IMG/VR virus record: IMGVR_UViG_2711768042_000002
Span: 1-32,094 of that record
Strand: one strand, 5' to 3'
From: a virus
Lineage: Duplodnaviria; Heunggongvirae; Uroviricota; Caudoviricetes
Length of the DNA: 32,094 nucleotides
Shown: one piece after another, positions 1 to 32,094 of the stretch
How positions within the stretch are numbered: the first letter of the stretch is position 1
How the letters are laid out: the number at the start of each line of letters is the position of its first letter
Made by a program: the position numbers and the translations under genes
The notes under the pieces: generated by a model
Told to the model about the DNA's origin: nothing
Database searches by the model: none
The model's input: only the letters and a program-made list of their open reading frames with translations

Positions 1-624
1 AGAAGCATAAAAAAGAGGCTGACCCGGTATTCTCTCAAATAAAAAACGAGCATTTTTAAATCGACTGACATCTGGAAGAGTTGATACTTTAAAAGTAAGC
101 CCTCGCCCATCTATCTTTTCACCACCTGTTGCAACAGAAAGTAATTCTGATAGAGCTGATGTATCATCATGAACACCATCACCAATAGCCCCCCAACCTC
201 TTACATCATAACTGTCTCTCCATCTTGCTATCTGAAGTTTTGGGTATTTATTCGCTCCATCTGGGTCTTCTAATTGCTGCCGTAACTGATCAGGATCATA
301 CTTCAGCACATTAGGAAAATAGAACTGCTGTGTACCATACGCATCATAAACAGCCATAGAATGGCCTTGCACGGTTACGAATTTGGCAATCTGTCCGTTA
401 TATACCGGATATCCAGCAGCGTTAATGATTATTGGTTGCGAAACAGGAATGTGAGAACCGTCTTCGTTCTCTACATAAACCTGAATCTGGTTTTCAGGAT
501 TTACCGGGTCAGTGTCAATTTTACCGATATAAATTTTGCCATTGGCTACGGCTTTAAAAGAACGCGCCATAGTGAAGAGTTGCGAAGGCATACTCACTAC
601 AACATTGGCTGTAATGTCTGTCAT
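1..624 (-). CDS. 9: Tailspike protein, N-terminal head-binding domain (5' part of gene only; C-terminal receptor domain lies beyond the left edge)
   Basis: Reverse translation from ATG at ~624 gives [58 protein letters not shown]..., the conserved P22-family tailspike N-terminus as I recall it; open frame runs to position 1 (208 codons); GGAG RBS upstream. Confidence 0.85.
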
Positions 625-692
625 TTAATTTGCTCCAGATACAAGGAATCGCCGCAGCATTGCCACAGTGATGCATTATTAATCAAACAAAG

Positions 693-707
693 AGACCACT
701 GTGGTCT
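693..707. promoter_or_regulatory. Perfect 15-bp palindrome AGACCACTGTGGTCT between divergent tailspike and mnt starts; candidate Mnt operator
   Basis: Palindrome read directly; location in divergent promoter region; resembles the CCAC..GTGG symmetry I recall for P22 Omnt. Confidence 0.4.
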
Positions 708-770
708 TATTGAGGATGCAACCAGCAGATAATAAGATGCCGATCCACTCACAAAAGCGAGGCATCAAGA

Positions 771-1022
771 ATGGGAAGAGATGACCCGCAATTTAATCTG
801 CGGCTACCTTACGAATTAAAGGAAAAACTAAAACAGCGAGCCAAATCCAATGGCCGCTCTCTTAATTCAGAATTAGTTCAGATAGTGACTGATGCTGTAT
901 CAAAGCCATCCAAAATTTCAGGCTATCGAGACGATGCGGAACGCATCGCTGATGAGCAGTCAGAGCTTGTTAAGAAGATGGTGTTTGATACGCTGAAGGA
1001 TTTGTACAAAAAACCCACCTGA
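771..1022 (+). CDS. mnt: Mnt-like ribbon-helix-helix repressor (immI region)
   Basis: 83-aa ORF MGRDDPQFNLRLPYELKEKLKQRAKSNGRSLNSELVQIV..., closely matching P22 Mnt as recalled (Arc/Mnt RHH N-terminus). Confidence 0.85.
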   Translation: MGRDDPQFNLRLPYELKEKLKQRAKSNGRSLNSELVQIVTDAVSKPSKISGYRDDAERIADEQSELVKKMVFDTLKDLYKKPT

Positions 1023-1038
1023 AGGTGGGTTAATTTTT
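1012..1038 (+). terminator. Rho-independent terminator after mnt
   Basis: AACCCACC-TGAA-GGTGGGTT hairpin followed by AATTTTT. Confidence 0.6.
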
Positions 1039-1121
1039 GCATTTACCTGGGCCATATTGACTACTTATAAAATGAGATCAATATTTAATCGCCCAATAAC
1101 GGGTGTATGTTGAGGTATATC

Positions 1122-1301
1122 ATGGCGAAAAAACCAGGTGAAAACACAGGAAAAAACGGCGGAATATACCAAGAAGTTGGCCCACGCGGCGGTAAGAAAG
1201 ACAATTTTGCAACCGTCAAGGACAACGAAAGGCTTCCGCCAACAACAAAGCCAGGTCATGGCTGGGTATTGGATAAGCGAACTCCAGACAGCAAAAAGTA
1301 A
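1122..1301 (+). CDS. Hypothetical 59-aa Lys/Gly-rich protein
   Basis: ATG with GAGG RBS 6 nt upstream, in frame with track ORF 1107..1301; MAKKPGENTGKNGGIYQEVGPRGGKK...; followed by its own terminator. Confidence 0.5.
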   Translation: MAKKPGENTGKNGGIYQEVGPRGGKKDNFATVKDNERLPPTTKPGHGWVLDKRTPDSKK

Positions 1302-1308
1302 TAATCAA

Positions 1309-1329
1309 GCCGGGTCACTCCGGCTTTTT
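1309..1329 (+). terminator. Hairpin plus T-run terminator (GCCGG-GTCACT-CCGGC-TTTTT); may also end the convergent minus-strand gene
   Basis: Read directly; stop codon of the minus-strand ORF 1315..1680 sits in the loop. Confidence 0.5.
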
Positions 1330-1680
1330 GATATGTCGCTCGCAGAACTCAACAAGCCTGCTCATTAAGTAGCAGTAAGTCTCGTTGGCTCTTCCTGGTT
1401 CAACATCAACACCTACCCTTGAGCAGATATCGAATGCCATGTGAGCGCACTCATGGGCAATAGTAGATAGTTTGCCATTGAACACGCCTATCACATGCAA
1501 AACACCATTCTCGCTACTCATTGTATGAGACGCTCCGTTGGCGTCCGAGTCATGCACGTCAACGCCAAGTTTTTGATGCAGGCGTTGCCATTCTGGAAAG
1601 TCTCTACAAAACACAATTGTACCGCTCTCAAAGAGCGGAACGAGCATCTTTTGTACGTTTCCAATGTTAACTTTTTTCAT
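1315..1680 (-). CDS. Hypothetical HEXXH zinc-metallopeptidase-like protein (121 aa)
   Basis: Track ORF; ATG with AGGA RBS; motif H76-E-C-A-H80 with Glu about 20 residues downstream (RANETY); several Cys. No specific family recognised. Confidence 0.6.
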   Translation of the reverse strand: MKKVNIGNVQKMLVPLFESGTIVFCRDFPEWQRLHQKLGVDVHDSDANGASHTMSSENGVLHVIGVFNGKLSTIAHECAHMAFDICSRVGVDVEPGRANETYCYLMSRLVEFCERHIKKPE

Positions 1681-1710
1681 GGTATCCTGCGCAAAACTAA
1701 GGAGGTTGGT

Positions 1711-2160
1711 GTGAGTGAAAAATTATCAGTTGAGATTTACAGGGATGCAAAAAAATTGATTAAAAAGGCATTGCTGATTTCCCTATCTTTGTTAGCCATT
1801 GCCATTGTTTATTTTGTGGCAGACAAAATCTATACAGAACAAAAAAATAGCAAAAAAAATGCTGAGCTGATTATGCGCGCAGAAAATGTTGTCAAGGGTA
1901 AATCACCCATGGTATTCAACAGAACATTCCTTGGCGAAAGCTCCTCTATTTCTGTTTGGTTTATTAATGATTCAGATGGGCATATTCTTGTAGAAAAAAA
2001 CGGTGAAAAATCATTGTTTTCATCAAGAGAATCCGTATACGGTGGCATCAATGCATACCATCAAGCCGGAAAGGCATGTGAAACCCTGTCTTTTTCTATG
2101 ACTTCAGGTTTTGTGATATCTGTTTCTTGCGATTTTGATGATTATTACACTAAAAAATAG
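1711..2160 (+). CDS. Hypothetical membrane-anchored protein (149 aa), AT-rich moron in sieA position
   Basis: GTG start 5 nt after strong AAGGAGG RBS, in frame with track ORF 1495..2160 (upstream part overlaps the HEXXH gene antisense and is rejected); N-terminal hydrophobic helix LLISLSLLAIAIVYFVA; visibly lower GC than flanking genes. Confidence 0.55.
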   Translation: MSEKLSVEIYRDAKKLIKKALLISLSLLAIAIVYFVADKIYTEQKNSKKNAELIMRAENVVKGKSPMVFNRTFLGESSSISVWFINDSDGHILVEKNGEKSLFSSRESVYGGINAYHQAGKACETLSFSMTSGFVISVSCDFDDYYTKK

Positions 2161-2177
2161 CCATCCATGGCATTTAG

Positions 2178-4019
2178 TCACTGCTGTGTTGCCTCAGTAG
2201 CAAACAGCGGTCTGATGGCATTCGCAGCATTATTTAGCGCTCTTTCATAGGCTGGTGTTCCTGCTTTGGTGTTTGCCAAGCGTAAGAGAGCATTCCTTGC
2301 TGCTTTGGATTCATACAAGCGCATCATTGCACCGAAACCAGCCTCAAGCCCCATTGATACGCCAAGAGTCGCAGTTGCGCCAATCGTCCTTATCCTGTTG
2401 GCTTGCGATTGCCCCGTCTGAGTTACTACATTTGCGGTGTCTGACCTTGCTGTTTGCTGTAGAACTTCATGAAGAGCATCAAGTTCTTTCATGTGCTTTC
2501 CAGAAAAAATAGTGTTGTAAATTTCACCGCCTGACTGAGATTTCAGCTTATTAACTTCAGTGATGAACTTGGCTGGAGAGTCACCGGCCTTTTCCGCTAT
2601 TTTGCTGACGTAAGCTGCACGCATAGCATCTTTCCCTTTATCATCCAGTGCGCTCCAGATTCGTTTCACGTCAGATGGTTTTCTGCTTAATACAACGGTA
2701 TTTATAAGTTCAGGACTGGCTTCACTGCTTGCCTTGTTGAGTTTGTTAGCAATGTTTTTATTAAGCACCTTATTATAAACGTTTGCATAATCGGAATTTG
2801 CTTTAAGGTATTTTGCTGCGTCTGATGCACCGAGGTTTTTAGCAACTGCGTTACGAAGGTCTTTTGACATTGCATTCTCTACCATATTGGTAGCTGCTTT
2901 TGCCTGGTTGGGGAAGACCATAGCATCTCCCTGAACATTAGATCTAAATGCTGTTCTGTGCTGACGCAAGAGATCAAACGTAACATCCAAATCAGTTGCA
3001 GGGTTTGCTAATTCTTCACGTAGGTTACGCAAGGATGTAAGCAGGCTTTGATTGGCAGACGTCCCAAGCCGTTCCTGTCTTGCGATCGCTGTATTCAGAG
3101 CATTCATGGTATTTGTGGTATCAACTGCGGCATTACCCATTTTATTGGTGACGTCATTGATAACAGCGCCAGCGGCATCCTTCCGTCCCCTTAACGTGGT
3201 GGTCAGAGATTTCACCACATCATCCGGGTTGTACTCACCAAAACGGTCAAAATAATTACTTACCAACTTACTACGCGTTGCATATTGCTCCGCTCGCTTT
3301 GAGCCTGTCCCGAGCAAAGCCCCCTCGGCATCCTGAGTAAGACCGCGAGTGAAAGCATTTTTCGGCTGGATAACATCAGATGTCATAGGTGTCACGCCCA
3401 TCGATTCTGAGGTGGCAATTTTTTTCGCTACTTCTGGCGCGATATCGCCTTTTATAGCCGTTATTCCACGCCCTATTCCCTTTGCTGCTGCGGAAAGAAC
3501 ACCCTGAGCGGCAAGGTTAACTCCGGCGTTTATGGCTGCATTTTGCGCGAAATCGCCTTTCTGGTTTGCGGCTTCTGCCAGTGATCCTATAGCCATGCTT
3601 CCTGCCGTTCCAACTCCTGGAACTAAATACCCGCCAATTGTTTCTCCAGCTTGCGCATAAGGGTCTGTTGGTCGATCTACTGGACGATAGACATCGTCCA
3701 AAACCTTGGGGCCACCAAGCCCCTGGCTGATTGCATTAATCAGACTTGCGCCACCCTGCAATACGTCAAATGGTATGTTTACCAGACCACGACCAGCCTG
3801 CTCTGCAATTTGCCCTGCACTTTGACCACCTGTGAGCCAATCGCCAGCTTGTTGCATCAATGATGGTTCTTCACGTGCTGGTTCATTATTGGCCTGATTA
3901 ACTGTTTGTTGCTGAACAGCCTGACCAGCAAAATACTCATCAATGGCGGTGCCAATATCTTCCGTGCTCGTACCATCAGGGAAGGTAAATGTCTTACCGT
4001 TTGCAGTTACTTTCATCAT
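2178..4019 (-). CDS. 16: Ejection/injection protein gp16
   Basis: 613 aa, [32 protein letters not shown]... matches P22 gp16 N-terminus as recalled; position after gp20. Confidence 0.9.
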
Positions 4020-5488
4020 TCCACCGTAAATTGAATGCCTGATTTTGAGGTATATGATCCGGATTGACTCTGCTGCTGTTGGGTATTTGTCGGTTGTTGG
4101 CTATTGCTCTGTTGTTGACTATTTGCAGCACTTGAAACCACCAAAGCATCATAAACGCGACCAGACTGACCACGTAATGAGTTATATTGGCCCTGCATTT
4201 TTCGCATTTTTGTTTCAGTAGCAGCCTTGGAATCACCGGGCTGAGGCAGGTACATTTTGGAATACTCCTGCATCTCTGGCAGAGTAATTGCTGCACCTGT
4301 TTCTGGGCGCAAAATTGCATACAAGGCGTCTCTCGCATTTACCATATATTGCTGCTCCGCTGGTGATAGGCTTAAATTTGCAATAGTCCCATCACCAAGA
4401 GAGCGATTTATTAATGCAACTCGCTTAGGGTCAATGCTTTTACTAAGTTGATTCATTGAGTCCATTGAATCTTTTAATCGCAAAGCAAATCCTGCCGCCT
4501 TCTTGGAACCCTCATTAGCCTTATCTATGATGCTTTGCGCTTGTGGCAAACTAATTGGTTTAATGCCATCACCAGATATAGGTTGGTTTAGTTTTCCTGC
4601 TTCCTCGCTGCCATCGGTGTAATACTTAGTTACCGAGCCATCAGGATTGGTTTCAACCTTAAGTAATTTCTTAGCATTGGGATTAATTCCCGCCGCTGCC
4701 GCAAATGCCGCTGCACCATCTGGATCCGCCTTTAACATTTGCGCGTACTGATTGTAATTCTGCATTGCGGCTGTTGGTGCATATGCTGACGTTAACGCAT
4801 TTGCTCGGCTAATATCCTGCCCTCTCGCCTGAAGTGCTTCGCTGGCCTGATTGCTGCGGATTGTCTCTGCCAGTCTGCCTCGGTCAATCTCACGACCAGC
4901 CATCTTGTCCTGAACATTGAAGTAATCAATCGGACCAAGAGCAGCCATTCCAAGGTGATCAACAAACTCACCAAATCCTGAAGGATTCTGCTGATACATC
5001 TGAGCAACGTTATTAGGGTCAACACCGACGCGAGTCAGTTCCTTGGCGTTGTTTTGCAGCCATGATTGCATTGCTTCTGGAGACGAGGCCGCAAGGCGTG
5101 CGCCAGCCGCTAAGGTGCCGATAGAATTGCGCTGGTCTTCGTCTGCCCACTTCATACCAGACTGAATCTTCTCTAATTGACCAGGATATTTGGTCATCAG
5201 ATCTCGCACCTGCTGCCGATCACCTGACTGGATGGCTGCCGCATATTCTTTTTGGAATGCAGCATCCGCTTCCTGTTGCTTTGCGGCTTGATATGTTTGA
5301 GCGACACTACCAAGCCCCTGCAACGCCTGAAGGCCGATGTTATTGCGACCTGAGCGCTCCATTTCGTTGTTCTGGCGAATATATGCCAACGCCTCACTTA
5401 CATCACTTGCCTTTGGCGCATTTGAGTTTTGCCCACCGATACCAGCAAGAAAGCCGCCTGAGTTGATTCCTTGTTGCCAAGTAGCCAT
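4016..5488 (-). CDS. 20: Ejection/injection protein gp20
   Basis: 490 aa, Gln/Ala-rich; order 7-20-16 as in P22; start overlaps gp7 region, stop overlaps gp16 start. Confidence 0.85.
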
Positions 5489-5497
5489 ATTCCCACC

Positions 5498-6172
5498 TTA
5501 AAACAATGATCCAAGACCACCGATAATACCGCCACCAATAGCGCCAACAGCTGTACCTATTCCAGGTACCACAGAGCCAATCATCGCCCCTGATGCCGCA
5601 CCGCTCATGGCACCGCCCAAAGCTGATTGCAATCCTGATGGTCGGTTAGCATTCGCCGCAGATGCTGCCGCCTGCTGTTGATACAATTGGCTGACGTTGT
5701 TAGCGTAGTTCTGCCCGGCGTTTGCCTGACCTGTAAGAGCACCAAGGCCAATGTTTGCCAGATTGTTGTAGTTGTTCATCTGACCTGACAGCCAGTTTTG
5801 ACCGAGTGTAGGTGCGATTGCTGCTAACTGGTTTCCTGTTGCTGTAGAGCCTAATCCACCCGTTGCCTCTGCTGCTGCCAGACTCTGGTAACGCGCCTGA
5901 CCAGCAAGGTCTTTGTACTGCTGGGAGTTGTAATACTGGTTAAGCGCCTGACCTTGCCCCTGAAGAGAGGAAAGATTCTGCAACTCTGATACGTACTGTT
6001 GAGCGAGTGGCGTGAACGGTGCAAGGTTTTGCATGTTCGTTTGCCACATTTCACGCTGCAATTCGATACCCTTTTCAGTTGCGCGTGCCTGGGCTTTTGA
6101 ACCGCCATCACTGCCACCTTTGCAGTAAACAGCTTTGCTGAGGTGCTTATTGGCAATCTGGAAAATTAACAT
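5498..6172 (-). CDS. 7: Ejection/injection protein gp7
   Basis: 224 aa, C-terminal Gly/Ala-rich tail; position between gp14 and gp20. Confidence 0.8.
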   Translation of the reverse strand: MLIFQIANKHLSKAVYCKGGSDGGSKAQARATEKGIELQREMWQTNMQNLAPFTPLAQQYVSELQNLSSLQGQGQALNQYYNSQQYKDLAGQARYQSLAAAEATGGLGSTATGNQLAAIAPTLGQNWLSGQMNNYNNLANIGLGALTGQANAGQNYANNVSQLYQQQAAASAANANRPSGLQSALGGAMSGAASGAMIGSVVPGIGTAVGAIGGGIIGGLGSLF

Positions 6173-6629
6173 TCTTTAGCTCCTCGTATTTTGAGCGCGG
6201 TAACTGATAAATCGTGATGCCTACAGGCTTTCCATTGCTGGTATAAGCATCATCAAGGTGACCAACACGGGTAGCGCCAAGCAAACGGATAATTGACCGT
6301 CCGTATTTCGTGGTGTCAGGAACCATGGTAATGCTGTTAAGGAATGGTGAGTTTTCGAGAAGCCATTTGCAGAATAATCGATGCCCTTGCAGTGCATATT
6401 CACCACGGAATCCGGGGTCGTACACCGCATGGCATTCAACAACGCTATGCCAGAAGTTACGCACTTCATGCACTCCGACCAGCATCAGTCCTTCGTAGAT
6501 GCCGAGGTATACCGCATCAGGCTTGATGTAGTATTTGTCTCCACTGTCTACGATATTTCCCGTGTTTGCCGGGTTGTTGAGGAATTCTGCAAGCTTCACC
6601 GGATTATCGATGAGCTTTATTTCCATCAC
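6147..6629 (-). CDS. 14: Head assembly protein gp14-like
   Basis: 160-aa ORF in the P22 gene-14 position between tail needle and gp7. Confidence 0.7.
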
Positions 6630-7579
6630 TGCTCCGCAATGATTTTGATGGTTGTGGCAGTAAACGCCGCACCATTTGACTGAATGGTTAACGTACTGCC
6701 ATTTGTGGCAAGAAAGCCGTCTTTATCCACGCTGAAGAACGTAGCTAACAGGATGTTGTCGGTTGTTGTCGCCGCATTACGACTGCTCACAAGTGTGTCA
6801 GGAACAGAGCCGGAAAACGTTAGCTGCATTGATCTGTTAGCGGTTCCGCTGGGCCACGTCCCGACAATCGACAGCTTGAAGAACAGGGTTTTGTTCTCGT
6901 TGAACACAACCATCTTGTTGTTAACGGTGTCGAAGAATGGTGCCAACGTGCCTGATGACGGCGTGAGCGTTTTCAGCAGGCTAACAAGGTTGGTAGGCGC
7001 TGTCGGAATTGTTACCGATACTCCTGAGTAAACAACCTCTGATTTCTTGCGCGTGGTGGCATACTCAAGCGCAGATATTCTTGTTGAGTGATCACCCACT
7101 GTGCTTTGTAGCGTCGAAATACTTCCCTCTGCCGCTGTTAGCCTGGTATCAAGTGCGTCGATATCGGTTGTATTCTGAGTTATGCGCGCATCATGGTTTG
7201 CTAACTCAGATTCATTGGCAGCAATTCGCGTCTCGTGATCAGCCAACTCTGTTTCAGCAGCCGTAATCCTTGTTTCATGATCTGCAAGAGTGCTTTCCGC
7301 TGCTGCAATTCTATGTTCATGATTGATGAGAGTTGCTTCAGCAGCTTCAATTCTGGATTCATGGTCTGCAAGGGTGACATCCTGCTCATCATTCTTCACC
7401 TGTGCATCATAAGCCCCCTTCCCTGCTTCGTTGGCCTTGTTTGCCACGTTACCAACATCAGTACCCTGTGCAATAACGTACAACAGATATGACTGCGAGA
7501 AGATATTGCGTGGAAGGATTGATGTATCGAGTCGTGTAGCCTGAATTGTTACCGGCTCATTGAGATTCGAATCAGCCAT
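6626..7579 (-). CDS. 26: Tail needle protein gp26 with extended C-terminal knob domain
   Basis: 317 aa; N-terminus [43 protein letters not shown] matches P22 gp26 as recalled; central repeats ADHExRIxAAExxL; C-terminal ~120 aa beta-rich extension absent from P22 gp26 (Sf6-type knob). Confidence 0.85.
7160..7375. repeat. About five tandem ~42-bp repeats inside the tail-needle gene (encode 14-residue coiled-coil repeats)
   Basis: Protein repeats [14 protein letters not shown] / [14 protein letters not shown] / [14 protein letters not shown] / [14 protein letters not shown] with matching DNA periodicity. Confidence 0.6.
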
Positions 7580-8997
7580 TACTCAATCCTTATCTGGCAG
7601 CCTGACAGAGTGACAGGTGACTTCGTGATAACGCGCAATTTGAAGCCGACATTTTTCCTGATTAGCCCGACACGCTTCCACAAAACGCGTTTGTCGTAAA
7701 CGAACGGTTCATTCTGCTCAATCATCTGCTCACGACCGTAATTGATGCCGTCAGTTGTTGCAGAGAGAAAAAGGCGGTCGGCGTACTGCGCAACGCCAGT
7801 TGACGATTCAACCTCAAGGTCGAACACTCTGGCATTATCTGCTTTGAACAATGGAGTAAACAGCAGGTGTTCCTGTTGAAGGCCATATTGGCTGCTGATG
7901 TCGAACTGCAATTTCCCGGTCACGGATTCCAGCTTATCGCCGCACGTTATCTGATTGTCTTCGTAAATGAAGTCGATAGCGCGGTACACATCGTCATACA
8001 GGCCTGTTTTCAGCACACACCATTGCGGACCATTGGCGCTTGAAGATGCGTCGTACACGAGAACATGGCGCGGAAGATGGATAATCAGCAACTCATGCGC
8101 ATCAAACCGCAGCGATTCCATCACGCCATCAGCCAGTTCATCAGCAGTGTAGGAGCGTAGTATTTTCTCAATGCTCGCGCTGGCGATTGGTGATACCTGA
8201 CCGGAGCCGATGATGTATACAGACGGCGCACCCGTTGCCGGATTGCTGATGAAAGCATACGAATCAGCAAACGGCGTTTTGCAGTAAGTCCCGGCAATCC
8301 CTTTCTGCACCATCAGTGATGGCTGTGCGACATACAAAGCGGCACCAACGGTGGTTGCACCAGTCAGGGAGAAATATTCAATCGTCGATGAACCAAAGCA
8401 GACGATGAAGTCTCGCCATGTACCTATGCCGATGATGCCGTCCGGCTGCGATTCTGCGCGATATTGTGCGCTGTAACGGTCAGGATGCGATTCGTCTTCA
8501 AGGTCAGTGATAAACCATGAATCAGTACCGTCTTTTGACCACGCATAACGCCCACGTAAACGCGTAATGTCACGGACCGAACCTAACTCATACTGCGTGA
8601 ATCCGCTGTCTGCAGGCCAGTTTGATACGGTTTTAACCGTGCCATCATAGCGATACTCGACCAGTTGACCATTAACGCCTACCGCCTGTGATGTCCGACC
8701 ATGCGCCATTGATACACGACCACTTCCGGAAACATCACCGACTTCACTTTCTCCTTTGTAGAGCTTGCCACCACACACGCGATAAACAGCATTCTGCGCC
8801 ATGTTGTACTCAACTCCGCGCGATACACCGTTTACATCAGAGCGTTTGGCAATGCCCGGGAATGAACGAAGATATCCGCTGCTGTTGAGGATTTCTTTGG
8901 GTGTAGCCAGCATATTCACTGGCAGATAGTCGATATAGTCGGCGTTTCGAAAGTCTTTGCCGACACCTTTCATAAGCGGAAGTTGCTGAATCGGCAT
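7579..8997 (-). CDS. 10: Tail hub/head completion protein gp10
   Basis: 472 aa, same length as P22 gp10; position between gp4 and tail needle. Confidence 0.8.
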
Positions 8998-9006
8998 TTA
9001 TTCACC

Positions 9007-9468
9007 TCACGTACTCGGATCATCTTTCTCGATGTAAAACCGATTCCACGTAAACGCGCTTTTGTTACCACTACCGCGAGGCATGTCATTTCGCCGCTCA
9101 AGTGGTGGTATTTTGGTTAAAGCGATACAGATTGTTTGATATGCACTGTCAGCAGCGGTAAGGAGAGCGTCTGAAGGCTGAATGACGTTATCCATGCACA
9201 CTTGCACAGCGAGTTTCAAAGCGACGCCATCATTTGCCCATGCAGGGATACCTGAATCATCGTCAGGTAACGGCATGATGCCGTTTTCTGTATCAGCAAA
9301 CTGATACCCAAGCTCGATACCTTTCGCCTGCCATGCTGCCATCATGTCTTCGAGGTCATTAATGGCATCTTCAATTGCCTGAGGGTCGGCATCTGTCAAC
9401 GTGGCATTGGAATACAGCCCGGCTTTTCGTAAAGCCTTAAGAACGAGATCACCCTTCGTTTTCGCCAT
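9007..9468 (-). CDS. 4: Tail adaptor/head completion protein gp4
   Basis: 153 aa ORF in P22 gene-4 position downstream of coat. Confidence 0.8.
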   Translation of the reverse strand: MAKTKGDLVLKALRKAGLYSNATLTDADPQAIEDAINDLEDMMAAWQAKGIELGYQFADTENGIMPLPDDDSGIPAWANDGVALKLAVQVCMDNVIQPSDALLTAADSAYQTICIALTKIPPLERRNDMPRGSGNKSAFTWNRFYIEKDDPST

Positions 9469-9637
9469 CTTCTTCCGCCTTAGCCACTTTTTGCTTCGTT
9501 GCGGTTTCTTCAGGAGTTTTTACCCATCCTTTTTTCAGGTGAGATTTAACTTCATCGTCATCAACAATGATGTAATCGACAGCAAACTGACCACAGGTGA
9601 TCATGTTGCCCGGCTTATAGAGCATTGTTCGTGCCAT
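9449..9637 (-). CDS. Small hypothetical protein between coat and gp4 (about 62 aa)
   Basis: In-frame ATG (MARTMLYKPG...) with GGAGAAG RBS inside track ORF 9449..9676. Confidence 0.4.
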   Translation of the reverse strand: MARTMLYKPGNMITCGQFAVDYIIVDDDEVKSHLKKGWVKTPEETATKQKVAKAEEDGENEG

Positions 9638-9678
9638 TGTCTTCTCCCAATAAAAATGGGGCCGAAGCCCCACCAAAA

Positions 9679-10932
9679 TTACTGCCCGGCAATAACGATG
9701 CCCGTATATTCAGGAACAAGTACAGAGCAACCGTACAGAGTGGTGAAACGAGCAGTGGTTACGCCTTTGATGTGGTCGAAGGCGTAAGACATGATCAGCG
9801 TAGCGCCCTGCTCAGTGGTTGCTGTCATTACCTGTGGACCCTGACCAGTCGGGAACGCCAGTTTGCCGTACATCAGCTCAACAGAACCATCAGCCCAGAA
9901 CAGGTTAGCCGGTGCAGCATTCTTGTTGAGAATGGTGATTGCTGCGCTATTTGCCGCGTTAGCATCAACGTTTGCATATGGTCGGCTGGCGACATCCGCG
10001 TTGTCAGGCGGCAGAATTTTCGGGGAGATAGTTACTGTCGTTCCGCTTACTGCCAGAACGCGGAATACCTGCGGCTGCCCGGTGGTATCTTTGGTGATCT
10101 GGTGTACAGAATTCACCCCTGCAATGGTAAACGCATCGCCAACCTGCAAACCGTCAGCAGATACCGTAATGGTCCCCTGTCGGTTATCAACTGGCATATC
10201 GTTAGCATCTTTCGCTTCAACTTTGTGCGCAGGTGCTGCTGCCAGCGTAATGGGAGTTGCTGTCCCTTTCGGAACACGACCAGAAATATCGGTCTTGTAG
10301 CTATCAAAGGAAGCAACCGGAGGGATCTGCGCTTTTTCGTATGCTGTCATGGTTGCGCCCTGAGCATAGGCACGGTGACCAAGCTCGCCAGCAAGGTCTT
10401 TGTAGTTGAATGGGTTCCAGAAAGAGCGACGGTTGATACCCTGAGGTACACCAATCGCCGTCATGGTGGCATCAATACCTGCCGCACAGTTCCACAAATC
10501 ACGGCCCTGTGAACCAGTGGTTGAGTCAGCCATTGTGATCACGTTAGTAGCACGCTGCGTGACCATGGAAATCAGGTCAGAGTCAATCTGTGCAGCAAGG
10601 CGCATACCTGCGGCGCGACCAGCTTCAGTTTTATGCTCAGGGTCACGCATTTCACGCGCATCCAGAGTGTACAGAATGTTTTTCGGCTCCTTGAACACAG
10701 AAGGAACAAGGCGCTGAACCAGTGCTGTTGGCGTTTTGCTGCTGAGGTCGAGGCCTTCCTCAATGTTCATGTGGTAATGCTGCGGACGATACAGAACATC
10801 ACCTGCTCGCTGCATTGCTGTATCACCGGGACGGAATTTTTTAGCGTTACGGGAAACTACGCAGGCGTCCTCAAAGCCTTCAACGTAGTTTTCGAACATG
10901 ATTTCAAGGTCTTTTGCTAATTGGTTAGCCAT
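9679..10932 (-). CDS. 5: Major capsid (coat) protein, P22-like HK97-fold
   Basis: 417 aa; position after scaffold; local similarity to P22 coat (e.g. NLFWADGSVELMYG vs P22 NVFWADDAIRIV). Confidence 0.85.
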   Translation of the reverse strand: MANQLAKDLEIMFENYVEGFEDACVVSRNAKKFRPGDTAMQRAGDVLYRPQHYHMNIEEGLDLSSKTPTALVQRLVPSVFKEPKNILYTLDAREMRDPEHKTEAGRAAGMRLAAQIDSDLISMVTQRATNVITMADSTTGSQGRDLWNCAAGIDATMTAIGVPQGINRRSFWNPFNYKDLAGELGHRAYAQGATMTAYEKAQIPPVASFDSYKTDISGRVPKGTATPITLAAAPAHKVEAKDANDMPVDNRQGTITVSADGLQVGDAFTIAGVNSVHQITKDTTGQPQVFRVLAVSGTTVTISPKILPPDNADVASRPYANVDANAANSAAITILNKNAAPANLFWADGSVELMYGKLAFPTGQGPQVMTATTEQGATLIMSYAFDHIKGVTTARFTTLYGCSVLVPEYTGIVIAGQ

Positions 10933-10950
10933 GCTTAATGCTCCGATAGG

Positions 10951-11844
10951 TTATTTTTTTGCCTTTTTAGCGGCGAAATACGGCGTCCAGTCACCAGTTT
11001 CCAGCGCCTTGGCTTTCAGTTTGTCGAGGTTATTGATTACTGCGCCGTTGCTCCCCTTAACTGTCGGGGTTGTGGCTGCCGTGGTTTTTGCTTTTGGCAT
11101 GATTCTGGCCTTAGATTCGATACGTTCCAGCAGACGACCAATTGCTACGGGGTTGGTAGCTTCTGCCAGTTGCTTGCGCAGTTCAGCGTTGCGACCAAGC
11201 GCCAGAACAACGATTTCCGGCTTCTCTGACTCAAACAGGATCGCGGTTTGTGTCTCGATGGGGATTTCCTCGAGTACGGCCTGCTCAGCTTCCTGATAGC
11301 CAGGAACTTTGAGAGCCTTAACACGTTGCTGATATTTGGATAATCGCTCTTGATAGGCAGCCTGAAGCTCCTGCTCCTTCTGCTTGCGAGCCATCTCCTG
11401 TTGCTGGTACTTGCCGTTATCATCTGCCCACTTAGCCATGCGTTGCTGGTAGATTTCTTCATCGAAACCGATGTCCTCATCATCCAGTTTTGGCATTCGC
11501 GGTGGTTGAGTGATTACCGGCTGCTGCTCGACGGGTTTCTGAGACTGACGCATCAGCTCTTTCAGCTCGCGGTCTTTCTCTTTAATCGTCTTGCGCAGGT
11601 GTTTTACCAGTCCATGCTCAGCGCCATCTTCGCTGGTTGGCGAATCCAGCTTTTCGTCACCAAAGTAGAATTCCTGTTCTGATTCGTCGTCATCAGTTTC
11701 AGTAGCCTCCTCTGCATCATTGCCTGAGGACTCACTGCCATCTTCTGTTTCGACTTTTTCAGCCAGTTCGACATCATCAGGAATCTGCTCTGACGCGTCG
11801 GTTTCGATTTCAACTTCTGGTGTGTTTTCTGCCATCTGGTCCAT
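10951..11844 (-). CDS. 8: Scaffolding protein
   Basis: 297 aa, highly acidic N-terminus, Lys-rich helical C-terminus; between portal and coat. Confidence 0.8.
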   Translation of the reverse strand: MDQMAENTPEVEIETDASEQIPDDVELAEKVETEDGSESSGNDAEEATETDDDESEQEFYFGDEKLDSPTSEDGAEHGLVKHLRKTIKEKDRELKELMRQSQKPVEQQPVITQPPRMPKLDDEDIGFDEEIYQQRMAKWADDNGKYQQQEMARKQKEQELQAAYQERLSKYQQRVKALKVPGYQEAEQAVLEEIPIETQTAILFESEKPEIVVLALGRNAELRKQLAEATNPVAIGRLLERIESKARIMPKAKTTAATTPTVKGSNGAVINNLDKLKAKALETGDWTPYFAAKKAKK

Positions 11845-11934
11845 TTGTTACCCCTGTTTACTCGATGTTCAGCCCATCGGAAGGCAATAGGGTGCCAGGC
11901 CTCATAAAGACAGCCATTGCACGTTATGGGTTAA

Positions 11935-14133
11935 TTACTGCTGTGGTTGTTGCTGAGTTGATTTTTGCAGGATGCTGCTGATGTCCATGCGCTGCGCATG
12001 GCCCTGTGCCTGACTTTTCAGGACAAGCTCTGCATCAGCACGGGCATTGTCTCCTTGCTGTTGCTGGAACTGTCCGAGCAGTTTCAGAGCCTCGCGGATA
12101 TCAGATTTCTGCTGGCTATCGGCAGATGCGAGGATTTTCACAACATTTGCCGCTGCAACCTGAGCATCAGTCTGTGCCTGGAATGCTTTAACCTGAATGG
12201 CTGCCTGCTCGTTCTGCGCTTTCTGCAATTCAGCCTGACCAGCAAGAAGCTGACCTTGCGCAGCAACCATAGCCGGATCTGGCTGACTGGCCTGTTGTTG
12301 TTTCGCCTGCTCAACCATCTGCTGTTCTTCTGGCGTTCTCGGCTTGATAACTCCAGACAGAAGCAACTGATTGCGGTTGTATTCTTTAAGGTCGTCCATC
12401 CCTTCGCCGTCCATATTGTCGAGGATCATCGACGATACAAGGTCGTGTTTCGGCGTTCCGGGCGGGATAAGTGCCAGCATGGAAAGTAACGACTTAACCG
12501 TTGCGTCACGGCGAGTAGCGAACGACTGACCGACATCGACAGTCACTTCATAGTTACCCTGCGAAAGGTCGTTAAGCGCGATAACCTGCCCTGTCTGACG
12601 GTTAACCACTTCACCAGTCATCAGCGCCACGTCATCGCTGCCATCCTCATTAACGATGCGCATTGGCGTATCGCTGCCATAGACTTCACGAGCCATAGAA
12701 AGCCACACGACGCCAGCACGGCGCATGGATTTAGCCATGTTGTCCATGTAGATATAGGACTGCGTGTCCATCCGGTTAAAGATGCTATCAACGGTATCGG
12801 TAGCGACGTTGCTCGGCATGTTCTCAAGCTGCGACGCACCTGTAATTTGCTGAATAGCCGTTCCGGTGTACTGCAATAGCCCGGCAAGAGCTGGCGGCAT
12901 TTGTGTCGGAGGTGTCCAGCCAGCAACCTGAGCTTCTGAAATGACTGTTCCGTTTTTGTCCTTCTTGCTGGTCATAGGAAGAACTGCAGGTCTTTTCTTA
13001 TTCCTCTCTGCCCAGTGATTCATTAATGGGCCGGGAATGAAATCAACATCCACGATAGGAATGCCATCACCGCCAGCCTGAGTGGCGTTATCTGCAATCA
13101 TGGAAACCATCAGGTTCTCAAGACGCTGTGCATCCATCGCTTTTGCTGCGTGGCCTTCGATTCGCTCCTGATTATCAACAAATGAGCGACGCCCATATAC
13201 CGGGATGAGAGGAATATGTTCGCCCGGAATACGCTTCGGTTCTTCCAGCCATTCAGCGCCAGACAGAAGACCGCAATAAACGCGGCGCTTCTTCACCGTT
13301 CGCTCGCCAATCAGCTCGAATGCACCATCGGTTAGCTCGTCAACAATATCTTTGATCTGTTCTTCATCATAGATTGCCGTTTCTCCACTAACAGAGTTGC
13401 GCCACGCCGTGAGCTTCACCTTCTCTATGCGAACTTCGTAGTAGCGTCCAACATAGATGGCATCGGGCGTTGACCAGTCATACTGAGTACCAGCGTCATC
13501 ACGAGAAAGGCTTGCCGCAATGGAATCAGGGTATTCAGCCTCGAACGCTTTAGGCGTCATGGAGAACATTTCCATAGCCCACATAGCATCAGATCGGTCA
13601 TATTGCTTGCTGTCCTGATCGAAGAAGACGCATGTCGCTGGGTCGTAAACAGGAAGAAGGCTGATGCGTCGCTGATCGTTACTTGGGTCCATTTCATCTT
13701 CGTAATCGGCACACATGCGGAAACAACCGAATCCGCCCGTTACAGCATCATCAAATGCGTTATCACACGCTTCGCCACCGGATGTTTCCTGATAGTCAGC
13801 GCGGAATTTGCCGTTCATTTTTTCGGCTAACGCTTCCGATGCCTTGTCATCCTTCGGCCTGAATTTAACGCTGATGCGATTCTGTCGATACTCGCCAATT
13901 ATGCGATCACATTCACGGGCAATCTTATTCAGTTCAAAGCGCGGGTAATGCTCAAACCTGCCTTCATCAAATGAGTAACCAGCGTTTGTGCTGCCTTCCC
14001 ACTGTGCGCCGGACACCCGGACGAAACGTTGAGCCTCAATAATCTGCTCACGCATATCCTGCGTTGCTGACCAGGCATTATCAAAGTTGCACAGCACCTT
14101 GCGATGCCAGTCAGTCATCTTTTTTTCTGCCAT
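11935..14133 (-). CDS. 1: Portal protein
   Basis: 732 aa; C-terminal Gln-rich helical barrel region (…PEEQQMVEQAKQQQ…DAELVLKSQAQGHAQRMDI) like P22 portal; position after TerL. Confidence 0.9.
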   Translation of the reverse strand: MAEKKMTDWHRKVLCNFDNAWSATQDMREQIIEAQRFVRVSGAQWEGSTNAGYSFDEGRFEHYPRFELNKIARECDRIIGEYRQNRISVKFRPKDDKASEALAEKMNGKFRADYQETSGGEACDNAFDDAVTGGFGCFRMCADYEDEMDPSNDQRRISLLPVYDPATCVFFDQDSKQYDRSDAMWAMEMFSMTPKAFEAEYPDSIAASLSRDDAGTQYDWSTPDAIYVGRYYEVRIEKVKLTAWRNSVSGETAIYDEEQIKDIVDELTDGAFELIGERTVKKRRVYCGLLSGAEWLEEPKRIPGEHIPLIPVYGRRSFVDNQERIEGHAAKAMDAQRLENLMVSMIADNATQAGGDGIPIVDVDFIPGPLMNHWAERNKKRPAVLPMTSKKDKNGTVISEAQVAGWTPPTQMPPALAGLLQYTGTAIQQITGASQLENMPSNVATDTVDSIFNRMDTQSYIYMDNMAKSMRRAGVVWLSMAREVYGSDTPMRIVNEDGSDDVALMTGEVVNRQTGQVIALNDLSQGNYEVTVDVGQSFATRRDATVKSLLSMLALIPPGTPKHDLVSSMILDNMDGEGMDDLKEYNRNQLLLSGVIKPRTPEEQQMVEQAKQQQASQPDPAMVAAQGQLLAGQAELQKAQNEQAAIQVKAFQAQTDAQVAAANVVKILASADSQQKSDIREALKLLGQFQQQQGDNARADAELVLKSQAQGHAQRMDISSILQKSTQQQPQQ

Positions 14134-14134
14134 A

Positions 14135-15550
14135 TCAACCTACACCACAAGGAATTGAGTAACTGGAATAGTCGGGTTGCGCAACCGACTCCGGGCAATG
14201 CATACACATCATCAACGCATCAGCCAGGTTAGGAGATGGAATACCGAGCTTCTGCTTCATTTCTACCTTAGTCATTAGCTCCAGCTTCCCGTTGTTATTG
14301 AATTTGCGCTGAATCTGCGTCAGTTCTGCAAACAGCTTCTCCAGTATCTTCTCGCCTATCGCTTCTTTGTCGAAACTCAGCATGTCGTCGGGGTCTGCAT
14401 ACTCACCGTGGACAACCGCCCGATATGTCAGATACAGCCTGTCAGCCAGCGCATAATAGAATTGCGCTCGCTTATTGCGGAACACATCGCCAATAGTGCG
14501 AACGTTGTCGCCCTGCACGACTTCATCAGCCCATGCTCCAGCCTGATAAGGCGCATCTTCATCGAATGGCGATTCGCTGCCCTTGAACATCGTGGCGGTT
14601 ATTTTCTTGCCGGAGAACGCTTCCGTTGTCTGTCTGCGTAGCCCGGCACCAACACCATCACCATCCCACAGGTAGTGGTCAGCGCCGTCTTCAATCGCCA
14701 GAGAAGTAGCCCAGTCAGCGCCCTCGTTGATGTCCATCAGCAGACCTTCGGCAATGCGCTTAACTACCGAACCGTGACGCGATGCATAACCTTTGGCATC
14801 CGGCCCTGTATCTGATGGGTCATGCGCAGAGACAACAGCGCCTTTCGCTTTCCATCCGAGTTTCTTGTGCGCATCGGTTGCGGCTTCAAGCCATTCACGT
14901 TTGATGATTGCCATATCACTTGCGCTTACTGGCTCACCAAGCCAGATGTGACGATACAGTGTCGGATTTCTGCGTTTGCACTCTTCCATCTCCAGACGGA
15001 GGACTTCAGGAAAGTGCGGGTTGTCGGTGTAGTTCACCGTCAGCAGGCAAATGTCATCGGGAGGATTTACGACGAATCGCTGATAGGTATCGTCGAGGAT
15101 GTTTTTCGGGTTGAAGCTCACCCATATTTCGGAAAATGGCTTGCGGATGGTTGGAATCAGGATATCCCATGATTCCTTCGTTACCGCTTCCGCTTCTTCC
15201 ACCCAGCAGATATCAATGCCTTCGAGCGATTTAATCTTCGTCGGGTTGTTTTTGATGCCGTAGAACATGAATTCAGCGTTCGTTCCGAGATGACGAATCA
15301 TTGAACGCTGAATTTCAAACTCAGCCGAATACCCTTCCCGCTCGATGGTGTCTTCAAGCAACCGGATTACCGAATCGCTGATACTGTTTTGCAGTTCACG
15401 AGCGCAAAGAATACGCACAGGCTGCCGACGTGCCGCCTCAACAAGCAGCCTCGCAATTGCCCATGATTTACCGCTACCTCGACCGCCTTTGGCGACTTTG
15501 TAGCGATGAGCCTCAATGAACGGTTCAAAGATAGGATTAATCGAGGTCAT
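14135..15550 (-). CDS. 2: Terminase large subunit
   Basis: 471 aa; Walker A KGGRGSGKSW near N-terminus; nuclease-domain acidic residues; Sf6-type TerL as recalled. Confidence 0.9.
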   Translation of the reverse strand: MTSINPIFEPFIEAHRYKVAKGGRGSGKSWAIARLLVEAARRQPVRILCARELQNSISDSVIRLLEDTIEREGYSAEFEIQRSMIRHLGTNAEFMFYGIKNNPTKIKSLEGIDICWVEEAEAVTKESWDILIPTIRKPFSEIWVSFNPKNILDDTYQRFVVNPPDDICLLTVNYTDNPHFPEVLRLEMEECKRRNPTLYRHIWLGEPVSASDMAIIKREWLEAATDAHKKLGWKAKGAVVSAHDPSDTGPDAKGYASRHGSVVKRIAEGLLMDINEGADWATSLAIEDGADHYLWDGDGVGAGLRRQTTEAFSGKKITATMFKGSESPFDEDAPYQAGAWADEVVQGDNVRTIGDVFRNKRAQFYYALADRLYLTYRAVVHGEYADPDDMLSFDKEAIGEKILEKLFAELTQIQRKFNNNGKLELMTKVEMKQKLGIPSPNLADALMMCMHCPESVAQPDYSSYSIPCGVG

Positions 15551-15987
15551 TTTCCGAATAGAGTGCTCATCGGTGATGTTTCAATCTGAATTGCGCCGCC
15601 GTCTTTGCCTGTTAGTTCGTGATCAACCTTGTCGCGCCATTTATCCTTCTGTCGATTCTTAAGCCAGAAGATGGCAGCGGTTGTATCAGGCGGGTAATAC
15701 TTCTCAAGCGGAGTTTCGACAATTCTGTTTTCAATAACACGAATATCGATGTCTGGAGCCACGAAGCCCATAGCGCGTTGATAAAGACGATCACTAACTT
15801 CTGCATCAGCGACGGCCTTACCCTTTTTTATGGACTCCGAAAACTTAGGATAATCAAGCTTCCACTTGTTAATAGTTGACTCACTGACTTCAAAGAAATC
15901 AGCAAGTTCTGCATCGGTGTAGCCCAGCAAGCACAGTTTGCGTGCCTGTTCGGCATACGCCTCTTGATACTTTGTTGGGCGCGCCAT
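15547..15987 (-). CDS. 3: Terminase small subunit
   Basis: 146 aa directly upstream of and overlapping TerL; HTH-like N-terminus; C-terminus ...GKDGGAIQIETSPMSTLFGK. Confidence 0.8.
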   Translation of the reverse strand: MARPTKYQEAYAEQARKLCLLGYTDAELADFFEVSESTINKWKLDYPKFSESIKKGKAVADAEVSDRLYQRAMGFVAPDIDIRVIENRIVETPLEKYYPPDTTAAIFWLKNRQKDKWRDKVDHELTGKDGGAIQIETSPMSTLFGK

Positions 15988-15989
15988 GT

Positions 15990-16232
15990 TTATGCTCCGG
16001 TAGTGAACAGGTCTAACGCTTCCTTCGATTTACGCACCGCTTCGATAGTGCGGGTCGTGATATCTGAATTAGCGCCGCCTGACTGGAAGTGAATTTTGAA
16101 TAGCTCAAGCTTCAGTTCGTCAGTGCCAATGAACTGAAATGCTTCTTCTGCGGCTGCGTTCTGGTTCATGACCAGCTTGTAAATCTCTAACTGGAATTTC
16201 TGTTCTTCAGTCATGGGAATAATCTCTGCCAT
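15990..16232 (-). CDS. Hypothetical 80-aa protein upstream of terminase (P22 orf80-like position)
   Basis: Track ORF, 80 aa, tightly packed against TerS start. Confidence 0.55.
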   Translation of the reverse strand: MAEIIPMTEEQKFQLEIYKLVMNQNAAAEEAFQFIGTDELKLELFKIHFQSGGANSDITTRTIEAVRKSKEALDLFTTGA

Positions 16233-16535
16233 TGTTGGCTCCGTTTATCCGTTAAAAGGGATATCAGTTAAGTTATCCCGTGTAGGGTATAAGCCATTGT
16301 CGAGACCACTCATTGAATGGCCTCTGCAATAACCGATATCTTTCCATCAGTCCGCCACCACAAAGAATCTTTTTTGCCATAAGGCAGGAGGTTCATCTTT
16401 CAGTGGCTGCCAGTGTTATTTCCCCACTTACTGGCTTGGGTTGTATCGCTGTACTGCCGTTAATTAGTGACCAGAAATTAACTCCGGTTTCATTATCAAG
16501 CCCACCCGTAGATAGGCTTTGTAATGCCTACATGG

Positions 16536-17015
16536 TTAAATGATTTGCCAGTCTTCAGCCATCAGGTCGCCAATGGATGGAACCCATGTAGCAAGGCGGT
16601 TCTGTGAGTTTTTCAATACAAGCGTGTCATTGAAAGTTGGCTCGCCAACATATTCGCCAAAGCCATAACCCAACGCAGACGCTAATTTTTCCCCTTTCAC
16701 GAGATAAACAAACTGGTCTTTCCCATTCCATCCTGCCCGCTGCAAACTTTTGCCCTGTTTTAACGCTTCCATGGCAAGGCCGAAACTTAACCCTGATACC
16801 GGACGATAAGCCTTTTCGAATACTTCTTTTGGACTCCAGCTAACGTAGCCATCAAAGCGATCGGTGTTAGGTTTTCCGCCATCCAGATATTCAACCAGAT
16901 AGCCTTCGTCCTCGCCGTTTTCTCCGGCAGGAAGCTGCCAGCCACGAAAATCGTTATATGCCTGTCTCGTCATCGGAAAGGCGTTAATCAGTTTTACGCC
17001 AATATGCTGGGTCAT
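16536..17015 (-). CDS. Hypothetical protein with DUF2829-like C-terminal domain
   Basis: ATG start MTQHIGVKL... inside track ORF 16536..17138 (track N-terminal extension from TTG looks non-coding). C-terminal half FGLAMEALKQGKSLQRAGWNGKDQFVYLV...WVPSIGDLMAEDWQII resembles the DUF2829 signature as I recall it. Confidence 0.55.
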   Translation of the reverse strand: MTQHIGVKLINAFPMTRQAYNDFRGWQLPAGENGEDEGYLVEYLDGGKPNTDRFDGYVSWSPKEVFEKAYRPVSGLSFGLAMEALKQGKSLQRAGWNGKDQFVYLVKGEKLASALGYGFGEYVGEPTFNDTLVLKNSQNRLATWVPSIGDLMAEDWQII

Positions 17016-17237
17016 AAAATTACCTATGGAGTTGGGAATAAAAAACCCCGCGAATGCGAGGCTAAATCCTGGTATTTGTAATGAACTGGCTCTTATCTCA
17101 ACGCAGCCCCTTACCGCGCGCCAGATGCTCAATATCAAGCATCAACAATGAGATATTTAATCTGGATTCACTCCAGAAGTGATCACCACCCTGTCTACAG
17201 AGCCAGATGTGAAGGATGATGAGTAAAATTATCGCTA

Positions 17238-17675
17238 TCATCGAAGGCATTGCGTCCTGATGTATTCCTGCAGGTAGTTAACCTGCGCGGTTATCCTGTC
17301 TATTCCACTTCGGAGACGGTAATAATTGAGTTCAGCATCTGCTGTAAGTCTTGGGCTTTCTCCATCGCCCATGCTGCTGGCTCCGGTCGTTGACTTTGCA
17401 CAGGTGGCGGCGACTTGCAGGCGCTTACGACCAGCAGAAATATCAGCACGGAGACTTTCGATAGTCGCGTTAGCATCAGCAAGCTCCTTTGTGTATCTGG
17501 CATCGAGTTCTGCTACATCACGTTGACGATTCTGCATGTCAGCGATAATGGATGTGGATTTATCTCGCTGCTCTTTGTAGGCGATGGCGTTATCACGGTA
17601 ATGATTAACAGCCCATGACAGGCAGACGATGATGCAGATAATCAGAGCGGAGATAATCGCGGTTACTCTGCTCAT
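17238..17675 (-). CDS. Rz: i-spanin Rz
   Basis: 145 aa, N-terminal TM helix then coiled coil; immediately downstream of endolysin. Confidence 0.85.
17300..17476 (-). CDS. Rz1: o-spanin Rz1 (embedded in Rz, +1 frame)
   Basis: [20 protein letters not shown] lipoprotein signal with lipobox, then Pro-rich [13 protein letters not shown]; inside track ORF 17300..17503. Confidence 0.65.
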
Positions 17676-18148
17676 ACCTCAATCTCTCTGACCGTTCCGC
17701 CAGCCTCTTTGAATTTTGCAATCAGGCTGTCAGCCTTATGCTCGAACTGACCATAACCAGCGCCCGGCAGTGAAGCCCAGATATTGCTGCAACGATCGAT
17801 AGCCTGACGGATATCACCGCGATCAATCATCGGTAAAGCGCCACGCTCTTTAATCTGCTGCAATGCCACAGCGTCTTGGCTTTTCGGAGAAAAATCTTTC
17901 AGGCCAAGCTGTTTACGGTAAGCATCCCACCAACGGGAAAGAAGCTGGTAACGTCCTGCGGCTGTTGATTTGAGTTTGGGGTTTAGCGTGACAAGTTTGC
18001 GAGGGTGATCGGAGTAATCAGTGAATAGCTCTCCGCCAACAATGACGTCATAACCATGATTTCTGGTTTTCTGACGTCCGTTATCAGTTCCCTCTGACCA
18101 CGCCAGCATATCGAGGAACGCCTTACGTTGATTATTGATTTCCACCAT
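17672..18148 (-). CDS. R: Endolysin, lambda R-type lytic transglycosylase
   Basis: 158 aa, [39 protein letters not shown]... essentially lambda R as recalled. Confidence 0.9.
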
Positions 18149-18455
18149 CTTCTACTCCGGCTTTTTTAGCAGCGAAGCGTTTGATAAGCGAACCAATCGA
18201 GTCAGTGCCGATGTAGCCGATGAACACGCTCGTTATATAAGCGAGATTGCTACTTAGTCCGGCGAAGTCGAGAAGGTCACGAATGAACCAGGCGATAATG
18301 GCGCACATCGTTGCGTCGATTACTGTTTTTGTAAACGCACCGCCATTATATCTGCCGCGAAGGTACGCCATTGCAAACGCAAGGATTGCCCCGATGCCTT
18401 GTTCCTTTGCCGCGAGAATGGCGGCTAACAGGTCATGTTTTTCTGGCATCTTCAT
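18132..18455 (-). CDS. S: Holin, lambda S-type with dual-start motif
   Basis: 107 aa, [39 protein letters not shown]... matches lambda S; Met1-Lys2-Met3 dual start; GGGGG-containing leader upstream. Confidence 0.9.
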
Positions 18456-18697
18456 GTCTTACCCCCAATAAGGGGATTTGCTCTATTTAATTAGGAATAA
18501 GGTCGATTACTGATAGAACAAATCCAGGCTACTGTGTTTAGTAATCAGATTTGTTCGTGACCGATATGCACGGGCAAAACGGCATGAGGTTGTTAGCGCA
18601 GCCTCTTGCCACCCGCTTTCACGAAGGTCATGTGTAGAAGGCCGCAGCATAACTATCACTGATGAATTCAGGATAGCCAGTGGCTACGGCTCAGTTA

Positions 18698-18773
18698 TGG
18701 TGCTGGTTAACGGACTTGAACCGCTACCCATTCGCTTACAAGGCGACCGCTCTACCATTGGAGCTAAACCAGC
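18698..18773 (-). tRNA. tRNA-Thr (anticodon UGU)
   Basis: Hand-folded cloverleaf: 7-bp perfect acceptor stem GCTGGTT/AACCAGC, D-stem GCTC/GAGC, anticodon loop CTTGTAA, T-arm AGCGG-TTCAAGT-CCGTT, 5-nt variable loop, encoded CCA; one mismatch in anticodon stem. Confidence 0.75.
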
Positions 18774-18778
18774 ATGTT

Positions 18779-18853
18779 TGGTGGGACAGCGTGGACTCGA
18801 ACCACGATAAGAAGGTTAACAGCCTTCCGCAATGACCTTTATACGACTGACCC
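18779..18853 (-). tRNA. tRNA-Asn(GUU)-like, possibly degenerate
   Basis: Anticodon arm GAAGG-CTGTTAA-CCTTC, T-arm CGTGG-TTCGAGT-CCACG and CCA end are canonical; acceptor and D stems each have one mismatch. Confidence 0.45.
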
Positions 18854-18854
18854 A

Positions 18855-18899
18855 AATAAAAAAAGCCACCGTTGCAACTTAAGAGTCACTAACGGCAGC
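18855..18899 (-). terminator. Hairpin plus U-tract just downstream of Q (candidate Q/late-leader terminator)
   Basis: Minus strand GCUGCCGUU...AACGGUGGC (9 bp incl. two G-U) then UUUUUUUAUUU; loop unusually long (17 nt). Confidence 0.35.
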
Positions 18900-18916
18900 T
18901 TACCCTCTAATTATGG

Positions 18917-19435
18917 CTAAATGGCTAATTGCATGTCAAGGCTTTTAACGGCAACATGCTTAACTTTCTCAACACGTTTACGCATTTTGAAAGCATTTTG
19001 CATTGGTTGGTACAAAACAAATAACGACGCTTTCAGGATGTCGTCAATTTCATTTCTACAGGTTGCCAGTGAAGGTTTTCTCCATCCCTCACCACCACGC
19101 CCACACATCTTGCGTGGCTTTGCAGTCGCGTGATAGTAGGATGCAATTGCTCGCTTAGATGAACCATGAGCGTAGTAGCTGAGGAGGATGCCAAAGGCTT
19201 TCTTGTCAATGTACATGACGGAATCGACGACCTGAGAAATCAACATTCCATCATCATCATTGCACATTGGCCTTGTCATAACTCTTCCCGGCTCTACGCT
19301 CTCCATGAACTTCGCTATTACGCTGCTCATGCGCTTTTCCAGACGACCTGAATAAACCCATGCGCCCCACAGTTCAAGCCAGCCATTCAGCCACTCGTGC
19401 TGTTCTTTGGTGAGGTTTAGTTCTCTTATGCCCAC
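18917..19435 (-). CDS. Q: Late antiterminator Q-like protein (non-lambda type)
   Basis: 172-aa ORF in Q position between nin region and lysis genes; WLELWGAWV motif reminiscent of 82/21-type Q; not lambda Q. Confidence 0.6.
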
Positions 19436-20097
19436 GCGCCTTCTCCCTGTACCTGAATCAATGTGAGGTTTCCGCAGAACACTGCGCCGGTATCGATATA
19501 CATTTGGTTGGCAAATTTAAGTGGTTTCACTGCTGGCGTATGACCAAAGATGAACGTGCCCGCGCCTTTGATTTCTTTCACGATCCCGTCTTGTGAGTTG
19601 CTGATTCGTTCGCGGTTCCAGATTACCTGCTGATGATCAACTGGCTTTCCAAATTCGTATTCGTCACAAGGATAATCGGCGTGGCAGATGACATATTTTT
19701 TACCTTTGCTCACCAGTTCGATGATTAACGGAAGTTCTTCTGCTTTATGGGCAAGAGCTTTAGCCAGAATTTCTTTGTCGTAATCGAGATTAAAGAACCA
19801 GCCACCGCCATTAAACAGCCAGTGATTGACGTTTCCACGCTCTGATAAGCCATCAATCATCATTTGCTCATGGTTTCCACGTACAGCTCTGAACCAGGGG
19901 AATGTGATTAATTCCAGGCATTCAACGTTCTCTGTACCGCGATCGACCAAATCGCCAACCGAGATAAGCAGGTCTTTTTTGGTGTCGAATCCTCTCGTCT
20001 CCAGTTTTTTCATCAGGTTCGTGTAGCATCCGTGCAGATCGCCAACTACCCAAATATTTCGGTATTTGCTGCCATCAATTCTTTCGTAATAGCGCAT
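19426..20097 (-). CDS. ninI: Ser/Thr protein phosphatase (lambda NinI / PPase-lambda)
   Basis: [29 protein letters not shown]...GDLVDRG...GNHE metallophosphatase motifs; near-identical to lambda phosphatase as recalled; start taken at internal ATG of track ORF. Confidence 0.9.
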
Positions 20098-20281
20098 CTC
20101 TTTCACTCCATCCGCGATGAACCATAAGAACGTCGTTGACGATGGCGTGCATTTTCCCGTCTTTATCATCAACGTATTTTCTTACCGTGCCGCGACTACA
20201 TTTCAGTCTGCGTGCCACTTCTGTCTGGTTTCCGTATGCTTCAACGAGCATGTCTGGAATGGTTTTTACTGAGAACGTCAT
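20075..20281 (-). CDS. ninH: NinH (Fis-like DNA-binding protein)
   Basis: [37 protein letters not shown]... matches lambda NinH. Confidence 0.85.
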
Positions 20282-20673
20282 GCGGCCTCCAGTAGCTCTG
20301 TAATCATTGGCAAACTCCCGCATGTTTCAGTCACAACCAACACAAGCATTCCACCTTTAATCGCCTGATAGCGCTTGATGCGCATATCGTCTATCTGACC
20401 GTCATCCAGCCAGAAGCCCGCACTGGTGAGTGCGTCAAAAACGGCTTTGGGCAGATTGTCCAAATCTCGTTTGCGGTTATCGGGAGGTGCTGCGTGGATG
20501 GTTATTCTGATGCGAGGTGTGATTTTGATGTCTAGCTGTTGTTGCTGGATTAATTCGATTACTTCTTTTCGGTATCTCTTCCCCCAGTCGCTGATGTAGT
20601 GGATCCCTCTTGAGTGTCGCCAATATCGGTTGTTTGAAGGAGGCCACGGCAATTTTATTCGGTAGGTTTTCAT
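20278..20673 (-). CDS. rusA: RusA-family Holliday junction resolvase
   Basis: 131 aa, ...LPWPPSNNRYWRH...RDLDNLPKAVFDALTSAGFWLDDGQIDD..., RusA signature. Confidence 0.85.
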   Translation of the reverse strand: MKTYRIKLPWPPSNNRYWRHSRGIHYISDWGKRYRKEVIELIQQQQLDIKITPRIRITIHAAPPDNRKRDLDNLPKAVFDALTSAGFWLDDGQIDDMRIKRYQAIKGGMLVLVVTETCGSLPMITELLEAA

Positions 20674-20960
20674 GACTTAATCTTCCCCTCCTTCAGCAGT
20701 ATCGCCTGCGTCCTGATCACACCTTCGAGGTGGTAAAGTCTGGCGTCTTTGTTGTCGAGATTATGGGTGCGTCGGTCGATTTCATCGTGACACGCGCTAC
20801 AAGCCCATGCGCCGATCAGGTCGTCAGGTTTCATTCCCGTTCCGCAAATTCCAGCCATCCGGTAATGTGCCAGAACTGTAGTTTCAGGATTGCCATTGCA
20901 TACGCCGTAAATACGTACCTGACATTCTCTGCCGCGTGCTTCTTTGCGTAGATTGGCCAT
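20670..20960 (-). CDS. DUF1364 (YbcO-like) nin-region protein
   Basis: 96 aa, MANLRKEARGRECQVRIYGVCNGNPETTVLAHYRM...ACSACHDEIDRR, resembles E. coli DLP12 YbcO as recalled. Confidence 0.7.
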   Translation of the reverse strand: MANLRKEARGRECQVRIYGVCNGNPETTVLAHYRMAGICGTGMKPDDLIGAWACSACHDEIDRRTHNLDNKDARLYHLEGVIRTQAILLKEGKIKS

Positions 20961-21682
20961 TAAGCAGCCTCCCCTGTTACTTTCAGCATTCCGTTATCGA
21001 GCAGCTTTCTGGTCAGCCACTGTTGACCACGCCCGGTGATTTTTGTGGTGAACGATATCTGCATTCCGTGATTTGTGTTGACCGCTGTTTCTTTCACTGT
21101 GAAATAGCCGCGCTCCATATATTCCTGCATTGGCACATTGCGCCGGGAACCTGAAGCAATAAGGATTTTGTGATCGCGCATCCACGCAAACAGTTTGTTT
21201 GGACCAATTCCAACAACCTTTGCAAAGTTTCCAATCAAAATTCCACTGGCCTCGCCAACGCGATCGGCAAACTCAACTTTAGGTGCGGCAATTGCGAGCT
21301 GGTTTTCCAGTTGCATTTTCTGCTCAGCAAGGTCAGCAGCAAGGCGCAACGCTTCTGGTAGCGTTTTTGGGATATTAACCGCAGTTTCTTCAAGCTCTCG
21401 CCAACGGTCAACAAGACGAGCGGTGAATTCCGGCGACAACTGGGCAACAACGACAATACTGTCTCGCTTACCTTGTTCGCCTTCGAAGACGTAATGCTCG
21501 TACTGAACATTGAACCCTAAGTTATTGATTCTTTCGAAAACCTCAATTTGAGGAAGCCGGATAACACCATTTTTAGCCAGCGTTTCGATGGTACGCTTCA
21601 CATTGTCATGACGCTTACCAACCAACTCAGCGATTTCAATGCTTGTCATTTTGATGGCATTGCCATTTATTAACTCATTCAT
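20960..21682 (-). CDS. Rha-family regulatory protein with KilA-C/antirepressor-like C-terminal domain
   Basis: 240 aa; N-terminus [35 protein letters not shown] typical of phage Rha; C-terminal half antirepressor-like. Confidence 0.65.
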   Translation of the reverse strand: MNELINGNAIKMTSIEIAELVGKRHDNVKRTIETLAKNGVIRLPQIEVFERINNLGFNVQYEHYVFEGEQGKRDSIVVVAQLSPEFTARLVDRWRELEETAVNIPKTLPEALRLAADLAEQKMQLENQLAIAAPKVEFADRVGEASGILIGNFAKVVGIGPNKLFAWMRDHKILIASGSRRNVPMQEYMERGYFTVKETAVNTNHGMQISFTTKITGRGQQWLTRKLLDNGMLKVTGEAA

Positions 21683-21860
21683 CGTCTTCTTCCTCGTACA
21701 TTGAACTATTCGGATCGCTCATCAGTTCTGCGCAGCAATCGGAGCACACGTGAACTTCCAGCACATGCAGCTTCTGACCGCAGTTAGCGCACGTTAAAGC
21801 TCGCTCGACGCTTTCTTGTTCGTAACTTCGATTTGGGTCAATCACCTTGTTTCCTCGCAC
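21675..21860 (-). CDS. ninF: NinF
   Basis: ...[46 protein letters not shown] matches lambda NinF; true start may be the internal GTG 15 nt downstream. Confidence 0.8.
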
Positions 21861-22023
21861 GATGTCTTAGCCACCGGATATCCCACAGGTGAGCCGTGTA
21901 GTTGAAAGTTTTTACGTCAGATTCTTTGGGGATTGGCTTGCGTTTATTTCTGGAGCGTTTCGTTGGAAGGTATTTGCAGTTTTCGCAGATGATGTCGGTG
22001 ATACTTCGTCGCTGTCGTCTCAT
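21838..22023 (-). CDS. ninE: NinE
   Basis: [53 protein letters not shown] matches lambda NinE; start at internal ATG of track ORF. Confidence 0.8.
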
Positions 22024-22460
22024 GCCGCCCTGTCTCCCCATCTCGCTTTCCATTCCATAGCCAGTCTCGCTTCGTCTGACCACTTAACTCCACGCTCTGT
22101 ACCGAATGCCTGTATAAGCTCTAATAGCTCCGCAAATTCGCTTACACGCATCCTGCTGGTTGACTGGCCTATTACCACAAAGCCATTCCCGGCAAGGTTA
22201 GGAACAACGTCCTGCTGCTTTAATGCTGCGGTAAACACACACTTCCAGCTTTCTGCATCCAGCCAGCGACCATGCCATTCAACCTGACGAGAGACGTCAC
22301 CAAGGCAAGCCCAAAGCTTTCGATTCTGGTCTAAGCTGCGGTTGCGTTCCTGAATGGTTACTACGATTGGTTTGGTTGGGTCTGGAAGAATTTGCTGTAC
22401 CGCGTGAATAGCGTTTTGCTGATGTGCTGGAGATCGAATTTCAAAGGTTAGTTTTTTCAT
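22020..22460 (-). CDS. ninB: NinB (Orf family recombination mediator)
   Basis: [56 protein letters not shown]... near-identical to lambda NinB as recalled; GGAGAGGGAAG RBS. Confidence 0.9.
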
Positions 22461-22474
22461 GACTTCCCTCTCCC

Positions 22475-22508
22475 CCAAATAAAAAGGCCTGCGATTACCA
22501 GCAGGCCT
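22475..22508 (-). terminator. tR2-like Rho-independent terminator between replication genes and ninB
   Basis: Minus strand AGGCCUGC-loop-GCAGGCCU then UUUUAUUUGGGGG; same arrangement as lambda tR2 upstream of ninB as recalled. Confidence 0.7.
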
Positions 22509-22537
22509 GTTATTAGCTCAGTGATGTAGATGGTCAT

Positions 22538-24418
22538 TTAATACTCCGTCACGTTTTCCTGTCGCCACGCCTCGTCATATTCCGATTTCGGCATATTGGC
22601 GATGTAGCTATATGGCGATCCTGATTCAAGTTGCAGGAACTGGTGCGATTGCTCGTCAAGGAACAACGGGACACCACCTTCCCAACCTTCGCCGTTACGT
22701 TGTTTTTCAAGCATCAAAACAGATGCCGGAGATGCCAGTAGCTGTTCGTCCTTCTCTGACATCTTTTCACCACTCTGAACTCTTTGTAACGCTCTCTCGC
22801 GAGCCTTGTTACGCCAGATGATGAAAAGGTTGTCTGTCAGGTCTGTTATCGCTCCAGAGCCTTTTACGTCCATTTTCCCGGTTGGTTTTTCTTCGCTGTC
22901 TCCTTTTCTGGAGTGAGTAACGAGAATGACGTGGGAGTTTGTTTTGTTTTTGAAGTCACAAATCGAGTCAACAAACGCCTTCTGCCCGTTATAGTCATCG
23001 TCGCCTATGCCACATTTCATCAGGCTGTCGATGATGAATAACTGGATCCCGTATCGGCGGCGAGCGTAGTCGAATATTTCGATCAGCCTGTCGGCTTTCG
23101 CCGTTCCGGTCAGACCAAACACCCAAAGTCTTTCGTCATAAAATTTAAATGCAGAGTCAATTTCCAGCACTGGCGGCATCTTGCAGCACGTCGCCTGACG
23201 GGTAAGGCGCTTAAGGAGAATACCAGGCTTCAGCTCAAGTGACGCGATGCACGTCTTCACACCCTGACGCATTGCCTCAAGTGCCATATGCCCGACAACC
23301 TCCGTTTTTCCGTGACCGTTCACACCATTGACCAGCGTCAACTCGGCCTCACGGAACTGGAATTTATCTGCCAGAGATTCCCACGGTGGATTAAACAGAT
23401 ACTGCTGCTTGCCGTAGAAAGCGTTGATAGTGTCCTGGTAAAACTCTCGCGCGCTGTAGAGTTCTTCAGGATCGAAGTAGGATGCCGTGCCGATGTACTG
23501 CCAGATTTCATCCTCGGTAACACCGTTCATCAGGCATTCGTTGATGTCTTTGTACGGCAGAGTAACAAGACGGCAACGATGTTCACCGAGTCGGCTTGCG
23601 ATTTCCCTTGCGGCTTCACGACCAACATCATCAACGTCCATCGAGATGAATATTTCCTCAAACCTGTCGAGGTTGTGATACTCAAACTCAATCCACTGTT
23701 GCTTAGCTCCTTTCCCGCCACCAAACGGCACGGATAACGCCGAGATGCCGTATTGCGCATAGCTCATACAATCAATTTCGCCTTCGCAAAGTACAACCGC
23801 CCTCACGCCAGCGTCCAGAGCCTGCCATCCGAACAGACAAGGTTCGCAATCACCTTCTGCCATAATGACTTTCTTCCCGTCCGGGCGCTCAGTGCTGATT
23901 CGCTTGACCTGCAACAACTCACCATCGCGTTTGTACGGAAGCACCAGAGCATCCAGTTCTCGCTCTCCATTCCACACCTTGCCGCTGACAACCTCGTAGC
24001 GCTTTACGACTTCTGGCGATATGCCACGCGATTGCAGGTACTCAAGATGGGATTCTGTTCTGGTAACGTAGCGGGCGATTTTCTTGCGATCAGGTCTGGA
24101 GAATTTCTTCTCACGTTTGGCATCGAAATGGTGATCGCCATCCTTGATACCGAGAAATGCTTTCGCTTCCTGCATAGCCTGATGCAGGTTAATTCCACGA
24201 CATGCCATCCACAAATCAAGCATGTCACCGCCGTCTCCCTCAGCGAAATCAGCCCATTTTTTCTTGCCGCTAAGGTTGACCTTAAGGCTGTTTCCCTTGT
24301 CACCGTTGACGTTACCGGCAACCCACTCATGCCCCTCTTTCTTGCCGTTTGGCAACAGGTGCGGAGCCACCCTGTCAACCTGCGCCCAAAGCAGGTCGCT
24401 AAGTTCACTTGGCGTCAT
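22538..24418 (-). CDS. Bifunctional DNA primase/helicase (Toprim-like N-terminal half, RecA/DnaB-like ATPase C-terminal half)
   Basis: 626 aa; Walker A-like VNGVNGHGKTE and downstream acidic Walker B-like FIIDSL; located directly downstream of the O-like initiator in place of lambda P. Confidence 0.75.
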   Translation of the reverse strand: MTPSELSDLLWAQVDRVAPHLLPNGKKEGHEWVAGNVNGDKGNSLKVNLSGKKKWADFAEGDGGDMLDLWMACRGINLHQAMQEAKAFLGIKDGDHHFDAKREKKFSRPDRKKIARYVTRTESHLEYLQSRGISPEVVKRYEVVSGKVWNGERELDALVLPYKRDGELLQVKRISTERPDGKKVIMAEGDCEPCLFGWQALDAGVRAVVLCEGEIDCMSYAQYGISALSVPFGGGKGAKQQWIEFEYHNLDRFEEIFISMDVDDVGREAAREIASRLGEHRCRLVTLPYKDINECLMNGVTEDEIWQYIGTASYFDPEELYSAREFYQDTINAFYGKQQYLFNPPWESLADKFQFREAELTLVNGVNGHGKTEVVGHMALEAMRQGVKTCIASLELKPGILLKRLTRQATCCKMPPVLEIDSAFKFYDERLWVFGLTGTAKADRLIEIFDYARRRYGIQLFIIDSLMKCGIGDDDYNGQKAFVDSICDFKNKTNSHVILVTHSRKGDSEEKPTGKMDVKGSGAITDLTDNLFIIWRNKARERALQRVQSGEKMSEKDEQLLASPASVLMLEKQRNGEGWEGGVPLFLDEQSHQFLQLESGSPYSYIANMPKSEYDEAWRQENVTEY

Positions 24419-24525
24419 GATTCCCTCAGATTGAGATTTTTAAACCAGAAATCGACAAACGAAATACTTAACCAGCCGTGGTTATAACCAGCGACCAGTA
24501 GCGATTTTATTTTTGATTTCATGGT

Positions 24526-25386
24526 TCACCTGTCGAAAAACACGTAGCCAGTTTTCGATACGGTGATTGCGGATGATGGTTTGGATTGTGGTTGAATAGT
24601 TTCTGGCTTCTCGTCGTTCCAGCGCTGACCGTTCAGGTAGCTCGATGGTAACAACCTGTCGAATCCGAACTGCTTACCATTCCTGCATGCGATGTCTTCT
24701 GCCAGCATCGTGGCAAACTCGCTTGCGGTACCCTTGGTAGTTTTACGCCATTCCCTGAACTGTGTTCTGAATGCCGAAGCTGCGTTTTTCTTCCCGGCTT
24801 TCCGCATGCCTGCACACCAGAATATTTCCTCGAATGCCTTGTCGGTTTCTTCGTGACGGTCAGGTGATTTTTCACACTCCGTCCGAACACTTTCGGACAT
24901 AGTGTTTTTATTATTTCTTTTTTCTTTTGTAATAGTTTCTTTTGTGTGTCCCTGTTTTGGTGACAGCGCTGTCACCGTTTTGGTGACACTTTTTGTCACC
25001 AATGCAGTGACATTATCACCAGAGTAGTGACACCCTTCGATTTGCCATTCCTCGATGTTCTTGTTAGGCCCGATTTGCTGGCCTTCGCGAAGGATGACCT
25101 TCATCGCGATAAGCTCATTCTTGGCCTTGTTTACCTTCTGTCTTGGCAGCCTGGTAATTTGAGCTAACTGACTATCAGAGATGCGATCCATCTTTTTACC
25201 GTAGCCGTATGTTTTACGGCATATGGCGTGGGCAACCTTGCTCTGATTTTTAGTTAAATCTGCGCCGATAAGCTCTTCATACAGGGCATTTGCAAGACGG
25301 GTATAACCATCTTCAACTTCTGCCACACGACGCTCCACAGGCCGTTGTGAAGGCCTTAAATGTGTTACGGTTGCAAGATTACTCAT
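24526..25386 (-). CDS. O: Replication initiator, lambda O-like N-terminal domain
   Basis: N-terminal ~110 aa (…[56 protein letters not shown]...GPNKNIEEW) parallels lambda O iteron-binding domain; C-terminal half different. Confidence 0.8.
24905..25035. repeat. Origin-like iterons inside the O gene (GGTGACA/TGTCACC repeats) preceded by an AT-rich tract
   Basis: TTTTGGTGACAGCGCTGTCACCGTTTTGGTGACACTTTTTGTCACCAATGCAGTGACATTATCACC... read directly; AT-rich run at ~24905-24950. Confidence 0.6.
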
Positions 25387-25525
25387 GACCTTTCTCCTTC
25401 TGCATCAGCTTCACTTTTTCCAACTCAGCCCGGAATCGACCAGGCTGCTTGAAGCTGGACAGGAAGCGATCACGTAGTATGTGTTTGTGAATTTTGTCCT
25501 GGTAAGGACTGAGTTGTTTTGTCAT
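25379..25525 (-). CDS. Small 48-aa ORF between cII and O (not in ORF track)
   Basis: ATG with AGGAG RBS; [48 protein letters not shown]; stop overlaps O start; same position as a small ORF in P22 as I recall. Confidence 0.5.
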
Positions 25526-25557
25526 AATGACTCCTGTGGATTGATCCAGTAATGACC

Positions 25558-25851
25558 TCAGAATTCCATCTGGATTTGTTCAGAACGCTCGGTTGCCGCC
25601 GGGCGTTTTTTATTGGTGAGAATCGAAGCAACTTGTCGTGCCAATCGAGCCATGTCGTCGTCGACGACACCCCATTCAAGAACAGCAAGCAGCATTGAGA
25701 ACTTTGGAATCCAGTCCCTCTTCCACCTGCTGATCTGCGACTTATCAACTCCCACAGCTTCCGCTGTCTTCTCAGTTCCAAGCATTGCGATTTTGTTAAG
25801 CAACGCACTCTCGATTCGTAGAGCCTCGTTGCGTTTGTTTGCACGAACCAT
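25558..25851 (-). CDS. cII: CII transcriptional activator (lambda-type)
   Basis: [62 protein letters not shown]... matches lambda CII as recalled; start at internal ATG of track ORF 25558..25911. Confidence 0.9.
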
Positions 25852-25930
25852 ATGTAAGTATTTCCTTAGATAACAATTGATTGAATGTATGCAAATAAAT
25901 GCATACACCATAGGTGTGGTTTAATTTGAT

Positions 25931-25961
25931 GCCCTTTTTCAGGGCTGGAATGTGTAAGAGC
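25931..25961 (-). promoter_or_regulatory. nutR (boxA CGCTCTTACA, boxB GCCCTGAAAAAGGGC)
   Basis: Both boxes read on minus strand between cro and cII; lambda-like sequences. Confidence 0.7.
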
Positions 25962-25970
25962 GTTGATAAC

Positions 25971-26201
25971 TTAAGCAGCCATTAATTCAGGCCAGATGCT
26001 TTCCCAATCAACCGGATGAAGGTCTTTGCGAGTCACTTCACCATTGCTGAACTTCTCAATCAGAACACAAAGTGCTGCGCCCAATTCATGATTACGGCTA
26101 AGTGCTTTCCTCAAATAGCCGATAGAAGTTCCGCACTTGGTGGCAAATTCTCTCTGCTCTTCCAGTGAAAGGGAGTTCAGATACAAGCGGAGTTCTTCCA
26201 T
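25971..26201 (-). CDS. cro: Cro-like HTH repressor (positional cro)
   Basis: 76-aa ORF divergent from cI across the operator region; HTH-like segment EFATKCGTSIGYLRKAL; not lambda Cro sequence. Confidence 0.55.
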   Translation of the reverse strand: MEELRLYLNSLSLEEQREFATKCGTSIGYLRKALSRNHELGAALCVLIEKFSNGEVTRKDLHPVDWESIWPELMAA

Positions 26202-26224
26202 TTGTTATCTCCTTCCCGTTGTTG

Positions 26225-26295
26225 AATAAGGTAAGTTTACCTGCAGGTAAAAAACAAATCAATACCCACAGGTTATTTACCGATAGGTAATCAAA
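26225..26295. promoter_or_regulatory. OR operator/promoter region (pR/pRM) with TACCTGCAGGTA-type palindromes
   Basis: TTTACCTGCAGGTAAA at ~26236-26251 and TTTACCGATAGGTAA at ~26276-26290 between divergent cro and cI; cI ATG has no SD (leaderless-like). Confidence 0.6.
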
Positions 26296-26309
26296 GATAG
26301 AATTAAATC

Positions 26310-26996
26310 ATGGATAAATACGAACAAAGACGACTAAGGCTGATAGAGATAAGAGACCGATTCTGTAATGGAAAGGCCTCAGAGTTGGCTCGTCGAATAG
26401 AAAGGGAACCATCATACGTTTCCAGAATGCTGTATCCGGAAGGAAAAAGCGGAAAAAAACGCATTGCTGACGATATGATGGAACTAATTGAAAAATCTTT
26501 TAATCTCCCACGCGGATGGATGGACATGCTTGCAGATAGCAAAGTTGGATCTGCAGACCATCTTGAGTTTGCGGGTAACGTTCGTGCGGGTTTTGTTCCG
26601 GTAATTGGTGAAGCCGTTTTGGGAGTTGATGGCTCAGTGGATATGATTGAATTCAGATCCGGTTGGTTAAGCATCTACAGTGGCGATAAAGATGCTTACG
26701 GTCTGAAGGTTAAGGGTGACAGCATGTGGCCAAGGATTCAGTCAGGAGAATATGTTGTTATTGAACCAAATACGCCAGTACATCCAGGTGATGAAGTCTT
26801 TGTAAGGACCAAAGATGGTCATAACATGATAAAGATCATGAACAAAACAAGAGACGGAGACTATCAGTTTAGTAGTATAAACAGCGATCACCGTCCAATC
26901 ACTCTTCCTGTTGAAGAAGTTGATAAAATGCATTTTGTTTCAGCTATTGTGAAACACACTAGGTACGTAGACCAGGACGATCTGCCAAAATTTTGA
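26310..26996 (+). CDS. cI: CI-like prophage repressor with S24 (LexA-like) autopeptidase domain
   Basis: 228 aa; N-terminal HTH region; C-terminal LKVKGDSMWPRI ... K motif typical of S24 peptidase domain. Confidence 0.85.
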   Translation: MDKYEQRRLRLIEIRDRFCNGKASELARRIEREPSYVSRMLYPEGKSGKKRIADDMMELIEKSFNLPRGWMDMLADSKVGSADHLEFAGNVRAGFVPVIGEAVLGVDGSVDMIEFRSGWLSIYSGDKDAYGLKVKGDSMWPRIQSGEYVVIEPNTPVHPGDEVFVRTKDGHNMIKIMNKTRDGDYQFSSINSDHRPITLPVEEVDKMHFVSAIVKHTRYVDQDDLPKF

Positions 26997-27010
26997 GGAT
27001 AAAGCAGCAA

Positions 27011-27307
27011 ATGTTTATACCAGGTATAGTGGTCGCTGTTGTAATCATCTGCTTCATATGGGCAAAGTTATCTCCTGTAAGCTCTAAGCATACAGCTGAA
27101 CTCATGAAGAAGAAGCATCTTATACATGAGGCAGAAACGATAATTAAGAAGTTCAAAGGCATGTCATATGACGACATGTCATCAGATCAGATTGCTATGT
27201 ATAAATGCGCCATTGAGCGTCTTGACTACTTAAACGGACTCAAACCCAAACACACCCCGGTAGAATCAAAATTGCCGCAATGGCCAAGCAATCCAAATAG
27301 CTTCTGA
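27011..27307 (+). CDS. Hypothetical membrane-anchored protein co-oriented immediately downstream of cI (rex position)
   Basis: ATG ~12 nt after GAGG; MFIPGIVVAVVIICFIWAKLS... single N-terminal TM helix then charged soluble domain; followed by strong terminator; AT-rich. Confidence 0.55.
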   Translation: MFIPGIVVAVVIICFIWAKLSPVSSKHTAELMKKKHLIHEAETIIKKFKGMSYDDMSSDQIAMYKCAIERLDYLNGLKPKHTPVESKLPQWPSNPNSF

Positions 27308-27318
27308 CATCTCCTTTC

Positions 27319-27342
27319 AGCCCGCAAAGCGGGCTTTTTTAT
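27319..27342 (+). terminator. Rho-independent terminator ending the cI operon
   Basis: AGCCCGC-AAA-GCGGGCT followed by TTTTTT. Confidence 0.75.
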
Positions 27343-27354
27343 ATCAATCCAAAA

Positions 27355-27445
27355 AATTAATTACCTGAAAATTCAAACAGGTAAACTCTCACACCAATTT
27401 TATTTACCTGCAGGTATAGACAACAGTTTTACCTGTAGGTATATT
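27355..27445. promoter_or_regulatory. OL operator / pL promoter region
   Basis: TTTACCTGCAGGTATA (~27403-27418), TTTTACCTGTAGGTATA (~27427-27443) and split TTACCTG...CAGGTAA; candidate -35 TAGACA / -10 TATATT overlapping operators. Confidence 0.55.
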
Positions 27446-27485
27446 TTAAGCCATCAGCAGGACGCACTAACCACCATGAAGGTGA

Positions 27486-27516
27486 TGCTCTTAAAAATTA
27501 AGCCCTGAAGAAGGGC
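27486..27516 (+). promoter_or_regulatory. nutL (boxA-like GCTCTTAA, boxB GCCCTGAAGAAGGGC)
   Basis: Read directly upstream of N; boxB identical to lambda nutL boxB as recalled. Confidence 0.75.
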
Positions 27517-27673
27517 AGCATTCAAAGCAGAAGGCTTTGGTGTGTGTGATACGAAACGAAGCATTGGCCGGAAGTGCGAATCCGGATTAGCTGCCAATGT
27601 GCCATTGCGGGGTGTTTTCGTTCAGGACTACGACTCCCACACACAACCAAAGCTAACTGACAGGAGAATCCAG

Positions 27674-28000
27674 ATGGATGCACAAACACGCCGCCGCGAA
27701 CGTCGCGCAGAGAAACAGGCTCAATGGAAAGCAGCAAATCCCCTGTTGGTTGGGGTAAGCGCAAAACCAGTTAACCGCCCTATTCTCTCGCTGAATCGCA
27801 AACCGAAATCACGAGTAGAAAGCGCACTGAATCCGATAGACCTTACGGTGCTGGCTGAATACCACGAACAGATTGAAAGCAACCTGCAACGTATTGAGCG
27901 CAAGAATCAGCGCACATGGTACAGCAAGCCACGCAGTGAAATGGGTGTGACTTGTGTTGGTCGCCAGAAAATGAAATTAGGCAGCAAACCACTTATTTGA
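27674..28000 (+). CDS. N: Antitermination protein N (lambda-type)
   Basis: MDAQTRRRERRAEKQAQWKAANPLLVGVSAKPVNRPILSLNRKPKSRVESALNPIDLTVLAEYH... matches lambda N arginine-rich motif and body; start at internal ATG of track ORF 27542..28000. Confidence 0.9.
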   Translation: MDAQTRRRERRAEKQAQWKAANPLLVGVSAKPVNRPILSLNRKPKSRVESALNPIDLTVLAEYHEQIESNLQRIERKNQRTWYSKPRSEMGVTCVGRQKMKLGSKPLI

Positions 28001-28011
28001 GAGGAATTAAT

Positions 28012-28635
28012 ATGTCATCAATCCGCTTAACTACGAGAATGAAAGAGAAAATCGCTCGTAACGCTTTAATTAAATCTGGGGTTTTCACTGAGCTTGAAGA
28101 AGTAACAAAGTTAAAGAACCAGCTTGCACTTGACGCCAGAGTTGTTGCGTTTGGCGGTAAAAAGAAAACTGAGGAAGTGGATCAGTTATCATCCAAGTTA
28201 ATGGCTATAAGCGAAGAACTTGAAAAGCTGGGATGTTCATTTTACTCATGCGATGCCCGTTCAACTTCAATTTATCTGACTGTATCTGGCAGAAGGGTTG
28301 GCTGGTATTCATATGGGAAAGACGGCAACGGCGAAGATATATTGCTCCCTACTCCGACCAAAGATAAATGCATGTTTAGCGCAGAACACGAAATAACAAA
28401 AAGGTTTGATGAAATCTGCGCATTGCAACAAAAACTTGAAGCCAAGAAAAAGGATATCGAATCAAATGTATGGGCTGCTTTGAACTCAGTCACAACAGTT
28501 AAGCGACTTATTGAAGTTTGGCCTGAAAGCAAAGAGTTGCTACCAAAAGAAGCAGATAAAGCAAGTACAGCACTTCCTGCTTTACGGGTAGAAGATTTGA
28601 ATAAGATGATTGGACTTCCTTCCGAGGTCGCATAA
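28012..28635 (+). CDS. Hypothetical 207-aa protein between N and cIII
   Basis: ATG 28012 with GAGG RBS (track ORF 27952..28635 in frame); soluble, charged, no motif recognised; AT-rich. Confidence 0.6.
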   Translation: MSSIRLTTRMKEKIARNALIKSGVFTELEEVTKLKNQLALDARVVAFGGKKKTEEVDQLSSKLMAISEELEKLGCSFYSCDARSTSIYLTVSGRRVGWYSYGKDGNGEDILLPTPTKDKCMFSAEHEITKRFDEICALQQKLEAKKKDIESNVWAALNSVTTVKRLIEVWPESKELLPKEADKASTALPALRVEDLNKMIGLPSEVA

Positions 28636-28679
28636 TCGTCCTTTATTTTTGGCATAAACAACAGAATAAACACTGCACT

Positions 28680-28707
28680 GTGTATTCATTCCAACGAGTG
28701 AATACAC
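28680..28707 (+). other. 9-bp perfect stem-loop (GTGTATTCA-N9-TGAATACAC) without U-tract
   Basis: Read directly in 225-bp non-coding gap. Confidence 0.4.
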
Positions 28708-28769
28708 GGAGCAATGTCGCTCGTAACCAAACAGGAGCCGACTTGTTCTGATTATTGGAAATCTTCTTT

Positions 28770-28794
28770 GCCCTCCAGTGTGAGGGCCTTTTTA
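28770..28794 (+). terminator. Rho-independent terminator (tL1-like) between N operon and cIII
   Basis: GCCCTC-CAGTGT-GAGGGC followed by CTTTTT. Confidence 0.6.
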
Positions 28795-28859
28795 TATGCA
28801 TACCAATAACGCTTCACTCGAGGCGTTTTCGTTATGCAATCAAACAGAAGGAGCATCCT

Positions 28860-29030
28860 ATGCAACAGTTCGCTATTGCAGGGGCGGCATCGGTTCGCCC
28901 TTTCAACCCGATTTTATCGGTACAGCATTCACGAAAAAATATTTTAACCGGAGCAGACTTTAAACAACCAAGAATGAAAAGCTTGCTCGAAAAGCTTTGG
29001 GATATTTTGAAACAACAAGGCCGCCCATGA
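28860..29030 (+). CDS. cIII: CIII-like protein (FtsH inhibitor)
   Basis: 56 aa, MQQFAIAGAASVRPF...SLLEKLWDILKQQGRP; resembles lambda CIII (MQYAIAGW...LIDILNQPGVP); AAGGAG RBS; inside track ORF 28755..29030. Confidence 0.65.
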   Translation: MQQFAIAGAASVRPFNPILSVQHSRKNILTGADFKQPRMKSLLEKLWDILKQQGRP

Positions 29031-29134
29031 GTTTTACAGATAACTGGTCAGACGAAGAATTCATTCGTCAGATGAACAAAATGCTCAATCAGCACAAAGA
29101 ACAGGAGAAAGATGATGATTCTGACTCTGAATGA
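29027..29134 (+). CDS. Possible 35-aa acidic peptide overlapping cIII stop (ATGA)
   Basis: MSFTDNWSDEEFIRQMNKMLNQHKEQEKDDDSDSE; no clear RBS; not in ORF track. Confidence 0.25.
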   Translation: MSFTDNWSDEEFIRQMNKMLNQHKEQEKDDDSDSE

Positions 29135-29423
29135 TAAGCGTGAAATATCGCAAATAATCGCAAGTTTTACTGATGAAGATTACGAGCGAATCAACAGTGA
29201 AGTTGATCGCCTCTGCAAACGTTGCGACCCAATAAGCGAAATGCTTCGCTTATATAAACCAGATGAACACACTAAGGACGCTATCGACTGGCTGGAAGAT
29301 GATGACTGTAACTATCAGGAAAAAGCCGCTGAATGGTTCTGGGATGCAATAACCGAAAGAGTTAAGGCTGAATATGCCTTCGCAATATTCAAACGCAGAC
29401 ACATTTTTGGAGAAGCTGCATGA
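29112..29423 (+). CDS. Hypothetical 103-aa acidic protein upstream of recT
   Basis: Track ORF; AGGAG RBS; stop overlaps recT start. Confidence 0.6.
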   Translation: MMILTLNDKREISQIIASFTDEDYERINSEVDRLCKRCDPISEMLRLYKPDEHTKDAIDWLEDDDCNYQEKAAEWFWDAITERVKAEYAFAIFKRRHIFGEAA

Positions 29424-30331
29424 GCAATATCGTTGAATTCGTTAAACAGCAGGAGCAGTTATTCTGCGGAGCATTGACTGAACAGACGGTGACATGGGCT
29501 AAGGAAAGCCAGTTTGCAATTCAGTATTTCCAGAAAAACGATTACCTTGCTAAAACGGCACTGGCAAATCCAACCAGCGCACAGAACGCCATCATCAATG
29601 TTGCGGCGATCGGCATCACCTTAAACCCGGCCAGCAAACTGGCTTATCTGGTTCCGCGCGACGGCATGGTGTGCCTTGATATCAGTTATATGGGATTGCT
29701 CCATATTGCAATGGAGTCTGGTGTTATCTCATGGGGTCAGGCAAAACTTGTTCATGCTAACGATACCTATGAGTCAAACGGGCTTGATAAAGCACCAACC
29801 CATAAATACAACGCCTTCGGTGATCGTGGTGATATCGTTGGCGTTTACTGCACAGTTAAGACGCCAGCAGGTGATTATCTAACGGAAGAGATGAGTCTGG
29901 CTGAAATTGAGGCTGTAAGGAAAACAAGCAAGGCGGCCTTCAGAGATAAAGGACCATGGGTAAATCACTGGAATGAGATGGCGCGAAAGACGGTCGTAAA
30001 GCGTGCAAGCAAGTATTGGCCTAAGGCATCACGTCTTGATAGTGCTATTCACGTACTAAACGAAGAAGAAGGTGTGTGGACTGAACCAGTTATGCCGCAC
30101 AAATCAGAGGAAGATATCCGCGAAGATGAACGGAAACGCCAGCAGGAAATAACGGATAAAGCACAACTTCTTTGTGATGAAATGGCTCAGGCAGAAAACA
30201 TGGATGATTTGAAGCGATATTTTGCAGAAGCATATCGCCTGACATCTAGAATGAAATTGCAGCAGAACGTACAAGCCATTTACGCAGAATGCAAAGCGAA
30301 ACTGGAGGTTGCCCGTGAGCAAACTGTATGA
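29420..30331 (+). CDS. recT: RecT-family single-strand annealing recombinase
   Basis: 303 aa; ...KTSKAAFRDKGPWVNHWNEMARKTVVKRASKYWP... RecT family signature. Confidence 0.85.
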   Translation: MSNIVEFVKQQEQLFCGALTEQTVTWAKESQFAIQYFQKNDYLAKTALANPTSAQNAIINVAAIGITLNPASKLAYLVPRDGMVCLDISYMGLLHIAMESGVISWGQAKLVHANDTYESNGLDKAPTHKYNAFGDRGDIVGVYCTVKTPAGDYLTEEMSLAEIEAVRKTSKAAFRDKGPWVNHWNEMARKTVVKRASKYWPKASRLDSAIHVLNEEEGVWTEPVMPHKSEEDIREDERKRQQEITDKAQLLCDEMAQAENMDDLKRYFAEAYRLTSRMKLQQNVQAIYAECKAKLEVAREQTV

Positions 30332-30797
30332 AATTGCCAATGAATACGCAAAATTGATGGATTCAGATTTAGAACCAGAGATGATTGCTGACACAATAGA
30401 AGGCATGGAAGGAGAATTTACCGATAAAATAGAGCAACTTCTTTCCGTCATTAAAAATGAATCTGGTTATGCTGAACGCCTCAAGGAAGAGGCAAAGTCG
30501 CTGAATGAGCGAGCCGCAGTAATTCAAAATAAGATTGACAGCATCAAATCATATATAGCGTCATCGCTTGAAATGGTTGGCAAGAAAAATATTCGAGCAG
30601 GTATTCACCAGGTAACAATCCGCAAACCGTCAGAAATTGTAGAAATCATCGACTCAAGCGCCATTCCTCCTGAATACGTTGAGTTTGAAACGACAATTAA
30701 AGCCGACAAACTGGCAATCAAACACCAACTAAAAGCAGGAATAAATATCCCCGGCGCTCAACTCAAAGTTGGGAAACCTTCACTTCTTATCAAATAA
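30315..30797 (+). CDS. Hypothetical coiled-coil protein, possibly Mu Gam-like / Gp157-like DNA-end-binding nuclease inhibitor
   Basis: GTG 6 nt after GGAGG (track ORF from TTG 30309); N-terminal coiled coil, C-terminal segment loosely resembling Mu Gam as recalled; function is inference. Confidence 0.5.
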   Translation: MSKLYEIANEYAKLMDSDLEPEMIADTIEGMEGEFTDKIEQLLSVIKNESGYAERLKEEAKSLNERAAVIQNKIDSIKSYIASSLEMVGKKNIRAGIHQVTIRKPSEIVEIIDSSAIPPEYVEFETTIKADKLAIKHQLKAGINIPGAQLKVGKPSLLIK

Positions 30798-30808
30798 CAG
30801 TATCGACT

Positions 30809-31123
30809 ATGAAAAAGACTCCATGGGAGAAATGGGAAGTCGATTTCTTGCGCGAAGTAGCGGCGACAATGCCAGTTGAAGTTATCGCTGAAAAACTGGA
30901 AAGGACTGAAAAAGCAGTAATGGCAAAAGCAACAAGGATTGGCGCTGACATTGTTAGCCGACTTCGTGGAAGACGCTGGACAAGAGCCGAAGTATCACTT
31001 TTCGGTAAGTTCTCCGCAGAAGAAATAGCAATTGCAACCTGCCGCTCAATTTATTCAGTAAGAGCTATGCGATACAAGCTAAAAAAACTCGATGAAGAAA
31101 GAGCAGGCATACGAATAAATTAA
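30809..31123 (+). CDS. Hypothetical 104-aa protein
   Basis: Track ORF; weak RBS. Confidence 0.5.
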
Positions 31124-31139
31124 CAAAGAGGAATTAATC

Positions 31140-31304
31140 ATGAGAGGTCTTGCATACAATCCCGGCATTCTTCCGGCAGAAATGATTATTCGCCAACGCG
31201 TAAAGCCAATGCCATCGAGAGAGGAATTGCTTAAGAGAAATTCTTTTCCATCAGTGAATCAAAACAAATATCTGAATGCGATGTGGCGGAGTGGGAAAAA
31301 ATGA
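31140..31304 (+). CDS. Possible 54-aa protein (not in ORF track)
   Basis: ATG after GAGGAATTAATC; [54 protein letters not shown]; stop overlaps next start. Confidence 0.3.
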
Positions 31305-31738
31305 AACAAATGTCACTAATTGAGATGGATGGTTTTCTGAAAGGTAAATGCATCCCCCGAGATTTAAAGGTTAACGAAACAAACGCTGAATATCTGGTGC
31401 GTAAGTTCGGTGAACTTGAATCAAAACTGGAAACGGCGTTGCTGGAGTGTCGTTCTGCTGGAATCACGATTGATAACCTTGAGGCTAAATGCGCGAAGAT
31501 GGCTGCTGAAAATACATCGCTTAAGCAACCTGAGAAGGAATTTAATGACTTTTGTCGTGAGGAGTTTAGCGAATGGGAAGATGATGTTACTGAAACCCCA
31601 GCCACCGACGCTTTCCTGGCTGAAGTCCGGGCGCAGGGAGTTGAGATGATGCGCGAACATCCATCAATCAAACTTTGCTCCTTGACGCACATATGTGACG
31701 AGTTAGCCGCCCAGCTTCGCAAAGGAGGCAACCAGTGA
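31301..31738 (+). CDS. Hypothetical 145-aa protein
   Basis: ATG ([13 protein letters not shown]...) in frame with track ORF 31283..31738 (GTG alternative). Confidence 0.55.
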
Positions 31739-32094
31739 GCAAGATTGACTATCAGGCGCTACGTGAAAAGGCAGAGAAAGCAACTAAAGGAAGCTACATC
31801 GTAGGGCATACATCTGTTAACCAGCACGGCAATTTAACAGGAGTTTTTGTTTGTCAAAAATGGAAAGGAGAACCAGGTGGCGTGATTGCAGAATGTCACG
31901 TTAACTGCCTGGTTGAAACAGATGCTCAGGCTTATGCAAACGCAGAATTCATAGCAGAGGCTAACCCAACTACCGTACTGGCACTGCTGGATGAACGGGA
32001 AAGAAACCAGCAATACATAAAACGCCGCGACCAGGAGAACGAGGAGATTGCGCTAACGGTAGGGAAGCTGCGTGTTGAGCTGGAAGCAACAGAG
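31735..32094 (+). CDS. Ead/Ea22-like early protein, 5' part (runs off right edge)
   Basis: GTG overlapping upstream stop; [32 protein letters not shown]... open to window end (120 codons); N-terminus resembles Ead/Ea22-like family as recalled. Confidence 0.55.
   Translation, partial: MSKIDYQALREKAEKATKGSYIVGHTSVNQHGNLTGVFVCQKWKGEPGGVIAECHVNCLVETDAQAYANAEFIAEANPTTVLALLDERERNQQYIKRRDQENEEIALTVGKLRVELEATE

Follow-up and report, generated by a model that had tools for sequence, protein, structure and literature searches.

The open reading frame of 121 codons described here is hkcC of the P22-like phages, and with moderate confidence we read its product as an active, cytoplasmic zinc peptidase, an accessory of the lytic phase whose target would be a protein of the host, of a rival element or of the prophage state. 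The components of this proposal differ in strength: HkcC is very probably an active metallopeptidase, hkcC is quite probably a lytic-phase accessory gene, and the assignment of the target to one of these three classes is tentative. We infer metal binding, catalysis and expression timing and, least securely, the target class. The gene lies in a stretch of 32,094 nucleotides from a Caudoviricetes virus (IMG/VR record IMGVR_UViG_2711768042_000002), which was analysed as a whole and is called the window below (Table 1). Although few phages have been studied as thoroughly as P22, hkcC and orf59a continue to be catalogued as genes of 'unknown function', as they are (the latter as gene 59a) in two genome papers. 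The family-level picture, the invariant catalytic tetrad and the cassette of hkcC and orf59a are new here, and they turn an anonymous open reading frame into a concrete and cheaply testable protease hypothesis.

Table 1. Position of hkcC, its signals and its neighbours in the window
Feature	Positions	Strand	Remarks
Tailspike gene 9, 5' part	1..626	-	Downstream of hkcC; 99.5% match to annotated tail fibre/tailspike gene
mnt	771..1022	+	Arc/Mnt ribbon-helix-helix repressor; Pfam Arc 2.8e-22, Repressor_Mnt 2.2e-18
orf59a	1122..1301	+	59 aa from ATG 1122; PHROG 3202, weak YjzC match; convergent with hkcC, co-oriented with mnt
GC-rich hairpin	1307..1326	.	Overlaps hkcC stop; t_mnt / tORF59A in P22 and HK620 annotation
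hkcC CDS	1315..1680	-	ATG to stop, 121 aa plus stop; predicted minimal zinc metallopeptidase
G96-R-A-N99-E100-T-Y-C103-Y104 codons	1369..1395	-	E100 (codon 1381-1383, read from sequence) is the putative third zinc ligand, at the start of helix 100-116
H76-E77-C78-A79-H80 codons (HEXXH)	1441..1455	-	CAT GAG TGC GCT CAC; predicted helix 71-88
PsieA-homologous stretch	1650..1680	+	Divergent slot gene promoter in P22; first 31 nt of hkcC; located by homology from P22-pbi annotation
Divergent intergenic region, 30 bp	1681..1710	.	Holds both ribosome-binding sites
AGGA ribosome-binding site	1685..1688	-	5 nt upstream of hkcC ATG; read from sequence
Slot gene, 149-aa single-pass membrane protein	1711..2160	+	GTG start, AAGGAGG ribosome-binding site; divergent from hkcC
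Gene 16 (ejection protein)	2178..4019	-	Matching records call it 'DNA transfer protein'; final late structural gene ahead of slot
gp20	4016-5488	-	Pfam match
gp7	5498-6172	-	Pfam match

The gene itself is not new, having been known since the genome annotations of HK620 and P22. A tblastn search found it to be 98.3% identical to hkcC of HK620 (NP_112089, an 'ant moron' gene), and the gene is also present in P22 and in about 50 other P22-like phages. The first-pass annotation of this DNA had supposed that P22 has no structural gene at this place, which proved wrong because P22 carries hkcC at 98.3% amino acid identity; its placement of the gene in the sieA/moron slot agrees with the P22 gene order, which reads gene 16 (rightward), sieA (leftward), hkcC (rightward), a terminator, and then orf59a and mnt (both leftward). 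In the window as in P22 and HK620, hkcC stands between the gene 16/sieA slot and the orf59a-mnt pair, and the differences are confined to the flanks: an unrelated 149-aa membrane protein occupies the sieA slot of the window, and arc and ant are absent between mnt and gene 9. HK620 keeps hkcC although its mnt and ant are mere remnants. Similarity of the window to other P22-like phages stops at about position 1713, and the annotated sieA promoter of P22 falls inside the first 31 nt of hkcC. A viral scan for related loci returned near-identical copies only, no second copy of hkcC was found within the window, and the region is matched in 424 of 5,426 complete Escherichia coli genomes. Literature searches with hkcC, orf59a, PHROG 1365 and SprT combined with anti-defence found no functional study, and per-gene values for the hkcC region were not found in the P22 RNA-seq paper and its supplements.

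The gene shares its strand with gp16, gp20, gp7 and the tailspike gene, and it is this common strand that identifies it as a gene on the late strand. The slot gene, which lies between hkcC and gp16, has a GC content of 35% against 47% for the window and encodes one predicted transmembrane segment; it was considered as a homologue of P22 SieA or HK620 HkcB and rejected, since it resembles neither, and it found no match in a phage database. The GC-rich hairpin at the end of hkcC carries a good T-tail in the orf59a/mnt direction only. These data bear out what had been read from the letters beforehand, namely an open reading frame of 121 aa on the late-gene strand with an H-E-C-A-H motif, a Glu about 20 residues later and several Cys residues, diverging across 30 bp from an AT-rich membrane-protein gene. 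The product has a mass of 13.6 kDa, a pI of 6.4 and Cys residues at positions 25, 78, 86, 103 and 113. Scanning of the sequence revealed no hydrophobic segment, and HkcC is accordingly predicted to be neither membrane-bound nor secreted.

An HExxH motif alone is weak evidence, because 2.6% of the shuffles of the His-rich HkcC composition yield it (1.4% with a downstream Glu as well). Its invariance among relatives is what argues for a functional motif rather than a chance occurrence. An exhaustive profile search with a cut-off of E <= 1e-3 collected 547 cluster representatives, nearly all of them single-domain proteins and mostly 100-140 aa long, and when 145 sequences, with identities as low as about 23%, were aligned, no columns other than H76, E77, H80 and E100 proved invariant; these are the four positions whose conservation the first-pass annotation had proposed to check. 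The same tetrad was seen in a second, independent alignment of 153 sequences. Homologues lacking the motif, which would have spoken against a peptidase, are scarce: 141 of the 145 representatives keep HExxH, and the exceptions comprise two frameshifted or scrambled sequences, one truncated fragment and one intact variant with HKAAH. G49, F67, G90 and Y104 are each conserved in more than 90% of the 145 sequences, and N99, C103 and Y104 are highly conserved. Of the five Cys residues only C103 is broadly kept (128/153), for which reason the idea that the cysteines form a conserved metal site was rejected. The sixth position after the HEXXH motif, C86 in HkcC, is taken by Leu in 78 and by Cys in 58 of the 153 sequences. 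Members of the family have an acidic core (median net charge -5), and HkcC is thus not obviously a DNA-binding protein, as far as composition can indicate; 14 of the 153 members bear extra C-terminal tails, some of which are Lys-rich. Among curated collections, PHROG 1365 (annotated as 'unknown') gave a full-length match (E 5.1e-38, residues 1-121 against profile positions 3-120 of 127). Scans of HkcC against Pfam, NCBIfam and PADLOC yielded only noise (lantibiotic models, E 0.03-0.13), and no family of the PADLOC-DB defence-system models was matched at E <= 1.

Structure prediction with AlphaFold2, for which an alignment of 18 sequences served as input, gave a model with a pLDDT of 89.4 and a pTM of 0.84. 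From the N-terminus the model runs through strands 10-13 and 21-25, helix 28-37, and strands 49-56 and 59-66 to helix 71-88, which carries HEXXH, and then to helix 100-116, whose first turn holds E100; as predicted, this is a minimal zincin core. An HEXXH motif on an alpha-helix, as expected of zincins and gluzincins, is thus found on predicted helix 71-88, and a Glu at the place of the third ligand of gluzincins is found 20 residues past H80, at the N-terminus of the next predicted helix. Profile and structure searches assigned the protein to no known virion or assembly family. Foldseek retrieved nothing below E 0.1 from the PDB, the third entry being SPRTN with a probability of 0.51. Among the predicted viral structures of BFVD there were 26 matches at E <= 1e-3 with TM scores of up to 0.83; they come from phages as diverse as Pseudomonas N4-like, Ralstonia, Erwinia, crAss-like and Eggerthella phages, and almost all are uncharacterised, a few being automatically labelled as SprT-like or as metalloproteases. 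A sequence search of the PDB gave no match with the 18-sequence profile and weak metallopeptidase matches only with the 145-sequence profile (best myroilysin, E 0.028). The weak matches that recur at the level of sequence profile and fold are to zinc peptidases only.

The closest parallel in motif geometry is thermolysin (MEROPS clan MA(E), family M4), in which the Glu likewise follows the second His at a distance of 20 residues (H146 to E166) and the pattern G162-x-x-N165-E166-x-x-S169 corresponds to G96-x-x-N99-E100-x-x-C103 of HkcC; the thermolysin sequence was checked against PDB entries. The predicted core of HkcC, a sheet and two helices, is a further parallel. Thermolysin-type gluzincins exceed 300 aa, whereas HkcC has 121 aa and is devoid of the C-terminal subdomain, the signal peptide and the propeptide, and no significant match in sequence or structure connects the two. 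Small size is compatible with activity: the minigluzincins selecase, proabylysin and projannalysin, of about 110 aa, illustrate that a small soluble protease with HEXXH and a further Glu or His can be a complete active enzyme, and their fold is shared with the catalytic domains of M48 and M56. The invariant tetrad, the predicted fold and the thermolysin-like spacing together sustain the initial description of HkcC as a mini-metallopeptidase with gluzincin geometry.

Two named families were compared more closely. The SprT-like/Spartan/Wss1 domain (PF10263) is, like HkcC, a small zincin domain that is common in mobile elements, and 19 of the 145 relatives match it weakly, the best with 22.6 bits. 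All of these matches are below the gathering threshold of 25.6 bits, and HkcC itself is unmatched. Most of them cover an 18-residue stretch around HELAH (profile positions 62-79) and are carried by members of the HELAH type, while none of the ten members of the HELGH or HEIGH type has one. In E. coli SprT (HELAHLLVWKH) the third-ligand His is found at +6, where HkcC has C86, its invariant Glu being located at +20. An hhalign comparison of the family with the single sequence of E. coli SprT gave a probability of 3.5%, and HkcC lacks a zinc-ribbon or DNA-binding part. Peptidase_M78 (PF06114), the domain of ImmA/IrrE/CapP proteins, did not match HkcC at E <= 1, nor is it among the best 25 of the 30 families matched by the 145 relatives at E <= 0.1, the other five families having at most one member each. 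HkcC further differs from ImmA/IrrE/CapP in having no adjacent gene for a helix-turn-helix substrate in most contexts; its neighbours in the window are the membrane protein and orf59a, and Mnt, a ribbon-helix-helix protein, is encoded two genes away on the other strand. Because membership in the SprT-like, M78 and other named families fails, HkcC was filed as an uncurated family of the zincin/gluzincin kind.

In mechanistic terms, HkcC would be a small, soluble, cytoplasmic, single-domain zinc metallopeptidase with a zincin fold, in which zinc would be bound by H76 and H80, both on the active-site helix, and by E100 from the beginning of the helix that follows, with E77 as the general base. 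The edge strand 59-66 would bind the substrate backbone, and Y104 may help to stabilise the transition state. The gene is envisaged as dispensable and transcribed with the lytic programme: the antiterminated late transcript from gene 16 must cross hkcC if it is to reach the tailspike gene, a deduction from gene order and the established biology of the P22 late operon. During lytic growth the peptidase would then cleave a specific target in the service of counter-defence, host takeover or a state switch, and not of virion assembly or of the cleavage of a neighbouring repressor. An anti-defence role is possible. The lysis-to-terminase slot of the window holds a Tad2-like anti-defence gene; such slots do collect counter-defence cargo. 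If the target were a defence protein or a factor of the lysogenic state, a proteolytic mechanism would be added to the counter-defence and state-switch repertoire of phages and hundreds of phage protein clusters would be annotated at once; should no phenotype be seen, hkcC would be one more accessory gene. For exclusion, sieA with 85 bp of upstream sequence suffices, so SieA exclusion does not need hkcC. A high-copy plasmid spanning sieA to mnt was tolerated, and by gene order this plasmid must include hkcC; an overt toxin, one of the options first raised, is therefore unlikely.

The distribution of the family fits an accessory gene of the lytic phase. The family is almost purely phage-borne, with matches in only 8 of 72,556 plasmid records, three of which are near-identical copies on P22-like records of 30-39 kb. 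In every context examined the genes occupy accessory positions and are co-directional with lytic transcription. They are found after the ejection genes in the window, P22 and HK620; in the interval from the lysis cassette to the terminase genes, beside Dec, in epsilon34, ST64T, L and ST160; before terS in mEp021 and in a metagenomic phage (with a gap of 4 nt in the latter); overlapping both a terS-like and a terL gene on another contig; inside siphovirus tail operons of Klebsiella, Rosenbergiella and Proteus prophages; in the early-right operon after the replication genes of a Pasteurellaceae prophage; and at the head of a cluster of small genes in a lytic N4-like phage. Family proteins with 37-39% identity to HkcC over the full length are Orf129 of ST64T and L, gene 70 of epsilon34 and gp49 of mEp021; they retain the invariant residues and are likewise encoded by co-oriented accessory genes in the late operon. 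They differ from hkcC in occupying the lysis-to-terminase slot rather than the position after gene 16, and in having no orf59a partner. Dec adjoins the family gene in the P22-like phages epsilon34 and ST160, and ST160 has two family paralogues that are 37% identical.

A more specific reading, which we consider unlikely, starts from the partner gene. In 70 of 80 near-identical loci, orf59a follows hkcC in convergent orientation after about 20 bp, and the same arrangement is found in six of eight divergent loci from Xenorhabdus, Proteus, Klebsiella, Rosenbergiella, a Pasteurellaceae bacterium and one metagenomic contig, in which HkcC is 42-65% identical and the partner is 61-80% identical to orf59a. 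Homologues of HkcC with 41% identity or less are without orf59a. A gene for a ribbon-helix-helix repressor precedes orf59a in the same leftward unit in P22 and in the Proteus and Pasteurellaceae prophages, as mnt does in the window, and the Proteus tail operon holds a whole immI-like module of hkcC, orf59a, a mnt-like gene and antirepressor-like genes. Such pairing points to a functional link or, alternatively, to a mobile unit whose parts are tightly linked. It may be that hkcC and orf59a, often with a Mnt-like gene, form a convergent 'state-switch' cassette that hops among the lytic operons of unrelated phages: Orf59a would be made in the lysogen, lytic transcription would run antisense into orf59a and yield the HkcC protease, and HkcC would then remove Orf59a or a host or prophage factor under Orf59a control. 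As a variant, HkcC could destroy a host defence sensor that is triggered by late proteins. If either were true, HkcC would define a new phage-specific class of minimal proteases with a regulatory or counter-defence role.

The gene could also serve the prophage rather than the infecting phage, in that HkcC made in the lysogen would cleave an essential factor of the host or a protein of the incoming phage when another phage infects, in the manner of the abortive-infection protease Lit. The surroundings of the gene, a moron region with mnt and superinfection-exclusion genes (sieA in P22), would suit such a defence, as would its abundance in prophages, to which the E. coli genomes matching the region attest. 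A sigma-70-like promoter-like site is located upstream of hkcC at 1751-1722, owing to which some expression in the lysogen is possible; promoter-like sites are nevertheless fewer than expected from shuffled sequence. The orientation points the other way, since hkcC opposes the lysogenic units (sieA and mnt-orf59a) and runs with lytic transcription everywhere examined. Together with the tight packing with, or overlap of, terminase genes in other phages, the lack of a PADLOC match and the presence of a relative in a strictly lytic N4-like phage, this makes a defence protease of the lysogen improbable.

Somewhat less probable still is a DNA-associated protease of the SprT/Spartan kind that would strip proteins off the phage DNA ahead of packaging or in the course of it. 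The recurrent siting of family genes just upstream of or between terminase genes invites this idea, as do the weak profile matches of 19 relatives, the Foldseek hit to SPRTN, the BFVD neighbours labelled SprT-like and the Lys-rich tails of a few relatives. Against it stand the confinement of most matches to a short HELAH stretch with scores under the gathering threshold, the replacement of the +6 ligand by Cys or Leu, the acidic family core with no recognisable DNA-binding module, the poor hhalign result and, in the window, the large distance between hkcC and the terminase genes.

Two further readings are very improbable. A protease of the ImmA/IrrE type, an option raised by the first-pass annotation, would cleave a phage repressor (Mnt, C2 or a heteroimmune one) to switch development. 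Neither HkcC nor, among the families compared above, its 145 relatives lead to Peptidase_M78, an adjacent helix-turn-helix substrate gene is missing in most contexts, many family members have no repressor gene nearby, and HK620 retains hkcC beside remnants of mnt and ant. The control of P22 immI is, moreover, explained by genetics without a protease, which also counts against this type. A function in the virion or its assembly, in which HkcC would process the ejection proteins or be injected with them, is suggested by the position of the gene just past ejection genes 7, 20 and 16 on the same strand. It conflicts with the observation that hkcC is 98-99% constant while its gp16 partners span 28-99% identity and the upstream slot gene changes; to judge from these comparisons, hkcC is not tied to one type of ejection protein. 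Relatives in unrelated positions, the SieA paper, which mentions no requirement for hkcC, and the normal yields of hybrid phages with foreign ejection-protein genes argue in the same direction. To our knowledge, no protein of about 14 kDa of the HkcC kind has been reported in P22 virions, a further point against this function.

That hkcC might be a spurious reading frame, shadowing an extended slot gene, or might encode a zincin-fold protein without catalysis, as an overlapping frame of 221 aa on the opposite strand (1495-2160, +), the extension of sieA across hkcC in some annotations and the HKAAH variant of one relative could suggest, is hardly credible and already largely refuted by the family-wide invariance of the catalytic tetrad, by the selection on the hkcC frame and by the independence of the slot gene. 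The 221-aa frame was rejected as an artefact because GTG 1711, the start of the slot gene, is preceded by a strong ribosome-binding site of its own, and the shadow reading was discarded on the ground that hkcC stays constant while unrelated genes replace the slot gene beside it. In 81 near-identical copies of hkcC, 38 nucleotide alleles encode only five proteins, and of the polymorphic codons 25 vary only synonymously, compared to 4 that alter the encoded residue. Scaled to about 75 synonymous and 288 non-synonymous sites, this corresponds to a pN/pS of about 0.04, a pattern of variation that marks the hkcC frame as a target of purifying selection and as a real protein-coding gene.

The island formed by hkcC, which encodes a predicted minimal zinc metallopeptidase, and its convergent neighbour orf59a is 98-100% conserved, whereas its flanks are highly mosaic (loci L019-L098): identity of the ejection protein gp16 ranges from 28 to 99%, and the sieA slot, the variable position divergent from hkcC, is occupied by one of at least four genes that are unrelated to each other. 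In the window, nucleotide similarity to Salmonella P22-like phages ends at about position 1713. This conserved island between mosaic flanks, together with the boundary at 1713, suggests that hkcC-orf59a acts as an anchor at which recombination exchanges morons.

The product of the slot gene in the window shows no similarity to P22 SieA or HK620 HkcB and has no match among 50,697 phage records. Of the 80 hkcC loci from IMG/VR, 3 carry this gene, as does a single complete genome of E. coli, and the protein may represent a new type of superinfection exclusion.

Features of the window and of related loci (window positions unless a locus is named)
Feature	Position	Strand	Remarks
orf59a, as listed	1107-1301	+	64-aa ORF
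sieA-slot gene	1711-2160	+	149-aa single-pass membrane protein; AT-rich, 35% GC
mnt	771-1022		intact
mnt-tailspike gap	627-770		~145 bp
Inverted repeat AGACCACTGTGGTCT	693-707		inside the gap
Thoeris anti-defence 2-like gene	16536-17015	-	159 aa; PF11195, E 6.4e-22
Rha plus KilAC (ANT) antirepressor-like gene	20960-21682	-	240 aa
Orf129, phage ST160 (L103)	22883-23272		before Dec/terS
hkcC, phage ST160 (L103)	37897-38262		after gp16
immI-like module, Proteus penneri prophage (L105)	5953-8843		hkcC; convergent orf59a; 149-aa Mnt-like protein; small Arc-like ORF; two antirepressor-like genes
PhageMetallopep gene (L008)	1330-1968		PF18894

Between mnt, the ribbon-helix-helix repressor gene, and the tailspike gene there is neither arc nor ant, and the starts of mnt and the tailspike gene lie only about 145 bp apart. 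The gap between them holds an inverted repeat that resembles an Mnt operator; therefore, an Mnt-controlled promoter may directly face the tailspike gene. Although immI is devoid of ant, the window does encode an antirepressor-like protein, of the Rha plus KilAC type, elsewhere.

For orf59a, a start at ATG 1122, giving 59 residues, is judged most likely from sequence: the N-terminus MAKKPGEN is common to all homologues and a GAGG motif precedes this ATG. The match to Pfam YjzC falls below threshold (E 0.0017).

Cassettes of hkcC and orf59a also occur in other settings. In the Proteus penneri prophage, a complete immI-like module lies within a siphovirus tail operon, flanked by tail tube/chaperone-like genes on one side and downstream genes on the other. 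At locus L008, a 42%-identical hkcC-orf59a cassette adjoins a gene that has the PhageMetallopep domain in Pfam and the label 'transposase' in PHROGs.

Salmonella phage ST160 carries two diverged HkcC-family paralogues in a single genome. Between Rz and DUF2560/terS, the window encodes the protein with a Thoeris anti-defence 2 (Tad2)-like domain; in epsilon34, ST64T, L and ST160, this slot of the late operon is where the HkcC paralogues lie.

Follow-up and report, generated by a model that had tools for sequence, protein, structure and literature searches.

A Tad2-family protein with a conserved N-terminal domain, a predicted Thoeris signal sponge, in the late operon of a P22-like coliphage

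The gene directly following the lysis genes in the window (the whole stretch of DNA analyzed, 32,094 nucleotides) encodes, as judged from its sequence, a clear member of the Tad2 family, in which the C-terminal 85 residues form a Tad2-family sponge domain and aa 1-74 form a separate, highly conserved small α/β domain (referred to as the N-domain). This 159-aa protein is probably a phage anti-defense protein: a Tad2-family sponge for the Thoeris signal, with the N-domain as a possible accessory. The analysis established which domains it contains and how they fold, which residues are conserved, where translation starts, and where the gene lies. The gene and its upstream elements were as follows.

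16536..17015, minus strand: coding sequence of the two-domain protein (N-domain plus Tad2 domain), 159 aa and stop; from the ORF list, with the ATG at 17015 as the start
16539..16793, minus strand: Tad2 (PF11195/DUF2829) sponge domain, aa 75-159
16794..17015, minus strand: conserved N-domain, aa 1-74, without a Pfam family; motifs EGYLVEY.DGG..N and GY.SWSP..F
17022..17025, minus strand: Shine-Dalgarno-like AGGT, 6 nt 5' of the ATG; read from the sequence
17034..17063, minus strand: intrinsic terminator between the lysis module and the sponge gene, with a hairpin at 17063..17044 followed by a T-run; from the terminator scan and RNA fold
17098..17250, minus strand: conserved 50-aa ORF after Rz, similar to Sf6 gene 65, marking where the conserved lysis module stops; from the ORF list and annotations

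The initial annotation had reported a 200-aa ORF from a TTG codon (16536..17138, minus strand), and this frame was present, its translation containing FGLAMEALKQGKSLQRAGWNGKDQFVYLV ... WVPSIGDLMAEDWQII; the choice that had been left between the TTG and an ATG was settled in favor of the latter. The true start is the ATG at 17015, and this assignment followed from the starts of the homologues, the annotations, the AGGT 6 nt upstream, and the overlap of the extended frame with the terminator and the 50-aa ORF. The E. coli 55989 homologue (WP_000191869.1, "DUF2829 domain-containing protein") was called from ATG with 159 aa by PGAP/RefSeq, and phage annotations also put the start of the homologue at the ATG equivalent to 17015. 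Nearly all homologue N-termini read MTQHIG or MK.YIG, and almost all of the 47 aligned sequences started at the corresponding Met. The match to phrog_872 spanned the full 159-aa protein (E=1.9e-69), and the nearest protein cluster, 99% identical, was named "DUF2829 domain-containing protein [Escherichia coli]". The start at TTG 17138 was rejected: the frame crosses the terminator and overlaps the 3' end of the conserved 50-aa ORF, and homologues begin at the ATG. In the terminator, an 8-bp stem (AGCCUCGC/GCGGGGUU) with five G-C pairs and the loop AUUC is followed by the U-run UUUUUUAUU, and RNA folding also predicted the hairpin at 17063..17044; the epsilon34 annotation has a Rho-independent terminator at the corresponding position, and that of Ayreon a terminator. 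Annotations of E. coli 55989, Kapi1, Huey, epsilon34, and Bas106 include the 50-aa ORF after Rz, which a Pfam scan assigned to no family.

The resemblance to DUF2829/Tad2 that had been proposed from the letters was borne out by all the sequence and fold tests applied, at a level well above chance. PF11195, the former DUF2829, whose present Pfam name is "Thoeris anti-defense 2-like domain", matched the 159-aa form with 78.3 bits (cut-off 25; E=6.4e-22) over aa 77-159 and positions 2-73 of the 73-position profile. Among PDB sequences, phmmer aligned aa 75-159 with SPO1 Tad2 (Gp34.65; 8sme/8wje; E=3e-26), roughly half of the residues being identical, followed by ModTad2 (9eib; E=1.6e-18) and another Tad2 (~1e-18); SptTad2 and HgmTad2/AcrIIA7 matched more weakly. 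The AlphaFold2 model of the full-length monomer (48 homologues; pLDDT 89) had the published Tad2 topology: an N-terminal helix, a five-stranded antiparallel sheet, and short helices in the β2-β3 and β4-β5 loops. The Tad2 half carries a net charge of -1. No family other than PF11195 was detected when the whole protein was scanned against Pfam at E<=1, including Sequestin (PF21825), Acb4 (PF13876), and Acb2/Tad1, and no PADLOC defense model matched.

In SPO1 Tad2, 3'cADPR is contacted by W25, W73, N26, and D79 from both protomers, while T78 provides one hydrogen bond to the adenine, I63 and T65 make non-polar contacts, and waters are held by N26, D67, H71, W73, S76, and D79 (bioRxiv 2023.05.01.538930). 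Five core residues are conserved in the query (W25=W96, N26=N97, W73=W144, S76=S147, and D79=D150), each being kept in 114-120 of the 120 family sequences counted. The five residues on the adenine side or holding water differ: I63=L134, T65=N136, D67=Q138, H71=A142, and T78=G149, so that a ligand other than 3'cADPR is conceivable. On the other hand, adenine-side positions vary among functional Tad2 proteins, falling into a few discrete pocket types, of which T/D/T (SPO1) is the commonest and the N/Q/G type of the query accounts for ~14%. The adenine-side variant of the query (L134, N136, Q138, I148, and G149) is that of Tad2_68 (...LKNAQGKVVPWTPSIGD...), the sole tested protein of the N/Q/G type in Table S2 of Hadary et al. 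2025, which inhibited type I Thoeris; since the overall identity between Tad2_68 and the query domain is 36%, this argument is suggestive rather than a proof. The adenine-side differences thus concern specificity, not family membership. The β2-β3 segment of the query, GYGFGEYVGEPTF, is of the short SPO1 type. A long β2-β3 insertion is required for cyclic-dinucleotide binding by HgmTad2 and SptTad2, and SPO1 Tad2 bound none of the cyclic oligonucleotides tried (Li et al.); CBASS signals are therefore unlikely ligands. Taken together, the profile, fold, and core pocket residues support the candidate signal-sponge anti-defense function put forward in the initial annotation; of the two systems it had suggested, Thoeris fits, while CBASS is the weaker part for the reasons just given. 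The protein is predicted to be a sponge for TIR-derived ADPR signals, probably 3'cADPR and possibly His-ADPR.

Among characterized proteins, SPO1 Tad2 (8SME/8SMF/8SMG, 8WJE) shares with the query a full domain of 85-89 aa, the insertion motif G(F/Y)GFGEY..EP.F, and the five core residues, but is a single-domain protein of 89 aa from a virulent Bacillus phage, to which the query adds the 74-aa N-domain. Tad2_68, from IMG/VR metagenomic data (Hadary et al. 2025), has the same pocket (W-N-L-N-Q-...-W-S-I-G-D), although it consists of 87 aa without an N-domain and has another β2-β3 segment. ModTad2/MoTad2 (9EIB), also single-domain, differs from the query in keeping T65 and D67 and in having S at position 78; it binds His-ADPR and cUMP/cCMP, with no inhibition of type I Thoeris. 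HgmTad2 (8KBI-8KBM, 9KZR) differs in the long insertion that binds cGG and cGAMP, and the P. dorei form of AcrIIA7 in a helical head domain with reported tracrRNA binding; sequence similarity of these two to the query is limited to the first ~38 domain residues. Kapi1_043 and Huey CDS0064 have the two-domain architecture, the same locus, and a near-identical N-domain, whereas their Tad2 halves diverge from ~aa 99, with long β2-β3 insertions and an SQTD pocket. In phage N4, "gp49" (GenBank EF056009) also combines the N-domain with Tad2 (160 aa, 49% identical) and adjoins the Acb4 gene "gp48".

The N-terminal part had been described as an ~85-aa extension; the extension exists and its length was close (74-76 aa), but it is a separate conserved domain. 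In AlphaFold2, the isolated N-domain was modeled with a pLDDT of 95.5 and the order β-β-α-β-β-α; this monomer model contains five strands including β1 at aa 2-5, and in the full-length monomer model the first 10 residues have a pLDDT of 69 and no strand. The N-domain is more conserved than the Tad2 half (mean pairwise identity of 71% vs 53%, and higher in 87% of pairs), with K8, Y20, N21, W26, P29, G38, LVEY 40-43, DGG 45-47, N50, GY 56-57, and SWSP 59-62 being invariant or nearly so, and has a net charge of -3. No match to Pfam was found even at E<=10, and a profile search of PDB sequences (in the copy searched) gave no relative. Against 1.84 billion representative proteins, the N-domain profile hit at least 2,788 clusters (50% identity; E<=0.001), and the domain was present in 137 INPHARED records. 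Its carriers include phages of Proteobacteria and Firmicutes as well as crAss-like phages. It is often a stand-alone ORF of ~73 aa, such as the 78-aa ORF of Erwinia phage phiEaP8 adjoining the virion RNA polymerase gene.

Several known families were considered for the N-domain, and most were rejected. Phage_gp49_66 is not the identity of the N-domain, which has no Pfam match; PF13876 corresponds to Acb4, a separate neighboring gene. PDB 6E3C and PF21825, both filtered by Hadary et al., are the Dec protein of phage L and Sequestin, respectively. Lockin has been described as an elongated β-rich hexamer absent from INPHARED phages, and was rejected on the basis of this description and of the distribution of the N-domain across INPHARED. 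An identity with one of Tad3-Tad8 is made less likely by two indirect arguments: the absence of a PDB match, and the wording of the RyR Tad authors, who place Tad3 in the same hotspot yet call the N-domain a "fold with unknown function" (bioRxiv 2026.06.04.730250).

RyR Tad is gp68 of Pectobacterium phage vB_PatP_CB1, described in a preprint of June 2026 (bioRxiv 2026.06.04.730250). The N-domain profile matched gp68 over residues 5-69 with 32.8 bits, as a whole-domain match; the motifs EGYLV.Y and Y.SWSP..VF are common to both, and a BFVD search paired the N-domain model with an RyR-domain protein of Yersinia phage TG1. These results indicated that aa 1-74 of the query and the N-domain of RyR Tad belong to the same domain family. 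Both proteins consist of this domain followed by a gcADPR sponge domain, which in RyR Tad is an all-helical RyR repeat (PF02026), unlike the Tad2 fold; the RyR Tad N-domain is without the DGG..N loop, and RyR Tad forms dimers, in contrast to the tetramers of Tad2 proteins. In the gp68 crystal, the N-domain dimerizes by a swap of strand β1, which completes a five-stranded sheet. RyR Tad does not need this domain to counteract type I Thoeris, and gp68_N alone (aa 1-86) showed no apparent effect on that system (bioRxiv 2026.06.04.730250).

The partners of the N-domain were surveyed by a Pfam scan of the top 144 representatives of the family. Tad2 was found in 47/144, Sequestin (PF21825) in 39/144, Acb4 (PF13876) in 17/144, and an Acb2/Tad1 hairpin, WDGH, and AP2 plus HNH in 1/144 each; the rest had no recognizable partner. 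The N-domain may stand at the N-terminus, internally, or at the C-terminus (orders N-Seq-Acb4, Acb4-N-Seq, N-Seq-Tad2, and Tad2-N), and is also joined to the RyR domain, itself a sponge. Acb4 is a 3'3'-cGAMP sponge (PMC11722364), and Sequestin, a 3'cADPR sponge, was discovered through its frequent fusion to Tad2 or Acb4 (Tal et al., bioRxiv 2025.07.12.664507). That query ran through Pfam, in which the N-domain has no family. Table S2 of Hadary et al. lists 18 tested Tad2 proteins, and neither the SWSP motif nor the N-domain occurs in any of them.

The window belongs to a P22-like coliphage or prophage of the Lederbergvirus type, covers its late and early region, and is 95-97% identical in mosaic blocks to vB_EcoP-720R6, Kapi1, CUS-3, and Huey. 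The genes around the sponge gene were assigned as follows, with holin, endolysin, and Rz taken from the ORF list and near-identical annotated loci.

19435..18917, minus strand: Q antiterminator
18853..18698, minus strand: tRNA-Asn and tRNA-Thr
18455..18132, minus strand: holin
18148..17672, minus strand: endolysin
17675..17238, minus strand: Rz with embedded Rz1
16535..16233, minus strand: non-coding gap of ~300 bp, 3' of the sponge gene
16232..15990, minus strand: DUF2560 gene
15987..15547, minus strand: small terminase
15550..14135, minus strand: large terminase

The location beside the lysis cassette, as reported earlier, was thus accurate: the gene comes directly after holin, endolysin, and Rz. 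In blastn against the E. coli 55989 locus, window positions 17300..16335 corresponded to 3839-4802 and 16333..15983 to 5216-5569 of that locus; in the 55989 prophage an Acb4 gene (PF13876, E=1.8e-34) follows, on a 413-bp segment absent from the window, and Huey also has an Acb4 gene after its Tad2-type gene. A stretch of 100 nt including the terminator is common to many lambdoid and P22-like phages, and the similarity ends ~17 nt before the ATG. Other phages hold different genes in this slot: HK620 has KilA-N and hkbL, epsilon34 has a T5orf172/MUG113 protein, and both CUS-3 and Bas106 have Rha. Kapi1, Huey, and IME10 match the window at 94-97% DNA identity across the N-domain and the first ~25 Tad2 residues; close to the conserved GWNGK motif this match breaks off, and the remainder of their Tad2 halves is of another kind, with long insertions and the SQTD pocket. 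Phage HZ41 carries the full-length allele, as do 37 of the 5,426 complete E. coli genomes. No GC anomaly marking a foreign cassette was detected at the locus.

A dedicated promoter for the sponge gene appears unlikely: a simple sigma-70-like scan of the minus strand over 15900-17800 found none, only poor hexamers were seen by eye in 17070-17180, and the end of the T-run lies 18 nt from the ATG. In lambdoid late transcription, Q-antiterminated polymerase reads through terminators, and the epsilon34 annotation contains PR', qut, and a terminator at the equivalent site; from this, together with the lack of a promoter in the scan, we infer that the gene is expressed by Q-antiterminated read-through of the late operon. 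Anti-defense genes are more often early, and late-operon expression is unusual for them. In lysogen cultures, no Kapi1 transcript was reported to be more abundant than that of Kapi1_043, and those of scaffold, capsid, and CI were also high (PMC12922286); since head-gene transcripts were among them, spontaneous induction could explain this signal.

The oligomeric state, ligand, and phenotype of the protein may be inferred from its characterized relatives. By analogy with SPO1 Tad2, ModTad2, and HgmTad2, it would form a homotetramer with two pockets at protomer interfaces. These pockets would sequester an ADP-ribose-derived signal produced by Thoeris TIR (ThsB) proteins, most likely 3'cADPR (1''-3' gcADPR) and perhaps also His-ADPR, the Thoeris effector would remain off, and the phage could finish its cycle. 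The N-domain, read from the RyR Tad homologue, may be an oligomerizing or accessory module of sponge proteins. The gene occupies a variable slot for cargo in the late operon controlled by Q, and its product would be synthesized along with those of the lysis and head genes. About a quarter of the sponge homologues assayed in published screens had no activity.

It is possible, if rather doubtful, that two inhibitors are combined in one protein, with the N-domain acting as an autonomous anti-defense module, either a sponge for another signal or a binder of a defense protein. The domain is strung together with sponge domains in any order, as in the known Tad2-Acb4, Tad2-Sequestin, and Acb4-Sequestin fusions, and those counted above (Tad2, Sequestin, Acb4, and the Acb2/Tad1 hairpin), together with RyR, are all of this kind; sponge fusion was the criterion that yielded Sequestin, in a Pfam-based query for which the N-domain had no family. 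Its frequent occurrence as a stand-alone ORF and its conservation above that of the Tad2 half point in the same direction. However, gp68_N, the only homologue assayed so far, showed no apparent effect on type I Thoeris and has a role in dimerization in the crystal, and the negative charge of the N-domain differs from the positively charged pockets of published sponges. This reading is compatible with the Tad2 half being the sponge and does not exclude it. A Tad2-fold sponge for another ligand, namely, His-ADPR only, N7-cADPR, or a cyclic mono- or dinucleotide at the second (A-C) interface, has a lower probability but is a realistic alternative. Specificities do vary in the family, with its discrete pocket types: in addition to ModTad2 (His-ADPR and cUMP/cCMP) and HgmTad2 (cGG and cGAMP), Tad2_71 is active against types I, II, and IV; the query also shares A142/T143 with ModTad2 and has no counterpart of T78, through which SPO1 Tad2 forms a hydrogen bond with adenine. 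Nevertheless, the closest characterized relative by sequence is SPO1 Tad2, a 3'cADPR binder, Tad2_68 with the same pocket type inhibited type I, and the dinucleotide binding of HgmTad2 and SptTad2 needs a long insertion in place of the short segment of the query.

It is very improbable that the gene is cargo outside anti-defense, such as a regulator or lysogenic-conversion factor merely sharing the DUF2829 fold. The Rha, KilA-N, and T5orf172 genes in the same slot of other P22-like phages, a weak match to phrog_643 "transcriptional regulator" (E=4e-5), and the high expression of Kapi1_043 in lysogen cultures would agree with such a role, but the core ligand-contacting residues are almost invariant across the family, all characterized members of the Tad2 fold are sponges, the recognizable partners of the N-domain are sponges almost without exception, and an Acb4 gene adjoins in E. 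coli 55989, Huey, and N4. Least probable of all is an AcrIIA7-type anti-CRISPR protein that binds tracrRNA. Head-less AcrIIA7 was reported in 2026 to bind tracrRNA in vitro (PMC13133391), and the Huey CDS0064 homologue is labeled "anti-CRISPR protein", but the AcrIIA7 match is confined to aa 76-113 and its head consists of two helices, whereas the N-domain of the query is β-rich. The groove of AcrIIA7 is positively charged, unlike the Tad2 half of the query with its net charge of -1. E. coli carries type I CRISPR-Cas and is not known to carry type II, so that the tracrRNA target would be absent in the host. Neither HgmTad2 nor other Tad2 proteins inhibited Cas9 (Li et al.). The "anti-CRISPR" label on the Huey genes derives from AcrIIA7.

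As a homologue of Tad2, the predicted Thoeris sponge adds little: the family has thousands of members, the domain is named in Pfam, and the Tad2-like proposal was already in print for the sibling Kapi1_043 (PMC12922286). The combination of N-domain and Tad2 is common in databases, and such a gene appears ordinary for a temperate phage. The interchangeable Tad2 cassettes behind a constant N-domain provide a natural series for the swapping of sponge specificity by recombination. In temperate P22-like coliphages, an Acb4 gene sometimes adjoins these cassettes.

The sole lead with some novelty is the N-domain, which has so far appeared only in passing in the literature, as the "fold with unknown function" of RyR Tad, and here proved to be a large family. 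Because its recognizable partners are almost all sponges, as was the case for Sequestin, it offers an inexpensive and clearly delimited test case. If the N-domain were itself an inhibitor, the protein would disarm two things at once, and the stand-alone copies, such as the 78-aa ORF of phiEaP8, would represent a new and widespread family of inhibitors.

Among other P22-like phages, unrelated cargo was found in the slot just after the terminator that follows Rz (window 17033-17138; loci L009-L012): HK620 has KilA-N and hkbL there, epsilon34 a T5orf172/MUG113 protein, and both CUS-3 and Bas106 have Rha. This slot is a recombination hotspot, with the terminator as one border and the DUF2560 gene as the other. 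A 413-bp segment with the gene of an Acb4 sponge (PF13876, 'Gp49 family') was present in the prophage of E. coli 55989 and cleanly missing from the window; the Tad2-type gene and Acb4 therefore act like separate cassettes of one slot. The site of the missing segment and the features around the lysis genes were as follows:

~16334, inside the gap 16233-16535: site of the missing Acb4 segment, by comparison with the E. coli 55989 prophage
17098-17250, minus strand: conserved 50-aa ORF, similar to Sf6 gene 65, after Rz
18698-18853, minus strand: a tRNA pair, tRNA-Thr(tgt) with tRNA-Asn(gtt), flanked by the Q gene and the holin

No Pfam family was found for the 50-aa ORF; a signal peptide is predicted according to the annotation of the Kapi1 record. 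The same tRNA pair was also present in Kapi1 and Bas106.

In P0311 (354 aa), a protein from the profile search with the N-domain, this domain (residues 1-73) and the Tad2 domain (264-353) were separated by HNH_3 and AP2 domains. Either an insertion of homing-endonuclease type has split the two domains, or the gene call is a fusion.

In phage Huey (L002), the N-domain-Tad2 gene and the Acb4-family gene beside it (2623-3123 and 3358-3738) were both labelled 'anti-CRISPR protein'. This label appears to have been passed on from entries such as AcrIIA7, and in a coliphage it probably misleads. In phage N4 (EF056009; 2109-2962), the protein consisting of the N-domain and Tad2 is 'gp49' in GenBank, and the PF13876 protein is 'gp48', yet the Pfam name of PF13876 is 'N4 Gp49'. 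This offset in numbering between GenBank and Pfam could cause a mix-up over which N4 protein is Acb4.

Follow-up and report, generated by a model that had tools for sequence, protein, structure and literature searches.

A tRNA-Asn/tRNA-Thr pair of the phage 21/Sf6 type in the late leader of a P22-like Escherichia coli phage

A study of phage L noted that in some P22-like phages the late operon carries tRNA genes at its 5' end, those of Sf6 encoding tRNA-Asn and tRNA-Thr (PMC8022706). The Sf6 genes (Sf6t01 and Sf6t02) lie directly after the terminator tR' and are annotated as "similar to phage 21", in which the pair (CPT_21_64/65) again follows the terminator directly. The pair is also annotated in BTP1, SPN9CC, vB_SosS_Oslo, S135 and CurroJimenez. 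Other combinations occupy the same slot elsewhere: Asn and Leu(UAA) in L and ST64T, Asn, Thr and Gly in JLK-2012, and Asn, Phe, Thr and Arg in the Klebsiella phage ST16-OXA48phi5.2. The Stx phage 933W has an ileZ-argN-argO island downstream of Q, which decodes rare Ile and Arg codons, not those for Asn or Thr. In a transcriptome of BTP1, the lytic operon was placed directly after the tRNA genes, and the two tRNA genes were set apart in the list of genes highly expressed in lysogen cultures, which implies that they are expressed (PMC7067206).

A function for a tRNA-Thr of this kind emerged from work on Old, the effector of P2-lambda interference, the lethal action of which is cleavage of host tRNA-Thr(UGU) (Govande et al. 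2025, PMC12445682). Its cuts lie after the C within paired CNG motifs, at nucleotides 28-30 and 40-42 of the anticodon stem, and it cleaves further tRNAs, including Asn(GUU), more slowly (PMC12445682). The tRNA-Thr of phage 21 (tRNA-Thr21), whose anticodon stem is shorter and which carries the changes C28U/G42A, protected cells and resisted cleavage in vitro, and both the stem shortening and the motif change were required for resistance (PMC12445682). Arm swaps on tRNA-Thr6, another phage tRNA-Thr, showed that resistance depends chiefly on the anticodon arm (PMC12445682). Extra host tRNA-ThrU gave little protection against Old, whereas the phage alleles protected; these phage Thr tRNAs suppressed Old toxicity only in part, and did so from plasmids against Old plus Gam, not in a phage 21 infection (PMC12445682).

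A second nuclease, AriB of the PARIS system, cleaves the host tRNAs for Lys(UUU), for Thr(UGU) and for Asn(GUU) between nucleotides 40 and 41, its determinants being U39 and nucleotide 41 (Belukhina et al. 2025, PMC12409363). Among its targets, UGU is a prime one and GUU a secondary one, and the Lys, Thr and Asn tRNAs of phage T5 jointly neutralise PARIS and rescue infection (PMC12409363).

The stretch of DNA analysed here, 32,094 nt in its entirety and referred to below as the window, represents an E. coli phage of the P22-like (Lederbergvirus-type) kind with a mosaic genome; of the 25 kb used as query, 69% is covered at 97% identity by vB_EcoP-720R6, the best match. The features of its late leader region are, in the order of transcription:

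18917..19435, minus strand: gene for a Q-type late antiterminator (172-aa ORF; matching genes are annotated as Q in Sf6, HK75 and CUS-3)
18910..18939, minus strand: putative late promoter PR' (TTGACA, 18-nt spacer, CATAAT; 11 of 12 consensus positions in a promoter scan)
about 18858..18901, minus strand: tR', intrinsic terminator of the short late leader RNA (predicted hairpin and U7)
18779..18853, minus strand: tRNA-Asn(GUU)-type gene (75 nt, CCA encoded; ARAGORN and Rfam)
18774..18778, minus strand: spacer AACAU between the two tRNA genes (5 nt)
18698..18773, minus strand: tRNA-Thr(UGU) gene (76 nt, CCA encoded; ARAGORN and Rfam)
18456..18697, minus strand: conserved non-coding stretch between tRNA-Thr and the holin gene (242 nt, part of the late transcript)
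18132..18455, minus strand: holin/antiholin gene S (107-aa ORF; relatives annotated as holin), the first protein-coding gene of the late operon

An earlier note, made from the sequence alone, had placed two tRNA genes between Q and the holin gene, 5 nt apart on the strand of the late transcript, and had likened them to the tRNA island of certain lambdoid prophages. Gene order, strand and spacer are as it described, and the likeness is borne out by the annotated pairs at the same place in Sf6, phage 21, BTP1 and SPN9CC. Judged by sequence and position, the pair is the known phage 21/Sf6 late-leader tRNA module, and the feature is thus one already described: it lies directly 3' of tR' downstream of Q, it has the arrangement Asn, 5-nt spacer, Thr, and its sequence is nearly identical to the annotated copies. 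From Q to S, over 1 kb, the window shares 98% identity with Sf6, CurroJimenez, HF4s and 720R6, and the tRNA pair itself is 97-99% identical to the annotated tRNA-Asn and tRNA-Thr of Sf6, phage 21, BTP1 and others. With phage 21 and Sf6, the window shares the Asn-Thr order, the 5-nt spacer, the encoded CCA and 168 of the 171 nucleotides. Among relatives, the spacer occurs in two alleles, AACAT and AATAT. The 171-nt pair was found in 369 of 5426 complete E. coli genomes (~7%), and 108 Asn+Thr islands were present among the 120 IMG/VR matches listed.

The surroundings of the pair are only in part shared by these relatives. Phage 21 differs in its Q-binding element and in its lysis genes, and has in common with the window tR', both tRNAs and ~95 nt downstream; since the neighbours on either side are different, the tRNA block moves as a mosaic unit. 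HK75 and CUS-3 have the same Q, tR' and S genes as the window, with an unrelated, unannotated insert in place of the tRNAs; the simpler view that these two phages merely lack tRNAs was rejected on account of that insert. The 242-nt stretch downstream of tRNA-Thr is conserved in Sf6, HK75 and CUS-3, with or without tRNAs, and is followed by the lysis genes S, R and Rz. The Asn genes of L, JLK-2012 and the Klebsiella phage all belong to the same family as that of the window.

Transcription of the pair would depend on Q. The 3' end of the Q gene overlaps PR', the site of which coincides with the Sf6 annotation "P R' putative late promoter". The terminator folds into a long hairpin, AAGCUGCCGUUAGUGACUCUUAAGUUGCAACGGUGGCUU, followed by a U-run, and the same sequence is annotated as a terminator in Sf6, HK75 and phage 21. 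The tRNA-Asn gene starts 4 nt past the U-run, and the promoter scan found no separate promoter for the tRNA genes. There is therefore no room for a promoter of their own, and the tRNAs are expected to be transcribed by read-through of tR'. On this anatomy, and on what is known of late regulation in lambdoid phages, RNA polymerase modified by Q would start at PR', pass tR' and include the tRNAs in the late transcript, from which host enzymes would excise them: RNase P at the 5' ends, and exonucleases by trimming the 3' ends down to the encoded CCA.

Both genes have the features of tRNAs. ARAGORN, which the earlier note had proposed as a check, called exactly two tRNAs in the 32,094 nt, both on the minus strand. 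Against the Rfam tRNA model RF00005 (gathering score 29), tRNA-Thr scored 61.2 bits (E=4e-11) and tRNA-Asn 52.7 bits (E=9e-09). Chance cloverleaves were rejected on these scores and on conservation. The core nucleotides U8, A14, G18-G19, U33, purine 37, UUCRANY and G53-C61 are complete in tRNA-Asn, and in tRNA-Thr all but A14 are present. Moreover, the tRNAs of the Klebsiella phage differ from those of the window by compensatory changes: in tRNA-Thr from U-A to C-G at 3-70 and 6-67, and in tRNA-Asn from A-U to G-C at 6-67, from G-C to A-U at 7-66 and from A-U to C-G at 28-42. These compensatory pairs show that the genes are maintained as tRNAs.

The earlier note had described the Thr gene as a clean cloverleaf with an encoded CCA. 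The CCA stands, and is encoded by tRNA-Asn as well; the cloverleaf is not entirely clean, since G27 and A43 are mismatched at the top of the anticodon stem, the T stem includes a G·U pair, and position 14 is C instead of A. The D loop with C14, CAAUGGUA, is identical to that of phage 21 tRNA-Thr, which is functional in vivo, and G27·A43 is kept in the Klebsiella phage. The acceptor stem (GCUGGUU/AACCAGC) and the anticodon UGU are those expected of a substrate of ThrRS, and A73 is shared with host thrU. The determinants of E. coli ThrRS are G1-C72, C2-G71 and anticodon nucleotides G35 and U36. A review assigns ThrRS recognition in general terms to acceptor-stem pairs and anticodon nucleotides (PMC9976931). 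The only difference from the phage 21/Sf6 gene is A26G (plus-strand coordinate 18748), and the G26 allele is carried by 27 of the 117 IMG/VR copies listed.

A comparison with host tRNAs had also been suggested; made against thrU and asnT, it found identical anticodon loops and diverged stems. In tRNA-Thr, the divergence is focused on the anticodon stem, where 8 of 10 positions differ from thrU, as against 19 of 63 elsewhere (p=0.004) and none of 7 in the anticodon loop. The arm reads GUCGC-CUUGUAA-GCGAA in the window and ACUGA-CUUGUAA-UCAGU in the host. At nucleotides 28-30/40-42, where Old cuts, tRNA-Thr has UCG/CGA in place of the host CUG/CAG, and its anticodon stem is shortened by G27·A43 to 4 bp. 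Its anticodon arm is identical to that of tRNA-Thr21, with the same 4-bp stem and no paired CNG motif, nucleotide 26 being the sole position at which the two tRNAs differ. Because the arm is identical, the published resistance to Old should be transferable to the window phage, and to the ~7% of E. coli genomes that carry the module. The function has been established for this near-identical allele of phage 21, and the published anti-Old role can be assigned with good confidence to the tRNA-Thr gene of the window, as far as its sequence goes. Counted against that role is the finding that the window phage encodes a Mu-Gam-like protein, not lambda Gam, and may not trigger Old.

A role against PARIS is suggested by similar features. 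Both tRNAs of the window share their anticodons with host tRNAs that are targeted by Old and by AriB. At nucleotides 36-41, tRNA-Thr reads UAAGCG (UAAUCA in the host) and tRNA-Asn UAACCU (UAAUCC in the host); both are thus without U39 and changed at nucleotide 41. The Thr and Asn tRNAs of T5, which have the same anticodons, are likewise without U39 and different at nucleotide 41. T5 differs in that it makes ~24 tRNAs from promoters of its own, with distantly related sequences, whereas the pair in the window lies inside a Q-dependent late operon and is without tRNA-Lys. Since tRNA-Lys(UUU) is the prime target of PARIS, the pair could not alone defeat the characterised PARIS of B185.

The Asn gene requires a more cautious description. 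The earlier note had found one mismatch each in the acceptor and D stems, and these are indeed present as U4·U69 and U13·U22. It had further supposed that the copy may be degenerate or specialised. The mismatches do not support this, and degeneracy on their account was rejected: both are found in every copy of the family, including that of the Klebsiella phage, which keeps them despite its compensatory changes at other pairs. Because they are retained alongside such changes, U4·U69 and U13·U22, like G27·A43 of tRNA-Thr, are best regarded as conserved traits of the family and not as decay. The supposition nonetheless turns out right by chance, the copy being anomalous through two substitutions. 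One is A24G (plus-strand coordinate 18830), which turns U11-A24 into U11·G24; the other, which the note had missed, is G73A (plus-strand coordinate 18782), at the discriminator position.

These two changes appear to be private to the window. Among the 117 IMG/VR copies listed, G73 is present in all and G24 in none. G73 is also the base in phage 21, Sf6, L, JLK-2012, the Klebsiella phage, P1, N4, Cyrano, T5 and host asnT. Of 373 matching E. coli records, from 367 genomes, none carried the A73 allele or was identical over the 61 nt spanning nucleotide 73, and a string containing A73 had no match in IMG/VR (two scans), GTDB representative genomes, JGI metagenomes, a phage collection or the 5426 E. 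coli genomes. In an ungapped comparison of 506 nt between the window and 21 comparable copies, A24G and G73A were the only window-private changes, both of them within tRNA-Asn, which is otherwise the least polymorphic block (minor-allele frequency per site 0.003, compared with 0.014-0.029 in the flanks).

In E. coli, the identity of tRNA-Asn resides in the anticodon and G73, and A73 is a member of the Lys identity set (PMC9976931). The anticodon loop of the window copy, CUGUUAA, is that of host asnT, and supplies the G34-U35-U36 expected of an AsnRS substrate; the discriminator, A73, is not the G73 expected. On its sequence, this copy is better described as a gene of the tRNA-Asn(GUU) type whose discriminator is mutated than as a proven Asn acceptor. 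The change probably weakens charging by AsnRS and leaves the copy impaired. It is quite possible, at a little less than even odds, that the gene is a decaying or poorly working copy, the RNA of which is made but charged poorly or, at worst, mischarged. The loss of the base that AsnRS requires in favour of a Lys-type one, the uniqueness of A73 across all copies and collections scanned, and the coincidence of both private changes in tRNA-Asn all favour this view. On the other hand, the copy has an intact cloverleaf, with its anticodon loop, T loop and CCA undamaged, and its Rfam score is 52.7 bits; two changes in 75 nt fit a lineage divergence of ~2%; and a base difference could be a sequencing error. 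G73A may have arisen by decay, by such an error or as something adaptive.

Whether tRNA-Asn evades nucleases is also less clear than for its partner. At nucleotides 28-30/40-42, it has AAG/CUU in place of the host CGG/CCG, and its anticodon stem consists of five Watson-Crick pairs. Of the ten positions of that stem, seven differ from asnT, as do 29 of 63 positions elsewhere; a divergence focused on the anticodon stem was rejected as not significant (p=0.19). The gene has diverged everywhere from asnT and therefore bears no specific signature of nuclease evasion. Two further observations speak against such a role: the relative in the Klebsiella phage has regained a paired CNG motif, and the Asn copy of P1 keeps U39. 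By analogy with tRNA-Thr, tRNA-Asn may nevertheless have the same replacement role.

It could be argued that the tRNAs simply top up the host pool for late expression and have no anti-nuclease role. Codon usage was compared with a 50-kb sample of MG1655 containing 35 annotated genes. In the phage, 28% of Thr codons are ACA, in late and early genes alike; the share is 10% in MG1655 and 4% in highly expressed host genes. Per 1000 codons, ACA occurs 17.1 times in phage late genes and 5.3 times in MG1655 (~3-fold; Fisher p=4e-12). Host tRNA-ThrU is, moreover, low in abundance (PMC12445682). Codon supply is thus a real co-explanation for the Thr gene. For the Asn gene, it was proposed in the phage L paper, where AAC accounts for 24 of the 25 Asn codons of the coat gene (PMC8022706), and in the coat gene of the window the count is 17 of 20. 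The case is weak for this gene: Asn codons number 49.6 per 1000 in the phage and 37.3 in the host (~1.3-fold), and the host has four asn genes. As the whole explanation, supply seems unlikely. AGA, AGG, TCA, ATA and CGA are enriched 2.6- to 4.3-fold, similarly to ACA or above it, and have no matching tRNA in the phage; HK75 and CUS-3, with the same Q and lysis genes, manage without tRNAs; and supply leaves unexplained both the focus of tRNA-Thr divergence on the anticodon stem and the poor protection that extra host tRNA-ThrU affords against Old when compared with phage alleles. The two roles are compatible and not mutually exclusive. Heavy use of ACA also leaves the phage more exposed to the loss of tRNA-ThrU.

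A non-translational role, in which the tRNAs serve as RNase P punctuation that frees the late mRNA or as a target for recombination or integration and decoding is incidental, is very improbable: the slot is indeed a hot spot of mosaicism, sharply bounded and with contents that can be exchanged, a hybrid tRNA-Thr of the JLK-2012 type, with its 3' two-thirds like host thrU, suggests recombination through tRNA sequence, and the slot of HK75 holds a tRNA-like element without an anticodon arm, but conservation extends to the anticodons, the anticodon loops and the identity elements read by synthetases, all four arms are kept by compensatory changes, decoding of ACA is restored in vivo by the Thr allele of phage 21 (PMC12445682), and an attachment site would be expected beside int and not at the tRNA slot.

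The explanation we favour, with a probability of about 0.65, is that the two genes are a genuine late-leader tRNA pair, the products of which act as late decoders, tRNA-Thr being mainly an anti-nuclease replacement. Under this explanation, the phage would have decoders of its own for ACA (and related ACN codons) and for AAC/AAU during late protein synthesis, and these decoders would be unlike the host tRNAs in the anticodon stem. The main role of tRNA-Thr would most likely be to replace host tRNA-ThrU when this is destroyed by Toprim nucleases that attack the anticodon stem and are carried by rival elements: P2 Old and, probably, AriB of PARIS. As a secondary benefit, it would add capacity for ACA, which the host uses rarely and the phage often.

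The same two decoders recur in unrelated settings. P1, N4, Cyrano, JLK-2012 and the Klebsiella phage all have small tRNA sets, in which Asn(GUU) and Thr(UGU) are the members that never vary. In P1, Asn(GUU) and Thr(UGU) are adjacent, in this order and with a 2-nt spacer, accompanied by Ile and located downstream of the ban promoters; N4 has Asn, Ser, Thr and Pro; and Cyrano has Asn, Thr and Ser, with the Asn-Thr order of the window and a 2-nt spacer. The Thr genes of P1, N4 and Cyrano are 81-85% identical to that of the window, whereas their Asn genes belong to another family (GAUGGUG...). Unlike the window, P1 and Cyrano keep CNG motifs in their Thr copies, just as P1 keeps U39 in tRNA-Asn. 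The recurrence fits a shared selective pressure on these two decoders, of whichever kind.

Since the tRNA pair has been annotated ever since Sf6 and phage 21 were sequenced, the feature itself adds nothing new. The anticodon of the Asn partner is a known secondary target of both PARIS AriB and P2 Old. We tentatively propose, while giving the idea somewhat less than an even chance, that Asn(GUU) and Thr(UGU) constitute a minimal two-tRNA counter-defence kit, in which tRNA-Asn is no mere passenger and the pair replaces host tRNAs lost to P2 Old, PARIS AriB and their relatives. If true, this would explain the constancy of Asn and Thr in the tiny tRNA sets of 21/Sf6-like phages, P1, N4 and Cyrano-like phages. 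It would also explain why the pair comes first in the late operon, where the phage would not survive a halt in translation. The natural G73A variant of the window may provide a built-in control for the importance to the phage of charging its tRNA-Asn.

A slot that follows the tR' terminator and lies ahead of the holin gene holds the tRNA pair in the window, and in relatives without the pair it is occupied by a tRNA-like element, about 130 nt in length and absent from the annotations. Copies were located in these comparison records:

HK75 (L002, NC_016160), about 901-1030, minus strand: tRNA-like element
PDP110P2: tRNA-like element
CUS-3 (L003): part of the tRNA-like element
Salmonella phage INT55 (L134), about 625-745: tRNA-like element
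Pantoea phage PdC23 (L133), about 601-744: tRNA-like element

The acceptor stem of the element is 7 bp long (UGUGGUG/CGCCACA), and RNAfold recovered it without guidance, together with the D arm (GCUC-AAUGGC-GAGC) and the T arm (GCCGG-UUCGAUU-CCGGC). The place of the anticodon arm is taken by about 78 nt that fold as two hairpins. It is not called by ARAGORN under default settings, and the only Rfam match is to the ends of tmRNA, at 20 bits and below threshold. About 90 records of Salmonella siphophages hold copies at about 94% identity, and a single copy with 78% identity is found in the Pantoea phage; the T stem shows one compensatory change, from C-G to A-U. The element may represent an undescribed phage tRNA-like RNA.

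Between the slot and the holin gene lies a further segment:

18456-18697, minus strand: non-coding stretch of 242 nt, from tRNA-Thr to the holin start

This stretch is kept in Sf6, HK75 and CUS-3 whatever occupies the slot, and phage 21 shares only its first ~95 nt. It has no annotated function anywhere.

A span of 506 nt, from PR' to 240 nt beyond tRNA-Thr, was compared with 21 comparable copies. The window differs from all 21 at two positions only, both within tRNA-Asn, which is otherwise the most conserved block of the region:

18782, + strand coordinate: nt 73 of tRNA-Asn
18830, + strand coordinate: nt 24 of tRNA-Asn

The rough chance that both private changes would land in tRNA-Asn is (75/506)^2, or ~0.02. 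The neighboring tRNA-Thr opens its D loop with a C at nt 14 (window 18760, + strand coordinate), as opposed to the near-universal A14 of tRNAs, and this C14 is common to the copies of phage 21, Sf6 and the Klebsiella phage.

The order tRNA-Asn(GUU) then tRNA-Thr(UGU) is repeated in unrelated coliphages that have only three to four tRNAs:

P1 (L135), 1425-1578: tRNA-Asn(GUU) then tRNA-Thr(UGU)
N4 (L136), 1337-1586: tRNA-Asn(GUU) then tRNA-Thr(UGU)
Cyrano (L131), 1473-1625: tRNA-Asn(GUU) then tRNA-Thr(UGU)

In P1 and Cyrano, the two genes adjoin with 2-nt spacers. The gene tciA lies downstream of the pair in P1, with two small genes intervening, and comes after the tRNA island in JLK-2012.

Inhibition of RecBCD activates Old of phage P2. 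The early-left operon of the window bears on this point:

29420-30797, + strand: early-left operon

It encodes an annealase of the RecT type, along with an end-protection protein that resembles Gam of Mu and is not lambda Gam. As Old responds to RecBCD inhibition, the phage may or may not trigger it at all.

A different form of tRNA-Thr is found in JLK-2012 and in 9 of the 117 IMG/VR copies surveyed:

JLK-2012 (L129), 488-563: hybrid tRNA-Thr(UGU)

Nucleotides 1-25 of the hybrid are of the phage 21 type and nucleotides 26-76 are like host thrU; in most copies, G42U/U43C cuts the anticodon stem to 3 bp. The JLK-2012 gene is annotated as tRNA-Thr in GenBank, and ARAGORN at default settings does not call the hybrid. 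Its sequence suggests an origin by recombination between a phage gene and a thrU-like gene, and the hybrid may be another route to nuclease resistance.

Follow-up and report, generated by a model that had tools for sequence, protein, structure and literature searches.

The open reading frame (ORF) of 98 codons at positions 27011–27307 on the plus strand of the window, i.e., of the whole 32,094-nucleotide stretch of viral DNA analyzed here, truly encodes a protein. The gene occupies the second and final position in the cI (pRM-type) operon of a P22-like prophage with an mEp043-type immunity module, and its product is a member of PHROG 10450, an uncharacterized family restricted to prophages of Enterobacteriaceae. 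The chief new result is that members of this family occur in only two places, both of them accessory-gene (moron) slots that are transcribed in the lysogen. We infer that the ORF is a small membrane moron expressed from the prophage, and on the best reading of the evidence PHROG 10450 would be a new protein family through which prophages exert exclusion or defense at the inner membrane.

The immunity region of the window is lambdoid, and its orientation is reversed relative to the lambda map. The genes for a primase/helicase, an O-like protein, cII, and a cro-like protein (25971–26201) are located on the minus strand and are followed by the OR operators, and the plus strand carries, in this order, cI, the target ORF, a terminator, the OL-type operators with a pL-like promoter, and N. 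The operators at OR and OL are 16-bp palindromes of the TTTACCTGCAGGTA type. A consensus scan placed a putative pRM-like promoter, TTTACC-16-TAGAAT, amid the OR operator repeats (26276–26303, plus strand). The ATG of cI lies 6 nt past the end of this promoter, so the cI message would be leaderless or nearly leaderless, as in lambda. The first gene of the operon (26310–26996, plus strand) encodes a cI-type prophage repressor of 228 amino acids with an S24 autopeptidase domain (Pfam Peptidase_S24, E-value of 1.4e-17; phrog_4 transcriptional repressor, E-value of 2e-32), and its counterpart in phage mEp043 carries a cI annotation.

The ORF follows directly behind cI on the same strand, as an earlier note on this DNA had stated, but its ATG at 27011 is separated from the cI stop codon by 14 nt, not by 15. 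The length of about 98 amino acids given there was correct, and the ORF has its own ribosome-binding site: a Shine-Dalgarno-like GAGGA, read from the sequence at 26995–26999 (plus strand), overlaps the cI stop codon and is located 11 nt 5' of the start codon. Similar motifs also precede the orthologues in three other immunity modules (loci L010, L012, and L019). According to the list of ORFs, nothing else is encoded between cI and the terminator. The latter, AGCCCGC-AAA-GCGGGCT followed by T6 (27319–27340, plus strand), ends the transcript of cI and the ORF and is as strong as the note had claimed, with a stem (27319–27335) of 7 bp, six of them GC, an AAA loop, a dG of −12.6 kcal/mol, and a z-score of −2.7. 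It is unidirectional, since the minus-strand reading has no T-run. It is also the single terminator-like site on the plus strand in the interval from cI to N; the scan found none between cI and the ORF. An internal promoter within cI that could serve the ORF, analogous to pLIT of lambda, was searched for as well, and nothing above the expectation from shuffled sequences was seen. Rfam detected no RNA family in or near the ORF. Judging from the operon anatomy only, the ORF would be transcribed from pRM and the lysogen would produce the protein at all times.

On its downstream side, the slot is bounded by the OL region (27361–27443, unstranded), which consists of a palindrome and two 16-bp operators (27403–27418 and 27428–27443) with the motif common to OR and OL. 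The palindrome, TTACCTG-N10-CAGGTAA at 27361–27384, is situated directly 3' of the terminator and is kept in the three divergent modules mentioned above. Its half-sites match those of the 16-bp operators but are spaced 10 bp wider, and it may represent a variant OL3 or be bound in a different mode. A pL-like promoter, TAGACA-17-TATATT (27417–27445, plus strand), with 10 of 12 consensus matches, drives the lambda-type N gene (27674–28000, plus strand; Pfam N36, E-value of 1.5e-26). The ORF lies within the cI–N interval, ahead of OL, pL, nutL, and N, which is the slot of rexA/rexB in lambda to which the earlier note had assigned it. Outside the immunity region, the window represents a P22-like (CUS-3/Kapi1-like) podovirus prophage, in which the ejection genes 7, 20, and 16 are located at 2178–6172 on the minus strand. 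Two adjacent tRNA genes are also present inside the prophage, at 18701–18853 on the minus strand (Rfam tRNA, 61 and 53 bits).

In the ten copies sampled, the reading frame was always intact and free of indels. The start codon was ATG in seven copies and GTG in three, mEp043 being among the latter. Third codon positions accounted for 9 of the 17 variable sites, and the amino acid changes were conservative. The pN/pS ratio (Nei-Gojobori) was 0.23 for the ORF and 0.13 for cI, and the former value indicates purifying selection on the ORF within the E. coli allele. Among 5426 complete E. coli genomes, 52 contained the ORF; a probe for cI gave the same count of 52, and no cI without the ORF was seen. 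The immunity cassette was 96.6% identical in phage mEp043. Stop-free runs of at least 98 codons arose in 1.1% of shuffled sequences; that the ORF is more than a product of chance is more decisively indicated by the homologues of 30–45% identity that have kept its length and architecture.

Genome annotation mostly misses the gene, and PGAP has no annotation for it in 38 of the 40 RefSeq E. coli genomes listed. For the orthologue at 5896–6192 of L019, gene callers give a protein of 63 amino acids that has lost the transmembrane (TM) helix, although the full 98-amino-acid ORF exists. The upstream TTG start annotated in mEp043, which would yield 104 amino acids and overlap the cI stop codon, is less likely than the ATG or GTG at 27011, because GAGGA precedes the latter and all relatives begin with M-[FYW]-I there. 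As a separate observation, the variation in cI among the E. coli copies clusters in the inter-domain linker (codons 75–82), and the pN/pS ratio of cI was 0.83 for codons 1–100 and 0.03 for codons 101–228.

Searched against PHROG 10450, a family of unknown function, the protein gave an E-value of 1e-55, with residues 1–98 aligned to positions 1–98 of the 98-position profile, and all 17 aligned relatives matched the same family. The relatives are 30–45% identical to it, equal in length, and equipped with one N-terminal TM helix. They are also rare: HMMER, run exhaustively on 1.84 billion representative proteins, returned only about ten, with no chromosomal host homologue among them, and the family is prophage-confined. 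A profile search of a 5.8-billion-protein set gave 21 clusters, all annotated as 'hypothetical', and those with a named source came from Escherichia, Salmonella, and Cronobacter.

The profile and structure search that had been proposed as a check thus led to PHROG 10450 and to no match in Pfam, NCBIfam, PADLOC, the PDB, or the fold comparisons. The protein and its 17 relatives produced sub-threshold noise only when scanned with Pfam, NCBIfam, and PADLOC, and the protein itself matched 0 families among the PADLOC-DB v2 defense models at E-values of up to 10. The profile search of the PDB gave no match, and Foldseek, run with two AF2 models against the PDB and BFVD, gave none with an E-value below 1. 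YebO-type matches were absent among the homologues. A match to the 'transcriptional regulator' family phrog_1077 (E-value of 0.003) was dismissed as noise, because it was obtained with 2 of the 17 members only and covered just the TM helix and the first helix. In the literature on mEp043 and the GenBank accessions, we found no functional work on the ORF.

The 98-amino-acid product consists of an N-terminal TM anchor, a helical hairpin, and a WP-containing tail. The TM helix, FIPGIVVAVVIICFIWAKL (codons 2–20, positions 27014–27070, plus strand), is indicated by hydropathy and by a helix in the AF2 model. On the Kyte-Doolittle scale, residues 2–20 scored 2.53 and the next-best segment 0.05, so the single N-terminal TM helix described in the earlier note is indeed the sole hydrophobic segment. 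The charged character ascribed there to the C-terminal part was likewise confirmed (12 K/R and 9 D/E). No K/R precedes the TM segment, and four are found among the 15 residues that follow it. The same pattern was seen in all 11 full-length members, each with one TM helix (residues 1–21), 0 K/R before it, and 1–6 K/R in the 15 residues after it. With the positive-inside rule as the sole basis, the predicted topology is N-out/C-in: the N-terminal helix would anchor the protein in the inner membrane, and a helical-hairpin domain of about 75 residues with the conserved WP tail would face the cytoplasm. A reading as a lipoprotein or a Sec signal peptide was rejected, as none of the members has a basic n-region and the Cys of the TM segment varies in position and presence.

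The AlphaFold model, built on a shallow alignment of 17 sequences, had a pLDDT of 81.5. It shows a long helix (residues 5–47), in which the TM segment runs on into the cytoplasm, a loop, a second helix (residues 58–76), and the tail with the invariant WP. In 11 diverse full-length members, the invariant residues were M1, I3, H27, K34, I38, E40, A41, M56, C66, A67, L71, W91, and P92, and nothing resembling an enzyme-like site was seen among them. From the helix lengths in the model, the small residues A41, C66, and A67 may be located at the helix–helix interface. Conservation is lowest in the TM segment, which contains no conserved polar or pore-lining residues.

The two slots occupied by the family correspond to two clades. 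The members of clade I, which include the window gene, that of mEp043, and those at loci L010, L012, and L019–L022, are located directly behind an S24 cI gene and before OL and N. As mEp043 is a lambda-tailed siphovirus and the prophage of the window a podovirus, the ORF appears to travel with the immunity module and not with the virion type. The members of clade II (11 loci: L014, L015, L018, L023, L028–L033, and ORF14 of phage N7) are found in P22-like phages and prophages, where they are convergent with the ejection gene 16 and 4–17 nt apart from it. At most of the clade II loci whose contig extends far enough, a gene of the Arc/Mnt family is located upstream in the same orientation, placed like mnt in P22. 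The position and orientation of the clade II genes are those of sieA in P22, in the region named the 'ant moron' by Casjens (PMC2629481). Among the neighboring genes tested at clade II loci, no SieA homologue was found; ORF15 of N7, a clade II neighbor of 169 amino acids, was one of the candidates and is not SieA.

The window has a sieA slot of its own, and this slot holds a different gene, an orphan of 149 amino acids with a single TM helix (1711–2160, plus strand) that adjoins gene 16 (2178–4019, minus strand) and has neither a PHROG match nor similarity to SieA. As far as the GTG start codon, its 5' flank, with the ribosome site TAAGGAGGT, is nearly identical to that of the E. coli locus L023. 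Past the GTG, L023 continues with a clade II PHROG 10450 gene and the window with the orphan, i.e., the two genes are swapped exactly at the start codon. The ant moron of the window further contains a gene of the Mnt/Arc family (771–1019, plus strand), a phrog_3202 gene for 59 amino acids followed by a terminator-like hairpin (1122–1298, plus strand), and a phrog_1365 gene (1318–1680, minus strand). In the portion of the moron that falls within the window, neither ant nor arc was seen.

In the four related immunity modules of the window, L010, L012, and L019, cI and the ORF have diverged to very different degrees. Their cI proteins are 82–87% identical and the proteins of the ORF 40–52%. At the DNA level, the identity is 70–88% across cro–cI, 40–60% from the cI stop codon to the end of the ORF, and about 70–78% in the first OL segment. 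Alleles that are deeply divergent yet individually conserved would suit a gene that bears specificity and is driven by conflict. On the other hand, the fast divergence could also result from weak constraint and not from an arms race.

The interval between cI and N is a known hotspot for morons and defense genes, which holds rexAB and bstA (PMC7067206, PMC8585504) as well as the kinase gene of 933W and hex of phage 434 (PMC3564112). The target protein resembles the products of rex, sieA, hex, and bstA in its slot and HK97 gp15 in its architecture. It falls outside the SieA, RexB, gp15, and Hex families, since the profile comparisons gave homology probabilities of about 1% or less and PADLOC gave no match. 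Like rexA and rexB, the ORF is located downstream of cI and upstream of OL, pL, and N on a transcript that ends at a terminator, and RexB is an inner-membrane protein as well. The lambda system is, however, made up of two genes, for RexA of 279 amino acids and a multi-pass RexB of 144 amino acids, whereas here a single 98-amino-acid protein with one TM helix is encoded. The earlier note had already set this small protein apart from RexAB, and the comparison agrees, as homology to RexB was rejected (hhalign, 0.2%) and no Rex family of PHROG or Pfam was matched.

P22 SieA (PHROG 7745) blocks injection, its escape mutations map to gp16 and gp20, and it is present in only 22 of 66 P22-like phages (PMC10883804). 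The clade II relatives hold its position in the ant moron, convergent with gene 16, and both SieA and the target protein are prophage-made inner-membrane proteins, shown or predicted (PMC10883804). SieA is larger, with 162–164 amino acids and three TM helices (four in types B and C), as opposed to about 100 amino acids and one TM helix. The window gene, unlike sieA, is situated behind cI, and the interval between genes 16 and 9 holds the clade II relatives only. The SieA motif FxRYPxEAxxFNK (PMC10883804) is absent from the PHROG 10450 alignment, and homology was rejected (hhalign, 0.9%).

The moron protein gp15 of HK97, of 62 amino acids, blocks DNA entry (PMC3594210) and matches the target protein in architecture, which does not amount to membership of one family. 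Both proteins have a very short N-terminus, one TM helix, basic residues, and a charged helical C-terminal region, and gp15 is likewise encoded by a small moron with its own terminator that is expressed from the prophage (PMC3594210). It differs in its length (62 versus 98 amino acids), in its location in the tail operon with its own promoter, and in having chromosomal relatives of the YebO type, of which PHROG 10450 has none. Homology to gp15/YebO was rejected (hhalign, 1%).

Hex of phage 434, first defined by the heterologous exclusion of P22 and also assigned a role in stabilizing the lysogen, is the product of a single gene directly after the repressor gene on the pRM transcript (PMC3564112), an arrangement shared by the target ORF. 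It differs in its size (134 amino acids), in its signal-peptide-like N-terminus, and in its proposed role, the shielding of the repressor from RecA; homology was rejected here, too (hhalign, 0.1%). As re-annotated (L034, 1980–2384), Hex begins with MIRIAALLSILLTTSANSEC, which has the look of a signal peptide and is odd for the published cytoplasmic role in protection from RecA. The bstA gene of BTP1 is similar in that it is located directly downstream of cI, is co-transcribed with it, and is followed by a terminator in P22-like prophages (PMC7067206, PMC8585504). BstA itself, in contrast, is not a small single-TM membrane protein and localizes to sites of phage DNA replication (PMC8585504).

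We put a probability of roughly 0.4 on the reading that the protein shields the lysogen from other phages at the inner membrane, where it would stop the productive entry of superinfecting DNA. Its target would be either the membrane conduit of the phage, i.e., ejection proteins or the tape measure, or a host inner-membrane factor that the conduit needs. Such interference with the conduit would parallel how SieA and HK97 gp15 are thought to act, and the deep divergence of the alleles would mirror differing target specificities. The reading of the ORF as an exclusion or defense gene is strengthened because its relatives share the slot behind other cI genes, because a second clade fills the P22 sieA slot beside gene 16, and because the ORF forms a fast-diverging island in a conserved immunity module. 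To call it a strong candidate for an exclusion or defense factor, as the earlier note did, is fair wording for a role that we infer. Against exclusion, the argument from the slots is one of guilt by association, as the slots also hold genes with other roles, and the predicted cytoplasmic domain would fit a sensor or regulator equally well. A more specific version, in which PHROG 10450 is a single-pass superinfection-exclusion family that serves as interchangeable cargo of both slots, replaces SieA, and blocks the conduit from the cytoplasmic face with allele-specific targets, is somewhat unlikely in its entirety.

A sensor-like cytoplasmic domain would also be expected if the protein acted by abortive infection. 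The protein would then stay inert until the domain sensed a phage protein or a replication intermediate, upon which the TM helices would oligomerize and cause depolarization or another form of killing, making the protein a one-protein counterpart of RexA/RexB. Its slot is shared with rexAB, bstA, and the 933W kinase gene, all of them abortive-infection systems (PMC8585504, PMC3564112), and divergent alleles would fit differing triggers. However, one short TM helix, which is the least conserved part of the protein and has no conserved polar or pore-lining residues, is ill suited to this task, no similarity to RexB or to any PADLOC model was found, and the other slot of the family is that of an entry blocker, sieA, and not of an abortive-infection gene. 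We therefore regard abortive infection as unlikely.

To about the same degree we doubt that the gene serves lysogenic conversion unrelated to phages, as a small inner-membrane protein that modulates a host membrane protein or envelope or stress physiology and thereby gives a gain in fitness. Moron slots do carry non-defense cargo, such as lom and bor in lambda (PMC7067206), a role in stress responses is common among small envelope proteins (PMC3594210), and the architecture of the protein is like that of small single-TM regulators, with no defense homology found by PADLOC. Nevertheless, a regulator of a conserved host protein would not be expected to show extreme allelic divergence beside a conserved cI, both slots are best known for exclusion genes, and the family is limited to prophages, the 1.84 billion representative proteins including no chromosomal homologue.

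A quite improbable alternative is that the protein stabilizes lysogeny in the manner of Hex and damps induction, e.g., by hindering the RecA-stimulated cleavage of the repressor or the action of an antirepressor. Hex, co-transcribed from pRM with the 434 repressor, is reported to shield it from RecA cleavage (PMC3564112). In addition, the ORF occurs in strict linkage with a single type of S24 cI, and both operons in which the family is found, that of cI and that of the Arc-family gene placed like P22 mnt, would serve to maintain lysogeny. Yet the protein has no similarity to Hex, the clade II genes adjoin repressors of the Arc/Mnt type, and these are no substrates of RecA, the divergence of the ORF is much faster than that of the cI that it would have to recognize, and a membrane anchor would be of no obvious use. 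Finally, that the reading frame arose by chance or is decaying, within a spacer that in truth serves to provide a terminator insulating pRM transcription from OL/pL, as the omissions by PGAP and the roughly 1% of shuffles with equal length might suggest, is effectively refuted by the conservation of the family, in which distant homologues keep the motifs, length, and TM helix in two genomic contexts, and is opposed by the purifying selection, the Shine-Dalgarno-like motifs before orthologues, and the pLDDT obtained from so shallow an alignment.

The preferred reading as an exclusion or defense protein is of interest as repressor-adjacent prophage genes, namely rexAB, the 933W kinase gene, hex, and bstA, have repeatedly proved to be phage-defense systems. 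The target ORF is a compact and experimentally easy candidate; about 1% of the complete E. coli genomes contain it, as does a culturable phage, mEp043. The presence of one family in both the rex and the sieA slots, together with the swap that is exact to the start codon, suggests that the two slots share a pool of small membrane proteins, and it provides a testable lead on what takes the place of SieA in those P22-like phages, roughly two-thirds of them, that are without it. If the block to DNA entry is true, escape mutants would help to map how the conduits of podoviruses and siphoviruses cross the inner membrane.

Follow-up and report, generated by a model that had tools for sequence, protein, structure and literature searches.

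An Nmad5-family gene directly behind the antiterminator gene N in the early left operon of a P22-like prophage

Results

Position of the gene on the pL transcript

The window, by which we mean the whole stretch of 32,094 nucleotides that was analysed, corresponds to an E. coli prophage that is P22-like and of the same type as Kapi1, CUS-3 and 720R6. The gene under study and the features that surround it are listed in Table 1. According to the list of open reading frames and their translation, the gene starts with an ATG at 28012, its stop codon ends at 28635, and its product is 207 aa long. An earlier reading of this DNA from its letters alone (hereafter the sequence-only reading) had placed the gene at the same coordinates. 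Only 11 nt separate it from the N stop codon (27998-28000). Its GC content is 40.7%, compared to 47.4% for the window, and 31% of the residues of the protein are charged (33 K+R, 31 D+E), with a pI of 8.2. No hydrophobic or transmembrane segment was found in the 207-aa protein, the maximum hydropathy over 19 residues being 0.61, so that its earlier description as the soluble and highly charged product of an AT-rich gene proved right. Counted on the sequence, residues 1-52 contain 12 K/R versus 5 D/E.

Table 1. Features of the window from the candidate pL promoter to cIII.
Feature	Position	Strand	Evidence and remarks
Candidate pL promoter (TAGACA, 17-nt spacer, TATATT)	27417..27445	+	promoter scan, 10/12 matches
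nutL boxB hairpin GCCCTGAAGAAGGGC	27502..27516	+	read from sequence; corresponds to annotated boxB of HK542
Antiterminator N gene	27674..28000	+	Pfam N36, E=1.5e-26; 90% identical to lambda N; annotated N in HK542
Shine-Dalgarno GAGG	28001..28004	+	sequence; 7 nt 5' of the ATG, abuts the N stop codon
Nmad5-family gene, 207 aa (subject of this study)	28012..28635	+	ORF; Pfam PF18757; PHROG 1965; relatives
Long near-perfect hairpin, no T-run	28677..28709	+	RNA fold; just 3' of the stop codon
Intrinsic-terminator-like GC hairpin with T-run, tL1-like position	28770..28795	+	terminator scan; first on the pL transcript
Second terminator-like hairpin	28808..28835	+	terminator scan, RNA fold
cIII gene, next downstream	28860..29030	+	ORF; annotated cIII in HK542 and AR_0017

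The candidate pL promoter has the position of the annotated pL in the immunity region of HK542, which is 97% identical. When the plus strand was scanned from nutL to the end of the Nmad5-family gene, zero terminator-like sites were scored, and the first such site on the pL transcript is reached only at 28770. On the pL transcript, N is thus followed at once by the Nmad5-family gene, without an intervening terminator, and the placement of the latter as the first gene after N in the pL operon stands. The boxB hairpin was also flagged by the terminator scan, on the minus strand.

Because N and the gene share a transcript on which the first terminator comes only after both, N-independent and immediate-early expression is predicted: the protein would appear with N as soon as infection or induction begins, ahead of any read-through that depends on N. 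Early expression is suggested by the 11-nt gap, the gene's own Shine-Dalgarno and the late arrival of a terminator-like site, and also by the fact that the gene comes first in Serratia and Providencia prophages and in phage SenTO17 (see below). Among 80 close relatives of the locus (IMG/VR, 93-100% identity), the arrangement with the 11-nt gap was found in 35. In those relatives in which ral precedes it, a terminator may come ahead of the gene, whose expression would hence not be immediate-early. In N-type lambdoid phages, Nmad5 shares with N the place ahead of the first terminator, a place that N has to itself in lambda.

Downstream of the gene, a stem-loop and a terminator had been announced ahead of cIII, and three structures were located there (Table 1). 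In 56 of 76 related loci, the gene is accompanied by the long hairpin behind its stop codon, copied exactly or nearly so, whereas the cIII allele of the window is present in only 21 of the 80. The stem of the first terminator-like hairpin is kept in about 44 of the 76 related loci. The 241-nt intergenic RNA 5' of cIII folds far more stably than shuffled sequences (z of −5.5), and an Rfam scan of positions 27200-29300 returned nothing above the gathering score.

Assignment to the Nmad5 family and spread of the family

The 207-aa protein matched Pfam PF18757, 'Nucleotide modification associated domain 5' (Nmad5), with E=4e-71 and 239.7 bits for a cut-off of 27, residues 4-203 being aligned on profile positions 1-206 of 206. 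It also matched PHROG 1965 (E=1.1e-81, residues 3-206 on profile positions 2-207 of 208), whose category label is 'unknown function'. Judging from these alignments, membership in the Nmad5 family is near certain. A 100% identical copy in E. coli AR_0017 bears the RefSeq name 'Nmad5 family putative nucleotide modification protein'. The gene is already catalogued and the window adds no new family; the protein is not the unrecognised one, without a nameable motif, that it had first been taken for. The sequence-only reading had also foreseen an objection to the host-takeover or anti-defence role it thought plausible, namely a confident assignment to a known family of unrelated function. Half of this came about: the family is confident, but the 'nucleotide modification' in its name was guessed from context and is no demonstrated function. 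No match was obtained when the protein was scanned against NCBIfam, nor any family at E≤10 with the PADLOC-DB profiles.

The gene is carried by 211 of 5426 complete E. coli genomes (about 4%), and is also found in phages HK542, HK244, mEp235 and Kapi1, in the PhiR12 phages and in many Stx phages. A profile search of 1.84 billion representatives yielded 2297 clusters at E≤0.001; among the best 150 of these 2297, nearly all proteins were about 190-230 aa long and matched end to end. Nmad5 is a large family of stand-alone proteins, present in phages of Vibrio, Pseudomonas, Bordetella, Klebsiella and Edwardsiella. The family name reportedly goes back to Iyer et al. 2013, in NAR. In the papers found on Nmad5 proteins, no nucleotide- or DNA-modification activity is reported. 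The DefensePredictor paper mentions an NMAD domain, of unspecified type, and the literature on mEp235 says nothing about the Nmad5 gene.

Conservation of the frame

The intact 207-aa frame was present in 78 of the 80 close relatives, the two exceptions being L019, with a stop at codon 3, and L091, whose 204-aa product ends three codons early. Loss of the intact frame in related phages, also named beforehand as an objection, was thus not what was observed. The median pairwise dN/dS among close relatives was 0.30, and variable sites numbered 45, 39 and 85 at codon positions 1, 2 and 3, respectively.

These data bear on the possibility that the frame is a chance ORF, or that the real gene is the antisense ORF 28272-28673 (minus strand), for which one HK542 record (GenBank EF120458) gives a hypothetical protein and which is open in 74 of the 80 relatives. 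We give this virtually no credit, as the plus frame has a full-length Pfam match, a dN/dS of this size and substitutions favouring the third codon position, while the antisense frame, in the usual manner of a shadow ORF, has its third positions in common with the plus frame, and it is interrupted at codon 2 in 6 of the 80. The antisense ORF was rejected as a gene, and the chance-ORF reading is refuted.

The interval between N and cIII in lambdoid relatives

Lambda proteins were then mapped onto the 80 loci. The gene order in these close relatives is N-(ral)-Nmad5-(ea10)-cIII-kil-gam, with a Ral homologue directly upstream of Nmad5 in 9 of the 80 and an Ea10 homologue downstream in 10; a SieB homologue was found in none. 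A check of homologue distribution had been advised along with the proposal that the gene sits in the 'ral/sieB slot'; run on these 80 lambdoid-type loci, with Nmad5 between (ral) and (ea10), it makes the proposal look imprecise. The interval, from N to cIII, was right, but the gene has a slot of its own beside ral, and SieB does not share the interval in any of the loci. Since Nmad5 co-occurs in tandem with ral and with ea10, we conclude that its gene is no substitute for ral or sieB, and replacement of either one was rejected because ral is present alongside.

At the sequence level, the 207-aa protein resembled none of the lambda proteins Ral, SieB, Ea10, Orf28, Gam, Kil and cIII. The best BLASTP comparison of Ral with the 207-aa protein gave E=72, and the Nmad5 profile did not match Ral. 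The gene that precedes Nmad5 differs among the 80 loci; at least nine kinds were counted, including three kinds of N-like arginine-rich protein. The Nmad5 gene is a mosaic unit.

Predicted fold and conserved residues

Structure prediction had been advised as well, and an AlphaFold model was obtained from an alignment of 27 sequences (mean pLDDT 85, pTM 0.69). The modelled protein is mostly alpha-helical and forms a coiled-coil bundle interrupted by a small beta insert: helices span residues 8-22, 24-47 and 50-72, a beta hairpin follows at 86-100, then a 32-residue helix at 127-158 and a small C-terminal helical region. The parts of low confidence are residues 183-191 and 205-207, and pLDDT is 46-59 over 181-207. 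A conserved C-terminal motif falls in this low-confidence region (181-207), an observation that counts against reading the protein as a binder. Searching the PDB with Foldseek returned nothing below E=0.25 and no enzyme-like relative, a sequence-profile search of the PDB gave coiled-coil noise only (E>0.29), and the significant matches in BFVD were other Nmad5 or uncharacterised phage proteins.

Conservation was examined on an alignment of 46 sequences with a mean column identity of 35%. It is found at the two ends of the protein. On the N-terminal side, the conserved positions are R5, L6, basic 11, I14, N17, A18, G23, basic 35, A39, R43, G48 and G49; on the C-terminal side, they are T162, K164, L166, W170, P171, E172, E175, L176, P178, L188, P189, L196, N197, I200, G201, L202 and P203. 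The middle, where the coiled coil and beta insert are located, varies between sequences. Polar residues conserved across the family are mainly R5, basic 11, N17, basic 35, R43, T162, K164, E172, E175 and N197, and no conserved His/Asp/Cys/Ser set suggesting catalysis was found in the 46 sequences. The signature of the family is RL(T/N)..I+..I..NA..K(S/A)G at the N-terminus, and T.K(K/R)L...WPE..EL.P followed by LPA....LN..IGLP at the C-terminus. The window protein has all the N-terminal signature residues (R5-L6, I14, N17-A18, K21, G23) and the C-terminal signature (T162, K164-R165-L166, W170-P171-E172, L176, P178, L188-P189, L196-N197, I200-G201-L202-P203).

Genomic context in the window and in distant phages

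Apart from the Nmad5 gene, the operon of the window comprises N, cIII, a 103-aa protein without Pfam match, RecT and Sipho_Gp157, the last two lying downstream of Nmad5. Pfam annotation of these neighbours revealed no base-modification or nucleotide-modifying gene in the operon. The AR_0017 copy has small hypothetical genes on one side and cIII/kil on the other, again with no modification gene.

For a wider view, 34 non-redundant IMG/VR representative loci and about a dozen annotated phages were inspected. Among the 34 loci, 12 had genes for DUF2800 (PD-(D/E)XK) and for the Enc34 ssDNA-binding protein within four genes of Nmad5, 9 had a DNA polymerase A gene and 6 an S24 repressor within the same distance. 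The commonest order is a 300-aa protein, DUF2800, Enc34 ssDNA-binding protein, Nmad5 and DNA polymerase A. By our own reading of the gene maps, Nmad5 comes after a strand switch in about 10 of the 34 loci. Modification or nucleotide-metabolism genes were not found among the recurrent neighbours of these loci.

The annotated phages and prophages present varied situations. In Serratia and Providencia prophages lacking N (44-47% identity), Nmad5 is the first plus-strand gene past the S24 repressor, and in Salmonella phage SenTO17 a divergent early operon begins with it. N4-like phages have thymidylate synthase on one side of Nmad5 and a PD-(D/E)XK nuclease and primase on the other. The gene lies immediately before replication protein O in Vibrio phage Athena1, and after primase or helicase genes in eiAU-183 and ECO1230-10, while Dhillonvirus and Vibrio phage 1.093.O have it within a head or tail module. 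YuA and MW2 have it between predicted 5-hmdU kinase / aGPT-Pplase genes and a dUMP hydroxymethylase gene, and the thymidine-modification cassette of M6/SN1 includes Nmad5 (PMC9476957). A base-modification neighbourhood, absent from the window, is thus limited to YuA and MW2, with N4-like phages showing part of it. The more general association of Nmad5 is with early operons and with replication/recombination modules. The position of the gene in the YuA/M6-like and MW2 cassettes fits a modification role, and this counts against a reading without modification.

The Dhillonvirus homologue and the Tmn defence system

Functional data on Nmad5 were found in the literature for Dhillonvirus only. Phage mutants escaping the Tmn defence system carried the nmad5 mutations K296E (SMS22) and K216E (SMA8) (PMC11846954). 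According to the same study (PMC11846954), reverting the nmad5 mutation brought sensitivity back and engineering it allowed escape from Tmn, while deletion of nmad5 left the phage viable and did not result in escape. The Dhillonvirus gene could not be cloned, being apparently toxic, and wild-type Nmad5 of SMS22 gave no protection against Tmn, which a separate anti-Tmn gene did (PMC11846954).

To place these mutations on the family, CDS6 of SM_S22 was translated and aligned with the window protein. The family N-terminus corresponds to M81 of the annotated SM_S22 protein, leaving about 254 aa from there, and this later start accounts for the 80-residue offset in numbering between SMS22 and SMA8. 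In TDKKLIKAWPE, K296 is the second of the basic residues and aligns with R165 in TVKRLIEVWPE of the window protein; its neighbour, K164 here, is basic in 80% of the family. TxK[KR]L..WPE is the most conserved motif of Nmad5. The escape mutation shows that this motif is functionally important, and that Nmad5 meets, directly or indirectly, a host process monitored by a defence system; it does not address the role of the wild-type protein. Two known Dhillonvirus defence triggers were considered as possible Nmad5 proteins and rejected: Ksap1, of 74 aa, is unrelated, and in SECphi18 RAZR is triggered by the portal protein. In a second Tmn paper, the trigger is T2 RIIB, not Nmad5.

Discussion

Finding an Nmad5 gene in an early left operon will not surprise a phage specialist, and the question is rather what the protein does there. 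We tentatively favour, with somewhat more doubt than confidence, a dispensable, non-enzymatic early protein which binds, through its conserved ends, either DNA or some conserved protein that takes part in DNA replication, in recombination or in nucleotide metabolism. Nmad5 would be a helical coiled-coil protein working by binding and not by catalysis, since the predicted fold has no enzyme-like relative, conserved catalytic residues are absent and conservation is concentrated at the two ends. The putative binding head would combine the strongly basic N-terminal helical hairpin with the C-terminal TxK[KR]L..WPE..EL.P / LPA....LN..IGLP motif. In the P22-like prophage, the protein may be an accessory factor by which the phage genome is prepared or protected while it replicates. 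As the protein would touch a host process in doing so, it might also determine the outcome when the phage meets abortive-infection systems such as Tmn.

The link with DNA metabolism is drawn from the replication-module neighbours (12 and 9 of the 34 loci), from the positions of the gene in N4-like phages, Athena1, eiAU-183 and ECO1230-10, and from RecT and Gp157 in the window. This link is not universal, as Dhillonvirus and Vibrio phage 1.093.O carry the gene in head or tail modules, and it could reflect ordinary accessory-gene mobility.

The gene might instead encode an anti-defence protein, made at once upon infection, that binds and neutralises a restriction or abortive-infection system, Tmn for example. 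Such a protein would be at home in an immediate-early place beside N, and beside Ral in 9 of the 80 relatives; an AT-rich mosaic unit behind at least nine different upstream genes, with varied, moron-like positions in unrelated phages and a moderate dN/dS of 0.30, also looks the part. The homologue is dispensable in Dhillonvirus, where a point mutation in the conserved motif alters the outcome with Tmn. However, the wild-type SMS22 protein gives no Tmn protection and the nmad5 deletion has no effect. There is no PADLOC match and no similarity to Ral, SieB or Gam, and the motifs are strongly conserved among phages whose hosts range from Vibrio to Pseudomonas and Bordetella, which fits a housekeeping target better than the fast-evolving proteins of immunity. 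Moreover, 12 of the 34 loci have the gene within a core replication module. Taken together, we regard an anti-defence role as unlikely, but worth keeping in mind. A DNA mimic of the Ocr/ArdA type was considered separately and discarded, since the protein, with 33 K+R for 31 D+E and a pI of 8.2, is not acidic and has no Pfam or PADLOC match of that kind.

The family name invites another explanation, in which the protein is a component of a base-modification pathway, perhaps a non-catalytic subunit bringing the modifying enzymes to new DNA. In YuA and MW2, its gene stands between the 5-hmdU kinase / aGPT-Pplase and dUMP hydroxymethylase genes, it is a member of the M6/SN1 thymidine-modification cassette (PMC9476957), and it adjoins thymidylate synthase in N4-like phages. 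In lambdoid relatives, it adjoins ral. Lambda Ral acts through the host EcoKI methylase, and in the window, too, the modifying enzyme would have to be a host enzyme, used in a Ral-like manner. Against this, the operon of the window contains no modification or nucleotide-metabolism gene, and modification genes are not among the recurrent neighbours in the 34 diverse loci. The fold is not enzyme-like and conserved catalytic residues are absent; hypermodification of DNA is not known from P22-like and lambdoid phages. A base-modification role is supported only in the YuA/M6-like phages, and loosely in the N4-like ones, and for the gene studied here we hold it to be improbable.

Finally, as Nmad5 takes the place of N in temperate phages devoid of it, being the first gene past the repressor/pL region in the Serratia and Providencia prophages and the first of the SenTO17 early operon, an early transcription regulator, either antiterminator-like or binding RNA polymerase, was considered; it is very improbable, because Nmad5 coexists with N in most close relatives, stands in many phages in the middle of an operon, flanked by the ssDNA-binding protein and DNA polymerase, and in others inside structural modules, has neither arginine-rich motif nor helix-turn-helix domain, and is dispensable in Dhillonvirus.

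Returning to a binding protein without catalytic activity, one may speculate on the family as a whole, which comprises more than 2000 clusters at 50% identity. Its members could be immediate-early factors engaging a conserved host hub of surveillance or DNA metabolism, the lambdoid member being used in counter-defence or sensed by defence; we consider this generalisation quite doubtful. If it were true, 'nucleotide modification' would be a misnomer, and the family would form a new class of host-interaction proteins common to temperate and lytic phages. In any case, the name rests on a genomic context that is absent in most of the loci examined, and should not be read as the function of the lambdoid member. 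A very widespread family, named from context and holding, in N-type lambdoid phages, a privileged place beside N, deserves experiments. HK542, mEp235 and Kapi1 offer genetically easy lambdoid systems in which the role of Nmad5, and escape from Tmn by a single charge reversal, can be addressed.

Comparison with known systems

The protein resembles the members of Pfam Nmad5 and PHROG 1965 in its length of about 200 aa, its stand-alone nature and its N- and C-terminal motifs. It differs in that the Pfam family was named from its gene neighbours in base-hypermodifying phages, and such neighbours are absent here. The cassettes of YuA, M6, SN1 and MW2 contain a member of the same family, with tblastn matches that cover the C-terminal 42% for YuA and the full length for MW2. 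There, radical-SAM, PLP-enzyme, kinase, aGPT-Pplase and hydroxymethylase genes surround Nmad5, and DNA polymerase A follows downstream, whereas its neighbours here are N and cIII.

With lambda Ral, SieB and Ea10, the gene has in common the same interval of the pL operon, from N to cIII. Ral is a 66-aa protein, compared to 207 aa here. The sieB gene is on the opposite strand in the lambda annotation, and ours is on the plus strand; in addition, SieB is a membrane protein, whereas the 207-aa protein has no hydrophobic segment. Lastly, the Dhillonvirus Nmad5 proteins (SM_S22 CDS6 / SMA8 CDS7) have a larger central insert and are encoded antisense within the head module instead of in an early operon, but they share with the window protein the N-terminal helix and the C-terminal half, with about 31% identity over residues 104-203.

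The Nmad5 gene and its surroundings in close relatives

We compared the Nmad5 gene and its flanks among the 80 close IMG/VR loci that carry it. Nine of them (L035, L040, L041, L042, L043, L056, L065, L077 and L091) carry a homologue of lambda Ral, with 80-98% identity to it, directly upstream of the gene and about 40 nt from the Nmad5 ATG; Ea10 homologues were present downstream in 10 of the 80. One relative, L019, carries a stop at codon 3 of the Nmad5 frame (MS*IRL..., positions 6001-6621) and is otherwise 98.6% identical; this copy is either a recent pseudogene or the product of a sequencing error. In many Stx2a-converting phages (e.g. LC616039 and LC616058), the protein match spans residues 34-207 only. 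These same records (matches H15-H25 and H31-H37) hold a second place that matches, and the DNA match is split into 3-4 pieces over 2.7-4 kb. Judging from these alignments, the gene in these phages appears either to be interrupted or to have a truncated 5' end.

The features recorded in and around Nmad5 genes are collected in the table below. The hairpin downstream of the gene is long and near-perfect, lacks a T-run, and was found as an exact or near-exact copy in 56 of 76 related loci, where it accompanies the Nmad5 gene and not cIII. Possible roles are as a processing site or as a stabiliser of the 3' end. The antisense frame lying within Nmad5 was considered as a gene and rejected, as it behaves like a shadow ORF whose third codon positions are common to the Nmad5 frame; it is broken in 6 of the 80 related loci. 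The products of the 103-aa and 151-aa early-left ORFs of the window gave no match in Pfam.

Features in the window and in Nmad5-carrying loci
Feature	Record	Position	Strand	Remark
104-aa ORF	window	26993-27307	+	directly after cI-like repressor gene; overlaps repressor stop codon
Strong intrinsic terminator	window	27319-27335		3' of 104-aa ORF
Antisense ORF, 133 aa	window	28272-28673	-	inside Nmad5 gene; GenBank EF120458, hypothetical protein HK542c101
Hairpin	window	28677-28709		42 nt past Nmad5 stop codon
103-aa early-left ORF	window	29112-29423	+	overlaps RecT start codon
151-aa early-left ORF	window	31283-31738	+	
Annotated nmad5 CDS6, 334 aa	L006 (Escherichia phage SM_S22, Dhillonvirus)	5296-6300		
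85-aa Cys-rich ORF	L098	5640-5897	-	antisense, in 1.1-kb gap between repressor and Nmad5
Gene with CAP12-PCTIR TIR domain	L098	12130-12621		Nmad5-led early operon

Nmad5 in more distant phages

Nmad5 recurs in a replication module of temperate phages, composed in order of an unannotated coiled-coil protein of ~300 aa, DUF2800 (PD-(D/E)XK), an Enc34-type ssDNA-binding protein, Nmad5 and DNA polymerase A (loci including L115, L148, L135, L107, L114, L118, L129 and L160). A DUF4326 fusion to the polymerase occurs in one case. The same genes are present in L098, L151, L158 and L161, but with Nmad5 in first place, and in L098, a Providencia alcalifaciens prophage, the early operon that Nmad5 opens runs on into the TIR-domain gene.

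In SM_S22, CDS6 overlaps the opposite-strand head scaffolding gene by about 200 nt. Because the N-terminus of the Nmad5 family (MRLTKDIK...) begins at M81 of this product, the start codon was probably annotated 80 codons upstream of the real one, a difference that accounts for the offset in numbering between the Tmn-escape positions K296 of SMS22 and K216 of SMA8, a second Dhillonvirus phage.

An ORF behind the cI-like repressor gene

The 104-aa product is hydrophobic in a segment at its N-terminus (IPGIVVAVVIICFIW) and gave no match in Pfam. Since its ORF occupies the position of rexAB in lambda, it is, by analogy, probably expressed in the lysogen. The genes at this place differ in other relatives: HK542 has two hypothetical genes, and AR_0017 has DUF6932 and one hypothetical gene.
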